Positions 1-64,000 of a DNA stretch of 64,000 bases are shown here, one piece after another. The DNA lies in contig NC_047033.1 in assembly GCF_902652985.1 (NCBI RefSeq), positions 6,076,001-6,140,000 on the forward strand, written 5' to 3'. The DNA is from Pecten maximus (Eukaryota). Position numbers and translations under genes: made by a program. The notes beneath the pieces were generated by a model. That model was not told the DNA's origin. It worked only from the letters and a program-made list of their open reading frames with translations, and searched no databases. Every line of letters starts with the position of its first letter. The stretch's first letter is position 1.

Positions 1-190
1 TTTTTACCTGACGAATGTCCATTTCCTTTTTACCTGACGAATGTCCATTTCCGTTTCCCGCTGATGAATGTCCTTTTTCTTTTTACCTGAGGAATGTCCG
101 TTTCCTTTTTTTCCTTGATGAATGTCCATTTCCGTTTCCTCCTGATGAATGTCCATTTTCTTTTTACCTGATGAATGTCCCGTTTCCTCC

Positions 191-221
<31 letters not shown>

Positions 222-270
222 GAATGTCCATTTCCTTGTTCTCTTGATGAAAGTCCATTACCTTTTTTCT
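1..270. repeat. ~28-bp tandem repeat (cctgatgaatgtccatttccgtttcct-like) with poly-C runs
   Basis: Repeated ctgatgaatgtcc cores separated by pyrimidine tracts; the ORFs here are low-complexity artefacts. Confidence 0.85.
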
Positions 271-1524
271 CATGATTAACACCCTTTTTATCTCCCCCCC
301 CCCCCCCCCTCCAATTTCATATTTGCTACATTGTATAACTGACTGTGCCAGATTCATTTTTCTATATTTCCTTCTCCATCGGAATGCTTATCCCCCACGA
401 ATTCTTATTTCGTTCCTCAATTTTGTGTTTTTCTTTGCAATGCCTGCTTTTTTAGTGTAGCACTTTACACGTGGTACTCTCGAGTTTTATCATTTATACA
501 AAGCAATGATTTCTCAAGATATCTTCCATAACGTACAGTAAAACCCCAATTACTGTTGTTTCATGGCTAACTTTCTAATAATGATATGCTTGTATTGTTC
601 AACCAAATTACCGAATCGCAATCAAGCATTATGCTCTGCAAACCTGTGTATCGTAATATTTTCTTTTTGAGCTGGAAAGGACTGTTAAAAGAGTTTATTT
701 TGACATCGCACATGCAATCATGGTCACTTTAGTTTCTATTCAAACTGACCGTGAACGAATGTATTCATATGGCTGATATTTAGGAAGGCTTTTGCAGTTT
801 TTGGCACGTTTTCAATTTTTTGAACTAGCCGACTACTTTGCATGTAGTCTTTATTGTATCAAAATAATTCAATGTTTCAAATTTAAATGTCTTCCTTTTC
901 AATATTACGCTATTGAAATCATTATAAATCGCAATGATTAGCACAGTTATCGTACAACATATTAATTTATTTTTAAGATTATATATGTTGTAAAGATATG
1001 TATGATCGTATTCCATAAACAATTGACAGGGTCCCTTAAAGTTCAAGTTAGTTGGGTTTTACATCTTGCTTTTGTTTGTTAAGATACAACGTATCTTGTA
1101 TCATTCAAGAAATATATCTTAAACATATTTATATCTTATATAATACTAGTATATAAGATATATCAGGATAAGATGAAATGTCAGCCATTTGTTTTAATAA
1201 GAATGAAAAAACCAAAACCAAAAAGAAAAAATAAATCAGTCCTTATCTACAATTTGATCAATCAGGAATAAGTAGAAACAAGTGACTGTTTCAATCAAGA
1301 AACAGTCCTGACCTATTCACATATTTTTTTTAATATAGATCTAGGAAAATGGCTCTGCTCCACATACTTTGTGGACATACAATATTAATCTATTGACCTA
1401 GTTTATTACGTACATGTCTGTAAAATTTCACAACGATATATTGAGATATTATCGTGTATAATGTAGAATGAAGATAGGTCTGATTTTGTTTGTTTCTGGG
1501 TAACAGGAGAATAGTGTTGGGAAG

Positions 1525-1894
1525 ACAAGAGGCCCAGAGGGCCTGTATCGCTCACCTGGTTTCATGAGATATGAAACAAGAATGATGCTTAAGTATATTT
1601 GTCACTCACCAGTATTGCTATGTCAATATAGCATAAGCATTTTATATGGGTACATGAACATTGGTTTTTATTGTAATTCTAAAAATGTCAATTTAGCCAA
1701 ATTGCTCGCTTTAGGCCCCACCCCTTAGCCCCCCGGGGGGGTCAGCCCCACCATTTGTACAATTTTGAATCCCTACCCCAAGGGGATGCTACCAGGCAAA
1801 TATGAGCAATATCCATTGCTAAATTTCAGAGGAGAAGTCATTTATATCAATTAAGCCAAATTCACCCCTTTTGGCCCCCACCCCTAAGACCCCT

Positions 1895-1929
<35 letters not shown>

Positions 1930-2046
1930 CAACCCCACCATTTGTATAATTTTGAGTCTCCACCCCATAGGGATGCTTTTGACCAAATTTGACCAAACAG
2001 ACGGACGGACGGAAGACGGATGCAATGGTATGGCATGAGCTAAAAA
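1525..2046 (-). mobile_element. Non-autonomous Helentron-associated (HINE/DINE-1-like) element
   Basis: One end is acaagaggcccagagggcct (stem-loop) followed by gctcacctg (subterminal IR). The other end has a (gacg)n microsatellite then ...tgagctaaaaa. It is inserted in an A/T run, with two internal diverged repeat units. Confidence 0.75.
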
Positions 2047-2345
2047 TATCAACTGTTGTTTCTTGGTAACAGGAGAATAGCATTGGAAAGAAAATATCAA
2101 CCGTTGTTTCTTGGTAACAGGAGAATAGTATTGGAAAGAAAATATCCACCGTTGTTTCTGGGTAATAGGAGAATAGCATTGGAAAGAAAATATCAACCAT
2201 TGTTTCCCGGGTTACAGGAGAATAGTGTTGGAAAGAAAATATCCACCGTTGTTTCCCGGGTAACAGGATAATAGTGTTGGGCAGAAAATATCCACCGTTG
2301 TTTCTTGGGTTACAGGAGAATAGTATTGGAAAGAAAATATCAACC
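2047..2345. repeat. 48-bp minisatellite (~6 copies, plus a split first copy at 1488-1524)
   Basis: ccgttgtttcttggtaacaggagaatagtattggaaagaaaatatc recurs with 48-bp period (2101, 2149...). Confidence 0.9.
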
Positions 2346-2608
2346 AATCAAAATATCCAGCACAGCTAAATTTCATGACTGATTCACTTCTGATGTTTTT
2401 TCTAACCACCACCAAAGACGTACATTTTAAGATACAAAGTATCATCACGTAATTGGATCAGATGGAGAAATAAGTGAGTGGACATAACAATTCTTATGAC
2501 TTTCAAAAGCCATTGTTTTCTGTTTGTGGGGATAAGGGGCAAGGGATAACAAATTAATGGATATGTTTACATAAGCTTGTCTGACATATCAAAATACAAA
2601 ATATTTCA

Positions 2609-7885
<5,277 letters not shown>

Positions 7886-8317
7886 ACCCTTCTCTTTTAA
7901 CATGCAACTATCAGTATCACAACTTTCATGATCTGTGCAAACGACAGATATATGAAGCAAAACAAGTAAACAGCATTTCGATACGTGTCTGTTAGTGACC
8001 ATGTGGTAGCGAAAGTCCCCGTCAACCAAATTGAAAGTAGAAAATGAAAACCGGAAGTTAGCTTAAAATTCAGTTTCGTAATAAATTGATTATAACAAGA
8101 TTACTTTGATAGTGTTTAGTTATAGCATAAGTAATTTTATATATAATCATATTCTTCATACTGCATTTAAGACTGTCGTTTTGAACGATCATAATATCAC
8201 CTTGTGAAATACGAAACAATCATCCTGGCTGTTACGTCGTTTCCATGGTAGCATGTACACGGATCTGATCCACACGCTACCGTAACCCTACGGTATCCGT
8301 TGTAAAATCCTTACACT
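7886..8317. promoter_or_regulatory. Bidirectional promoter region between METTL21A and the C7orf57-like gene, with ETS motif (ccggaagt 8051-8058) and RFX X-box-like motif (gtttccatggtagc 8239-8252)
   Basis: Divergent ATGs lie only ~430 bp apart; the motifs were read directly. Confidence 0.65.
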
Positions 8318-11300
8318 ATGGCGACAACATCCGCAAAGAAAATAAAAGATGCTGGTAGGTTATCATTAATTCTTGACTGTTTTAATTTACATGATAATTG
8401 TCAATGGAAATATGAGTGAGTGCATATTGTATATCATGTAGCCACAGTCAGCTGACACTGTGACAGTAGTTGGCACTACACTTGCAGCGTTATGTTATTG
8501 TTGCGAACTAAGAACTGATATGATTGTTCTTACCATACTTGTAATGTCTTTGTAAAACTCAGTACATCAGGCTACCATTTACACATGTATATCACAGGTA
8601 CTTCACTTGTGGACATGGTTACATAAGAGACCTATATAGTATATAGGTCTCTGGTTACATGTATGATGTTTTTAATCAAAATGTTACATTTATAGACGAG
8701 TAAATTATTGTATTACAATCTCATCATCATGCTTAATTTGTAAAAAAAGATATACCTATCGCACCCTGGCCTTATAAATTAGTATTGTATGTTTATGTTG
8801 TTACATATGTACAGATGTATGCACGAATACTAACAAAATTATGGAAAATATAAATCTACTGTAGGACAATCAACATGACTGTAGACCGTGTACATATTGT
8901 ACTGCAATTTCAGATAATGTTGTACTCACAGTCACTAGACTCGTCTGTCAATAAATGTATGCTGTACGTGTGGACGGGGATATATAAACGGTACTAGAAA
9001 ATACAATAAGACACAGTAAGAGTAGTATTTTTGGTAGTAGTTGAAACCATGTACCCTTCGGCTGGCATGGGCCGAAGGCGGAGGCTAGCGTGACATATAC
9101 AAAGCTATGTTCTATGATTGAATGCTATGTGACCAACGGCCAAGATTTTTGAAAATATCCTGCTCGTACAAATGCTGAGGTGTTAATAGACGTTTATATA
9201 GTGGCTGTGATATATACAGATGTACACGTACATATATATATATATGAGTCAATTTTTAGCCCACCATCATCAGATGGTGGGCTATTCAAATCGCCCTGCG
9301 TCCGTGGTCCGTCGTCCGTCCCTCCGTCCGTCCGTCCGTCCCTCCGTCCGTCCGTCCGTCCGTCCGTAAACAATTCTTGTTATCGCTAATCCTCCGAAAG
9401 TGCTGAAGGGATCTTTCTCGAATTTCATATGTAAGTTCCCCTTGGTGCCTAGTTATGCATATTGCATTTTGAGACCAATCGGAAAACAACATGGCCGACA
9501 GGCAGCCATCTTGGATTTTGACAATTGAAGTTTGTTATCGCTATTTCTGAGAAAGTACTGAAGGGATCTTTCTCAAATTTCATATGTAGGCTCCCCTTGG
9601 TGCCTAGTTATGCATATTGCATTTTGAGACCAATCGGAAAACAACATGGCCGACAGGCAGCCATCTTGGATTTTGATAATAGAAGTTTGTTATCGCTATT
9701 TTTCAGAAAGTACTGAAGATATCTTTCTCAAATTTCATATGTAGGTTCCACTTGGTGCCTAGTTATGCATATTGCATTTTGAGACCAATCGGAAAACAAC
9801 ATGGCCGACAGGCAGCCATCTTGGATTTTGATAATTGAAGTTTGTTATCGCTATTTCTGAAAAAGTACTGAAGGGATCTTTCTCAGATTTCATATGTAGG
9901 CTCCCCTTGGTACTTAGTTATGCACATTGCATTTTGAGACCAATCGGAAGACAACATGGCCGACAGGCAGCCATCTTGTATTTTGATAATTGAAGTTGCT
10001 ATTTCTGAGAAAGTACTGAAGGGATCTTTCTCAGATTTCATATGTAGGCTCCCCTTGGTACTTAGTTATGCATATTGCATTTTGAGACCAATCGGAAGAC
10101 AACATGGCCGACAGGCAGCCATCTTGGATTTTGATAATTCAAGTTTGTTATCGCTATTTCTGAGAAAGTACTGAAGGGATCTTTCTCAAATTTCATATGT
10201 AGGCTCCCCTTGGTGCCTAGTTATGCATATTGCATTTTGAGACCAATCGGAAAACAACATGGCCGACAGGCAGCCATCTTGGATTTTGATAATTGAAGTT
10301 TGTTATCGCTATTTCTGAGAAAGTACTGAAGGGATCTTTCTCAAATTTCATATGTAGGCTCCCCTTGGTGCCTAGTTATGCATATTGCATTTTGAGACCA
10401 ATCAGAAAACAACATGGCCGACAGGCAGCCATCTTGGATTGTGATAATAGAAGTTTGTTATCGCTATTTTTCAGAAAGTACTGAAGGGATCTTTCTCAAA
10501 TTTCATATGTAGGTTCCACTTGGTGCCTAGTTATGCATATTGCATTTTGAGACCAATCGGAAAACAACATGGCCGACAGGCAGCCATCTTGGATTTTGAT
10601 AATTGAAGTTTGTTATCGCTATTTCTGAAAAAGTACTGAAGGGATCTTTCTCAGATTTCATATGTAGGCTCCCCTTGGTACTTTGTTATGCATATTGCAT
10701 TTTGAGACCAATCGGAAGACAACATGGCCGACAGGCAGCCATCTTGTATTTTGATAATTGAAGTTTGTTATTGCTATTTCTGAGAAAGTACTGAAGGGAT
10801 CTTTCTCAGATTTCATATGTAGGCTCCCCTTGGTACTTAGTTATGCATATTGCATTTTGAGACCAATCGGAAGACAACATGGCCGACAGGCAGCCATCTT
10901 GGATTTTGATAATTCAAGTTTGTTATCGCTATTTCTGAGAAAGTACTGAAGGGATCTTTCTCAAATTTTATATGTAGGCTCCCCTTGGTGCCTAGTTATG
11001 CATATTGCATTTTGAGACCAATCGGAAGACAACATGGCCGACAGGCAGCCATCTTGGATTTTGACAATTTAAGATTGTTATCGCTATTTCTGAGAAAGTA
11101 CTGAAGAGATCTTTCTCAAATTTCATATGTAGGTTCCCCTTGGTGCCTAGTTATGCATATTGCATTTTGAGACCAATCGGAAAACAACATGGCCGACAGG
11201 CAGCCATCTTGGATTTTGACAATTGAAGTTTGTTATCGCTATTTCTCAGAAATTGCTGAAGGGATCTTTCTGAAATTTCATTTGTAGGTTGCCCTCTGTG

Positions 11301-14300
11301 CCTAGTTATGCATATTGCATTTTGAGACCAGTCAGAAAACAACCTGCCTGACAGGCAGCCATCTTGTATTTTGACAATTGAAGTTTGTTATCGCTATTTT
11401 ACAGAAGGTACTGAAGGGATCTTTCTGAAAATTTCATATGTAGGTTCCCCTTGGTCCCTGGTGTTGCATTTTGGGACCAATCCGAAAACAACAGACAGCC
11501 ATTATCGCCAAATCTTAAATTTTATATATAGGTTACCCTTGTTTGAAAAGTCCTAGAGGGCTGTTTCTGAATTTACACAGATTAGTAAGACTTAGAGGAA
11601 GGGAAAAGTAGAGAAAAGATCAATCTGACATGGAACCTATAAAGATCATTCAATGGTGGGCGCCAAGATCCCTCTGGGATCTCTTGTTTATGAAGGTTTC
11701 ATCGAAATATCAGATAAACTTATACATTATGAATCCATTTACTCTTGTTTGTTTAAAAAGTCATACTCCTTGTGATAACATTGGCATATCTGTCAAAAGT
11801 TTCTCTGACATGTAATATGTACACATAAAATGTTTGAACAGCTGACTGGGTGTGATATACATGTATATATATATATATATACATGTACCAATGTAGTATG
11901 GTAAAGTGAAGCCCATGGTAAAGTGAATCCCCCATGGTAAAGTGGAGCATTTCGCTATTTTCTTACTAATTCACTTTTTTTCACCAAATATTTTTCAAAT
12001 AACCTTGTTTTATTCCTCTGAACACATTAACACAATAAAAATGTCTGGGGGTCAGGAAAGTTTGGGTGGGGTGTGGCTCTTCACTTTGCTATGGGGGGGT
12101 TCATTTCGCCATAATGGTGAAATGAACCGCGGTTCACTTTACCATTATGGTATTTTGACCCAGGTTCATTTTACCAGGCTTCAAAATACCATGCCACACC
12201 GGTATATATATAGAGGTTACACAACGAGTGGTTGTTGGATATGGAATTTATTTCACACGAGTAAGTTATTTTTTAAAAGTTACAAAAGACACAAGCTTTA
12301 GCGAGTGTTTTTTGCAACTTTTAAAAAATAACTTACTCGTGTGAAATAAATTCCATATCCAACAATTTCGAGTCGTGTGACCTGTTTCTACCACAATAAT
12401 ATCGGCTTGAATCAAAGGGAAACGTGGCCAAGTATTATTTCGCGTATGCAAATAAAGTGTACCGGTGACGTCCGTAACCCGGTGATGTGACGTCATTAGA
12501 TTATTGATGACGTCAATAACAATTGCAGCTTGGGTCAAAGTTCACTGTGTAAGCCAATCGAAATGCGCACAGAGTTTATACCACGTGTGGTATAAACAGA
12601 TTGTTAATCAACAGCTGTAATGATTAACTGATGGTCTGAGAGTTGAATAACACAGGGTATATTGTGGTAGAAATATATATATACCTTTCATCCTGAGGAA
12701 CTTTTTTTTGTAGAAATGTAGAAATGTATATAATATTATATGTATTATATATACAGTTTCCAGTCTATAATAACTTTGTTGTAGGTTGGTTTTACCATGC
12801 CCCGGCTAGGAGGAAGAATGTTGAGCCAGTTCTGGTGCCGCCTACCTCCCAGATTCCAGGACTCAATGATCCTCTGGAGGGTGAACTGATGGGGGACCCA
12901 GTGAGGCCTCTGTACCGTGACACGGACACAAAATATATACGACTTGCCAAACAGGGTGGCAGGCAAAGTAAGTGCACTAATTAATGTATTTGTAAAATTG
13001 GAAAGTATGACTAAGGTCACCTTTCTAGTTCAGACTAACAAGAATTTCCCTTCAGCCTCAGTGGTAATAGGATGCCTGCTTGGAGAGTGAGAATTCTATT
13101 GCTATAGTTTGAGCTAGCACTTGTGCCGTATTAAGTATGGGTTGGGTATCGAGTTGCTTTTGCCCTGATAATATTGCCCAGAAACTTTTGAATACTGGTA
13201 CCAATTGAATTATTGATTGACTTCAGTATTATTAACAATTATCTATTTTTTTGTCAGATTTACTTCAGTTCAAAGAGAATCCAAAAATGTCAGAGAAGCC
13301 TTGTGTGGGATACCCAAGATCAGAATGGTTTTATCTGGAAGACAATGCTATAGAGGATGCTGCCACAGAACCAGATATGAGGTAAGTAGGGAGACTTGTG
13401 GGCAATTAAGCTTTTCTACAGCATTTTTTAGACTATTTTTAATTTGAAAATTACTGTTTTTTGTTGTATTTCAGTATTATATTTAGAAATATCTCTGCTG
13501 TCAATTTTTTTACTGATCTCAATGAGTCTTGGTAAACTAATTTGTTGTGATTTCCAGAGCAACATTAAGATTTGACTAATTTTAAGAGTTATTGCCCCTT
13601 TTTTCCCCCTCCTTTTTTCATTATCTATTCTTGTTTGCTGATCTTTTTCCTTTCAACCATGCATTTTATATATCATGTATATATCTCATGATATGTAGCC
13701 CTTGATGCTTTTTAATATCAGAAGCATTTTTAATTGATTTAACTCTCGATCCTATTCCATTTCCTTAAATCCTAGAAAGATCGAAAGAGCCAGTACGTGT
13801 CTGTTTGTTTGACTTTTATAAGGTGGGAAGTGTGATTAACTCAAGTTTCTCGCGCTGACACCAGACTTGCATCCACATTCTTACAGACATCCAATTGTGG
13901 GAATGTCCAAGTCTGGTGTCAGCGCCAGAGGAAACTCAGACTAGAAGGTGATTGATCACAACAAGCTGGGATATGGTACATTAGGTTTGGAGTGGACAGT
14001 AATATCTCACTCAATATCTTAAAAACCTACATTCCAAGCTGGCTTGTTGTGATTTATGCATCACCATCAATCTTTTTTCCTTAAAAATGTATATACATTT
14101 TAATAGAATGTTATACCAGAGACATATATAGATCTATATATGTCTCTGGTTATACATATATGTACATTGTATGTCACTTTGCATAGGACAAGTGTCTATC
14201 ATGGGTTTTGTTTTTTTTGTTTTTTGTTTTGCCAAAAACGAAAGTTTGAAAGATCAAAGGTTCATTGTATGATGGATTTTGATTGTTACAAATGTACTTA

Positions 14301-17282
14301 CAATGTGATTGTTAAGCTATAAGTCAGACTGGGAGAAAGATAAGGTTAAATAATGTTTGTAATACATGGATTAGTGATCAGTTGTACAAGTGCATGATGA
14401 TCATAAATCAGGTTTTATACTTGTTTTGCAGTAAATATGAGTTCCGGGTCCCAGAATATATGGCCCATGATGTTCACCAAGCCTCAAGAGATGAAAACTA
14501 CCTAAAGGCAGGGCGCACTCCATACGCATATGACAAGCTGTCTGCATACGACAGAGAGGGCAAAAGCTTGAAGGATAAGACCATTAAACTACCAGAGGTC
14601 AAGAGGTCAGGGTATGGGGTGAGGATTGCCAAACCTCCCAGAGTAAAATCCCATCCCCAAGAACGCACAAAGCCTTCAGATGTCGCCAAAATATCACAGC
14701 TGGAGCGAGAAAGACCACATCTGAAATATCTACCTTTGTACGTTTTTGTTACATAATTTTAAGTACTAATTACTGGATTTATCCACAAATAAGCCACTGA
14801 ACACAAAAAAGCCTCACTTCATTTTCTGCAGTATTTATATGTTAGGCTAAAAAAGGTTCATAAGTATTAAGCTACCCCAAACTTGAATATAAAACTTTTA
14901 CACTTAAGAGGAGGTAAAGCGAGGGTCTATACGGATGGAATAACACACCTAGGTGGGACTTAATTGGTGTTCTTGGGTAAATAAATATCTCATTTATCCA
15001 TATATGTAAGGTAGGTGTTTTGTCACTCCCGATTTTATTGTATTAACACCAGATTCTTAGCGACATCAAACAGTGTCGGATAATTCCCCGTTTTATATCG
15101 TAGTGCGCTCTGGCCCTACACCAGATATGGTGTCAGGGCCAGAGGAAACTCAGGCTAAAGAGGAGGTGGCTTATGTGAGGATAAATATAGTAAAATCTTT
15201 GTAAGTTTTTTTTAATTTTCATTTCAAACTATCATACTTATGAAATTATATTTAAGCAGAGACATATATACGTCTCTGGTTTAAGTGCAATGAACTTCAA
15301 TAAATTTTTTTGAAAACTTATAAAATTTGAAAAGTATCAGAAGTTCTTTACAAATCCAAAATAAAGTCTGTAATTATATAAACATGTACCATATTAATTT
15401 TTCTACAATTCGGCTATCATAACTTAGGTAATGCATTTGTTTATATCAGATATGAGGAAGATTAATTGATGAAAGTTGCCCGTTATCTTATACTTTGTAT
15501 CATTCAATGATGCAATAAAATTTGTTGAATTAAAGTCGTAATTATTATTTGTTGGTTATAAATTTATCATGATCACTAATTTTTTTTCTCTTTTATTCAT
15601 TCTTTAAGACCAGAAGAAGAGAAGGACAAGGCGAAGATGTCCAAACTGTTGTCATTTGCATATGACAAAGAATGGCAAGACCGAATCAACAGGTGGCAGA
15701 CACAGCAGGACAAAGTCCGAGACAAACACCGCGCTATGGTGGCTGCTGACACCCAACTCGACAAGGAACCAATTAACACAGAATACAGAACAACCATCGG
15801 CAAACAACTCGGCAGTTCCTATAGACGATCCGAGTATGTGTGCTAGGCAATAATTTTAATTTTGATAAATTGCCAAATTCGATAAACTGGACCAAAACTT
15901 TGCACTCGAGATTGCCAAATTTACCAATTTGATTTGTAGAAGTTGACCATATCATATGTCAAGTTACCTTTGTTATCTAAATTAAAATTAAGACCATGAA
16001 TTGAATTTTCAGATATTTATTTGAGTATAATATATATCTTGTATATTTCAGGAAAGGAAAGAAACAAGGTGAACAGTACTATTCAACACAATCAAATCCA
16101 GAGCAACAAATCTGTGATGCTGGTACAAAGGAAATGTCCAAGAAGGAAAAAGAATTGTTTAAATTGACCAGGTGAAAAGTTACTCCTATGTTTCTTTTTG
16201 TTCTGTCCTTAGACTGTATTGTTATATAAAACTCTATTATAGTTACTAGCACATGTGTATATATATGTGTCATACATATTTTTTTGTGATGTGTTAGATA
16301 AATCTTTTCATACTTTCTTCTAAATAACTCTTAGTTGATTGAATTCTAAAATATAAATCTTTAAAAAATTTTCCAGAAATAATTTCAAAATTTAGATGCA
16401 GCATAGCTGAGATTATAAGCACTTCCAACATATACACGTATAAGCATATGATGAAAGTAAATGAAAAAAAAATCCAAAGTTATATATACATTTGTACATT
16501 ATAAAATGTAAATGCTCATAATGTAAAGCCAAGGAGAGAGGAAACATCCTTTTTAAATGCAATACAATGTGAATTATTTGGGAAAAGGTCTGAATCGCAG
16601 TTTGATTTATTCAGGATTTTATTGTCATTGAAAAAGTGTTTAACATCTCATGTTTGTGAAAATATTCGTCCTAAATGAAATCCAGGTCAAGTAACAATGT
16701 TAACAATATCAATTAAAAAAAAGTGAAAAATAGTAAAATGGAAAAAAGCAAATAGGTTAATTATGCTTATCAAAATGAAAATAATATATGTGGCCTACTG
16801 TGGGTTAGAAATTTGTGCCAAGTCAATGTGGTCCAACCTGTGATATTTACCAGGGATTTAATTCTGATTGACTGTAACAAATTCTAAATTATATGACACT
16901 ATTTTTTATCAAAAAATAATTTTCTGTTATTAAAAAGAATTATCTGATATTTAAGCATTTATTGTATCATCAAATATAGTTATGATGTGAAAGACAATTA
17001 TTTCATTGTGAAAAACAGATAAATGAATCAGAGATAAGCTCTCACAACTGACTTACCAGATCTTCAGGAATCATTTAATCAAACATACATACATTTTTAC
17101 CTTGGTGGAGTCTCAGAAGATTATGCTAAGTTGCAAAGTTGAACAATATTTCACTTGTTTTATTAGACAAAGGCATCTGTATTAATACGTTTTCTTTTCT
17201 TTCTTCCAGATTTAAGAACATCCCTTCTAAGGTTGACTCTCATAATGCTGTGAAGGACGTCCCTGTAGTCACCGCTCATTGA
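8318..17282 (+). CDS. C7orf57: C7orf57-like protein. Exons 8318-8354, 12785-12967, 13258-13381, 14432-14737, 15609-15833, 16052-16171, 17210-17282
   Basis: Seven exons join in frame with GT-AG sites. WFYHAP...PPTSQIPGL...DTDTKYIRLAKQGGRQNLL...Y...EWF and MSKLLSFAY match my recollection of human C7orf57 (WYYH...PPASQIPGL...ETDSEYVKLAKQGGRPDLL). The protein ends LFKLTRFKNIPSKVDSH...VTAH*. Confidence 0.88.
8625..8653. mobile_element. 29-bp palindrome with 7-bp TSD gttacat (candidate P-superfamily footprint)
   Basis: gttacat|aagagacctatatagtatataggtctctg|gttacat. Confidence 0.65.
9253..11689 (+). mobile_element. HINE/Helentron-associated element carrying a 155-bp tandem array (~13.5 copies, ~9380-11480)
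   Basis: 5' tttttagcccaccatcatcagatggtgggcta (subTIR + IR), then (gtcc)n microsatellite, the central array with 155-bp period (9481, 9636, 9791), and 3' ggtgggcg + aagatccc-tct-gggatct stem-loop + T run. Confidence 0.85.
11889..12202. mobile_element. MITE-like element with inverted subterminal atggtaaagtgaa repeats, in a TA-rich site
   Basis: atggtaaagtgaa-like motif x3 on the left, ttcactttaccat/ttcattttacca on the right; ends ccacaccgg|tata. Confidence 0.6.
12211..12672. mobile_element. Non-autonomous element with a long internal palindrome (possibly Crypton-related)
   Basis: Arms ~12232-12290 and 12305-12365 are inverted repeats. They are followed by a tttctaccac...gtggtagaaa IR enclosing TGACGTCA and CCAAT. 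Confidence 0.6.
13838..13944. mobile_element. Short palindromic MITE (related copies ~15105-15157 and ~18649-18745)
   Basis: gcgctgacaccagactt...aagtctggtgtcagcgccagaggaaactcagactag; related arms are seen at two further sites. Confidence 0.65.
14117..14148. mobile_element. 32-bp perfect palindrome with 7-bp TSD gttatac (candidate P-superfamily footprint)
   Basis: gttatac|cagagacatatatagatctatatatgtctctg|gttatac. Confidence 0.7.
15257..15278. mobile_element. 22-bp palindrome with near-perfect 7-bp TSD (candidate P-superfamily footprint)
   Basis: atttaag|cagagacatatatacgtctctg|gtttaag. Confidence 0.6.
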
Positions 17283-18429
17283 TTTAACATGTATTTTTGA
17301 AACAATTTATCCCTTGAAATTAAAACATATTAAGTTATCTGACAATGACAAAACACTTTAAAGTGATATAAAAAGGTAAAGTGATATAAGAAAGAATTCA
17401 TTATCATTGTCAAATATTTCAAAACTTTTAACTTCCGATTTGTGATTCAAAACATAAATTCTGATGAAATATTAACAAGTGCAATATAGATGAGATTCTG
17501 TCTTGTCTCATTTGTAAGCCAAGTGATAAAATTAATATATTTGTACTTCATTTCTCTTAAAACTTTCTTCTTAGTTCATAATTTCATGTATTGGTTTAAG
17601 CCAAAAATACTGTATGTGTGACATTAAGCATGGACATACCATGTGTAGCATGTTTGCACTACATGTAAGCAAGGATTTCATGTCTTTTATTTCAATTTCC
17701 TTAAATTTACTTAATATTCTAAAAAAAGTGCTGATGCATTGTATATTTTCATAGTTTTTACTAAAGATAGTACCTCGTAATTCTTTGTTTGTTAGTCATA
17801 TTCAAATATTTTTGATTTATATCTATTTTGACACATTTAGAATTTGATTTTTGCTAAATAGATGTATAAATTATTCAACATTTAAAAATGAATTTTCAAA
17901 GAATTTGCTGATAAATGTGTATTTTTATTCAAAATATGTATTTTAGTACCAGCTTTCAAGCCATTTGTCATTTATATGCTCTCTTTTGTTTTGGTATCTC
18001 TTTTTTTATGTCATTGTTTTGTTGTTCATTTCTACCCTTGTACATATAACTAAAGCCATTATCCTGAAATAGAGACATATGTTGTTGAAATGTAGAATAT
18101 TTTAAGAGACCATTGGCAGATTTAGAGTCCATCAAAGATTTACACTGAATTCTACACATGCATAAATGCATGTAAAATGAATTCCTTGCAAAGGGAAATA
18201 TTGAAAACAGCAAAATTCCAAGGCCTTTTTTTCTGCCATTGGTTTCTACTGCACGGAAAATCCTATGGAGCCAGAAAGGCCTTGTGGGAAAGTCTTTAAT
18301 TATGCATAAAAGTTTTATGCATGAAGCTTTCAATTTCTACCATATCATTGTTATGAAATATTTATAAATTAATAATTTATGTGTTTCATTATCGTAATCA
18401 ATGAATAATACCAAAATCTCTTTACTCAG

Positions 18430-18473
<44 letters not shown>

Positions 18474-19675
18474 GTATATGTTCGTCCCTGCTTTGTATTT
18501 GAAATTGTCTTCCTCTGTAAACTGCAAGAAGTTTTTGTTAGCTTGATAATATTAAAGTTTGTTTTAAATTAAAAACAAATTGGTTATCGTTTTGCTAAGT
18601 TTTCATGAACAGGTATTTTATTGCAAATTTAAGTTGCATTTATTAACACTAACCCAAGTTTACTCTGGCCCCGACACCAGTCATGGACATTCTGACTGAT
18701 AGATTCACCTACAACAGACATTTATCTGTTAGAATGTCCAAGTCTACGGGGACCAGGGGGGATAGGGCTGATATCTATTGATGTGAAAAAGAGAAAGAAG
18801 CGATGAGAGAGGAATGTAAGCATCATGTTTTACGTTTATTGGAAAATCAAATTTGACAGCCCCCCCCCCCCTCAGAATAAAACTTAATATTTTATCTTTT
18901 ATATTTTTTTCCCTTCACAAACACCCTTTTAACAAATCAGAAACAGTATTTTACCAAGAAGGAAAAGCCAAAATAATTTATACTATATGAATATATAATT
19001 GTATATATAAAATATATATTTTGAAACAAGTGATCGTTGCATTTTCTTTTTTTTAAATTGAAGCAATCACTTTAAATTTTTACTATTTCAGCCAAGCAAA
19101 TCTAAACAGAAATGGTACATGTGTGACTACATGTAATAGATATGTGATAATTGATAGGAAGAGTGGAATGCAACAGAAACTGCATGAACTATTGGTACTT
19201 GTAATATCCTGCATAAAGAAATCAGAATATTTTTGGTTTTTAACTTCACATGGAGTCCTGTACTATAAAGATATTACATGTATATGTTATGAGATAGTCA
19301 ATAAAATAAAACATTATATAAATTTCAGAATATGTTCTTGTTTTTCCTCCCAAGCAACATACACTTTATAATGTTACAGCGCCGACAGCTACAAATGTCG
19401 TCTGCATAAAGGACGTTTTATATATTAGTTATTAGGTAGAGTTAAATTGATGGAAATGAGCATGAAGACGCGTCACGTAAGTTTCACATCTTTGGAGTTC
19501 TCATTCTATGACAACCTGGGATACTTTGTCCAGAAAGTCTAGGCACATTAATAGGAACTGACGTTTACAATTGGCACTATCGAATGTTAGCTGGTCTGCT
19601 CCAAGAACTCACAAGAAACATTTCGTCATTCATGTTCAAAATGTTTATGAAACAATCTGCTCCGAATGAGTTTAT

Positions 19676-22092
19676 AATGTGGGTCTTATTGGGAGAGAGA
19701 CAATCATGTACAGTATATGTACGGGAGCTCGCTGGTCTTATTGGGAGAGAGACAATCATGTACAGTATATGTACGGGAGCTCGCTGGTATTATTGGGAGA
19801 GAGACAATCATGAAGTATATGTACGGGAGCTCGCGAGTCTTATTGGGAGAGAGACAATCATGTACAGTATATGTACGGGAGCTCGCTGGTCTTATTGGGA
19901 GAGAGATAATCATGTACAGTATATGTACGGGAGCTCGCTGGTCTTATTGGGAGAGAGACAATCATGAAGTATATGTACGGGAGCTCGCGGGTCTTATTGG
20001 GAGAGAGACAATCATGAAGTATATGTACAGGAGCTCGCTGGTCTTATTGGGAGAGGGACAATCATGTAGTATATGTACGGGAGCTCGCGAGTCTTATTGG
20101 GAGAGAGACAATCATGTACAGTATATGTACGGGAGCTCGCTAGTCTTATTGGGAGAGAGATAATCATGTACAGTATATGTACGGGAGCTCGCGGGTCTTA
20201 TTCGGAGGGAGACAATCATGAAGTATATGTACGGGAGCTCGCGAGTCTTATTGGGAGAGAGACAATCATGAAGTATTTGTACGGGAGCCCGCGGTTTTTA
20301 TTGGGAGAGAGAGACAATCATGTAGTATATGTACGGGAGCTCGCGGGTCTTATTGGGAGAGAGAGACAATCATGTAGTATATGTACGGGAGCTCGCTAGT
20401 CTTATTGGGAGAGAGATAATCATGTACAGTATATGTACGGGAGCTCGCGGGTCTTATTCGGAGGGAGACAATCATGAAGTATATGTACGGGAGCTCGCGA
20501 GTCTTATTGGGAGAGAGACAATCATGAAGTATTTGTACGGGAGCCCGCGGTTTTTATTGGGAGAGAGACAATCATGTAGTATATGTACGGGAGCCCGCGG
20601 TTTTTATTGGGAGAGAGAGACAATCATGTAGTATATGTACGGGAGCTCGCGGGTCTTATTGGGAGAGAGACAATCATGTAGTATATGTACGGGAGCTCGC
20701 GGGTATAATTGGGAGAGAGACAATCATGTAGTATAGATAGAGAAACAATCATGAAGTATACAAATTGTATGTACGGGAGCTCGCTGGTCTTTAGGGAGAG
20801 AGAGACAATCATGAAGTATTTGTACGGGAGCCCGCGGGTCTTATTGGGAGAGAGACAATCATGTACAGTATTTGTACGGGAGCCCACGGGCCTTATTGGG
20901 AGGGAGACAATCATGTAGTATATGTACGGGAGCTCGCGGGTCTTATTGGGAGGGAGACAGTCGTGTACAGTATATGTACGGGAGCCCGCGGTTTTTATTG
21001 GGAGAGAGAGACAATCATGACGTATTTGTACGAGAGCCCTCGGGCCTTAATGGGAGAGAGACAATCATGAAGTATATGTACGGGAGCTCGCTGGTCTTAT
21101 TGGGAGAGAGACAATCATGTAGTATATGTACGGGAGCTCGATGGTCTTATTGGGAGAGAGACAATCATGTAGTATATGTACGGGAGCTCGCGGGTCTTAT
21201 TGGGAGGGAGACAATCATGTAGTATATGTACGGGAGCTCGCGGATCTTATTGGGAGAGAGACAATCATGAAGTATTTGTACGGGAGCTCGCGGGTCTTAT
21301 TGGGAGGGAGACAATCATGAAGTATATGTACGGGAGCTCGCGGGTCTTATTGGGAGGGAGACAATCATGTAGTATATGTACGGGAGCTCGCGGATCTTAT
21401 TGGGAGAGAGACAATCATGAAGTATTTGTACGGGAGCTCGCGGGTCTTATTGGGAGGGAGACAATCATGAAGTATATGTACGGGAGCTCGCTGGTCTTAT
21501 TGGGAGAGAGACAATCATGTAGTATACAAATTGTATGTACGGGAGCTCGCTGGTCTTTAGGGAGAGAGAGACAATCATTTACAGTATTTGTACGGGAGCT
21601 CGCGGGTCTTATTGGGAGGGAGACAATCATGTAGTATTTTTACGGGAGCCCACGGGCCTTAATGGGAGAGAGACAATCATGAAGTATTTTTACGGGAGCC
21701 CACGGGCCTTAATGGGAGAGAGACAATCATGAAGTATATGTACGGGAGCCCGCGGTTTTTATTGGGAGAGAGAGACAATCATGAAGTATTTGTACGGGAG
21801 CCCACGGGCCTTATTGGGAGAGAGACAATCATGTAGTATATGTACGGGAGCTCGCTGGTCTTATTGGGAGAGACACAATCATGTAGTATATGTACGGGAG
21901 CTCGCTGGTCTTATTGGGAGAGAGACAATCATGTAGTATATGTACGGGAGCTCGCGGATCTTATTGGGAGAGAGACAATCATGAAGTATTTGTACGGGAG
22001 CTCGCGGATCTTATTGGGAGAGAGACAATCATGTAGTTTATGTACAGGATTTCGGGATCTTTTTGGGACAGTCGTGTAGTACGGGAGCTCGC
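19676..22092. repeat. ~50-54-bp minisatellite/satellite array (~45 copies)
   Basis: gtacgggagctcgcgggtcttattgggagagagacaatcatgtagtatat repeats with small length variants; all ORFs here are repeat-derived. Confidence 0.95.
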
Positions 22093-24234
22093 AACTTTGT
22101 GGCAGCCATTTGATACTGTTTTTATTTTAAGCTACACTTGTATGGAGTTGCAAAAGGAAGACGATTTATAGTAATACAGAGACATACCATAACCAGAATG
22201 CTATTTTAGTAAAGGAATCAAATATTTCTCATGTCAACCTGTTGCTCTTAATGACATTTCTAGATAGATCTTTATGTACAATGTCGAATGAAATCCGATA
22301 AATCAGGGAAGTAGAGGAAGTTCAATCAATACGGACAAGAATTTATTGATGTATATTTTATTTTTTCAGAAAGTACATAACTTTTATGCGTGTTGATGTT
22401 ATGATACATCTTTAAGACAACGAAGGATACATTTGCATTTTAACCGAGATAATCGACTCCGATAATGAACACCTCAATCTTCAGAAATAAAGAATATTTG
22501 TATACCTGTTTCTCATTTACGTGATTATAGAATGAAACGAAGAAAAAGAAAAATAGATTACAATAATCACAACTTGCATATTGCCATTCATATAATGGAA
22601 TATTACGGGATGGTAAATCTTTAGCTGTTTTGGGGTTAGATCTGATCAATAAACTCCGATATGTCGACATGGGCTCCGACACCATAAGGTTCCGACCAGA
22701 GGTTGTCGAGTACAGCGAAGATCTTGGCATCGACTTCCGTCGTCCCTTCACAGCTGTCTGGAGATGGCGGCGTATCTTTCTCCATGATACACCGAACTGT
22801 ATTAGTCCGCCTTCTGAAACACAAGAATACAGTCTGTTTTTGCATTACGTATACATTGTCCTCTGTCGACAATTTTAGTGGCACCGTCCATAATATCATA
22901 CGTATCTATCCCATTACGGACTATATTTTGTCGCGTTATGATTCAGTTAACCTAATTTAGTTACTGCGTTGGGAGAATTTGAACTCGACATTTGTACCCA
23001 AACCAAACGAGTGACGGTTGTTGATAACAGTTTCGTTAGTTAATTTTCAAATTTAGAAATAATTTGTACGCACTATTGACCCCTAGCATCACTGTCATAT
23101 GCTAGCAGGATAGCACAGGTCTATATATAGTTTTTTTTATAGTATTGTTTAATATCCTAACAGTATCTCAAGCTAACCAGATATTGTCATTTGAATAATA
23201 TAGACAGCCTCCCCTGTGTGCAAGATGCATAAGGGTGGTGAACGTGTTTTCTTCGTCATACACAATGTAGATGAGCTTTATCTCGATCTATGTCTTATGT
23301 TAACGTGTAAATCTCGCCATTGCGATAGTATAAATGTCTAATTACTGTTATTACGCCTACATAATGTATATGTCAAGAACCATGGTTTTAGCATCGTTCA
23401 TGTCATCTTCGCTAACCAAGGGTTACTCAACGCTATGCTCCATTTCACCCTTGGCTTCGTTCATTACCTACCCACTGACGCCTCCCGCGTATGACCGTAG
23501 AGAATCGGCCGAGGTGTTCCGAGTGGTGAAATGGGGCATAGCGTAGAGTAACCATTGGCTAGCGAAGATGCGTTCATGTAACTGGCGTCGTGTGTTCACA
23601 TCAATCGGACTAGTTCGGGCCTTTCCGACAAGCTCGGAAAAACACCCGAGTTGGCAATCGGAGACCCTGGTCCTTTTCGAATGGAGCAACTCGCAGCTGT
23701 GCGGAGGCCACACGGAACTTCCGCTTTGTAGGAGTCATACTAATCGGCTAAGGTATTCCGAAATGTATGGTCATAAGTGGCCAGCTTTAGAGTTTCGTAT
23801 CATCAGTATGAGAAATAACTTAAAAAGATTTTTTTAAATTTTAATTACTGAAAAAAAAAAAAAAAAAAAATAAGATTTAAAATTATATTTATAAGGAAAT
23901 TTTGAAGGAAAGCATCTAAAATTCAACGTACAACCATGCACTCAAAGGGGTCCCTATTTATGCAGCCCAAAACATGAATTAAATGATCTATTACATTTAA
24001 AAATAATTATTCCATGTTTATAAATTCCGAAAATTCGCAAGATAGTTATAGTGGAACCGAATCAATCCAAGCAATGGCATATCTGGAACAATCCCGAGTC
24101 TTCATTTTCTGATCAGTTATTCCGAACGTCCCGTTTACGTACTTCCTTTTGCGCTGCTCGTTCAAGCACGTGGCGGATAGGTAAGATTTGGCAAGTCTGT
24201 TCTTTGACAGTTCAGAACTTTAATCTTTCAAAAT

Positions 24235-24789
24235 ATGCTAAGGGTTGGCATTGTAGGTTCCTCACATGTAAGGCGCATGGATCAATCCAATGAGTTTATC
24301 TATGGTACCACGGTTTCGAGATATTTTTCGAGAAGTGGTGGGATAGTAGAACACATGTATGGGTTCATGTCTGTCTTGTGTGCGTTTCGTCCCAATGTTA
24401 TTTTCCTACAGATAGGAGGGAATGACATAAATGAAAATACATGTCCAGAACACCTTGTTCGGGACATCATGTGTCTATGTCAAGAACTATATCGTAGGGT
24501 AAATGGACTGGAATGTGTCATTGTTGGCTCACTTTTCCTCAGGCTTCGTACACGTGGTGTCCCAGCAGCTCAATACGAGGTGCTCCGACAGCGCGTTAAT
24601 GAGTGTCTGGAGCGACAGGTGTATGGTCGGTTTGTGTTCTGGAAACATAAGAGGCTCGTACCTTCTTGTCTCTGTGAAGATCAGGTACACCTAAATGTTG
24701 TAGGAAACAGGCGACTACACTGGTCAATGAAAAGTGCAGTCGCGACCTTTCTCAAGGGACGATTTAGATTTCAACAGATAGATGCTTAG
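24235..24789 (+). CDS. Single-exon SGNH/GDSL-type hydrolase domain protein (184 aa), probably carried by a mobile element
   Basis: Block I IVGSSHVRR, block II RSGG, block III FLQIGGNDI and block V EDQVHLN are all present in an intact ORF. Confidence 0.8.
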   Translation: MLRVGIVGSSHVRRMDQSNEFIYGTTVSRYFSRSGGIVEHMYGFMSVLCAFRPNVIFLQIGGNDINENTCPEHLVRDIMCLCQELYRRVNGLECVIVGSLFLRLRTRGVPAAQYEVLRQRVNECLERQVYGRFVFWKHKRLVPSCLCEDQVHLNVVGNRRLHWSMKSAVATFLKGRFRFQQIDA

Positions 24790-25269
24790 GTATGCAGTAG
24801 TGGACCTGTGAATCATGCAGACACAACTCTAATTAAGGTAAATTATTATACAGTTAATGACGAGGAGTTCCGATTGTCGCAGACGGAGGCGAGGTGTTCC
24901 GATTGCGAGGTGGATTATTGAAAAGAATACCCAATGAGTTCCGATTGGTGTTCACAGGTGTACCAGTTCTCAATCCTCATACGACTTGTTCACAGCACGT
25001 GTGGAGTAATTTATGAGAATAAAGGAATTTGTATATAGAAAGTAATCGGTAAATAAATTCGTACCTTGTCCACCATTCAATACCCAGGGAGATATTCATT
25101 GACGAATCTGGCCTGTCGGGAATCTCGCTGTATCCACGTGGATAGCACGGGTTAAAGACCGTTCTCCAAAACCTGGCACAATCTCCCGTTAAAGCCGTTT
25201 GTACAAACGTCTGCAAAACTGTCAAAAGAAATGACATATTACTTCCCTTCCATGTCATTCATTGTAATA

Positions 25270-25565
25270 TTCAAGGACTTCCGAGTTCATATTTCAGGAC
25301 GTGTAAATTATCATTTCGGGACTTCTGAGTTAACAATTAAAGACGCCTGAGTTAATATTCCAGGTCTTTCGAATAAATATTCAAGGACTTCCGAGCTAAT
25401 ATTTAAAGACTTCCGAGTAAATATTTCAGGACTTCCGAGCTAACGTTAACGTTTTAAAAGGTATTCCGAGCTACTATCTATACAGACTTTACAGTTAATA
25501 TTTACGGACTTCTGAGTTGACATTTTTAGGACTTCCGAGCTAATATTTAAGGGTTTTCGAGTTAT
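25270..25565. repeat. Degenerate ~21-bp tandem repeat (aggacttccgagctaatatt)
   Basis: ggacttccgag/ggacttctgag recurs about 10 times. Confidence 0.75.
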
Positions 25566-27631
25566 GTAACCAGTGTATTTTCAAGGCAAACTCCTATCAT
25601 TTAAATGGAGCCGGTTGCAAAGAAATTTGTTGCCTGTGGAGTTTGCTGTTTTTTGTTTGGTGAAATACTGGGACCTGTTTGTTAGTAATGCCTGCTACAC
25701 ACCCATTTATTAAGGTCTACGCATACTTACAGGGCTGGACCTGCGGGTCGACTTCCCCATTAGCTGTACACAGCCCTCCATTCTCTAGATGAAGTTGGTG
25801 CAGTTCCTCCTGGTTCGAACATTGCTGGGTATTTGAGGAGATACACGGACCATACTGCAGCAGTGAGCTATAATAAATGTACGGAACAAGATTCAACATT
25901 TTGATAATAGTTTTATTGAGAAAGATGTTTATGTTAAACACAAATGAATAACTAAAATAAAAATTAAAAAAAAAAAGAAATCAAGAATCAAACGTTTCCG
26001 AAAACTTCAAACACAAGGGCCGGCTGAGCTGACGCTATATACATTTACAGTAACTAGTGGCCAATAGTTGCAGGCAATCATCATGTAAATTGTTAGGTTT
26101 GTCAGATAAAAAATACCTCTATCGCTTTCGCACCAGTCATTTATAACCTTTATATAATATAACAAAAACAGAATGGTAAAAAAAAACCCCAAAACTTATG
26201 ATCATAACAATGTCATTTTCTGTCTAATGGGTCCAAATCAGTCGGCTTTCTGTTCACATACAACTGGAAATGTAATAGCTTAGTCGTTGAAACATTCATA
26301 AAATCATTTTTAATTTATCCAATTGACATTTAGAACGATGTTTACGTGTAAAGCGCCACAGCGTGTGAAGACTCTACAGGTACCAGATATTAGAATACAT
26401 TTAAAAACCAAACTGTTGCTTTTAAGCGTGAAATCATTCGAAGTGTTTGTGCTATTAATTCCTTATTTCTTTTGTATAAAGAAATATAGATATAAGTAAA
26501 AACAGAAGAAAAAATGATATTCCCACTAAAAGCAGAGAAATCTCATTCGTTTAGCAGAATGGGCCGACACACTTGTAGAACTCGGAAAGTTAATTGGCTA
26601 TTAAACGTTAAACCCTATCACTGGAAAATGGGCTGCGATATCAAGAACTTTTGATCAAGAATATTGAAATAGATAAATAAATGAATGTTTTTTCCCCTTT
26701 TAAATAACAATCAAACAAGGACGACATCGAGATGATGACGACGGCGACGGCGGCGACTGAGAGAAAAAGCCAATCATTGTATTAGCCGTCATTTGTAAGA
26801 CATTTTGCTTCTGTCAGACAGATGGATGTGTATTCCCTCTCTGTCGCAGGTGTTTCTGCCTTTCCTTTGACAATGAAATACATATATCGACTGTATAACT
26901 GTACATACCTACACCAAACATTGAGGAACACCTGTAACCCTTCTCTGGTGAAATATCCACCACTAAATAGTCTTTCACGCTCATCTGGAGTCGGAGCCCT
27001 CATTCCTAGACAATACAGTCGTTGAATGGCATTGTAGGAATTGCACACGGATGCCTGCGCAGATCCGTGTCCAACTGATTATAAGAATATTGAATTTTAT
27101 CATCAAACAGAAATGTCATGACAATGGTGAAATTAAGAACTGATGTATTTTGACAACACAACATTTATTCCAGAAATATAAGAAACTTATTCGAATCTTC
27201 TTTGAAAACAGCATGTAACATACTAAAATTAGTAAATGTAAAAGAACTAGATAAAACAGGTAAATTTATTCATTTTTTTTAAGAAAATGGACAGAGAAAT
27301 TAAATAGTTGAAACTTGAATGTTATTTTGTTAAATTATTGATATGCACGTTGTTTAATCGTTTAATCGAAGAACAGTTAATTAAAACTTCAAGATGAGTT
27401 TCATGAAATAATATCTCATCTCAGAAAAAAAGTGGCAAACACGTAGTTGATGCAGCATTCAGGATAAACTCTAAATACTTCTAATAAAAATTAACATTTA
27501 AATATGCTACATACATGTGTGTTTGTTACATATCATTTCAATAACATGGCAAATAAAAAAAGTGTGATTTTCACGACAGATAATTATAATACAATCAAAT
27601 CAATATTTTTAATCATATAATAGAAACCACA

Positions 27632-28051
27632 GGCGTTTGCTTCTGGTTAGTATTTACAGAAAAAATAACCCTTCTCCTACTATAAACTTGAAGATCAGAC
27701 GATGCACCGACTGTTGAACGGAAGGAGGCTTTTGATTGGTCGACAATTATAGTTCGTATTGCTTACAGAGCTGTCGACTAATCAGATTATCCAATGGATA
27801 CCCCCTAAAATATACAGATCACCTTTTTCTCATCTTTAAATCATTGAAAGCCGGACAAAGATCCGTTGATATTTAAGGAGTCTAATCCAAAACACGTTAA
27901 TAAAATTTGTGTACATTTCATATTTTAGACAGATTGAACTTAAATTCAAAGTGAATCGAATCTCGCACCCCACTTCCGGCTTTTCGAGTGTTACACCTTA
28001 CTTTTAAGGGCTTATATTATTTCTATCAATACTAACCAGAAGCAGTCGCCA
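27632..28051. mobile_element. MITE-like element with ~40-bp TIRs
   Basis: ggcgtttgcttctggttagtatttacagaaa...tttctatcaatactaaccagaagcagtcgcc. Confidence 0.65.
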
Positions 28052-29065
28052 TTGCAGAAACGTACATATAGTTATAGCTGAAACAGGAGCGCGAACACAC
28101 CAAATTCAACTTCAGACAAAACCAACGCATTTCATTTTACACTTTAATGTTCTGTGTAAATTCTACATCATATCAATACTCATTTTCCCACGCCTTATAT
28201 TAAAATATTGTATTTTTGACGCTTTATTTCTTTAACAAATATTCATAAGCTAGCCTTAACTTGATATGTATAGTTTTACTCTTTCTACTTTCGTTTACTC
28301 ACACGAATATCCACATGTTAATGTGTATGGAATATACTATATATATTCATTTTAAATATACCGGATTTCACATGGACCGAAGCAGTTCGCCTGTTTATAG
28401 AATTGACCTGTTGTAGCTACATGTAGCTGGTCCATACATAGACTAGAAAATTCGAAACATCAATGGGTGTATAACATTTGCATACAAAGAAACAGTGATA
28501 GATCTTAAACAATGCTCTTACTTCTACAAATATCTCTGTTTTGAGCGTGAACTAGACGACAAAAACATCACAATGAAGCAAGGTCACATCTGATCCCAAA
28601 ATAAACCTATTTAATTTTCCATAAAACTAATAGAATATGTTCATAATGAAAATCTAAACTACATTCGTTAAGACATAGTGTGATATATATTAACAACAGG
28701 TGATGTTTCTGGATATCAATGTCGATAAAATACTTACCATTTATCAAAAGTACAAAACCGAGGATGGCAAGTGAACCTAGCTGCATTTTGTCCTGTCAGT
28801 TGGTTAACAGCCCGGTCGATTGTAAACGTGTACACGGCGCCGCCAATACAGACTGCGGATGTTGTAAAAGGTCATGATTCTAAAATTACAATTCATAATC
28901 TAGGCCTAAGCGAGAGAATAAATAAATGGTTTTATCTATCATAATATATAGTGAGTTCGAGGGCCGGGCAGGGCCCGTGTCATGATAAATATATTACAGT
29001 ATACAATAGAATACAAAGTCAAACACAGATCTGCTGTCTCGCTAGTAATTTCGCGGCTATATATT

Positions 29066-29480
29066 TAAGGATTGATTGTCAATTTTGTTGCTTGCATGGA
29101 CTGATGAAGGGAAGTGAACCTCGTGCAAATGAAGTGAACCTCGTGCAAATGAAGTGAACTGCGAAGCAGTTCATGTACCATTTGCACGAGGTTCACTTCC
29201 CTTCATCAGTCCATGCAAGCAACAAAATTGACAATCAATCCTTATATTTACGTTAACCAAATTAAAAACTTCGCCACCAGATTGCAAAATTCGGTCGCAA
29301 CAGTGTGACGTAAGTGCGTCACTTTGTAACATTGTTATACTTATCGTACATGTGTACACAGTAGTGGAACAGCAAACAGTCAGCTATTCTCGTCGCCAAG
29401 GCAACACAAAATATAGTGCCATACACGTTTTGATTATTACGATGTTGATACATATAAATATGATACTTTCAAGGTAAAAT
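29066..29480. mobile_element. Palindromic non-autonomous element with perfect 66-bp inverted arms (29066-29131 / 29179-29244)
   Basis: taaggattgattg...gcaaatg / catttgc...caatcaatcctta, with a central GCGAAGC hairpin. The right boundary is uncertain. Confidence 0.6.
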
Positions 29481-29629
29481 ATTCTTTTATAACAAATATT
29501 TATGATATTGTATAATAAAAACTTAGCAATACCCATATAAATACGAATTTAAAGTGCAGTGTTGACAGTATAGTATGTGTGTGATTTGGTCACTCGAGAC
29601 ACAGGGACTCGGTTAAAAAATGAGCACAA

Positions 29630-29990
29630 GTTGGTGTCTATCTATGTAAGTGGGTGTCTGTGTGTATGTCTATCTTTCTGACTGAGAGTGTGTCTATCTG
29701 GCGGCGTGTATGAATGTCAGGGTGGGTGTCTTTTGCATGTGTGTATCAGTCTGTGTGTGGTGGTGCATCGGTGTGTATGTATGTCTCTCGGCACGTGTGA
29801 GTGTCGCGGTGTGTATGTTATGTGTCTGTCTGTCTTCCTGTGTGTCTCAGTCTGTATGTGAGGGTGAATGTGTGGGTTTGTTGTATTTGAGTGTGTTTGT
29901 CTGTCTACCTGTCAGTGTTTGCATCTGTGTGTATATGTCGGACTATGAGTCTATCTGTCTTTCTGTTTGTGGTATGTATAATTATTGAGT
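29630..29990. repeat. Degenerate (TG/TCTG)n low-complexity tract
   Basis: The GT-rich composition explains the C/V-rich ORF 29710-29988. Confidence 0.8.
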
Positions 29991-31277
29991 GTAAACAAGT
30001 TTAAGCTAAGCAGATATGAAAATTCGTTGTATAATAAAGTTTGTAATTTTATAGTCTGCTAATGCAAAAAAGTCTTTGCTCTATGCTCTGAGTGCAAAAA
30101 AAAAAAAAATGAGCACAAGGTTTTGAACGTGACGACAATTCAGTGAAATATCACATCATTAAAAACAGTGTGTATATACTCTCTAAAGCTTGGAAAAAAT
30201 CGATTTTGTAAGGTTTTATAATTTGAATGAATGTTGGATTTTTAGTCTTTGGATTATTTATAGATGTCATATGTTACCCAAAATTCAACGCTGAACCCCT
30301 TTGACCGTATGTGATGCAGTCTAATAGCCGGGATATTCAGAGCTCGAGAAAAAATGTAACAATGTGGATTTTAGTCGCAGGTCAGCTGATGATGTACATG
30401 GTGTTCTTGAAATATTGGATTTCATTGTCGCACTGGCGTTTTGGGATGTAAATTCTGATAGTAAGTAAAGAAACATTGATTTGAAAATTGACGGTATTCG
30501 ACGGCCGGAAACATGTGTCCTCCATATGTTTAGATTGAATCAAATTATGACAATAATGTGTCCCTGTTCTCGATATAGCATACTTCTGCTACCAGTCTGT
30601 TTTGTGTTGTTAAATAGTGTTTAAATTGAGGTTTATTTTCTGTGACCACTGAAATGGTATCAAGCATGACATTCGAGATACAGCTAACGTTAGACCTACT
30701 GCGCTACGTACTGTACATGTAGGTCATGAGCTCGGTGCTATCGGGAGTGTCAGTGTTCTGTCATATCCTGTTTTCTAAACTGTCTGCATTATACTGGCAT
30801 TTTTATTAGCACATAAAGCGGCTATTCCACTTGTGTTCAGATACGTTTATAACAATGTTACACAATTCACAAAGTGAAAGTGCATTCAAGTCTGAGGCGG
30901 TACAGAACTCGATCGCCATTGTAAACTCAGTGAATGTATGAATTCACACGCCGGCAAGAAAGTGATTCGTCTCTCAGAACAGAAGCACGCGACCCAAAAT
31001 CTTCAACGGGAAATGAAGTGATCTGAGTTTACTATGTTCATTGAGGCGGAGCGAAGTGAAAATGTAAATATATATATATATATATGTATATAGGTGTGTG
31101 GTATTGACTATTAAGGGAATGACACACACATTTTGAAAAATAACTTATTACCGATGTTTTCCATGAGTGCGATGCGAGGGTAAAAATGGTTTGTGCTTAG
31201 GAACAATAAAATGGATAATATTTACAAAAACAAATACTTATCCTGTCGTCTCCCCATCTGCATAAGAAAAAATTACA

Positions 31278-31400
31278 CTGGATTATTTTACCTGCCTTAG
31301 TACTATTTCTCTCCGCTAGGCTGCGCTCATGAGACTGAGTTGTATTTTCGATGCGAAGCCTAGCGGAGAGTAGAAAAACTACGGCAGGTAATCCAGTCTA
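31278..31400. mobile_element. Short palindromic MITE
   Basis: ctggatta..tacctgcc...ctctccgctaggct / agcctagcggagag...ggcaggtaatccag. Confidence 0.6.
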
Positions 31401-31714
31401 GGAACATATTAGACGATTTGAATGCAGTGACAAGGAAGAAACATTCTGATTGGTCAATACATGTTGCAAATATTTTAGTCTCTTTGTTAAGAGCTAATAT
31501 CAGTGTTCATGGTATTATTACAAATCAGCAATATATTACCCTCTCAATATTAAACGGACAAATTCAAACGATTATACTGATTTGATGACTTTTTGATGAT
31601 ACTAATGATACTTCAAGAGTTCTGATATGTTCAATCGGATATTTGCCCACTTCATTAGATATAATGTACACAATAAGCAGTACATAATCGTCTTTGAGAC
31701 TCCAGGGATAACGT

Positions 31715-32300
31715 TCACTTTCGCCCTTTACACACCTGAAAGATCACATTTTGCATCTATGGAAGATCGCTCTTTGCACCCCTGGGAGCTCACGCTTTGC
31801 ACTCCTGGATGATCGCCCTTTACCACCATTTACACCCAAGGTAGATCGCTTTTTGCATCTATGGAAGATCGCAACTTGCATCTCTGGAAGACCGCCCTTT
31901 ACACCCATTTAAAGATCGGGCTTTGCATCCATGAAAGGTCGCCCTTCGCACTCCTGGTAAGATCGTCGTTTGTATCTCTGTTATATCACTTTTTGCACCA
32001 CTTGAAGATCGCCCTTTGCGCCCCTGGAAGAGTGCTCTTTGCATCCTTGAAAGATCAACCACTGCATCTCTGGAAGGTCGCCCTTTGCACCACTTGAAGA
32101 TCGCGCTTTGAACTCCTGGAAGATTGCTCTTTGCATCTATGAAAGATCAACCACTGCATCTCTGGAAAGTCGCACTTTTCACCCCATGAAGATTGCGCTT
32201 TGAACTCCTGGAAAGAACGCCCTTTGTACTCCTGGAGAGGTTGTCCGTTGCATCCCTGTTAAATCGCCTTTTGCACCTCTGGAAGATCGCCCTTTGCAAC
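31715..32300. repeat. Degenerate ~23-bp tandem repeat (gaagatcgccctttgcacccctg)
   Basis: The unit recurs about 24 times with heavy divergence. Confidence 0.8.
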
Positions 32301-32867
32301 TATTCTATTATGCTTCTGGTTTCTCCTTAGTCAAATAATATTTGTCTGCGCTAAATAGGCGCACTTTTAACCTCGAGACACACTTAAATCTCTCTTTCCA
32401 ACCAGTAAAACCTGGTAATTTTGTGTCTCCGTAGTTATATCTGATATGAATTTTGTGTCTCCTTGGATACCTCTATTATACTTGTCAGTTTCCTTACTTA
32501 CATTCCTTATGACAAGTGTCTCCCTAGTGCATCAGACCTGACCTATGGTTCTATTGTAGCGTCATTAATGTTGCTTTACTTAAGGAAATCCCTTAACTTA
32601 AAATTGCTCAAAGGAAAGAAAGCATTGTAATATTTAGATAAGTTCCTGCATTCATACTTCTGTTTAAATTCAGGGCCACATTCTCAGACAAGGTTTGTGA
32701 TAAACGGTGAAAAAAAAATAAAAAATAAAAAATAGCACTTTATTTCCCAATCAATCACACCTTTTGAATGAATTTGGAACTTTACAACATCTTTTACAAA
32801 TGTTCATAAGAAACAATAAAGCACTTCTATTTTGCCAATAATAACATTGTTTTTATTAATGTGAAAC

Positions 32868-35250
32868 TTAACTTGTCTTCCATCCCGAAAATGTTGGATT
32901 TGAGACTTCTGTAGATATTTTACCTCTCGCGATGTGACCTACACGAACAAATACATGGTCTCCCTTGCTGAGAGCCAGTACGGTGGTGGCAGATGTTTGG
33001 TGCAAGTCTCCAACCTCGTCTGCGTCTGTGAACGAGTTTCCTAGTGCAACGCCATTTACAATCAGCTGTGACTGAAATGATGCATGCCGATCTGCCATGG
33101 GGTCCAAGTAATGACGTAGGTTCCGGACTCTGGGGCACTGTAATAATACAAACGTTTCGATGTATGTTAATAAGTTTTTTTCATTGCTATAGCAAACCAC
33201 ATAGACAACTGTATTCGCCGTTACAACAAAACGCACACACGACACCTGTCTACTAAGTATTAATACCTCTAAAGTTCAGCTTTAAATAGGTAAATGTTTA
33301 CGTAAAGCGTGCTACTGTGCCAGATTATTACAATGTACAGTTGTGTCGTATGGGAAAATAAGTACATCTTCAATACCACGACAAATAACAAGTATTTAAA
33401 TGGTAAAATAGGTTCCGAAAATGGTAAGAAGCACTCTCACACTGGTATTGTGCGCGGTGCGTTTGGTGTAATACCGTGAGGTGATGCATGAGTGTAGATT
33501 GATGCGGTGTTGTGATATAAGTGTTGGTGAGGTAAGGTTTATATGTGGTGCGTTTTGAGCTATGAGACGTTCGTGCTGTGGTATGGTGTAAAGTTGTGAT
33601 AGGACGAGTGCGGTTCGGAGGTTCAGAGCTGTGCCGTACGGTAGTGTGCGATGATTGTTTGTCAGTTATAAAACCTGGTTCTGGCTTAAAGCTTAAAACA
33701 CAATTATTAATTTTACACCTGTAGATGCCATCAAGTGGATTGTATCCGTCTCCTTGATCGAGCTGTTCCTGGTCAAAGACAACTGTTGAATGCGGACTAG
33801 CATCTACAGTATGTGAAAGCGAGGCATGGAAGGCAATCGTCTGTCCTGTCGCTACTCCTGGAACCAAGAACAAAAACTAATATAATTGTTTGATATATTA
33901 TTAAAAGGAACTCATGCATGACCAGGGGAAGTATAAGTCTGCAATATAACTGTGATGTAAGATGAGACATATTGTGGAAGCCCTAGTGGCTATGTAAGAT
34001 GTTACTTTATGTTACATGCAAGTTAGTCCAAATCATATCAAATAAAATAAACGTTGGCATAGTTCGATTGCACAAAAAGAAAAAAAAAACGAAAAAAGAA
34101 AATTTGTCATCGAAGATTAAACATTATTCTCAAATCAAGCAATTACTTTTTCTGTATTTAAGGTAGAAATATTACACCATATTATGATATAGTGAAGACG
34201 ACCATGGGACTACTATTCTGACCAATGTTACTAAAATACAGCTTCTTAATCTTTTTCTGACATTTTGCAAACGTATCTTGTAGACGTAACCGCAATACAT
34301 CACACGATGCATTATAGGTCATTTGTGTCAATCAGAACTATTACAGACACTATTTCATTACTATGTTGAAATCATAATTCATATGATGAAAGGTTAATCT
34401 ATATAGACAATACACAGTATAAAAATAATTATTGAGCACAGGTAACAAGTCTGGTACCGTCTTTTAACTGTATTGCATTTTGGACTATGCATAGCTGACC
34501 ATTTAAAGTGTTTGTTTTTGATGTCACTGTATTTACCTCTCGAAAAATGACAAATACCAACGACGTATTCGATAGTCTAGTTTTTCCGCAAAATACCAAA
34601 ATCTAACACCCCAGAGCGAAAAAAAACACACAAAAATTACGTTTTTGTTGGAATCCCTGTACCTCAGTGTCTTTCAAATGAACACGGCGATGGCGGAACG
34701 TCTTCGAGGAAGTCCATTGTGGTTTATAGTCATCAAGTGAAGGGGTACCGAGTTGTGCAATGTGTGGATTTTGTATGTTTTCACGTTGAAGGATAGAAAT
34801 ACCGTCTGCCGATGTATTTGTGTAGTCGTGGCGTTTGTCAGATGTAAGAGATTCGTTGACGATAAATTTTGTCCTATGTGTATTTTCACGTGATGTAAAC
34901 AGATTCGATGAATTAATGTCCTCCAAATTGGCGAACACGTCCGACTTCGATTCTAAGGTAGGTGTTGTTTGTCCTTGAATTCCAGCATGCTTAGAATTCA
35001 CCAGTTGAAGTAATCTCACGTCCTGTTTTAACTGCATCATCTCTACATTTTGGTTCTGTAGTTCACTTTTAAGTTGAGCTATGTGTCCGTCTTTGATATT
35101 CATCAGACGTTCAAAATGGCCGACTTTCTGATTTACAAATATTACGAGTTCATTCCATTCCCGAGGTAGGAGTTCCTGGTTAGACACCCCAGTGTGTATT
35201 TGTCCAAATTCACAGGAAACACAAAATATTAGTAAAAGAATAACATACAT
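32868..35250 (-). CDS. Secreted coiled-coil C1q-domain-containing protein. Exons 35250-34641, 33857-33719, 33137-32868; apparent 1-nt frameshift near 33100 (pseudogene or assembly error)
   Basis: Signal peptide MYVILLLIFCVSC, a heptad region, and a gC1q domain: IAFHASL...VVFDQEQLDQGDGYNPLDGIY|SAPESGTYVITWT...LSKGDHVFVR...TFSGWK. Confidence 0.85.
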
Positions 35251-35458
35251 ATTGGTGGACCTAATCTAGGACAAATAACAGTCGTGGGATTTGGACGGCA
35301 GTATAATCAACGATTACTGTACTGGTCGCGTGTCTTATCTGTTGGTCTCTTGTTAACCCGGATCCATGGATTTCTACAGATTGTCATATGATAAGGTTAG
35401 CTCATGGTATGTTTAAAGTCGAGACTATATTCAGCATATTTTGTTAAATATGTTTTTG

Positions 35459-37840
35459 TTACTTGAAAAAAATACTTCTTTTTCCAATGGTTAAGTCTTT
35501 ATTATACCATAATGGGGTTTTCCAGATATTTTTCTTCTTAATTTGTTTTACCCTATCACATTCATCAAAACTATTTTTACATTTCTTTAGACACTCCCGA
35601 ATATATTCATTACCACAGGTGGATAGCATATGTAGATCAATAATAGTTTTTAAAATGACTTGCCATTTACCTGACTTCTGAAATAGCCTTCTTACCCATC
35701 CTAGCTTCAAAGAATCAATAAAAAGTCTAATATCTACCATTTTGAGTCCTCCATCACTGTAATCCTGTATTAATACATCCCTTTTTATTTTGTCTGTTTT
35801 ACTATTCCACAAAAAATTAAAAAGTATCTGGCTAAGATTATTCAAAAAGTGATTGTCTGGATTTGGCAATGACATAAATAAATGATTCAATTGAGATAAC
35901 AACAGAGTTTTGATGAGATGAATTCTACCTATTGGAGTAAGTAATCTCCTACTCCATATCTTAATAATAGATTTAAGTTTGATCAACTTTTTGTCAAAGT
36001 TTAATTTGGGAATTTCATGAAGATTAACACTAAATTCTATGCCAAGAAGGGTAAATTTTGCCATTCCCCATTTTAATTTTAACTCTGGCAGAAAAGTATC
36101 TTCACTATATATTTTACTCCCTATCCAAATCACCTGTGTTTTGTCTATATTCAATTTCAAACCAGAGATTTTTGCAAAGGTATTCAATTCAAAAATGGAC
36201 TCCCTTAAAGAATTTTCTGAACCATCTAATATCAGAGAGGTATCATCAGCATACTGTGAGATTAGGATTGGAGTGTTACTAACATTTATGCCTTTAATTC
36301 TACTGTTATTTTTTAGTCTAATACTCAAAATTTCTACACAAAGGATAAAGATATATGGAGCGATTGGATCCCCTTGCCGACAGCCTCTTTTAATATTAAG
36401 GAAAGATGACAAATTGCCCCCTTGATTTACAGTAGCATTTACATTATTATGCAGTACTTTTATCCAGTTTTGTATGTCAGGACCAAAATTGAAAAATTTG
36501 AAAACCTTATCAATAAATCTCCAAGAAACAGAATCAAAAGCTTTTTCAAAATCTATCATTAATAACATTCCTGGAATATTGTTTTCCTCAGCATATTGCA
36601 TAACATCATAAACTAATCTAGTGTTTTCCCCAATAAGTCGGCCAGAAAGAAAACCTGTTTGATCATCACTTATGAGTTTATCTAAAACATTTCTAATTCT
36701 ATTTGCTATAGATCCAGAGGCAATTTTATAGACTATATTTAATAATATTATGGGTCGCCAATTTTTCAAAAACTGTCTAGGTTTATCCCCCTTAGGAATA
36801 CACGTAATTATACCTTGTCTTTGTGTAACTGATAACATACCTTTCTTATATCCAAAATTTATAGACCTTATAATAAAAACCCCTAGATATTTCCAAAAGC
36901 ACTTAAAAAATTCCACAGTGAAGCCATCTGAACCAGGGCTCTTATTATTTTTCATGTTCTTCAAAGTTTTTGCTGCCTCATCAATAGAAATAATGCCTTC
37001 TAAGCTTTCAGAATCACCATGATCTAATTTTCTTACACTAAAAGTATCTAAAAAATCCATCAAATTTACATCTTCAATTGTTTCATTGTCTGCATATAAT
37101 TTTTCATAAAATGAACGAATCTCTTCAAGAATATCATCCTGCTTCGAAATAACTACATTATTCTCTTTATCAATTTTTGGTATTATTTTGGATGTGAAAT
37201 TCCTATTTTCTAGATTAAAAAAATAACTTGTCGGTTTTTCTCCTTCTTCTTGCCATTTTGCCCTAGACCTTACAAAACTGCCCTTAATCCTATTAAGCCT
37301 GATATTTTCTAATTCCTTTTTCTTTCTTTCAAGTTCTTCCACATCTACCTGTTCCTGCTCTTCAATATCTTGAATGGCTTGTCTTAGGTTATTTTCAGTC
37401 TGAGTTTGTTGTTTCTTTCTATAAGATGAATAAGATATTGTTTTCCCCCTAATTTCCATTAACAAAATTTCAAGAAAGAGTTGATCATTAATTACATACT
37501 GTAAATCTGTATCAGGAATGTTGGCAATACTGTTAAGGTTGTAAACTGGAAGACAATATTGAGTTTTTATATCCAAAATAGTTTTTTAACTAGTTGTAAA
37601 TATTCTTCATGGTATAATAAGGACGTGTTAAATTTCCAAACCCCCCTCCCCCGTCTGAATTCGTTAAATTTTAAATTTACTGTTGGGAATGAATGGTCTG
37701 ACCTATATCCAGATTCTATACCTGAGCTATTGACACTAGATAACAGATTGTCTTATAAAAGGAAAAAATCCAATCTAGCCTGTTTAATTGGGGTTTTCTT
37801 CCTCCACGTATACCTTCTACTATCAGAATGTAACTCCCTA
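35459..37840 (-). mobile_element. L1/Tx1-clade LINE ORF2 fragment (endonuclease C-terminus + complete RT), truncated at both ends
   Basis: 705-aa ORF with KSPGSDG, NWRPIILLN, IDFEKAFDSV, RQGDP and QYADD. Upstream EN motifs (YTW...RLDFFL, SDH, WKFN) are offset by a stop and a frameshift. Confidence 0.95.
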
Positions 37841-38057
37841 GTCATGCATCTTGATATTTCGACGAAACACACAACACAGCTGAAACGTTTTCGTCTGCCA
37901 TATAGCTCAGTGATAACACGACCTCACTTTATAAGTTGACTGTGGGTTATATAGCGCGCTCCAATTCCACAATTGTGTAGGAGGTAAAGGTGTAACACAA
38001 AACCACTTTCACGAGTACATATACTCTTACTTTAGTGATCGGTAGTACACGTACATC

Positions 38058-39625
38058 ATGTGTGTGGCTATCATCATTATTTTATTGGCGGTCTCTACAT
38101 ACGGTTGTCATGGCCAGGTACCAGATGCAGTAAATCTGCCCAGACAATGGCAAGACCTTGTATCGGTAGTTGACCAAAAAATTGGTCAAATGGAAAACCT
38201 GGTGAACATTCAAGATCAACGCATCGACCAGCTGGAAAATAAACTACAAACTCAAGTTTCTGAAATAACGTCGCTAAAACGTTTAATGAATCTAAAGGAT
38301 GTTGTTCTAACAAAATTGATGAAACAAGTTGCGGATTTAGAGAATCGTGTGGATATAAGTCCTAACACAGATATCAATGGAAACATACCAGGGAACACCA
38401 CACGATTCCCTGAAGAATCAACTACCTTAACCAATCGGAGTTCTGTTGTCCCGGAACAGCCGTATGCTGTTCTTAGGGACTCTCGCGTACATTCACCCAG
38501 CGAAGACAATGAACAGGTCAGCGTGGAACTCCAAGACGCATCCAGGGACTTGACGAGATCAGCACATTCCAATCGTAAGTTTGAATTTACTGTTGGTAGT
38601 TGCCTGACTAACAAGATACTAGATCAACTTCATCACATTGTGACTTAATCAACCAACTCGATACCGAAATGCTTGTCAGAGGCACAATATACTTAATATA
38701 CTTATAGAAAATGATTACGCATGTAAACCAATAGCCACAATGGTTCATCGGCATGGTATACGTAGTGGTTACACATTGAGTATTTGTTGTACACTTGAAT
38801 ATGGTATATCTTTTACTCTCGTTGGATATTTTTTAAAAGTTACACAATAACGAGCTTTAGCGAATAATTTAATTATCCTGCAATAATAAAGTAGCCAACC
38901 GCCTACCTTGATTGAAAGATTATCTATTGGCCACCTAGGCTTATTTCAGGATAATGATGCTACTATAAACGTTCGTATTTTATCGGTACTTTTGTTTTAG
39001 CGCTACCTGCCATCAAATCATCGTAATAAAATATCACTCTGCCAGTATGAGTGGTGTATACGTCATGTTATTGTTGCGCTGTAATTTGTCATTAACAAAT
39101 ATAATGCGCTAAAATTTGATTCCGCCAAAATAAGTTTTTTCCCACCAAAATGGGTACTTTTCCCGCCAAAATTAGTCCTTTAACAGTAGTCATTCTTGTT
39201 TGACAGGTGCAGCCTATCAAGAACAGGTTGCTTTCCACGCCTATCGTACCTCAACTGTAACCCTTGGCTCACTAGCCACGGTAGTGTTTGACCACGAGAC
39301 ACTAGACCAAGGGGATGGATATAACCCCCGTGACGGGATATACGTGGTACCAGAGTCTGGCATATACGTCATCACATGGACTATGATTTCCTTGGGCCGC
39401 TGTGCATTCCAAAATCAACTGGTTGTAAACGGAGCGACAAGAGGGAATACTTGGACAGATTCAGAAGAAATTGCGGACAGCCACCAAGTGACAGGGACCG
39501 TGCTTATCAACTTGAATCAAGGCGATCGTCTCTTTATTCGCATGGGTCGAATATATCGTAGCGGCGGAATCTTCAGTGATGCTTCTTATGCCAACCCTAC
39601 GTTTTCAGGCTGGAAACTTGGTTGA
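38058..39625 (+). CDS. Secreted coiled-coil C1q-domain-containing protein. Exons 38058-38574, 39207-39625
   Basis: Signal peptide, coiled coil, a phase-1 GT-AG intron, and an intact gC1q domain (VAFHA...VVFD...GDGYNPRDGIYVVPESGIY...LNQGDRLFIR...TFSGWKL). AATAAA at ~39705. Confidence 0.93.
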
Positions 39626-39806
39626 ATTAAAATGGCAGGCAATTTGATTTCTTTTAACTTTAACTTTGTGTTATATCTAATTTTATTTTATGAAATTCTG
39701 GGAGAATAAAAGAAATCCTCTTCAATCCAATTTGTTATAGTTTGCTGAATTTGTCAACATGACTTCGCTTTGAAGACGGAGTATATATATATATATATAT
39801 ATATAT

Positions 39807-40667
39807 GGGGCAAAGAAGTAATTCAAACAGTGTGGACAATGAGGCTTGTTAAATTTTCGAGGCAATCCGCCCCTTTATCAAAACACAAAAAATACAAATA
39901 CAATCACATAATATATATAAGACCTGCTACCCTCGGGGACCATTATATTTGACAATTCATGTAGTTAATTATTCAATTTGTTAAAATTTTCATAATTGCT
40001 GTACTTTTTTGGGCATCAATTCATTGTTGCTCTTTGAGACTCACATTTAGTCGCCTCCCGCCATCAACAGCATCTTGGTCCGATTTGGCCCGAACCGTCT
40101 GTTTCCTGTAGCGTCATGTAGGGACACTTCGGCATTCGTATTTCTTATATTCTCAGTCTTGATAAATATTCGTAGTAGTTTTTTTTACACCACTCTCTAT
40201 AATTCTAATTATCTAAAAGATATTTTTCAAAAGTTTTTCAGACTTTGTACACGATATTTAATCAATCACTGTAGAGACGATAATTTAACATTTTTATTCT
40301 GAAATCTGATATCAATGCAATGTCGTCCACTAGCAGTATTTAGCGACGAATCGTCTTTGAACTCTTCGATATACTTTCACGTGCGGGGGAATTCAAAATA
40401 TCTCTGCCGTTGGTCGCATAGCGTTCTAGTGTTGAACATGATACAGTCACGCTAGTATCCGCATTCGGCCCACGTTTGCCGAAAGGTTCATATTTGTTTC
40501 TCCAGTTGCTAAAACATTATTCTTATTGTATTTTAGTGTATTTCCAGTACTTCTTATATATATTATGTGATTGTATTTGTATTTTTTGTGTTTTGATAAT
40601 GGGGCGGATTGCCTCGAAAATTTAACAAGCCTCATTGTCCACACTGTTTGAATTACTTCTTTGCCCC
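39807..40667. mobile_element. MITE with ~115-bp TIRs inserted in (TA)n
   Basis: ggggcaaagaagtaattcaaacag...atataaga is matched by its reverse complement at 40552-40667. Confidence 0.85.
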
Positions 40668-40770
40668 ATATAATCATTACAAGTAATTCGTATCCTCCAT
40701 ACATTTATGTGAGGATCCAGTGTCATCTGGATTATACCGTTTATATTACTTCTTTGACCCATATATATAT

Positions 40771-41085
40771 TGTCAAGTAGTAATGACGACAGTACAGACA
40801 AGTAAATTGTCGAATTTTCGAGGCAATCTGTCCCTTTATCAAGACACAGGTAAATTACATACGATCACATATAGACATAGAACATGGAACAGTTACACAA
40901 ATATAGTAGGTATAAACAACAAAAATATCGTAATGTTGTAAAAACGATCCCCCCTCGGCCGATAATTAATTCGCCGAGGGCCTATTATGATTAATTAGGA
41001 CAGATGCTAAAAGTAAATGAATAAATGAGATTGCCTCGAAAATTCGACAATTTACTTGTCTGTACTGTCGTTATTACTACTTGAC
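40771..41085. mobile_element. Related MITE with ~57-bp TIRs inserted in (TA)n
   Basis: tgtcaagtagtaatgacgacagtac...cgaggcaatc / gattgcctcg...attactacttgaca. Confidence 0.85.
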
Positions 41086-41191
41086 ATATATCTATTTCTA
41101 GTAATACGCATCCAACATTTGTTTGTTAGGATCCAGTACCTATATTGGTTTATACCGTCGTTATTACTTACTAGACCCTATATATATATAT

Positions 41192-41328
41192 AGCTTAGAA
41201 ACACAAATGACGAAGGAAGACAACTTTTTGACTCGTGCCCTGACCGGGCCTCGAACTCACGATCTACGGCACCCAATCGCCTAGCCAGAAATATCCACAG
41301 CCTATACCGCTGCGCCACATCGGTGTTC
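41192..41328 (-). mobile_element. Short tRNA-derived SINE flanked by (TA)n on both sides
   Basis: Minus strand A-box tggcgcagcgg and B-box gagttcgaggcc; no canonical cloverleaf. Confidence 0.75.
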
Positions 41329-41675
41329 TTTATATATATATATATACATATTTCTCTCTCTTAAGGATAGCTACCATGAAAGGCGTTTGACCAGTAGATA
41401 ATAAAATATCAAAACTAACCACAACTTCTATCTATCGATTGTCTTTTATAAAACTTATTCCTGACTGGGACTTCGTAAATATGACAACATTGATGATCCA
41501 ACGATAAACATTGCACAGTAACGGCATTTTGTTTCTATCGATATACTGGTTTATGAACCGAAGATAATCAATATCGACCGAGACTAGAGGCATAATGTAT
41601 TTAGATTACTCAAAAGACACACATACCGACAACACATCTGAGTTAAAGATATTGAAGTAGATATAGTATATATTG

Positions 41676-42670
41676 AACAAGCATATACAGTATTGCTAAA
41701 GCAATGCATGTGATCTACCGGGCCCCGATAGTTATAATGGTCCTTTACAAATGTCTGAAGTTTGATCCTAATCCCTCAAGGAATGAAGCCTCTAGAGGAG
41801 TGACGATGACTATCTAAAAATAGTAATCGCGACCTTGACCCAATATCCCTGAAAGCGAAGCTTGTCTGGGATATTAAAGTGCTTAATTAATGTTTTAAGT
41901 TTGATTGAATTTCTCTAAGTAATGAAGCCACTACAATGCCGACATTGAATATTCTAAAATAGTAATGGCAACCTTGACCCCGACCTAACAACTCTGAAAC
42001 TGGAACATGTCGATATATCATGGTCCTTTGTAATTTTGTGAAGTTTGATCAATATTCACACTGGACTGAAGACACTAGAGCTTTCTAAAGAGAGTAACGC
42101 AGAACGTGACCTTGACTAGACCCGCCAACTCTGAATCTGAAAGTTGTTTGACCTTGACTAGACCCGCCAACTCTGAATCTGAAAGTTGTTTGACCTTGAC
42201 TAGACCCGCCAACTCTGAATCTGAAAGTTGTTTGACCTTGACTAGACCCGCCAACTCTGAACCTGAAAGTTGTTTGACCTTGACTAGACCCGCCAACTCT
42301 GAACCTGAAAGTTGTTTGACCTTGACTAGACCCGCCAACTCTGAACCTGAAAGTTGTTTGACCTTGACTAGACCCGCCAACTCTGAATCTGAAAGTTGTT
42401 TGAGATATCATGGTCCTTTACAAATAAATGAAGTATGATCAAAATCCAAATCCCTCAACGAACGAAGCTGCTAGAGCACTTACAAGGATTTTTCTAAAAA
42501 AAGAAGTAAAAAGTAATAGTGACCTTCACCTTAACAAACATCCCCGAAACTCGATCTTGTTCGAGATACCAGTTATCGTTGTGTGAAGTTTGATAAAAAT
42601 CCGTCAAGGACGTACATCCAAATTGACATGGGTACAAGACGGACGGAGAGGAAGCTTGTAGTCCCAATGG
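41676..42670 (-). mobile_element. Probable HINE-like element with degenerate gaccttgac units and a young 42-bp tandem array (42107-42402, 7 copies)
   Basis: aacaag...attgctaaagcaat hairpin at one end and gacggacgga near the other; the 42-bp period gives the 14-aa repeat ORFs. Confidence 0.6.
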
Positions 42671-43636
42671 ATTCTTCTGCATTATACAGCTGTGTCGTCC
42701 CTCTTGGAACTTCATATATGCCTAAATCATTAGTGGGAAATATAAGCTTTAAGAAATTAAATATAATTGGGTCTTAACAATAGGTCGAAGTCATATAAAA
42801 GGAGATTAACTAACCAACATTTCTATCAATTCAAATTGGTTTAGATACAGAAGATTGTTAGTTAAAGAACATATAGAATACATGAAAGAATTCGTAAGAT
42901 TTTAAGATCATAATGTTGCGGATTGCTAACTTCCTCTTGTGATATGCTGTCACGCAATCGCCATGTTGCTAGTTAGAATCCCTCTATGGTGCGGATTAGC
43001 CTCTCTCTTTTGATGTTGCCTCACAAACCATCATATTGCGGATTAAACTCACTCTTGCGATACTGGCTCACAATCATAATGTTCCAGATTCATCATAAGG
43101 TGTGGTGAACATATATCCGGTTTTGGATGCACGTCGATATCTTTGTAGTAATTAACAACCATTTAGATTACAACTTAATGAAAAGTATTGATAGTAAGTC
43201 GTCTTCATCAAATCTGAACGTTATTTGTTTAAAACTAAACGCTGGGTTATAATGCACAAATATGTATTTGTGATACAGTAATTTTGTAGTGTTTTAGGCG
43301 AGTCCAAAACATTTTCAAACTTTAGCCGTGTCCCAATTCTCAGAGACAGAGGGTTTTCAAAATTTAAGAGAGTCCCACATAAAGAGAGTAAGCCTGGGAC
43401 TACAAAATATACCCAAACATCACTGGTCAGCCTCAAATTATAAAAACCGCTTGATTCTAAGATACTCCAGATATGTATGTCCAATATCATTAAAGACACT
43501 GTATTGTTATCGATGACACTAACAACCGCCGATGACTACATTTGTATTTGGTATGTATTTTATTAGTGGTAGGGACACATTCTCTCTCACTGGCAGTGGT
43601 TCATTTTGCAATTTTGTCCAAGCTTTTTGAAATCGT

Positions 43637-46600
43637 TCATTTTCGTGCAAGCATATAATAACAGGAATCAAAACCCAGGTATTTGGCATCATATTCAGAT
43701 TCTGCCACCTCTTCTGCTGCCACAATGTCAAATCCAACTTGTCGCATTGTTGATTGTAACTCTTCCCTAGTAATGGAGAGCGCACGATATTTATACTCTC
43801 CAATTTGGTAATTATCACCGTTCAAACAAACAAAAAGAATAAGATAACCACCCTTCTTAAGGAGGGAGGCTACATTTTCAAGGCATTTCCCATATTCTTC
43901 CACTGTAAACACCGCTGTCTCGATACAGTAGCTAGATATAATGATGTCGAATTGTGTGTCGTTGTACGTGTCTCCAAGAGGTTTTGATTTCGTCACATCC
44001 ACGGGAAGAATGCCTTTCACTTTACTTCTTATCTCCGTCTCTCTTTGTCTGGCAGTCATCCTTTATTTAAAAAAGGAGAAAACTTCAATAACCTAACACC
44101 GGTATTATTGTACAGTTATAGGATATACAGCTACAGTGAATCAAACATGAGTATTCAGTTAATTACGCCATATTTCTTTTCTGGCACTACGTATTTGCTC
44201 TACGTTTCACGAAAAAAATAAAATTTCTGTAAGGCCTGCTGAAAGTTTCTTTTGGATCATTTGCTTTTTAGCCATCAGAAAATCTTCGTTAAAACGAAGT
44301 ATTAATTAAATCTTGTAAATGACATACATTGTTATTAACACATTTTGGTAAGATCTATTTTAGTTTTTCGTTGTCAGCCCTATTGAGTACACCAATGAGA
44401 CTACAACCCTGATTTAATACTGTAAAGAAGTTAAATCATATTACAGTGTGTTATTTTAATTATCGCAGTAATACTGTAAAGTTTTTAATATTTGCGTTGG
44501 ATTTAATTTCGCTATACTCGATGTCATTAAATATAGCGCGAAAATAAATAGCCAGCCAATGTTTGAATGCACACACAATTGTACAGAAATGTTTTAGTTA
44601 ATACCCGCAAAATAGTTTCGACTGGAACAACTGCGAACTAATAGCACCGTGAAATTTAAGAACTCTACAGTATTTTAGCGTAATAATGCGAAAAACATAT
44701 AAACTGGGTTTTCACGAAATACGCATGTTCTAGCAGTGTGACATAGCAATTGATTTCAACTTACGTTCGTTCTTCAAGGCTCATAACGTAATCTATCAAT
44801 TTTGTAGGTTGGTTAATCAATTGATTTCAACTTACGTTCGTTTTTCAAGGCTCATAACGTAATCTATCAATTTTGTAGGTTGGTTAATCTCCCCCTCAAG
44901 CCATTTCTCTAAATATTGGAGATTCTGTGGAAGGTAGTCTGAGAGGTAGATCTCATCCACGTGATTATAAGCCGTGATCAGTGTGTGAATAGTAGGACCA
45001 GTACCCACATCCAATAGGCGTTTACCGCTTACGTTGTCTGAAATAATAAACAAGTGTCTTATATGATATAGATCTAGACTTAATAGATTTAGCATTCACT
45101 GTTTATATGTAGTAATATGAACATTGATTGTATTGTCTAAAACATATGTTTTTTTTTCTGGTTTTATGGCCCCGTGAACAGCTAGGGTCATTTTGAGCGG
45201 CAGCTCATTGTAGTAGTTAATGACTACCTCACTTAACAACATAGGGGAGACCCGTCACATGCCAAAATTAAGGTAAAGTGTCTTGCTCAATAACAAAACC
45301 ACGACAGCAGACAGGCCCGTTTCTCGGCTTCCGGGGGCCGCGGTGGCCGAGTGGTTAAGGTGTACCGACACTTTATCACTAGCCCTCCACCTCTGGGTTG
45401 CGAGTTCGAAACCTACGTGGGGCAGTTGCCAGGTACTGACCGTAGGCCGGTGGTTTTTCTCCGGGTACTCCGGCTTTCCTCCACAACCTGACACGTCCTT
45501 AAATGACCCTGGCTGTTAATAGGACGTTAAACAAAAACAAACCAAAATTCTCAGCTTAGAAATTAAAACCGGCACTGTTAGGGAGCGCCGAACCACGCAT
45601 CTCAGATCTTCACCTGAGGCGCTCTAACCGACTGAGATATCGCGGCCCCTAGTCAAAGAGTTTGAGTAAAATAATAGAGCCACACTCTGACTATTGTTTG
45701 TAACAATCGTTAACGCCTTCACGTTGGACGCTGTCTCTTGGTCAGTATGTTATATACATGCAACTAATGTTGTGAGTCAGTTGTTACATATCATGTATAC
45801 TGCAAATCACTTGGATTTCGCGAATACTTTATTGCACGAATTTACCACTTTAGACCACGGGCGCTTGCATAGAAAAAGAGAATTAAAACAAGAAATATTT
45901 AAAAAAAAAGATAAACGGCATAGTTTAAATGCTGGTGTTTATAATATAAAACTGCTGGTGAAATAAATGAACGAACTAATGTGTTTCAGCACAGATAACA
46001 AAATTATATCAGTTTGAATCATTTTGGTGATAATACCATGCACGTAGCCAAGTTATTTTGTATGTGTATGCAGAGAAATGAAATGAGGGGTGAATGAGTA
46101 CCGTATATGATATACAGTCAAGTGTTGGGACAATTTAGGTCCGTCATTTAACGATGTCCGAATAGTTACGTTGTCCTGTTTTCTTGAAACGACGAGCCTT
46201 GTACAGCATTTAGAATGATAATTTGTGTTGAATTGACCTTATTTTGCACGCTTGGAACACGTTTACATAATGTCCGAATATGTGTTCAATAACCATACGT
46301 ACATAACAATAGTCCATTGGGCAAAGCAATACCTTCCCTGTGGGAAGGGCTGTAAAAGAAAGAAATCAAGACCAAAAACCTGAGATCAACCTTGTATTTA
46401 AGTCGCGTTACCGTAACACAACGTTTTGATATGATCATTGCGACAATGGGTGATGTTTTCATGACGGTATGTGTAGGTAAAATACATTTATATATAAAAA
46501 TACAGTTGTAGTTATAAAAGTTCCAGGAGAATCGAATTGAATTTAATATAAATGAACTTTTTAACTGTACAGGTGGTCATAACATAGCACGACATGTGTT

Positions 46601-48706
46601 CTAGAGTTAAGTTGAAAGTTGGAATTATAACGATTATCATTATACTCAGATAGGGGTTGTTTGACGAGGATTAATGTCCTTGCTCCGGTTATCGCCGAGC
46701 CTAGGACACTCTCTCAGTTAGGGGTCAGAGTTCAGAAGCTTAACTACCAGGGAACTGTGTTCATGCGACAACCCAGGCAAGCCAGGAAAACCACACTTGG
46801 TCACGTTTGGAGACGTTAATCCCACTATTTAGCAGCCTTCATATACATGTATAAGGCAAAACATTCGCGACAGCGTTGGTGTGCAAACCTAATGATTTAA
46901 AAATACATGAATTTACTAATTTCATTGAAGATCAGAAAAAGGGTACATATATAATATCAAAATCTGTACATTTGAAAATTAGATTTCTGTGTCTATCTGC
47001 GTTCAGAAAGCTGTGTTTCATTATATTCAATAACATTCCTAAGCATACGTATTTAAGGGTTAACTGTAATATTGGGGTGTACTCTGAATAAACCGCGAAT
47101 CGGTTTATGAAAAGAGTACACCCCAGTTTTTTGTGTTATTGCTCAATAACGTAAAAAAAATATTACAGTTAACCCTTATAATTTAATTAACAACGGTAAG
47201 AAACATTTTCATTAAGTTTAACATATTTATTTTGCTCCAGATATTTAAAAACACATCGATAAATACAAAATCCCGTGAACAACGATTACTCCGCTGACGT
47301 CAGTCATTATTTATGTTATGAGATGATAACATATTTTTTTGAGCCAATGAAAATGCTTGTTACAAGCAAAATTAAATTATAGTAACGTTCACCTAACGTT
47401 TGAAAGCAAACGATTTCCTTAAAAGTATTGATTCATTTCTGCATCTTACCGACTGTCATGTAGTGGGGAAAATTCAAATAGTGAGTTTTGTACTCTATGC
47501 GCATATATAACTCCGGACCTGTTCTTTTGGTTAATGTTTTATAATTCACTTTATGATTAACAGTAACAAATATGTAAATCAGACTTCACCCTGGTTTCCG
47601 GTTGTAAGTAGCCCTTTATAGGAATGGCACCAAAGGGAGGATGGTGGGCTAGATCAGAACCCAGAATTTTGTTTTAAATGTTACTATGCCCAAATTTTAA
47701 ATCATATTTAAATAAGCAATTTAAATATGTAAATGAGATATTATCTCCAATTTTCACTATTCGCTCATTCACTACATGTACGTTTAACAATAGATTATAT
47801 AGGCGCTTATTTTACTTTTCTTAATTGAGAAAGTATCAGATTGTTTTTTCTACAAGTTTCATGCAATTTGTGCCGAAATACACACACATATTTGAAATAA
47901 AAAAGCTTTTCTCGTTGTGTATAATTGTTATAATGGAATGAGTTAAATTATAATGCTATGTTGTATTGTGTTTCGGTGTTTTTTTGGAGGAATTTGGCGA
48001 TGTTTTCACGGATTATTGTGTTTTGGATGTAACAATTCGTATCGAGTGACACGGTAGGTTAAAGATGAATGTTTCTAGATGACGGTTGTTTTTGGTATGC
48101 ACCGTGTCAGTTTGAATAAATGTGTTTTTTAGTCGATTGAAGTGTGGTGGTGTGCCGTTTCGCACGTGCCGGTTTGCCAACCTTGTACTTTACAGAGTAC
48201 ACATACCACTGTCATATAAAAAAAAAAAAAAAAAAATGAAATCACATTTTCTATGCAAGCGCCTGTGCTTTAGACATGTTCGCAAATACATGATTTTATG
48301 AACGCTGATCTAGAAATGACTTTCAATTCGAGAATGATGAGCTATTAGCTATATAGAGTAATGGATTCTTCAAGACCCCCATATCGGTATAATAACCGAG
48401 AGGTTGGTCACCATCCAAAATTGTTTCATATCAATAACCGCAAAGGAAGTGAATTCGCGATAGATTCTTCCCGCGTATTAGTTAAGCATTGATGATTTCA
48501 GTTTCATTGGGGTATGAAAAAAAATTGTTTGCAAACTGTATGAATCCGCATATGGCAAAAAACTTACGTTCGTTAAAAAATCTATGTAGGATTTCGACAT
48601 CACATCTCATGTTGAAAGCAGCTTCATCTGATGCCAGCAAGTTTTGTATATACCAATCGGGATCAAAACTTTTCAAATCTTTTTCTTCCTTCAAATTCTC
48701 CATCAT
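43637..48706 (-). CDS. Nicotinamide/indolethylamine N-methyltransferase family protein (NNMT/PNMT/INMT-like). Coding exons 48706-48568, 45037-44836, 44060-43637
   Basis: FDPDWY...|GKRLLDVGTGPTIH...IYLSDYLPQN...LEKWL|...ILPVDVTK...FDIIISSYCIE...NVASLLKKGGYLIL...YQIGEYKY; consistent phase 1 and phase 2 GT-AG introns. Confidence 0.92.
44472..44672. mobile_element. Tc1/mariner-type MITE (related partial copies ~50543-50640 and ending ~39188)
   Basis: tactgtaaag...ctctacagta termini with ttcgc/gcgaa motifs. Confidence 0.6.
45150..45649 (-). mobile_element. CORE-type tRNA SINE, split by a V-SINE insertion
   Basis: Minus-strand head ggggccgcgatatctcagtcggttagagcgcc, a CORE-like block ttgagcaagacactttacc, and a tail aaaatgaccctagctgttcac. 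Confidence 0.7.
45333..45547 (+). mobile_element. V-domain tRNA SINE with 10-bp TSD
   Basis: A-box ggtggccgagtgg, B-box gagttcgaaacc and V-domain ggtttttctccgggtactccggctttcctccac; flanked by ttctcggctt / ttctcagctt. Confidence 0.88.
47054..47381. mobile_element. Palindromic non-autonomous element (possibly Crypton-related)
   Basis: taagggttaactgtaatatt...aatattacagttaaccctta, then ataatttaatt...aattaaattat IR enclosing TGACGTCA and CCAAT. Confidence 0.6.
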
Positions 48707-49388
48707 TGCTGTGTCTGTGGAATAAAACATTCAAATAAAGTAAACGAGAACATTTAGCTAAAACCTAAATAGGTATTTAACTATTTTCGTCATTGCATCT
48801 TTTTATTTATTTTTTTACATCGTTTAGTAAAAAACTGGTTTAAATTTAAATGACATTGAGCATATTTGTTAAAAAATATCTTAAACAACAGAGAATACCG
48901 AAAAACTCAAAATCTATAAAACCATACACATATAAAACTTGACTTAACGACCATCTCAAAATTACGATCACCCTGCTATTACGGACACTTTTTTCATATC
49001 CGTTTTTTTTTTAAACTCTACATTTCTTGGCATTCGTCGCTTCAGTAATATGACCATCTCGGTATTACGGACACTTTTCAGACCTGTTATTTTTAAATCG
49101 ACCATCTCGCCATCCGTTGTACGACCAGATTTGGCAGTCTCAAAGACCACGTTGATTACAACCAGCTAGTTGCCGGAAGTTGATTAATCACTGATGTCCC
49201 GACCACGTGACTCCGACCCATGGTTAAGTTTCAGTAGTCAGTGTTCTTTTTTGATTTAAACATATTTTATTGTATCTTAATGTATACATGGGAATTGGGC
49301 ACAAGTTATCAAACTTATATTAAGCCCTTTCCCTATATAATTTTACATACATATAATACATTTATTTTACAAGATGACATATATTTAC

Positions 49389-49391
<3 letters not shown>

Positions 49392-49468
<77 letters not shown>
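49392..49468. repeat. (GA)n microsatellite
   Basis: Pure GA run. Confidence 0.98.
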
Positions 49469-49471
<3 letters not shown>

Positions 49472-49834
49472 ATAATGAAGATATAATTAAAAAAAAATCA
49501 TTATGACTATAGATTATCAAATGAATAAACAAATCTAGTAAACTATTCCAATAAACTATTTCGATGCCGATAGCAGAAGTTCACACTATTCACTTTTCAA
49601 AACACTCTGCTGTTTCTAAAGTTCATCACATCCTGTGCCATGGTTAGCTCTCTCCGTTCGCTTCCTATGTCTCCTGGAAATTCGATTCTCTTTTGCCATC
49701 GGCATCGGAATAGATATGATAAGCACACATAAATTTACACAGATATATATAGAGAGATAGTCAGTGTTCTAATGGTGTGATGGAATGATCACTTTGTAAT
49801 TTGTAATGAAACCGTCTGTCCTATAGTAAGTTTT

Positions 49835-50199
49835 TAAGCATTGATGTCATTTTTTTTAGTTTCATCGGGGAATGAAACAAATTTTGTTTGCAAACTGTAT
49901 GAATACGCGTAGCGGATTCTTACAGAAGTTTGCAAACAAAATTTACCCGATGAAACTAAAAAATAATTGACATCAACGCTTATAATTAATTTTTGAAAAT
50001 GATTTTCTAATTTAAAACATGTTTTATGTACAATTTTACTGGTTTTAAATGGGATTCTTTTTTTCTCAAATCAATACGCAACGTCAATTGTCGTATTGTG
50101 ACGTCACATTTTTCGCGCCATTCTCGGAAAGAATGAAAAGAATTTTTCGACCAATCACATTTGAGTATTTACCATGAAAACAAAGAAAAATTAATTATA
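49835..50199. mobile_element. Palindromic non-autonomous element (possibly Crypton-related); truncated related copy at 48483-48560
   Basis: taagcattgatgtca...tgacatcaacgctta, then ataattaatt...aattaattat IR enclosing TGACGTCA and CCAAT. Confidence 0.6.
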
Positions 50200-51281
50200 A
50201 GCAAATATGAAGACTGCTCCTGGTTTTGGTAGTATAGCTACCTCAGCATTTTTATCGTGATAACGTTAATCACAGTATCAGGATAGCTCGACTGCTTTTG
50301 ACCGAACGACCGAAAAGAGATATCTTTCGTGTTATCATACAGAGTAACGGTTCTTGATGATCAAAAGGTCACCTAAAAATTAAGACCATCCCGCTATTAA
50401 GACAATTTTCTTTCACTCAGACCCCCAGGTGGCCATAGTGAGAAGTTTAACTGCAATTATAAAAATTCATCTAAATGTGACATTTTTACCCCCAAATTAC
50501 TCTTTCCGAAACGTGAGACGAACAAAATCTGATATCATAACATACTGTAAAGGTGGAAATGTTCGCGGCGTGGAATTTTTCGCTTATTTTGCGACTTTTA
50601 AATCTCCGCAATTATCCACACGCGAACATAATAATATTGATAGTATTAAAAATACAAATAAAAACGTAATCTTTAGGCGTGTTGAGATGTCATTACAAGT
50701 CTAAACTATATTCCAGGTTTGGTTGGAGTGATATTGATACTTTTGAGAAACTGAGCTAAACGCTATATTTTAGGATTCAGAGTGTGGCATCGATGAAGTC
50801 CTGAGTCACTGGTCAATAAATTCTGGATAATATTTCCGTTAATGAAGCGTGTGTTGAGATGTCCGCCATATGTTTATAGGTTACCCTCGTTTTACCGATT
50901 TTAAAATAGTTCATCGAATGCTTTTCATATCTGGATAGTAGCATGTTTAAATATGGAACGGAATTCAAGAAAATATTACACTCTCCGTTATTGCATTCTT
51001 GTGTGCAACATTAACATTCTGTTATGCGAATTGAACCTCATCATTAACTTTATTATCATTCGTGTATTCAGTGTTAAGATTGCATTGCAGTTTGATTATT
51101 CCAGTCGTTACGAGTTTGCATTGCGCAATCCGGTATTCGCTAGGTCAACATTCAGTATTGCATTATCGGCATTCGCGTTGACTTTGTGAAAGCTGAAGGT
51201 TGACATTCCATTTTCCAGTGCGATAAGAAGTCAGACATATTTGATGCACGAGTATGTGCCTGAACTAAAATAGTTCTCATG

Positions 51282-52239
51282 TTTAGCTTACCTGGCCCGA
51301 AAGGCATGTCGCGGCGTCCGTCGTCCGTCAACATTTCATTAAAATCGTCCTGAATGACTCAATGGATTATGATGAAATTTGGTCTGGATCGTTATTGGGC
51401 AAACGAGACCCATTGTTTCATAAACGGTGGGCGTGACTCCAGGGTCGGGACTCAATATAGGGACAATTTATGCAAATCAACCGGGTGGATTTTGAGAAAA
51501 TAAGATCTGTCCAGAGCATTATTGGGCAAAGGAGATCCAACATTGTATAGATATGAATTGTGGCTACATAGGGACAAGGGGGAAAAAGAAGTAAATTCTT
51601 TAAAACCATTCTTCATTTAGATTATTAAGATTTAGACCAGATTGGCTTAAAAAAATATTGAGAGAGGTAGCTAAAAAGCAGGAAAAATTCTGTAATATTT
51701 GAGCATTATACTACCTTCTTTGAAAAGTAATTGGCCTACAATCCTGGCAATTTAATACTTATAGTTCCGTTTTAATTGAAGGTTTTTTCATCTTATATTC
51801 AAATTGTAACCATGTCATAGCATTCTAAAATCAAATGTCGAGCTGTCTAATTGAACCAGTTTTTGAGATGCCATGGGTAGACGGACAGTTACCGACAAAA
51901 ATGCAGTTCATGGAAATAAACACAAAATCTTCAATTTAATTTCAACATTTCCGTCAATATATACCACCGTGAAGTTATTCACCTTTTTTAACATAACTAC
52001 ATAAACTCTTTCGAGTTGCAATGATCAATCAGGTATCTTTATCCGAAACAATTTAATATTGTGACGTCAAACAGAATGACGTCATATCACTACACCAGTT
52101 GGAACCATATTACCATAATGACCTGAACTTTTTATTTTGTTTGGTAAGGTTATATAGTAACAATGCATAGCAATTGGAAATATATAAACATATTACCGAA
52201 ATATCAAGGTGGCGATGCAGGCCCCCTGGGCCTCTTTTT
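51282..52239 (+). mobile_element. Degenerate HINE/Helentron-associated element
   Basis: 5' tttagcttacctggcccgaaagg...cgtccgtcgtccgtc; 3' aggtggcga..aggccccctgggcct stem-loop + T run. Confidence 0.7.
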
Positions 52240-53244
52240 ATTACGTAACTTCAACCGGATTTGACATAGATTTGCTTTGCGCCTGTCGTTGATGAGGCAA
52301 ATGACACGTACCCATAACACATGGTCTTACGTTTATACTTTTTCAATGATCGCCATGTGTTCAGTTTGTTTCGTTCGTTTGCATGTCGGTACATGCTCTG
52401 CATTCTTTTTTTCAAATTTTTGGCTAATGAAGCAAGCTCTTTAAGATGAAATAAAATAAAATGAAATGCGAAACAATTTATTACCAAGAGGTAAAAGCCG
52501 CTTCATATCAAAATGTTTTTCTCTCAATATTTAAATTTTCATCAAAATTGCATACACCATAGTCATCATTACACGGGCGCCCTATATAAACCTATATCAT
52601 TTTCATTAACATTGAAGCAATTAAACATTGTGGTTATTTTGAAGATTTGTTGTCTTAATATACCACATTATAACTCCCTCTTTCTCTTATCAAAGAAAAC
52701 AAAGTGTCGTATCATTAACATATCAATAAACAAATTACTACATTTGAAATAAGATATGTATACAATGTGCTTACCTGACCTGGCAATGTAACGTCTACTA
52801 TTATCTACTTACGATACCAGGTCGATGTTCAGTAGTCCACTGGTCATCAGAAAAACGTGTCCGTTATCTCGTAATGATAGGGTTGTAGTCGTGATACGTA
52901 CAGTCTTACCGAGAGACGTTTTATAATGTATTGTCCTGTTGGTCGGCATGAATGAAAATGTGTCCTCTTAAAAATTCTTTATGGGGATAATCCGTTCCTC
53001 GATTGTTAATTTTACAATTATCGATCATGTCGTTGTAAAATAGGAAGATTGATCATACTTCAGATCTGTTTCTTTATTTAACAGTCATTAGACCTGAGAA
53101 AGACAAGCCTGCATCATGTTTGATTTAGTATTTTGCAGGATGCATTTTATTGTTATTTTCATTTTTTTTCATATTAAACCTTTAATTTGCGTTTGTAATT
53201 ATTACAACAGTGCTAAAAGAATTGAATTGGTATTGTTAAAAAAA

Positions 53245-56200
53245 TAAACCCGTACAGGATACACCGCCTCACCAAGGTATAAACCCGTACAGGATACACC
53301 ACCTCACCAAGGTAAACCCATACAGGATACACCGCCTCACCAAGGTAAACACATACAGGATACACAGCCTCACCATGGTAAACCCAAACAGGATACACCG
53401 CCTCACCATGGTAAACCCTTACAGGATACACAGCCTCACCAAGGTATAAACCCGTACAGGATACACCACCTCACCAAGGTAAAGCCTTACAGGATACACC
53501 ACCTCACCAAGGTAAACCCTTACAGGATACACTACCTCACCAATGTAAACCCTTACAGGATACACTGCCTCACCAAGGTAAACCCATACAGGTTACACTA
53601 CCTCACCAAGGTAAACCCATACAGGATACACTACCTCACCAAGGTAAACCCATACAGGATACACCGCCTCACCATGGTAAACCCGTAGAGGATACACCAC
53701 CTCACCAAGGTAAACCCATACAGGATACACCGCCTCACCAAGGTAAACCCATACAGGATACACTACCTCACCAAGGTAAACCCATACAGGATACACCGCC
53801 TCACCAAGGTAAACCCGTACAGGATACACCGCCTCACCATGGTAAACCCGTACAGGATACACCGCCTCACCAAGGTGAACCCGTACAGGAAACACCACCT
53901 CACCAAGGTAAACCCATACAGGATACACCGCCTCACCAAGGTAAACCCGTACAGGATACACCGCCTCACCAAGGTAAACCCATACAGGATACACTGTCTC
54001 ACCAAGGTAAACCCGTACAGGATACACCGCCTCACCAAGGTAAACCCGTACAAGATACATCGCCTCACCAAGGTAAACTCAGACAGGATATACCGCCTCA
54101 CCAAGGTAAACCCATACAGGATACACCGCCTCACTCAGGTAAACCCATACAGGATACACCGCCTCACCAAGGTAAACCCATACAGGATACACCGCCTCAC
54201 CAAAGTAAATCCGTACAGGATACACCGCCTCACCAAGGTAAAGCCTTACATGATACACCACCTCACCAAGGTAAACCCATATAGGATACATCGCCTCAAC
54301 AAGGTAAACCCATACAGGATACACCGCCTCACCATGGTAAACCCGTACAGGATACACCACCTCACCAAGGTAAACCGATACAGGATACACCGCCTCACCA
54401 AGGTAAACCCATACAGGATATACCGCCTCACCAAGGTAAACCCGTACAGGATACACCACCTCACCAAGGTAAACCCATACAGGATATACCACCTCACCAA
54501 GGTAAACCCGTACAGGATACACCGCCTCACCAAGGTAAACCCGTACAGGATACACCGCCTCACTCAGGTAAACCCATACAGGATACACCGCCTCACCAAA
54601 GTAAACCCATACAGGATACACCGGCTCACCAAGGTAAACCCATACAGGATACACCACCTCACCAAGGTAAACCCATACAGGATACACCACCTCACCAAGG
54701 TAAAACCATACAGGATACACCGCCTCACTCAGGTAAACCCATACAGGATACACCGCCTCACCAAGGTAAACCCATACAGGATACACCGCCTCACCAAAGT
54801 AAACCCGTACAGGATACACCGCCTCACCAAGGTAAAGCCTTACATGATACACCACCTCACCAAGGTAAACCCATATAGGATACATCGCCTCAACAAGGTA
54901 AACCCATACAGGATACACCGCCTCACCATGGTAAACCCGTACAGGATACACCACCTCACCAAGGTAAACCGATACAGGATACACCGCCTCACCAAGGTAA
55001 ACCCATACAGGATATACCGCCTCACCAAGGTAAACCCGTACAGGATACACCACCTCACCAAGGTAAACCCATACAGGATATACCACCTCACCAAGGTAAA
55101 CCCGTACAGGATACACCGCCTCACCAAGGTAAACCCGTACAGGATACATCGCCTCACCAAGGTAAACTCAGACAGGATACACCGCCTCACCAAGGTAAAC
55201 CCATACAGGATACACCGCCTCACCAAGGTAAACCCTTACAGGATACACTACATCACCAAGGTAAACTCATACAGGATACACTGCCTCACCAAGGTAAACC
55301 CGTACAGGATATACCACATCACCAACGTAAACCCTTACAGGATACACTACATCACCAAGGTAAACTCATATAGGATACACTGCCTCACCAAGGTAAACCC
55401 GTACAAGATATACTACATCACCAAGGTAAACCTGTACAGGATACACCGCCTCATCATGGTAAACCCTTACAGAATACACCGGCTCACCAAGATAAACCCG
55501 TACAAGATACACCACCTCACCAAGGTAAACCCGTACAGGATACACCACCTCACCAAGGTAAACCCATACAGGATACACCGCCTCACCAAGGTAAACCCAT
55601 ACAGGATACACCGCCTCACCAAGTTAAACCCTTACAGGATACACCGCCTCACCAAGTTAAACCCATACAGGATACACCGCCTCACCAAAGTAAACCCATA
55701 CAGGATACACCGGCTCACCAAGGTAAACCCATACAGGATACACCGGCTCACCAAGGTAAACCCATACAGGATACACCGGCTCACCATGGTAAACACATAC
55801 AGGATACACCACCTCACCAAGGTAAACCAGTACAGGACATACTACATCACCAAGGTAAACCCTTACAGGATACACTACATCACCAAGGTAAACCCTTACA
55901 GGATACACTACTTCACCAAGGTAAACCCTTACAGGATACACTACATCACCAAGGTAAACCCTTACAGGATACACTACCTCACCAAGGTAAACCCTTACAG
56001 GATACACCACCTCACCAAGGTAAACCCATACAGGATACACTACCTCACCAAGGTAAACCCTTACAGGATACACTGCCTCACCAAGGTAAACCCATACAGG
56101 ATATACCACCTCACCAAGGTAAACCCGTACAGGACATACTACATCACCAAGGTAAACCCTTACAGGATACACTGCCTCACCAAGGTAAACCCGTAGAGGA

Positions 56201-59200
56201 TACACCACCTCACCAAGGTAAACCCATACAGGATACACCGCCTCACCAAGGTAAACCCATACAGGATAAACTACCTCACCAAGGTAAACCCGTACAGGAT
56301 ACATCGCCTCACCAAGGTAAACCCATACAGGATACACTACCTCACCAAGGTAAACCCGTATAGGATACACCGCCTCACCAAGGTAAACCCATACAGGATA
56401 CACCACCTCACCAAGGTAAACCCGTACAGGATACACCACCTCACCAAGGTAAACCCATACAGGATACACCGCCTCACCAAGGTAAACCCATACAGGATAT
56501 ACCAGATCACCAAGGTAAACCCTTACAGGATACACTACATCACCAAGGTAAACTCATATAGGATACACTGCCTCACCAAGGTAAACCCGTACAGGATATA
56601 CTACATCACCAAGGTAAACCCGTACAGGATATACTACATCACCAAGGTAAACCTGTACAGGATATACTACATCACCAAGGTAAACCCATACAGGATACAC
56701 CGCCTCACCAAGGTAAACCCATACAGGATACACCACCTCACCAAGGTAAACCCGTACAGGATACACCGCCTCATCATGGTAAACCCTTACAGGATACAGC
56801 GGCTCACCAAGATAAACCCGTACAGGATACACCACCTCACCAAGGTAAACCCGTACAGGATACACCACCTCACCAAGGTAAACCCATACAGGATACACCG
56901 CCTCACCAAGGTAAACCCATACAGGATACACCGCCTCACCAAGTTAAACCCTTACAGGATACACCGCCCTCACCAAGTTAAACCCATACAGGATACACCG
57001 CCTCACCAAAGTAAACCCATACAGGATACACCGGCTCACAAGGTAAAACCCATACAGGATACACCGGCTCACACCAAGGTAAACCCATACAGGATACACC
57101 GCCTCACCATGGTAAACACATACAGGATACACCACCTCACCAAGGTAAACCAGTACAGGACATACTACATCACCAAGGTAAACCCTTACAGGATACACTA
57201 CCTCACCAAGGTAAACCCTTACAGGATACACTACATCACCAAGGTAAACCCATACAGGATACACTACCTCACCAAGGTAAACCCTTACAGGATACACTGC
57301 CTCACCAAGGTAAACCCGTACAGGATATACCACCTCACCAAGGTAAACCCGTACAGGACATACTACATCACCAAGGTAAACCCTTACAGGATACACTGCC
57401 TCACCAAGGTAAACCCGTAGAGGATACACCACCTCACCAAGGTAAACCCGTACAGGATACATCGCCTCACCAAGGTAAACCCATACAGGATACACTACCT
57501 CACCAAGGTAAACCCGTATAGAATACACCGCCTCACCAAGGTAAACCCATACAGGATACACCACCTCACCAAGGTAAACCCGTACAGGATACACCACCTC
57601 ACCAATGTAAACCCATACAGGATACACCGCCTCACCAAGGTAAACCCATACAGGATACACCGCCTCACCAAGTTAAACCCTTACAGGATACACTGCCTCA
57701 CCAAGTTAAACCCATACAGGATACACCGCCTCACCAAAGTAAACCCATACAGGATACACCGGCACACCAAGGTAAACCCATACAGGATACACCGGCTCAC
57801 CAAGGTAAACCCATACAGGATACACCGGCTGACCATGGTAAACACATACAGGATACACCAACTCACCAAGGTAAACCAGTACAGGACATACATCACCAAG
57901 GTAAACCCTTACAGGATACACTACATCACCAAGGTAAACCCTTACAGGATACACTACCTCACCAAGGTAAACCCTTACAGGATACACTACATCACCAAGG
58001 TAAACCCATACAGGATACACCGCCTCACCAAGGTAAACCCTTACAGGATACACTGCCTCACCAAGGTAAACCCGTACAGGATATACCACCTCACCAAGGT
58101 AAACCCGTACAGGACATACTACATCACCAAGGTAAACCCTTACAGGATACACTGCCTCACCAAGGTAAACCCGTAGAGGATACACCACCTCACCAAGGTA
58201 AACCTTACAGGATACACTACATCACCAAGGTAAACCCATACAGGATACACCGCCTCACCAAGGTTAACCCATACAGGATAAACTACCTCACCAAGGTAAA
58301 CCCGTACAGGATACATCGCCTCACCAAGGTAAACCCATACAGGATACACTACCTCACCAAGGTAAACCCGTATAGGATACACCGCCTCACCAAGGTAAAC
58401 CCATACAGGATACACCACCTCACCAAGGTAAACCCGTACAGGATACACTACCTCACCAAGGTTAAACCCTTACAGGATACACCGCCTCACCAAGGTAACC
58501 CATACAGGATACACCGCCTCACCAAGGTAAACCCGTACAGGATACACCGCCTCACCAAGGTAAACTCAGACAGGATACACCGCCTCACCAAGGTAAACCC
58601 ATACAGGATACACCGCCTCACCAAGGTAAACCCTTACAGGATACACTACATCACCAAGGTAAACTCATACAGGATACACTGCCTCACCAAGGTAAACCCG
58701 TACAGGATATACCACATCACCAAGGTAAACCCTTACAGGATACACTACATCACCAAGGTAAACTCATATAGGATACACTGCCTCATCATGGTAAACCCTT
58801 ACAGGATACACCGCCTCACCAAGTTAAACCCATACAGGATACACCGCCTCACCAAAGTAAACCCATACAGGATACACCGGCTCACCAAGGTAAACCCATA
58901 CAGGATACACCGGCTCACCAAGGTAACCCATACAGGATACACCGGCTCACCATGGTAAACACATACAGGATACACCACCTCACCAAGGTAAACCAGTACA
59001 GGACATACTACATCACCAAGGTAAACCCTTACAGGATACACTACATCACCAAGGTAAACCCGTACAGGATATACCACCTCACCAAGGTAAACCCGTACAG
59101 GACATACTACATCACCAAGGTAAACCCTTACAGGATACACTGCCTCACCAAGGTAAACCCGTAGAGGATACACCACCTCACCAAGGTAAACCTTACAGGA

Positions 59201-62200
59201 TACACTACATCACCAAGGTAAACCCATACAGGATACACCGCCTCACCAAGGTTAACCCATACAGGATAAACTACCTCACCAAGGTAAACCCGTACAGGAT
59301 ACATCGCCTCACCAAGGTAAACCCATACAGGATACACTACCTCACCAAGGTAAACCCGTATAGGATACACCGCCTCACCAAGGTAAACCCATACAGGATA
59401 CACCACCTCACCAAGGTAAACCCGTACAGGATACACTACCTCACCAAGGTAAACCCTTACAGGATACACCGCCTCACCAAGGTAAACCCATACAGGATAT
59501 ACCGCCTCACCAAGGTAAACCCGTACAGGATACATCGCCTCACCAAGGTAAACTCAGACAGGATACACCGCCTCACCAAGGTAAACCCATACAGGATACA
59601 CCGCCTCACCAAGGTAAACCCTTACAGGATACACTACATCACCAAGGTAAACTCATACAGGATACACTGCCTCACCAAGGTAAACCCGTACAGGATATAC
59701 CACATCACCAAGGTAAACCCTTACAGGATACACTACATCACCAAGGTAAACTCATATAGGATACACTGCCTCATCATGGTAAACCCTTACAGGATACACC
59801 GCCTCACCAAGTTAAACCCATACAGGATACACCGCCTCACCAAAGTAAACCCATACAGGATACACCGGCTCACCAAGGTAAACCCATACAGGATACACCG
59901 GCTCACCAAGGTAAACCCATACAGGATACACCGGCTCACCATGGTAAACACATACAGGATACACCACCTCACCAAGGTAAACCAGTACAGGACATACTAC
60001 ATCACCAAGGTAAACCCTTACAGGATACACTACATCACCAAGGTAAACCCTTACAGGATACACTACCTCACCAAGGTAAACCCTTACAGGATACACTACT
60101 TCACCAAGGTAAACCCATACAGGATACACTACCTCACCAAGGTAAACCCTTACAGGATACACTGCCTCACCAAGGTAAACCCATACAGGATACACCGCCT
60201 CACCAAGGTAAACCCATACAGGATACACCACCTCACCAAGGTAAACCCGTACAGGATACACCGCCTCATCATGGTAACCCTTACAGGATACAGCGGCTCA
60301 CCAAGATAAACCCGTACAGGATACACCACTCACCAAGGTAACCCGTACCGGATACACACCTCACCAAGGTAAACCCATACAGGATACACCGCCTCACCAA
60401 GTAAACCCATACAGGATACACCGCCTCACCAAGTTAAACCCTACAGGATACACCGCCTCACCAAGTTAAACCCATACAGGATACACCGCCTCACCAAAGT
60501 AAAACCCATACAGGATAACACCGGCTCACCAAGGTAAACCAATACAGAGACACCGGCTCACCAAGGTAAACCCATACAGGATACACCGGCTCACCATGGT
60601 AAACACATACAGTACACCACTCACCAAGGAAACCAGTACAGACATACTACATCACCAAGGTAAACCCTACAGATACACTACATCACCAAGGTAAACCCAT
60701 ACAGGATACACTACCTCACCAAGGTTAACCCGTAATAGGATACACCGCCCACAAGGTAAACCCATACAGGATACACCACCTCACCAAGGTAAACCCGTAC
60801 AGGATACACCACCTCACCAAGGTAAACCCATACAGGATACACCGCCTCACCAAGGTAAACCCATACAGGATATACCAGATCACCAAGGTAAACCCTTACA
60901 GGATACACTACATCACCAAGGTAAACTCATATAGGATACACTGCCTCACCAAGGTAAACCCGTACAAGATATACTACATCACCAAGGTAAACCCGTACAG
61001 GATATACTACATCACCAAGGTAAACCTGTACAGGATATACTACATCACCAAGGTAAACTCAGACAGGATACACCGCCTCACCAAGGTAAACCCATACAGG
61101 ATACACCGCCTCACCAAGGTAAACCCTTACAGGATACACTACATCACCAAGGTAAACTCATATAGGATACACTGCCTCATCATGGTAAACCCTTACAGGA
61201 TACACCGCCTCACCAAGTTAAACCCATACAGGATACACCGCCTCACCAAAGTAAACCCATACAGGATACACCCGGCTCACCAAGGTAACCCATACAGGAT
61301 ACACCGGCTCACCAAGGTAACCCATACAGGATACACCGGCTCACCATGGTAAACACATACAGGATACACCACCTCACCAAGGTAAACCAGTACAGGACAT
61401 ACTACATCACCAAGGTAAACCCTTACAGGATACACTACATCACCAAGGTAAACCCTTACAGGATACACTACCTCACCAAGGTAAACCCTTACAGGATACA
61501 CTACTTCACCAAGGTAAACCCATACAGGATACACTACCTCACCAAGGTAAACCCTTACAGGATACACTGCCTCACCAAGGTAAACCCATACAGGATATAC
61601 CACCTCACCAAGGTAAACCCGTACAGGACATACTACATCACCAAGGTAAACCCTTACAGGATACACTGCCTCACCAAGGTAAACCCGTAGAGGATACACC
61701 ACCTCACCAAGGTAAACCCATACAGGATACACCGCCTCACCAAGGTAAACCCATACAGGATAAACTACCTCACGAAGGTAAACCCGTACAGGATACATCG
61801 CCTCACCAAGGTAAACCCATACAGGTTACACTAACTCACCAAGGGTAAACCCGTATAGGACTTATCACCGCCTCACCCAATGGTTCAAACCCCATACAGG
61901 ATACCCCACCTCACCAAGGTAAACCTTACAGGATACACCAACCTCACCAAGGTAAACCCATACAGGATTACCACCGCCCTACCCAAGGTAAACCCATACA
62001 GGATATACCAGCTCACCCAGGTAATCCCTTCCAGGATACCACTACATCACCAAGGTAAACTCATATAGGATTACACGGTTGCCTCACCAAGGTAAACCCG
62101 TCAGGATATCTACATCACCAAGTGTAACCCGTACAGGATATACTACATCACCAAGGTAACCTGTACAGGATTATTATACTTACATCACCAAGGTAAACCC

Positions 62201-64000
62201 ATACAGGATTACACCGCCTCACCAAGGTAAACCCATAACAGGATACACCACCTCACCAAGGGTAAACCCGTACCAGGATTACACCGCCTCAATCATGGTA
62301 AACCCTTGCAGGATACAGCGGCTCACCAAGATAAACCCGTACAGGATACACCACCTCACCAAGGTAAACCCGTACAGGATACACCACCTCACCAAGGTAA
62401 ACCCATACAGGATACAGCGCCTCACCAAGGTAAACCCATACAGGATACACCGCCTCACCAAGTTAAACCCTTACAGGATACACCGCCTCACCAAGTTAAA
62501 CCCATACAGGATACACCGCCTCACCAAAGTAAACCCATACAGGATACACCGGCTCACCAAGGTAAACCAATACAGGATACACCGGCTCACCAAGGTAAAC
62601 CCATACAGGATACACCGGCTCACCATGGTAAACACATACAGGATACACCACCTCACCAAGGTAAACCAGTACAGGACATACTACATCACCAAGGTAAACC
62701 CTTACAGGATACACTACATCACCAAGGTAAACCCATACAGGATACACTACCTCACCAAGGTAAACCCGTATAGGATACACCGCCTCACCAAGGTAAACCC
62801 ATACAGGATACACCACCTCACCAAGGTAAACCCGTACAGGATACACCACCTCACCAAGGTAAACCCATACAGGATACACCGCCTCACCAAGGTAAACCCA
62901 TACAGGATATACCAGATCACCAAGGTAAACCCTTACAGGATACACTACATCACCAAGGTAAACTCATATAGGATACACTGCCTCACCAAGGTAAACCCGT
63001 ACAAGATATACTACATCACCAAGGTAAACCCGTACAGGATATACTACATCACCAAGGTAAACCTGTACAGGATATACTACATCACCAAGGTAAACCCATA
63101 CAGGATACACCGCCTCACCAAGGTAAACCCATACAGGATACACCACCTCACCAAGGTAAACCCGTACAGGATACACCGCCTCATCATGGTAAACCCTTAC
63201 AGGATACAGCGGCTCACCAAGATAAACCCTTACAGGATACACCACCTCACCAAGGTAAACCCGTACAGGATACACCACCTCACCAAGGTAAACCCATACA
63301 GGATACACCGCCTCACCAAGGTAAACCCATACAGGATACACCGCCTCACCAAGTTAAACCCTTACAGGATACACCGCCTCACCAAGTTAAACCCATACAG
63401 GATACACCGCCTCACCAAAGTAAACCCATACAGGATACACCGGCTCACCAAGGTAAACCAATACAGGATACACCGGCTCACCAAGGTAAACCCATACAGG
63501 ATACACCGGCTCACCATGGTAAACACATACAGGATACACCACCTCACCAAGGTAAACCAGTACAGGACATACTACATCACCAAGGTAAACCCTTACAGGA
63601 TACACTGCATCACCAAGGTAAACCCTTACAGGATACACTACCTCACCAAGGTAAACCCTTACAGGATACACTACATCACCATGGTAAACCCATACAGGAT
63701 ACACTACCTCACCAAGGTAAACCCTTACAGGATACACTGCCTCACCAAGGTAAACCCGTACAGGATATACCACCTCACCAAGGTAAACCCGTACAGGACA
63801 TACTACATCACCAAGGTAAACCCTTACAGGATACACTGCCTCACCAAGGTAAACCCGTAGAGGATACACCACCTCACCAAGGTAAACCCATACAGGATAC
63901 ACCGCCTCACCAAGGTAAACCCATACAGGATAAACTACCTCACCAAGGTAAACCCGTACAGGATACATCGCCTCACCAAGGTAAACCCATACAGGATACA
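53245..64000. repeat. 33-bp satellite DNA array (>10.7 kb, >320 monomers; continues past the window end)
   Basis: Monomer ggtaaaccc(a/g/t)tacaggatacacc(g/a)cctcaccaa. A length divisible by 3 explains the long repetitive ORFs on both strands. Confidence 0.98.

What the first reader, a model, noticed from the sequence alone, without database searches (positions are those of the whole stretch)
8618..18497. Cluster of ultra-short CAGAGAC...GTCTCTG palindromes with 7-bp TSDs: candidate P-superfamily (Galileo/THAP9-like) excision footprints
Seen: three 22-32-bp palindromes in introns of the C7orf57-like gene, at 8625-8653 (TSD gttacat), 14117-14148 (TSD gttatac) and 15257-15278 (TSD rtttaag). A diverged fourth copy lies at 18427-18490. 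Known: P-element transposase leaves 17-nt 3' overhangs of the TIR at the donor site, so end-joined footprints keep up to ~17 bp of each TIR between the TSDs. Galileo-type P elements make 7-bp TSDs with a GTnnTAC-like palindromic preference. Inference: the sizes (16+16, ~14+15, ~11+11), joins inside TA microhomology, and GTTATAC-like targets fit repaired excision scars of a bivalve P-like family rather than MITEs. Four in 10 kb of one gene suggests a germline hot spot or local hopping.
Basis: partly seen in the sequence, partly recalled or inferred. Interest (0 to 1): 0.8.

Follow-up and report, generated by a model that had tools for sequence, protein, structure and literature searches.

The report
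Transposon excision scars in scallop introns
The tiny palindromes in this king-scallop gene are most likely scars left where cut-and-paste transposons jumped in and out again, and thousands more across the genome keep about 16-17 bases of each transposon end, as the fruit-fly P element does when it excises.

Summary
Three of the four reported palindromes are real: window 8625-8653, 14117-14148 and 15257-15278, with 7-bp duplications matching 7/7, 7/7 and 6/7. The fourth (18427-18490) is doubtful, with flanks matching 4/7.

They belong to a genome-wide population. CAGAGAC...GTCTCTG pairs 18-48 bp long number 3416 against 178 for the control pattern, but only 235 against 146 at 49-79 bp. Long elements carry the same ends: a 4-5 kb family and a family of about 0.9 kb. 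Both are flanked by 7-bp duplications and neither encodes a transposase.

In the 4-5 kb family the terminal 17-mer occurs at least 1295 times. Only 264 occurrences reach base 19, and 205 of those run through all 31 bases of the inverted repeat. This sharp break fits end-joined excision scars after a cut about 16-17 nt inside each end, as in P elements.

The scars cluster genome-wide. The palindrome at 14117 is missing from another individual's contig.

No P/THAP9 transposase could be tied to these ends, so P membership is inferred, not shown.

Earlier notes of this scan (s1-786403, s1-802597, s1-792030, s1-792263) reported the same kind of scars elsewhere in this genome.

The parts
8618..8660 (.). 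Scar 1: TSD gttacat (8618-8624), a 29-bp palindrome (8625-8653) and TSD gttacat (8654-8660). Arms are of family B (CAGAGACCTATATA...). The first base is mutated C to A.
   Evidence: The same 29-mer class appears at 7 of the 59 short family-B palindromes I hand-tabulated.
14110..14155 (.). Scar 2: TSD gttatac, a perfect 32-bp palindrome (14117-14148, 16+16 nt of the family A terminus CAGAGACATATATAGA) and TSD gttatac.
   Evidence: Family A parents have the TIR CAGAGACATATATAGAGAGAT. An X5 contig from another sample bridges the site with 51 window bases replaced by 5.
15250..15285 (.). Scar 3: atttaag, a 22-bp palindrome (15257-15278, one arm A-type and the other G-type at position 8) and gtttaag. 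It lies in the GT..AG intron 14738-15608.
   Evidence: An X4 contig spans 15135-15574 with 0 gaps, and spliced contigs of X14 and X7 join 14737 to 15609.
18427..18490 (.). Doubtful fourth copy: CAGGGAC...(TA)n...GTCCCTG, 64 bp, with flanks matching 4/7.
   Evidence: The CAGGGAC class is enriched genome-wide (530 against 147). An X5 contig shows 25 gap letters here, which fits (TA)n length variation.
14430..14737 (+). Context: a coding exon of the host gene, open in frame 0 and followed by gt.
   Evidence: (spliced contigs). Pfam gives only a weak DUF5524 hit, E 0.0063, below the curated cut-off.
15609..15833 (+). Context: the next coding exon, preceded by ag and followed by gt.

Best explanation
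Each short palindrome marks a place where a non-autonomous cut-and-paste transposon with CAGAGAC... terminal inverted repeats inserted and later excised. Insertion made the 7-bp target duplication. At excision the transposase cut the transferred strand at the element's tip and the other strand about 16-17 nt inside the inverted repeat. Both flanks therefore kept a single-stranded tail made of the element's last 16-17 bases. End joining of the two tails left the two duplication copies around two short inverted arms. Sometimes joining used 1-2 nt of microhomology, sometimes it trimmed the tails, and sometimes it added a few filler bases. This is how the Drosophila P element excises, so the families most likely belong to, or are mobilised by, the P/THAP9 superfamily.

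Shown: the scars, their parent elements, the 7-bp duplications, the break in arm length, the clustering, and the polymorphism at one site.

Inferred: the staggered cut itself and the identity of the transposase.
For: (1) Abundance and length cap. Lengths 18-34 bp give 2427 matches (control 117), 35-48 bp give 989 (control 61) and 49-79 bp give 235 (control 146).

(2) Parents. Three family B copies of 4065, 4250 and 5072 bp have a 31-nt TIR and perfect 7-bp TSDs. At least 211-260 candidate copies exist, and the 40 scored are 96-100% alike. Family A parents are 0.6-1.8 kb.

(3) Break at 17-18 nt. The family B 17-mer has 1295 hits even under a 3/4 filter, the 19-mer has 264 and the 31-nt TIR has 205.

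(4) In the first 100 rows, 13 rows are parent ends, 75 rows are 59 short palindromes and 12 are other. Of the 59, 42 are 34 bp or less and 17 are 36-40 bp, the latter being two full arms plus 2-6 bases. The commonest form (18 of 59) is 32 bp, which equals 17+17 minus a TA overlap, or 16+16.

(5) TSDs: 19 of 31 candidate pairs are 7/7 and 5 are 6/7.

(6) P element transposase makes a 17-nt staggered cut at both TIRs (passage in PMC2577343). Galileo, a P-superfamily element, makes 7-bp TSDs (passage in PMC2775673).

(7) P/THAP9-type transposase genes are present: 44 PF21787 matches and an ORF with all three TNP-like domains.

(8) A transposon family that does encode such a transposase (family g, 372-bp TIRs) has 14 solo end-to-end palindromes against 0 for the control.

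(9) Scar 2 is absent from another individual's contig.
Against: No transposase was found between CAGAGAC ends. The three family B copies I read hold only a reverse-transcriptase fragment.

None of the 30 P-type loci holds a CAGAGAC TIR. The two P-type transposon families whose ends I could read end in CACAGGTCC... and CCCGTTTCTGG....

The CACAGGTCC family has 0 short palindromes. Those of family g are longer, 34-52 bp with 5 more at 53-79 bp, which does not fit a 17-nt cut neatly.

CAGAG termini are, from recall, typical of hAT elements rather than P elements.

29% of the scars (989 of 3416) exceed 34 bp. In family A the arm usually stops at 16 nt, not 17. Some family D forms could carry 18-20 nt arms.

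The X5 contig lacks 46 net bases rather than the 39 expected of a clean empty site.
Confidence: 0.55

Rival explanations
1. The palindromes are excision scars as described, but the enzyme is not of the P superfamily. It could be a hAT-related or an uncharacterised transposase that makes 7-bp duplications and also cuts far inside the inverted repeat.
For: The termini begin CAGAG, which from recall is the hobo/Hermes/Tol2-type hAT motif. No P-type gene could be tied to these ends. hAT transposase domains are plentiful, with 134 matches. The cleavage chemistry of many superfamilies is unknown.
Against: The TSD is 7 bp, not 8. Known hAT excision hairpins the flanks and leaves no TIR bases (established knowledge, recalled). 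None of the 134 hAT hits lies inside the family A or B parents or the long family B pairs that I compared by coordinate. The nearest is a weak hit (E 3.3e-4, 2 stops) 6.9 kb from a solo family A end on C2.
Confidence: 0.25
2. The palindromes are internal-deletion derivatives made by abortive gap repair. After excision the break is copied from the sister copy, and synthesis stops early at both ends.
For: Deletion derivatives do exist. There is a 73-bp family A element keeping more than 30 nt of one end (L046). There is a pair of 19-mer ends about 120 bp across on C2. There are family B elements of 852 and 1090 bp.
Against: Such a process predicts a broad, continuous spread of retained lengths. 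Instead, at least 1031 of at least 1295 occurrences of the 17-mer stop before base 19, and at most 59 fall between 19 and 30 nt. Counts also drop to near control above 48 bp.
Confidence: 0.1
3. The palindromes are themselves mobile micro-MITEs of 20-40 bp that amplify as such.
For: Identical forms recur at many sites, each with its own TSD. The 32-bp family B form is at 18 of 59 tabulated sites. A 33-bp family C form recurs.
Against: Lengths form a ladder (23, 27-34, 36-40 bp), with nearly all differences at the centre and the outer 14 nt constant. The recurrent forms are those predicted by joining two 16-17 nt tails. Elements this short lack the subterminal binding sites that known transposases need (general knowledge).
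Confidence: 0.05

Closest known systems
Drosophila melanogaster P element and its excision footprints
   Same: The 17-nt staggered donor cut leaves TIR bases at the empty site (PMC2577343 passage). P has a 31-bp TIR (recalled) and family B has a 31-nt TIR. Both have many non-autonomous copies, and local clustering of insertions is also known for P (recalled).
   Different: The TSD is 7 bp rather than 8. The termini are CAGAGAC rather than CATGATG (recalled). No linked transposase was found. Here the scars are fixed or polymorphic genomic fossils in their thousands, not laboratory revertants.
Galileo / 1360-type P-superfamily elements
   Same: Both make 7-bp TSDs; the Galileo consensus is GTAGTAC (PMC2775673 passages). 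This genome holds Galileo-like P-type transposons with long TIRs of about 600 and 372 bp.
   Different: The CAGAGAC families have short TIRs (31 nt) and unrelated termini. The target consensus here is only a weak nTTnAAn.
hAT elements (hobo, Hermes, Tol2)
   Same: The terminal motif is CAGAG (recalled), the TIRs are short and there are many non-autonomous copies.
   Different: hAT elements make 8-bp TSDs and their footprints lack TIR bases (recalled). Here the TSDs are 7 bp and the arms are 16-17 nt.
Tc1/mariner canonical footprints
   Same: The scars are made of transposon end bases kept between the duplicated target.
   Different: Tc1/mariner scars keep only 2-3 nt per end and sit in a TA target (recalled). 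Here 11-17 nt per end are kept.

Membership tests
P superfamily (P / Galileo / THAP9) | Target site duplication of 7-8 bp | tested here: met
   19 of 31 candidate pairs are 7/7 and 5 are 6/7. That count includes 3 of 3 long family B parents.
P superfamily (P / Galileo / THAP9) | Donor cut about 17 nt inside the TIR, so scars keep up to about 17 nt per end | tested here: met
   Family B: the 17-mer has at least 1295 hits, the 19-mer 264 and the 31-nt TIR 205. Counts are 2427 at 18-34 bp, 989 at 35-48 bp and 235 (control 146) at 49-79 bp. The cut is inferred from the scars and was not measured. Family A arms stop at 16 nt.
P superfamily (P / Galileo / THAP9) | A THAP / RNase H-like transposase with a GTP-binding insertion domain, encoded between the TIRs | tested here: inconclusive
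   0 of 3 family B copies read encode it. 0 of 30 P-type loci show a CAGAGAC TIR within about 1.5 kb. No PF21787 hit (44) or PF21789 hit (11) lies at the parents I compared by coordinate. The flanks of most P-type loci could not be fetched.
P superfamily (P / Galileo / THAP9) | Palindromic target motif centred on the TSD | tested here: inconclusive
   24 sites show T at position 2 (14/24), T at position 3 (17/24) and A at position 6 (20/24). This was hand-counted. The sample is too small and the region too AT-rich to decide.
hAT superfamily | 8-bp TSD | tested here: not met
   The flanks match over 7 bp and an 8th base does not match. For example, aatgttatac|...|gttatacata at site 2.
hAT superfamily | Excision through flank hairpins, leaving no TIR bases | tested here: not met
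   The scars consist of TIR arms.
MITE (a mobile miniature element as such) | A homogeneous unit that transposes and amplifies as a whole | tested here: not met
   There is a ladder of lengths with variation confined to the central junction. Mobility itself cannot be tested here.

The most novel reading that the evidence does not exclude
The king scallop carries a fossil record of several thousand germline excisions, concentrated in hot spots, by transposon families that have no transposase of their own in the assembly. They may be mobilised in trans by TIR-less, low-copy P/THAP9-type host genes, which would make these genes working 'domesticated' transposases. Families a, b, d and e look like such genes. 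The unusual cut about 17 nt inside the end would then be conserved from insects to molluscs. The palindromic scars also seem to seed minisatellites.
Probability: 0.2. Interest if true: 0.8.

Novelty: new variant of a known kind. Interest (0 to 1): 0.6.

Why it matters
If the reading holds, the deep staggered cut known only from P element biochemistry can be read directly from a wild mollusc genome. The ratio of scars to living copies would measure how often such transposons excise, and how the germline repairs the breaks by end joining with short microhomology and filler. The scars mark insertion hot spots in introns and promoters. They are polymorphic, so they are useful markers. They also add small perfect palindromes, and sometimes tandem arrays, to genes. 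Finally, the finding points to a search for the responsible enzyme among the scallop's THAP9-like genes.

Tried and rejected
Ideas and searches that led nowhere:

- I looked for an autonomous parent. tblastn of 47 ORFs from the P-type loci against three family B copies found nothing. Pfam on 10 ORF pieces of L056 found only an RVT_1 fragment.
- I mapped copy ends by BLAST of whole loci against the genome. Family c is an element of about 11 kb with TIRs of about 600 bp and the terminus CACAGGTCC. Family g is about 6.8 kb with a 372-bp TIR and the terminus CCCGTTTCTGG. Families a, b, d and e showed no TIR.
- An end reading CAGAGACATATATAGA+CTCAGAGCG, seen at three places, looked like a candidate long element. 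It lies inside a Harbinger-like repeat (HTH_Tnp_4 and DDE_Tnp_4, both below cut-off). The homology of that repeat starts upstream of the motif, so I dropped it.
- As a positive control, the CACAGGTCC family gave 0 short palindromes.
- I compared the 134 hAT domain hits with the parents' coordinates and found none inside them.
- Two long family B pairs, C3:15698664-15706759 (8.1 kb) and C9:18059450-18068448 (9.0 kb), could not be read.
- I considered reaching the flanks of the P-type genes through the search for homologous proteins followed by the look-up of encoding contigs.
- Papers: searches returned no paper describing genome-wide P-type scars or these families. I saw those papers as listings only. 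PMC10294476 has 0 occurrences of 'P element', 'THAP' or 'footprint'.
- Beall & Rio 1997, Staveley et al. 1995 and O'Hare & Rubin 1983 are recalled, not seen.
Full report
**What is in the window.**
- Site 1: 8625-8653 is 29 bp, between two copies of gttacat.
- Site 2: 14117-14148 is a perfect 32-bp palindrome between two copies of gttatac.
- Site 3: 15257-15278 is 22 bp, between atttaag and gtttaag.
- Site 4: 18427-18490 has CAGGGAC/GTCCCTG ends around a (TA)n run. Its flanks agree at only 4 of 7 places, so I leave it as doubtful.

The host gene runs on the + strand. Contigs of runs X14 and X7 join 14737 directly to 15609. The two stretches are open reading frames bounded by gt and ag. Site 3 therefore lies in an intron. 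The gene's name rests only on a weak DUF5524 hit (E 0.0063, below the cut-off). That DUF5524 is the C7orf57 family is my recollection.

**Which genome.** G000 has 918,306,378 bases in 3,983 contigs, and its longest contig is 60,076,705 bases. These are exactly the figures of the Pecten maximus assembly (passages of PMC7191990).

**More than chance, and capped in length.**

| Pattern and total length | Matches per strand | Control (reversed pattern) |
|---|---|---|
| CAGAGAC...GTCTCTG, 18-48 bp | 3416 | 178 |
| of these, 18-34 bp | 2427 | 117 |
| of these, 35-48 bp | 989 | 61 |
| CAGAGAC...GTCTCTG, 49-79 bp | 235 | 146 |
| CAGGGAC...GTCCCTG, 18-48 bp | 530 | 147 |

The population ends abruptly just under 50 bp. 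About 71% of it is at or under 34 bp.

**Families and parents.** The sequences fall into families by the bases after CAGAGAC:
- Family A continues ATATATAGA.
- Family B continues CTATATACTA.
- Family C has TTGTATATCAG at one end and GTATATACC at the other.
- Family D continues GTGTATATCA.

For family B I listed the terminal 17-mer with the next 18 bases (1295 hits under a filter that passes three of four letters at the last place). I sorted the first 100 rows by hand:
- 13 rows are ends of long elements (next bases GGGAYTCGCRACAA).
- 75 rows belong to 59 short palindromes.
- 12 rows are something else.

I fetched three long copies:

| Length (bp) | Flanking 7-bp TSD |
|---|---|
| 5072 | ctataat |
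| 4065 | ttataac |
| 4250 | cctgatt |

They have a 31-nt inverted repeat (97% complementary) and are 92-98% alike. BLAST of either end finds 211 and 260 candidates. The 40 scored in each search are 96-100% identical. The ends pair at 4.0-4.9 kb, with one pair at 2.7 kb and one at 9.0 kb. These copies hold no transposase, only a reverse-transcriptase fragment on the other strand.

Family A, to which site 2 belongs, has parents of 0.6-1.8 kb. Their inverted repeat reads CAGAGACATATATAGAGAGAT. Family D has a recurring long-element end reading ...ATCACGTAACAG.

**The break in arm length.** For family B:

| Terminal stretch | Occurrences |
|---|---|
| 17-mer | at least 1295 |
| 19-mer | 264 |
| full 31-nt repeat (two degenerate places) | 205 |

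At least 1031 occurrences therefore stop at 17-18 nt, and at most 59 stop anywhere between 19 and 30 nt.

The 59 tabulated palindromes have these lengths:

| Length (bp) | 23 | 27 | 28 | 29 | 30 | 31 | 32 | 33 | 34 | 36 | 37 | 38 | 39 | 40 |
|---|---|---|---|---|---|---|---|---|---|---|---|---|---|---|
| Sites | 1 | 6 | 1 | 7 | 2 | 2 | 18 | 1 | 4 | 6 | 3 | 5 | 1 | 2 |

For those longer than the 35-nt view I inferred the end. Seven of them are confirmed.

The 32-mer is what two 17-nt tails give when they pair through their terminal TA, or what 16+16 gives by direct joining. The 29-mer, which is the form at window site 1, needs a TA overlap after trimming one tail by 3 nt. The forms of 36-40 bp are two complete arms with 2-6 extra bases between them. 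One site alone carries bases 18-20 of the repeat.

In family A the arm usually stops at 16 nt, and window site 2 is 16+16. In family C the commonest 33-mer is 17+17 with a 1-nt overlap. Some family D forms may hold 18-20 nt. I therefore put the cut at about 16-17 nt, with uncertainty up to 19.

**Duplications.** Over the window and all loci, 31 CAG[AG]GAC...GTC[CT]CTG pairs were examined: 19 have 7/7 flanks and 5 have 6/7. Four of the remaining seven are plainly chance pairs with no palindrome. The 24 good sites give only a weak target pattern: T at places 2 and 3 and A at place 6. The Galileo consensus GTAGTAC (PMC2775673) shares the T at place 2 and the A at place 6.

**Clustering.** Among the 50 sites listed on the first 19.6 Mb of contig 1, 7 of 49 neighbour gaps are 2 kb or less, against 0.25 expected (0 of 20,000 simulations reach 7). 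Clusters mix families. The window does too: site 1 is family B, site 2 is family A, and site 3 is a hybrid of A-type and G-type arms. That points to regional hot spots more than to one element hopping locally.

At the genome-wide density, two exact matches in 9.9 kb are expected in about 61 bins of the genome by chance alone. The window's cluster is therefore an instance of a general habit, not an oddity.

**Other individuals (contigs only).**
- In run X5, a different sample, one 1835-nt contig at single-copy depth lies on 13145-14116 and on 14168-14983 with 5 letters between.
- The 51 window bases it skips include the whole 32-bp palindrome and the second duplication copy. A clean empty site would lack 39 bases, not 46, and that haplotype differs by many small indels. 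I read this as absence of the scar, not as proof of an ancestral empty site.
- In run X4, one contig reaches 14144 inside the palindrome, and another spans site 3 without a gap.

**Mechanism and its rivals.** A ladder of lengths that differ only at the centre, a hard limit inside a longer inverted repeat, joints at 1-2 nt overlaps, and filler bases are together what end joining of two fixed-length single-stranded tails predicts.
- Abortive gap repair predicts a continuous spread, which the 17/19/31 counts contradict. A few true deletion derivatives do exist, at 73, about 120, 852 and 1090 bp.
- Mobile micro-MITEs predict uniform units with scattered mutations.
- Among transposases whose chemistry is known, only P makes a 17-nt staggered cut (passage in PMC2577343; the rest from recall).
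- hAT elements share the CAGAG tip, but they make 8-bp duplications and leave no repeat bases behind.

**Is it a P element?** The genome has 44 matches to the P/THAP9 RNase H domain and 11 to the C-terminal part. One 962-aa ORF has all three TNP-like domains.

Two families are real transposons with long inverted repeats: family c, with the terminus CACAGGTCC, and family g, with the terminus CCCGTTTCTGG. Neither has the CAGAGAC end. Families a, b, d and e look like low-copy genes without inverted repeats.

As controls, family c has no short palindromes (0 against 0). Family g has 14 against 0 at 34-52 bp and 5 against 0 at 53-79 bp. A family with a P-type enzyme therefore does leave end-only palindromes here, but they are longer than 34 bp, and I could not read them.

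No hAT domain hit lies within the parents I could compare either. Membership therefore remains an inference from the 7-bp duplication and the scar anatomy.

**Earlier notes and novelty.** Four earlier notes of this scan describe the same kind of scars at other places in this genome and reach the same reading. I tested the core claims myself.

The paper searches found no description of such scars in molluscs, but supplements were closed. I rate the finding as a new variant of a known kind. The scar type is known from Drosophila genetics. Its mass survival in a wild genome, the 7-bp/CAGAGAC families and the missing transposase are new.

Noticed in passing
L048 (G000 C1:11139527-11142584), locus positions about 1501-2560: A tandem array of about 1 kb built from a 17-bp unit, made of the family A terminus plus CAG (CAGAGACATATATACAG). 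It has more than 60 copies and starts at a scar-like palindrome. Similar arrays appear at C12:41340806-41341554 (period 31-35 bp), C2:34622688-34622798 (28-bp units) and C1:31846285-31846852 (CAGGGAC type, period 32 bp). Scars seem to seed minisatellites.
   Followed up: partly
window 14870-15243: A very high-copy repeat in the same intron as site 3. Summed contig depth reaches about 2x10^5 in runs X4 and X5, with many loose ends at 15157-15158. I did not classify it.
   Followed up: no
L053 (G000 C1:29544300-29554290) and the C17:30081252-30097237 copy: A Galileo-like P-type transposon of about 11 kb. Its terminal inverted repeats are about 600 bp and its terminus is CACAGGTCCTAGCC. It has three ORFs of 617, 785 and 356 aa, and the 785-aa ORF carries TNP-like_RNaseH_N. 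At least 6 copies are near-identical.
   Followed up: partly
L034/L036/L060/L061 (G000 C8:17173007-17179773): A second P-type transposon family of about 6.8 kb with 372-bp inverted repeats and at least 8 copies 92-99% alike. Its flanks in this copy do not form a clear 7-bp duplication.
   Followed up: partly
L058 (G000 C4:12432580-12438079): A Harbinger-like repeat (HTH_Tnp_4 and DDE_Tnp_4, both below cut-off) with inverted repeats of about 85 bp. It carries, inside itself, 16 nt of the family A terminus, and this internal stretch has been copied with it to several loci. A protein-like minisatellite lies at locus positions 2655-4783.
   Followed up: partly
L051 positions 104-941 (G000 C5:3889403-3890240): A repeat of about 840 bp with about 210-bp internal periodicity. 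It has thousands of candidate copies at about 90% identity (2972 first-look candidates, though these are for the whole 10-kb query).
   Followed up: no
L027+L059+L028 (G000 C6:47238580-47246684): Two copies of a P/THAP9-type gene (ORFs of 711 and 807 aa) lie head to head as a 2.9-kb inverted duplication, 99.65% alike, around a 207-bp spacer. No transposon ends are visible.
   Followed up: partly
window 45886-45975: A 95-bp stretch 82% identical to the interior of the family B element (L056 2144-2238). It is probably a shared older repeat.
   Followed up: no

Follow-up and report, generated by a model that had tools for sequence, protein, structure and literature searches.

How a coding exon comes to be split by an intron that its neighboring paralogue does not have is the question raised by a C1q-domain gene of the scallop Pecten maximus. 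The gene lies on the minus strand of the window, by which we mean the whole 64,000-nucleotide stretch analyzed here (assembly GCF_902652985.1, contig NC_047033.1, positions 6,076,001 to 6,140,000), and its gC1q exon is split by a 581-bp segment. The first-pass annotation of this DNA described an exon broken at TACAG by a segment (33718-33138) that starts with GT and ends in a second TACAG, and it proposed that a mobile insertion of the Introner type had created a perfectly spliced intron in one paralogue, or else that a weak donor had merely inactivated the gene. The layout is as it described. The 5′ half of the gC1q exon (33719..33857, minus strand) closes with the first TACAG (33723-33719, minus strand), which serves as the exonic part of the donor and at the same time opens a pair of 5-bp repeats; the second TACAG (33138..33142, minus strand) is the acceptor and the second copy of that repeat; and the 3′ half of the exon (32868..33137, minus strand) runs on to the normal stop codon (32870-32868).

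Coding exon 1 (34641..35250, minus strand) is an open reading frame of 203 codons plus one base that is covered by RNA contigs, is joined to 33857 in three of the four RNA runs, and matches RefSeq protein P0001. Its product has a hydrophobic N-terminus, a probable coiled coil, and a linker, the signal and coiled-coil labels having been read by eye. Intron 1 (33858..34640, minus strand, 783 bp) is the family's customary intron ahead of the gC1q exon; a GT-AG joint that skips its 783 bases is found in RNA runs X2, X8, and X9, and the bins within it at 33914-34620 have zero depth in all four RNA runs. Six oyster C1qDC paralogues consist of two exons and one intron, and bivalve C1qDC genes occur in tandem clusters (PMC6835236, in excerpt). 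The window gene resembles the two-exon bivalve genes in that a secreted-type N-terminus is followed by a gC1q domain, but it differs from them in having a second intron, within the gC1q exon. Two loose contig ends in X8 (34662 and 33859) fit an alternative intron 1 donor that lies 21 nt upstream and in frame (window 34661 and 34640).

The 581-bp segment is a spliced intron

The intron (33138..33718, minus strand) is in phase 2, splitting a Ser codon between its second and third bases, with the donor GTGTAA and the acceptor TACAG. Sliding of the cut over five bases allows six registers, of which only one is GT-AG. The donor is off-consensus at +4 to +6 but is preceded by exonic CAG, and a likely branch site read from the sequence, TTAAC (33166..33170, minus strand), would place the branch A 30 nt from the acceptor. 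A search for RNA reads joining 33719 to 33137 had been proposed at the first pass; the joint, with five ambiguous letters, is present in contigs of all four RNA runs (X1, X2, X8, and X9, from two studies). Single contigs of X2 and X9 hold both this joint and that of intron 1. It is absent from all four DNA runs (X4, X5, X10, and X14), whose contigs bridge the insert junctions with at least 31 letters per side: both junctions in X10, the 5′ junction in X4 and X5, and the 3′ junction in X14. Because the joint is lacking in DNA runs that each bridge at least one insert junction, the joined form reflects splicing and not an empty allele. We note that X1 and X2 are RNA on record, while the assignment of X8 and X9 to RNA and of the other four runs to DNA is a guess. 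The 581-bp segment is a true spliceosomal GT-AG intron, removed exactly though not always, and the exact join in four of four RNA runs contradicts the suggestion that its weak donor simply inactivates the gene. Two RefSeq models, of 274 and 339 aa, both read GIYSAPESG across the site, and the intron is already annotated in RefSeq. At the level of titles, the open-access literature on intron gain in molluscs or scallops and on mollusc Introners holds no remark on it, although the Introner species lists of PMC9860276 and PMC12130899 may include molluscs, and no paper was found to name the three gene identifiers.

The insert itself is covered by contigs in all four RNA runs, those of X1 and X2 extending 25-30 letters into the exons, below the 31-letter rule. 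Contig depths are 2.8-7.5 for the retained form and 5-17.2 for the spliced form, values that are not usable to rank the two, as contigs lose rare variants and their depth is no measure of the retention rate. The runs were sought with a stretch half made of insert, which biases the selection toward insert-bearing, retention-rich samples. Since the insert is covered but intron 1 is uncovered in the same RNA runs, DNA carry-over is argued against, and splicing of the 581-bp intron is probably leaky. It is also the last intron, so that retained transcripts would carry no downstream junction marking them for decay. New Drosophila introns have weaker splice sites (PMC2809761, in excerpt), and the scallop intron shares with them a weak donor and stop codons inside the intron. 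The two differ in that NMD has been proposed to clear the unspliced RNA in Drosophila (same excerpt), whereas the scallop intron is the last one and retained-form contigs are present. There is a hint here that an intron that is new, weak, and last in its gene can become fixed while it is partly retained.

In the window allele only, the retained intron continues the frame of the upstream exon for 115 codons (33373..33717, minus strand). In dinucleotide block shuffles, a post hoc test, chance gave an opening of this length in 0.5% of cases when only the observed frame was considered and in 2.7% when all frames were. It has no Pfam match, and 2-bp deletions shift it in X5, in X10, and in the second genomic copy of the insert described below. 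A functional retained isoform was rejected, the frame being broken in other haplotypes. We also rejected a captured exon: acceptor-like and donor-like motifs can be picked out by eye in the core of the insert, and no internal joint occurs in the RNA contigs.

Gain in one lineage of the gC1q family

A genome search with the neighboring paralogue as query, which favors unbroken exons, gave 106 matches, four of which are half-exon rows of the host gene itself. By hand count, 99 of the other 102 cross the intron site unbroken, and the remaining three are fragments. A codon by codon comparison of 31 rows of close copies gave 28 distinct copies that are unbroken (29 rows, one a duplicate; the other two rows are one truncated fragment). 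The neighboring paralogue (gC1q frame at 39176..39622, plus strand) has no intron at the site and reads an unbroken GIYVVPESG, as had been stated from the outset. In a tree of 30 gC1q domains, from which L036 was excluded as a duplicate of L032, the host gene groups with Ylistrum balloti P0002, the product of LOC132547565 (100/99), and is nested among intron-less paralogues. This orthologue, identical to the host gene at 105 of 135 residues, is known as protein only and is the sole one recovered from three protein searches; a metagenome scan returned no relative.

Within this large scallop family of C1q-domain genes, the 581-bp intron is a gain made in a single lineage. The opposite histories, in which an ancestral intron was lost from all paralogues or an unspliced insertion killed the gene, are barely credible. 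The window allele is truncated and retained-form contigs exist, but loss would need many separate events on the gC1q tree, the segment is spliced in every RNA run, and the truncation is due to a separate 1-base deletion, the other allele encoding an intact protein with the same intron. The proposal of an intron gained in a single paralogue and perfectly spliced stands, on the RNA joint, the unbroken paralogues, and the nested position in the tree. With about 100 intron-less sister genes as controls, this RNA-supported single gain makes a neat teaching case, and it adds a mollusc to a list of gains drawn mostly from Daphnia, Drosophila, fungi, and algae (table in PMC3443670, a source used in part).

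The Ser of the junction codon is common to the Ylistrum orthologue and occurs in none of the 28 intron-less copies. At the level of sequence comparison, this fits an AG target that may predate the insertion, or an intron that may be older than the Pecten-Ylistrum split, in which case the intron ends would have had time to drift. Transfer of an intron from a paralogue was considered and rejected: no paralogue has a similar intron at the site, and apart from the window the intron is present only in what is probably the second haplotype.

Two gC1q fragments in the C17 tandem cluster, L036:1501-1773 and L030:626-733, are cut short, start near residue 40, and are 91% like L027. They were rejected as intron-bearing copies, having no upstream half in the locus and no AG at the break.

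The second copy and a downstream deletion

A second copy of the insert lies at G000:C19:6163235-6163810, in a block (G000:C19:6148883-6194765) that starts directly after a 100-N gap and is collinear with window 17696-53200 at 90-99.5% identity. The contigs listed for X10 are mostly second-copy variants at full depth. By protein database matching, the product of the window gene is P. maximus RefSeq LOC117317741 (XP_033728541.1, 274 aa), and the gene of the second copy is LOC117317736 (XP_033728535.1, 339 aa), from the same species. The second block is probably an uncollapsed second haplotype; in practical terms, the two RefSeq genes are probably alleles of one locus, one of them frameshifted.

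Substitutions between the copies amount to 3.3% in the insert, 3.7% in intron 1, and 0.7% in the gC1q exon halves. Because the insert has diverged like intron 1, it must have been in place before the two haplotypes separated, and no constraint on it is visible. No empty, insert-free allele was found in the four DNA runs, and the insert is likewise covered in the four RNA runs, these eight being part of a biased selection of 15 matching runs. On the best reading, the insert is in every haplotype examined and the insertion is old and fixed; as no empty allele was found, the pre-insertion sequence is a reconstruction.

The expectation that splicing restores GIYSAPESG exactly holds at the junction but does not carry through the rest of the window allele, which is one base short between 33100 and 33099 (33099..33100, minus strand), 38 nt past the new junction. 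It meets an early stop at 33064-33062, 12 codons past the deletion, and the 274-aa product is left without most of the C1q domain. Against the Pfam C1q model (PF00386, cut-off 23.7 bits), the intact allele P0006 scores 56.7 and the window allele P0001 scores 20.3, below the cut-off. Both X10 and X14 carry the extra base, as does the second copy; the contig of X4 and all RNA-run contigs (X1, X2, X8, and X9) do not show it. Since the deletion segregates among runs, it is no assembly error. The second copy encodes an intact 339-aa protein with the same 581-bp intron. The C1q domain of the window allele is cut by the deletion whatever the splicing, and both the deletion and the intact second copy had been missed at the first pass. 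The host gene may be under relaxed selection in P. maximus.

The two copies also differ between the two C1q genes, where window 35462-37831 stands opposite 8.9 kb of the second copy (G000:C19:6165537-6174449). The window side holds a 708-codon frame (37585-35462, minus strand) that is absent from the second copy and that, from its motifs, we take to be a LINE reverse transcriptase. The 8.9 kb of the second copy carries a third intact gC1q exon (C19:6167604-6167999), a possible case of gene presence-absence variation. Farther away, window 24208-24786 (plus strand) holds an unbroken 193-codon frame with what we presume to be SGNH-hydrolase-like motifs; the stretch around it (23678-24855) has no megablast match of at least 250 bases in the second copy.

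Source of the inserted DNA

Genome searches with the whole insert, each half, and its first 79 bases gave significant matches to the window and one other copy only, in a DNA search that skips very common words, so that the lack of a match is no proof of rarity. Searched against its own genome, the 114-aa frame gave other matches only at E values of 0.3 and 0.4. A 24-nt pattern from the 3′ end, with three mismatches allowed, gave two extra matches, neither of which extends, versus three in the reversed control. The depth of X10 DNA contigs is 32-45 across the insert versus 189-295 at a true repeat (32560-32620) 500 bp away. Compared with 43 fetched loci and stretches, the insert had a best other match of 20 bp (E 0.024); nothing like it turned up in Rfam, Pfam, phages, or plasmids, and it has no significant match within the window. 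The insert is single-copy apart from the probable second haplotype and, within the reach of these searches, belongs to no family.

Three further sources were tried and rejected. A mitochondrial origin is made unlikely by stops in every frame under table 5. A tandem genomic duplication would make the insert resemble flanking exon sequence, yet profiles of 26-27 paralogue gC1q exons, at the DNA and the protein level, gave no hit to it and the window no significant match. For an origin from a paralogue exon start or from intron 1, the profiles were blank and the local scores of 28 and 27 are at the level of shuffle maxima (26-33). Some short likenesses were seen. The acceptor before the gC1q exon of L027 matches the last bases of the new intron at 16 of 17 positions, with no further homology; the unrelated L048 has a 14-base match to the same intron end, probably a common AT-rich word; and the ten bases around the new donor (33723-33714) are identical to the ten at the acceptor and exon start in the closest paralogue, L013, a likeness that does not extend.

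These searches bear on the Introner proposal. Like some Introners, those with a TSD, no TIR, and a co-opted 3′ splice site, the scallop insert has its GT within the insert, its AG within the repeated bases, and an unchanged mRNA, but Introners come in families of similar introns (PMC9860276 and PMC12130899, both in excerpt), whereas the scallop intron has no relative. It is highly improbable that the intron belongs to an Introner family still active in creating introns throughout the scallop genome. Its exact splicing, the repeat at the acceptor, and the enrichment of Introners in aquatic species (excerpts of PMC9860276) are in favor; against it are the single copy, the absence of a TIR, the failure to find an empty allele in four DNA runs, and a haplotype divergence like that of intron 1. 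The first-pass annotation had looked to dispersed copies with 5-bp TSDs as the check on a mobile element and had named a single-copy sequence free of element features as evidence against one; only the window and the probable second haplotype were found, the X10 depth is flat, and there are no independent inverted repeats.

What the insert looks like is more distinctive than where it matches. Its C/A-rich, CpG-rich core (33419..33658, minus strand; insert bases 60-300) has 47% GC, versus 34% in the 3′ half of the insert and 32% in intron 1, with a CpG observed/expected ratio of 1.43 and a faint 5-nt periodicity. Among 1747 local 240-nt windows, six pass a similar composition filter, and two of these are the insert's two copies, in agreement with the earlier description of a GC-richer core unlike the local introns. 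The periodicity has z = 2.8 at lag 5, yet intron 1 gives z = 2.6 at lag 7, and TRF reports only a 2.1-copy 15-mer inside the insert. The core composition is foreign to local introns and points to foreign DNA, not to any source.

The inverted ends TGTAA...TTACA noted at the first pass do exist (33717-33713 and 33143-33139). Their 3′ arm, however, shares four of its five bases (TACA) with the direct repeat, so that either the TSD or the inverted ends could belong to an element, but not both. If TACAG is taken as a TSD, the ends match at 3 of 12 positions; if TGTAA...TTACA are taken as the ends, 8 of 12 match and the flanks, GG and GT, give no TSD. A 5-nt inverted match arose in 4.6% of simulations that kept the GT and the last five bases, and of 78 inverted pairs, the 25 longest include no terminal inverted repeat of the insert. 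TACAG as a TSD is possible. Acceptors were called heuristically at 26 paralogue loci; three loci gave no call and two were under the pyrimidine cut-off, and among the 21 acceptors that remained, 3 close with TACAG. Given an exon end in TACAG, a 5-bp repeat is therefore expected by chance about 1 time in 7, so that the repeat does no more than suggest a staggered break. A solo LTR has TG...CA ends flanked by a TSD of 4-6 bp. It was rejected here as such: TG...CA occurs at 33717 and 33139 with flanks GG and GT, and given the length a TSD could be no more than 2 bp.

We favor, at about even confidence, an origin by insertion of some 576 bp of unrecognizable DNA at a staggered break in TACAG. The break would have opened inside the gC1q exon, and the joining of the new DNA would have duplicated five bases. 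The insert would have brought the GT of the donor; the left TACAG would supply the exonic CAG that offsets a poor intronic donor, and the right TACAG would supply the acceptor, aided by a T-rich end and by the TTAAC 30 nt upstream. In this reading the insertion is older than the split of the two assembled haplotypes and now drifts as intron 1 does. The frameshift 38 nt past the junction is a separate, later, segregating mutation. Neointrons of Daphnia pulex have been attributed to the repair of staggered double-strand breaks, with 33 terminal repeats of 4-12 bp and a source that is mostly unknown (PMC4202315, in excerpt; mechanism in the review PMC3443670, also in excerpt). The scallop intron shares with them a derived position in a coding exon, a short direct repeat (5 bp here) joining the exon end to the far end of the intron, and no identifiable source. 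It differs in age: the Daphnia gains were found within populations with both alleles (PMC4202315, in excerpt), whereas no empty allele was seen in the eight scallop runs and the divergence equals that of intron 1, which makes the scallop intron older. Of the features used to recognize neointrons of the break-repair type, the locus has a 5-bp direct repeat, which is not beyond chance alone, and no transposon or paralogous-intron source within the sensitivity of the searches.

The main rival to break repair would leave the same footprint. The insert could be the last recognizable copy of an extinct non-autonomous transposon, or, as a variant, an eroded solo LTR, that made a 5-bp TSD, carried its own GT, and took its acceptor from the TSD; we consider this possible, though on balance doubtful. 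The geometry is that of the Introners of Chrysochromulina, with a TSD, no TIR, their own 5′ site, and a co-opted 3′ site (excerpts of PMC9860276), solo LTRs do form introns (excerpts of PMC12130899), and the 8 of 12 matching positions at the TGTAA...TTACA ends and the foreign core are in line with it. However, the genome holds no second family member, the X10 depth over the insert is far below that of the nearby true repeat (32-45 versus 189-295), and the TG...CA ends are not accompanied by a 4-6 bp TSD. The excerpts of PMC9860276 treat repeats of core splice bases as ambiguous and test TSDs only in families of 15 or more. No new mechanism is revealed by the locus, and break repair and a dead transposon are inseparable except through an empty allele or a source.

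Another reading, which we judge unlikely, is an older gain by an untraceable route, with the TACAG repeat reflecting the usual likeness of CAG at exon ends and acceptors. The share of paralogue acceptors that end in TACAG (3 of 21), the match of the intron's last 17 bases to the unrelated L027 acceptor (16 of 17), the Ser common to the Ylistrum orthologue, and the fixation of the intron in all samples examined suit this reading, but the weakness of the donor, the apparent retention, the high CpG content, and the distinct core give the impression of an intron younger than one at equilibrium, new Drosophila introns being the ones with weaker sites (excerpts of PMC2809761). It is very unlikely, in our estimate, that an undescribed scallop element able to generate introns, and to duplicate 5 bp of its target, survives in this intron, and that its diverged relatives form other lineage-specific introns in pectinids; the intron would then be fixed yet leaky, and two products would come from the gene, one C1q-headed and the other, from retained transcripts, ending in a Ser/Thr/His-rich tail.

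Elsewhere in the window, positions 53245-64000 are a long tandem array with a period of about 33 bp that runs past the window end. Exons at 45095-43640 and 3064-2612, both on the minus strand, presumably belong to two methyltransferase-like genes, one NNMT-like and the other METTL21-like.
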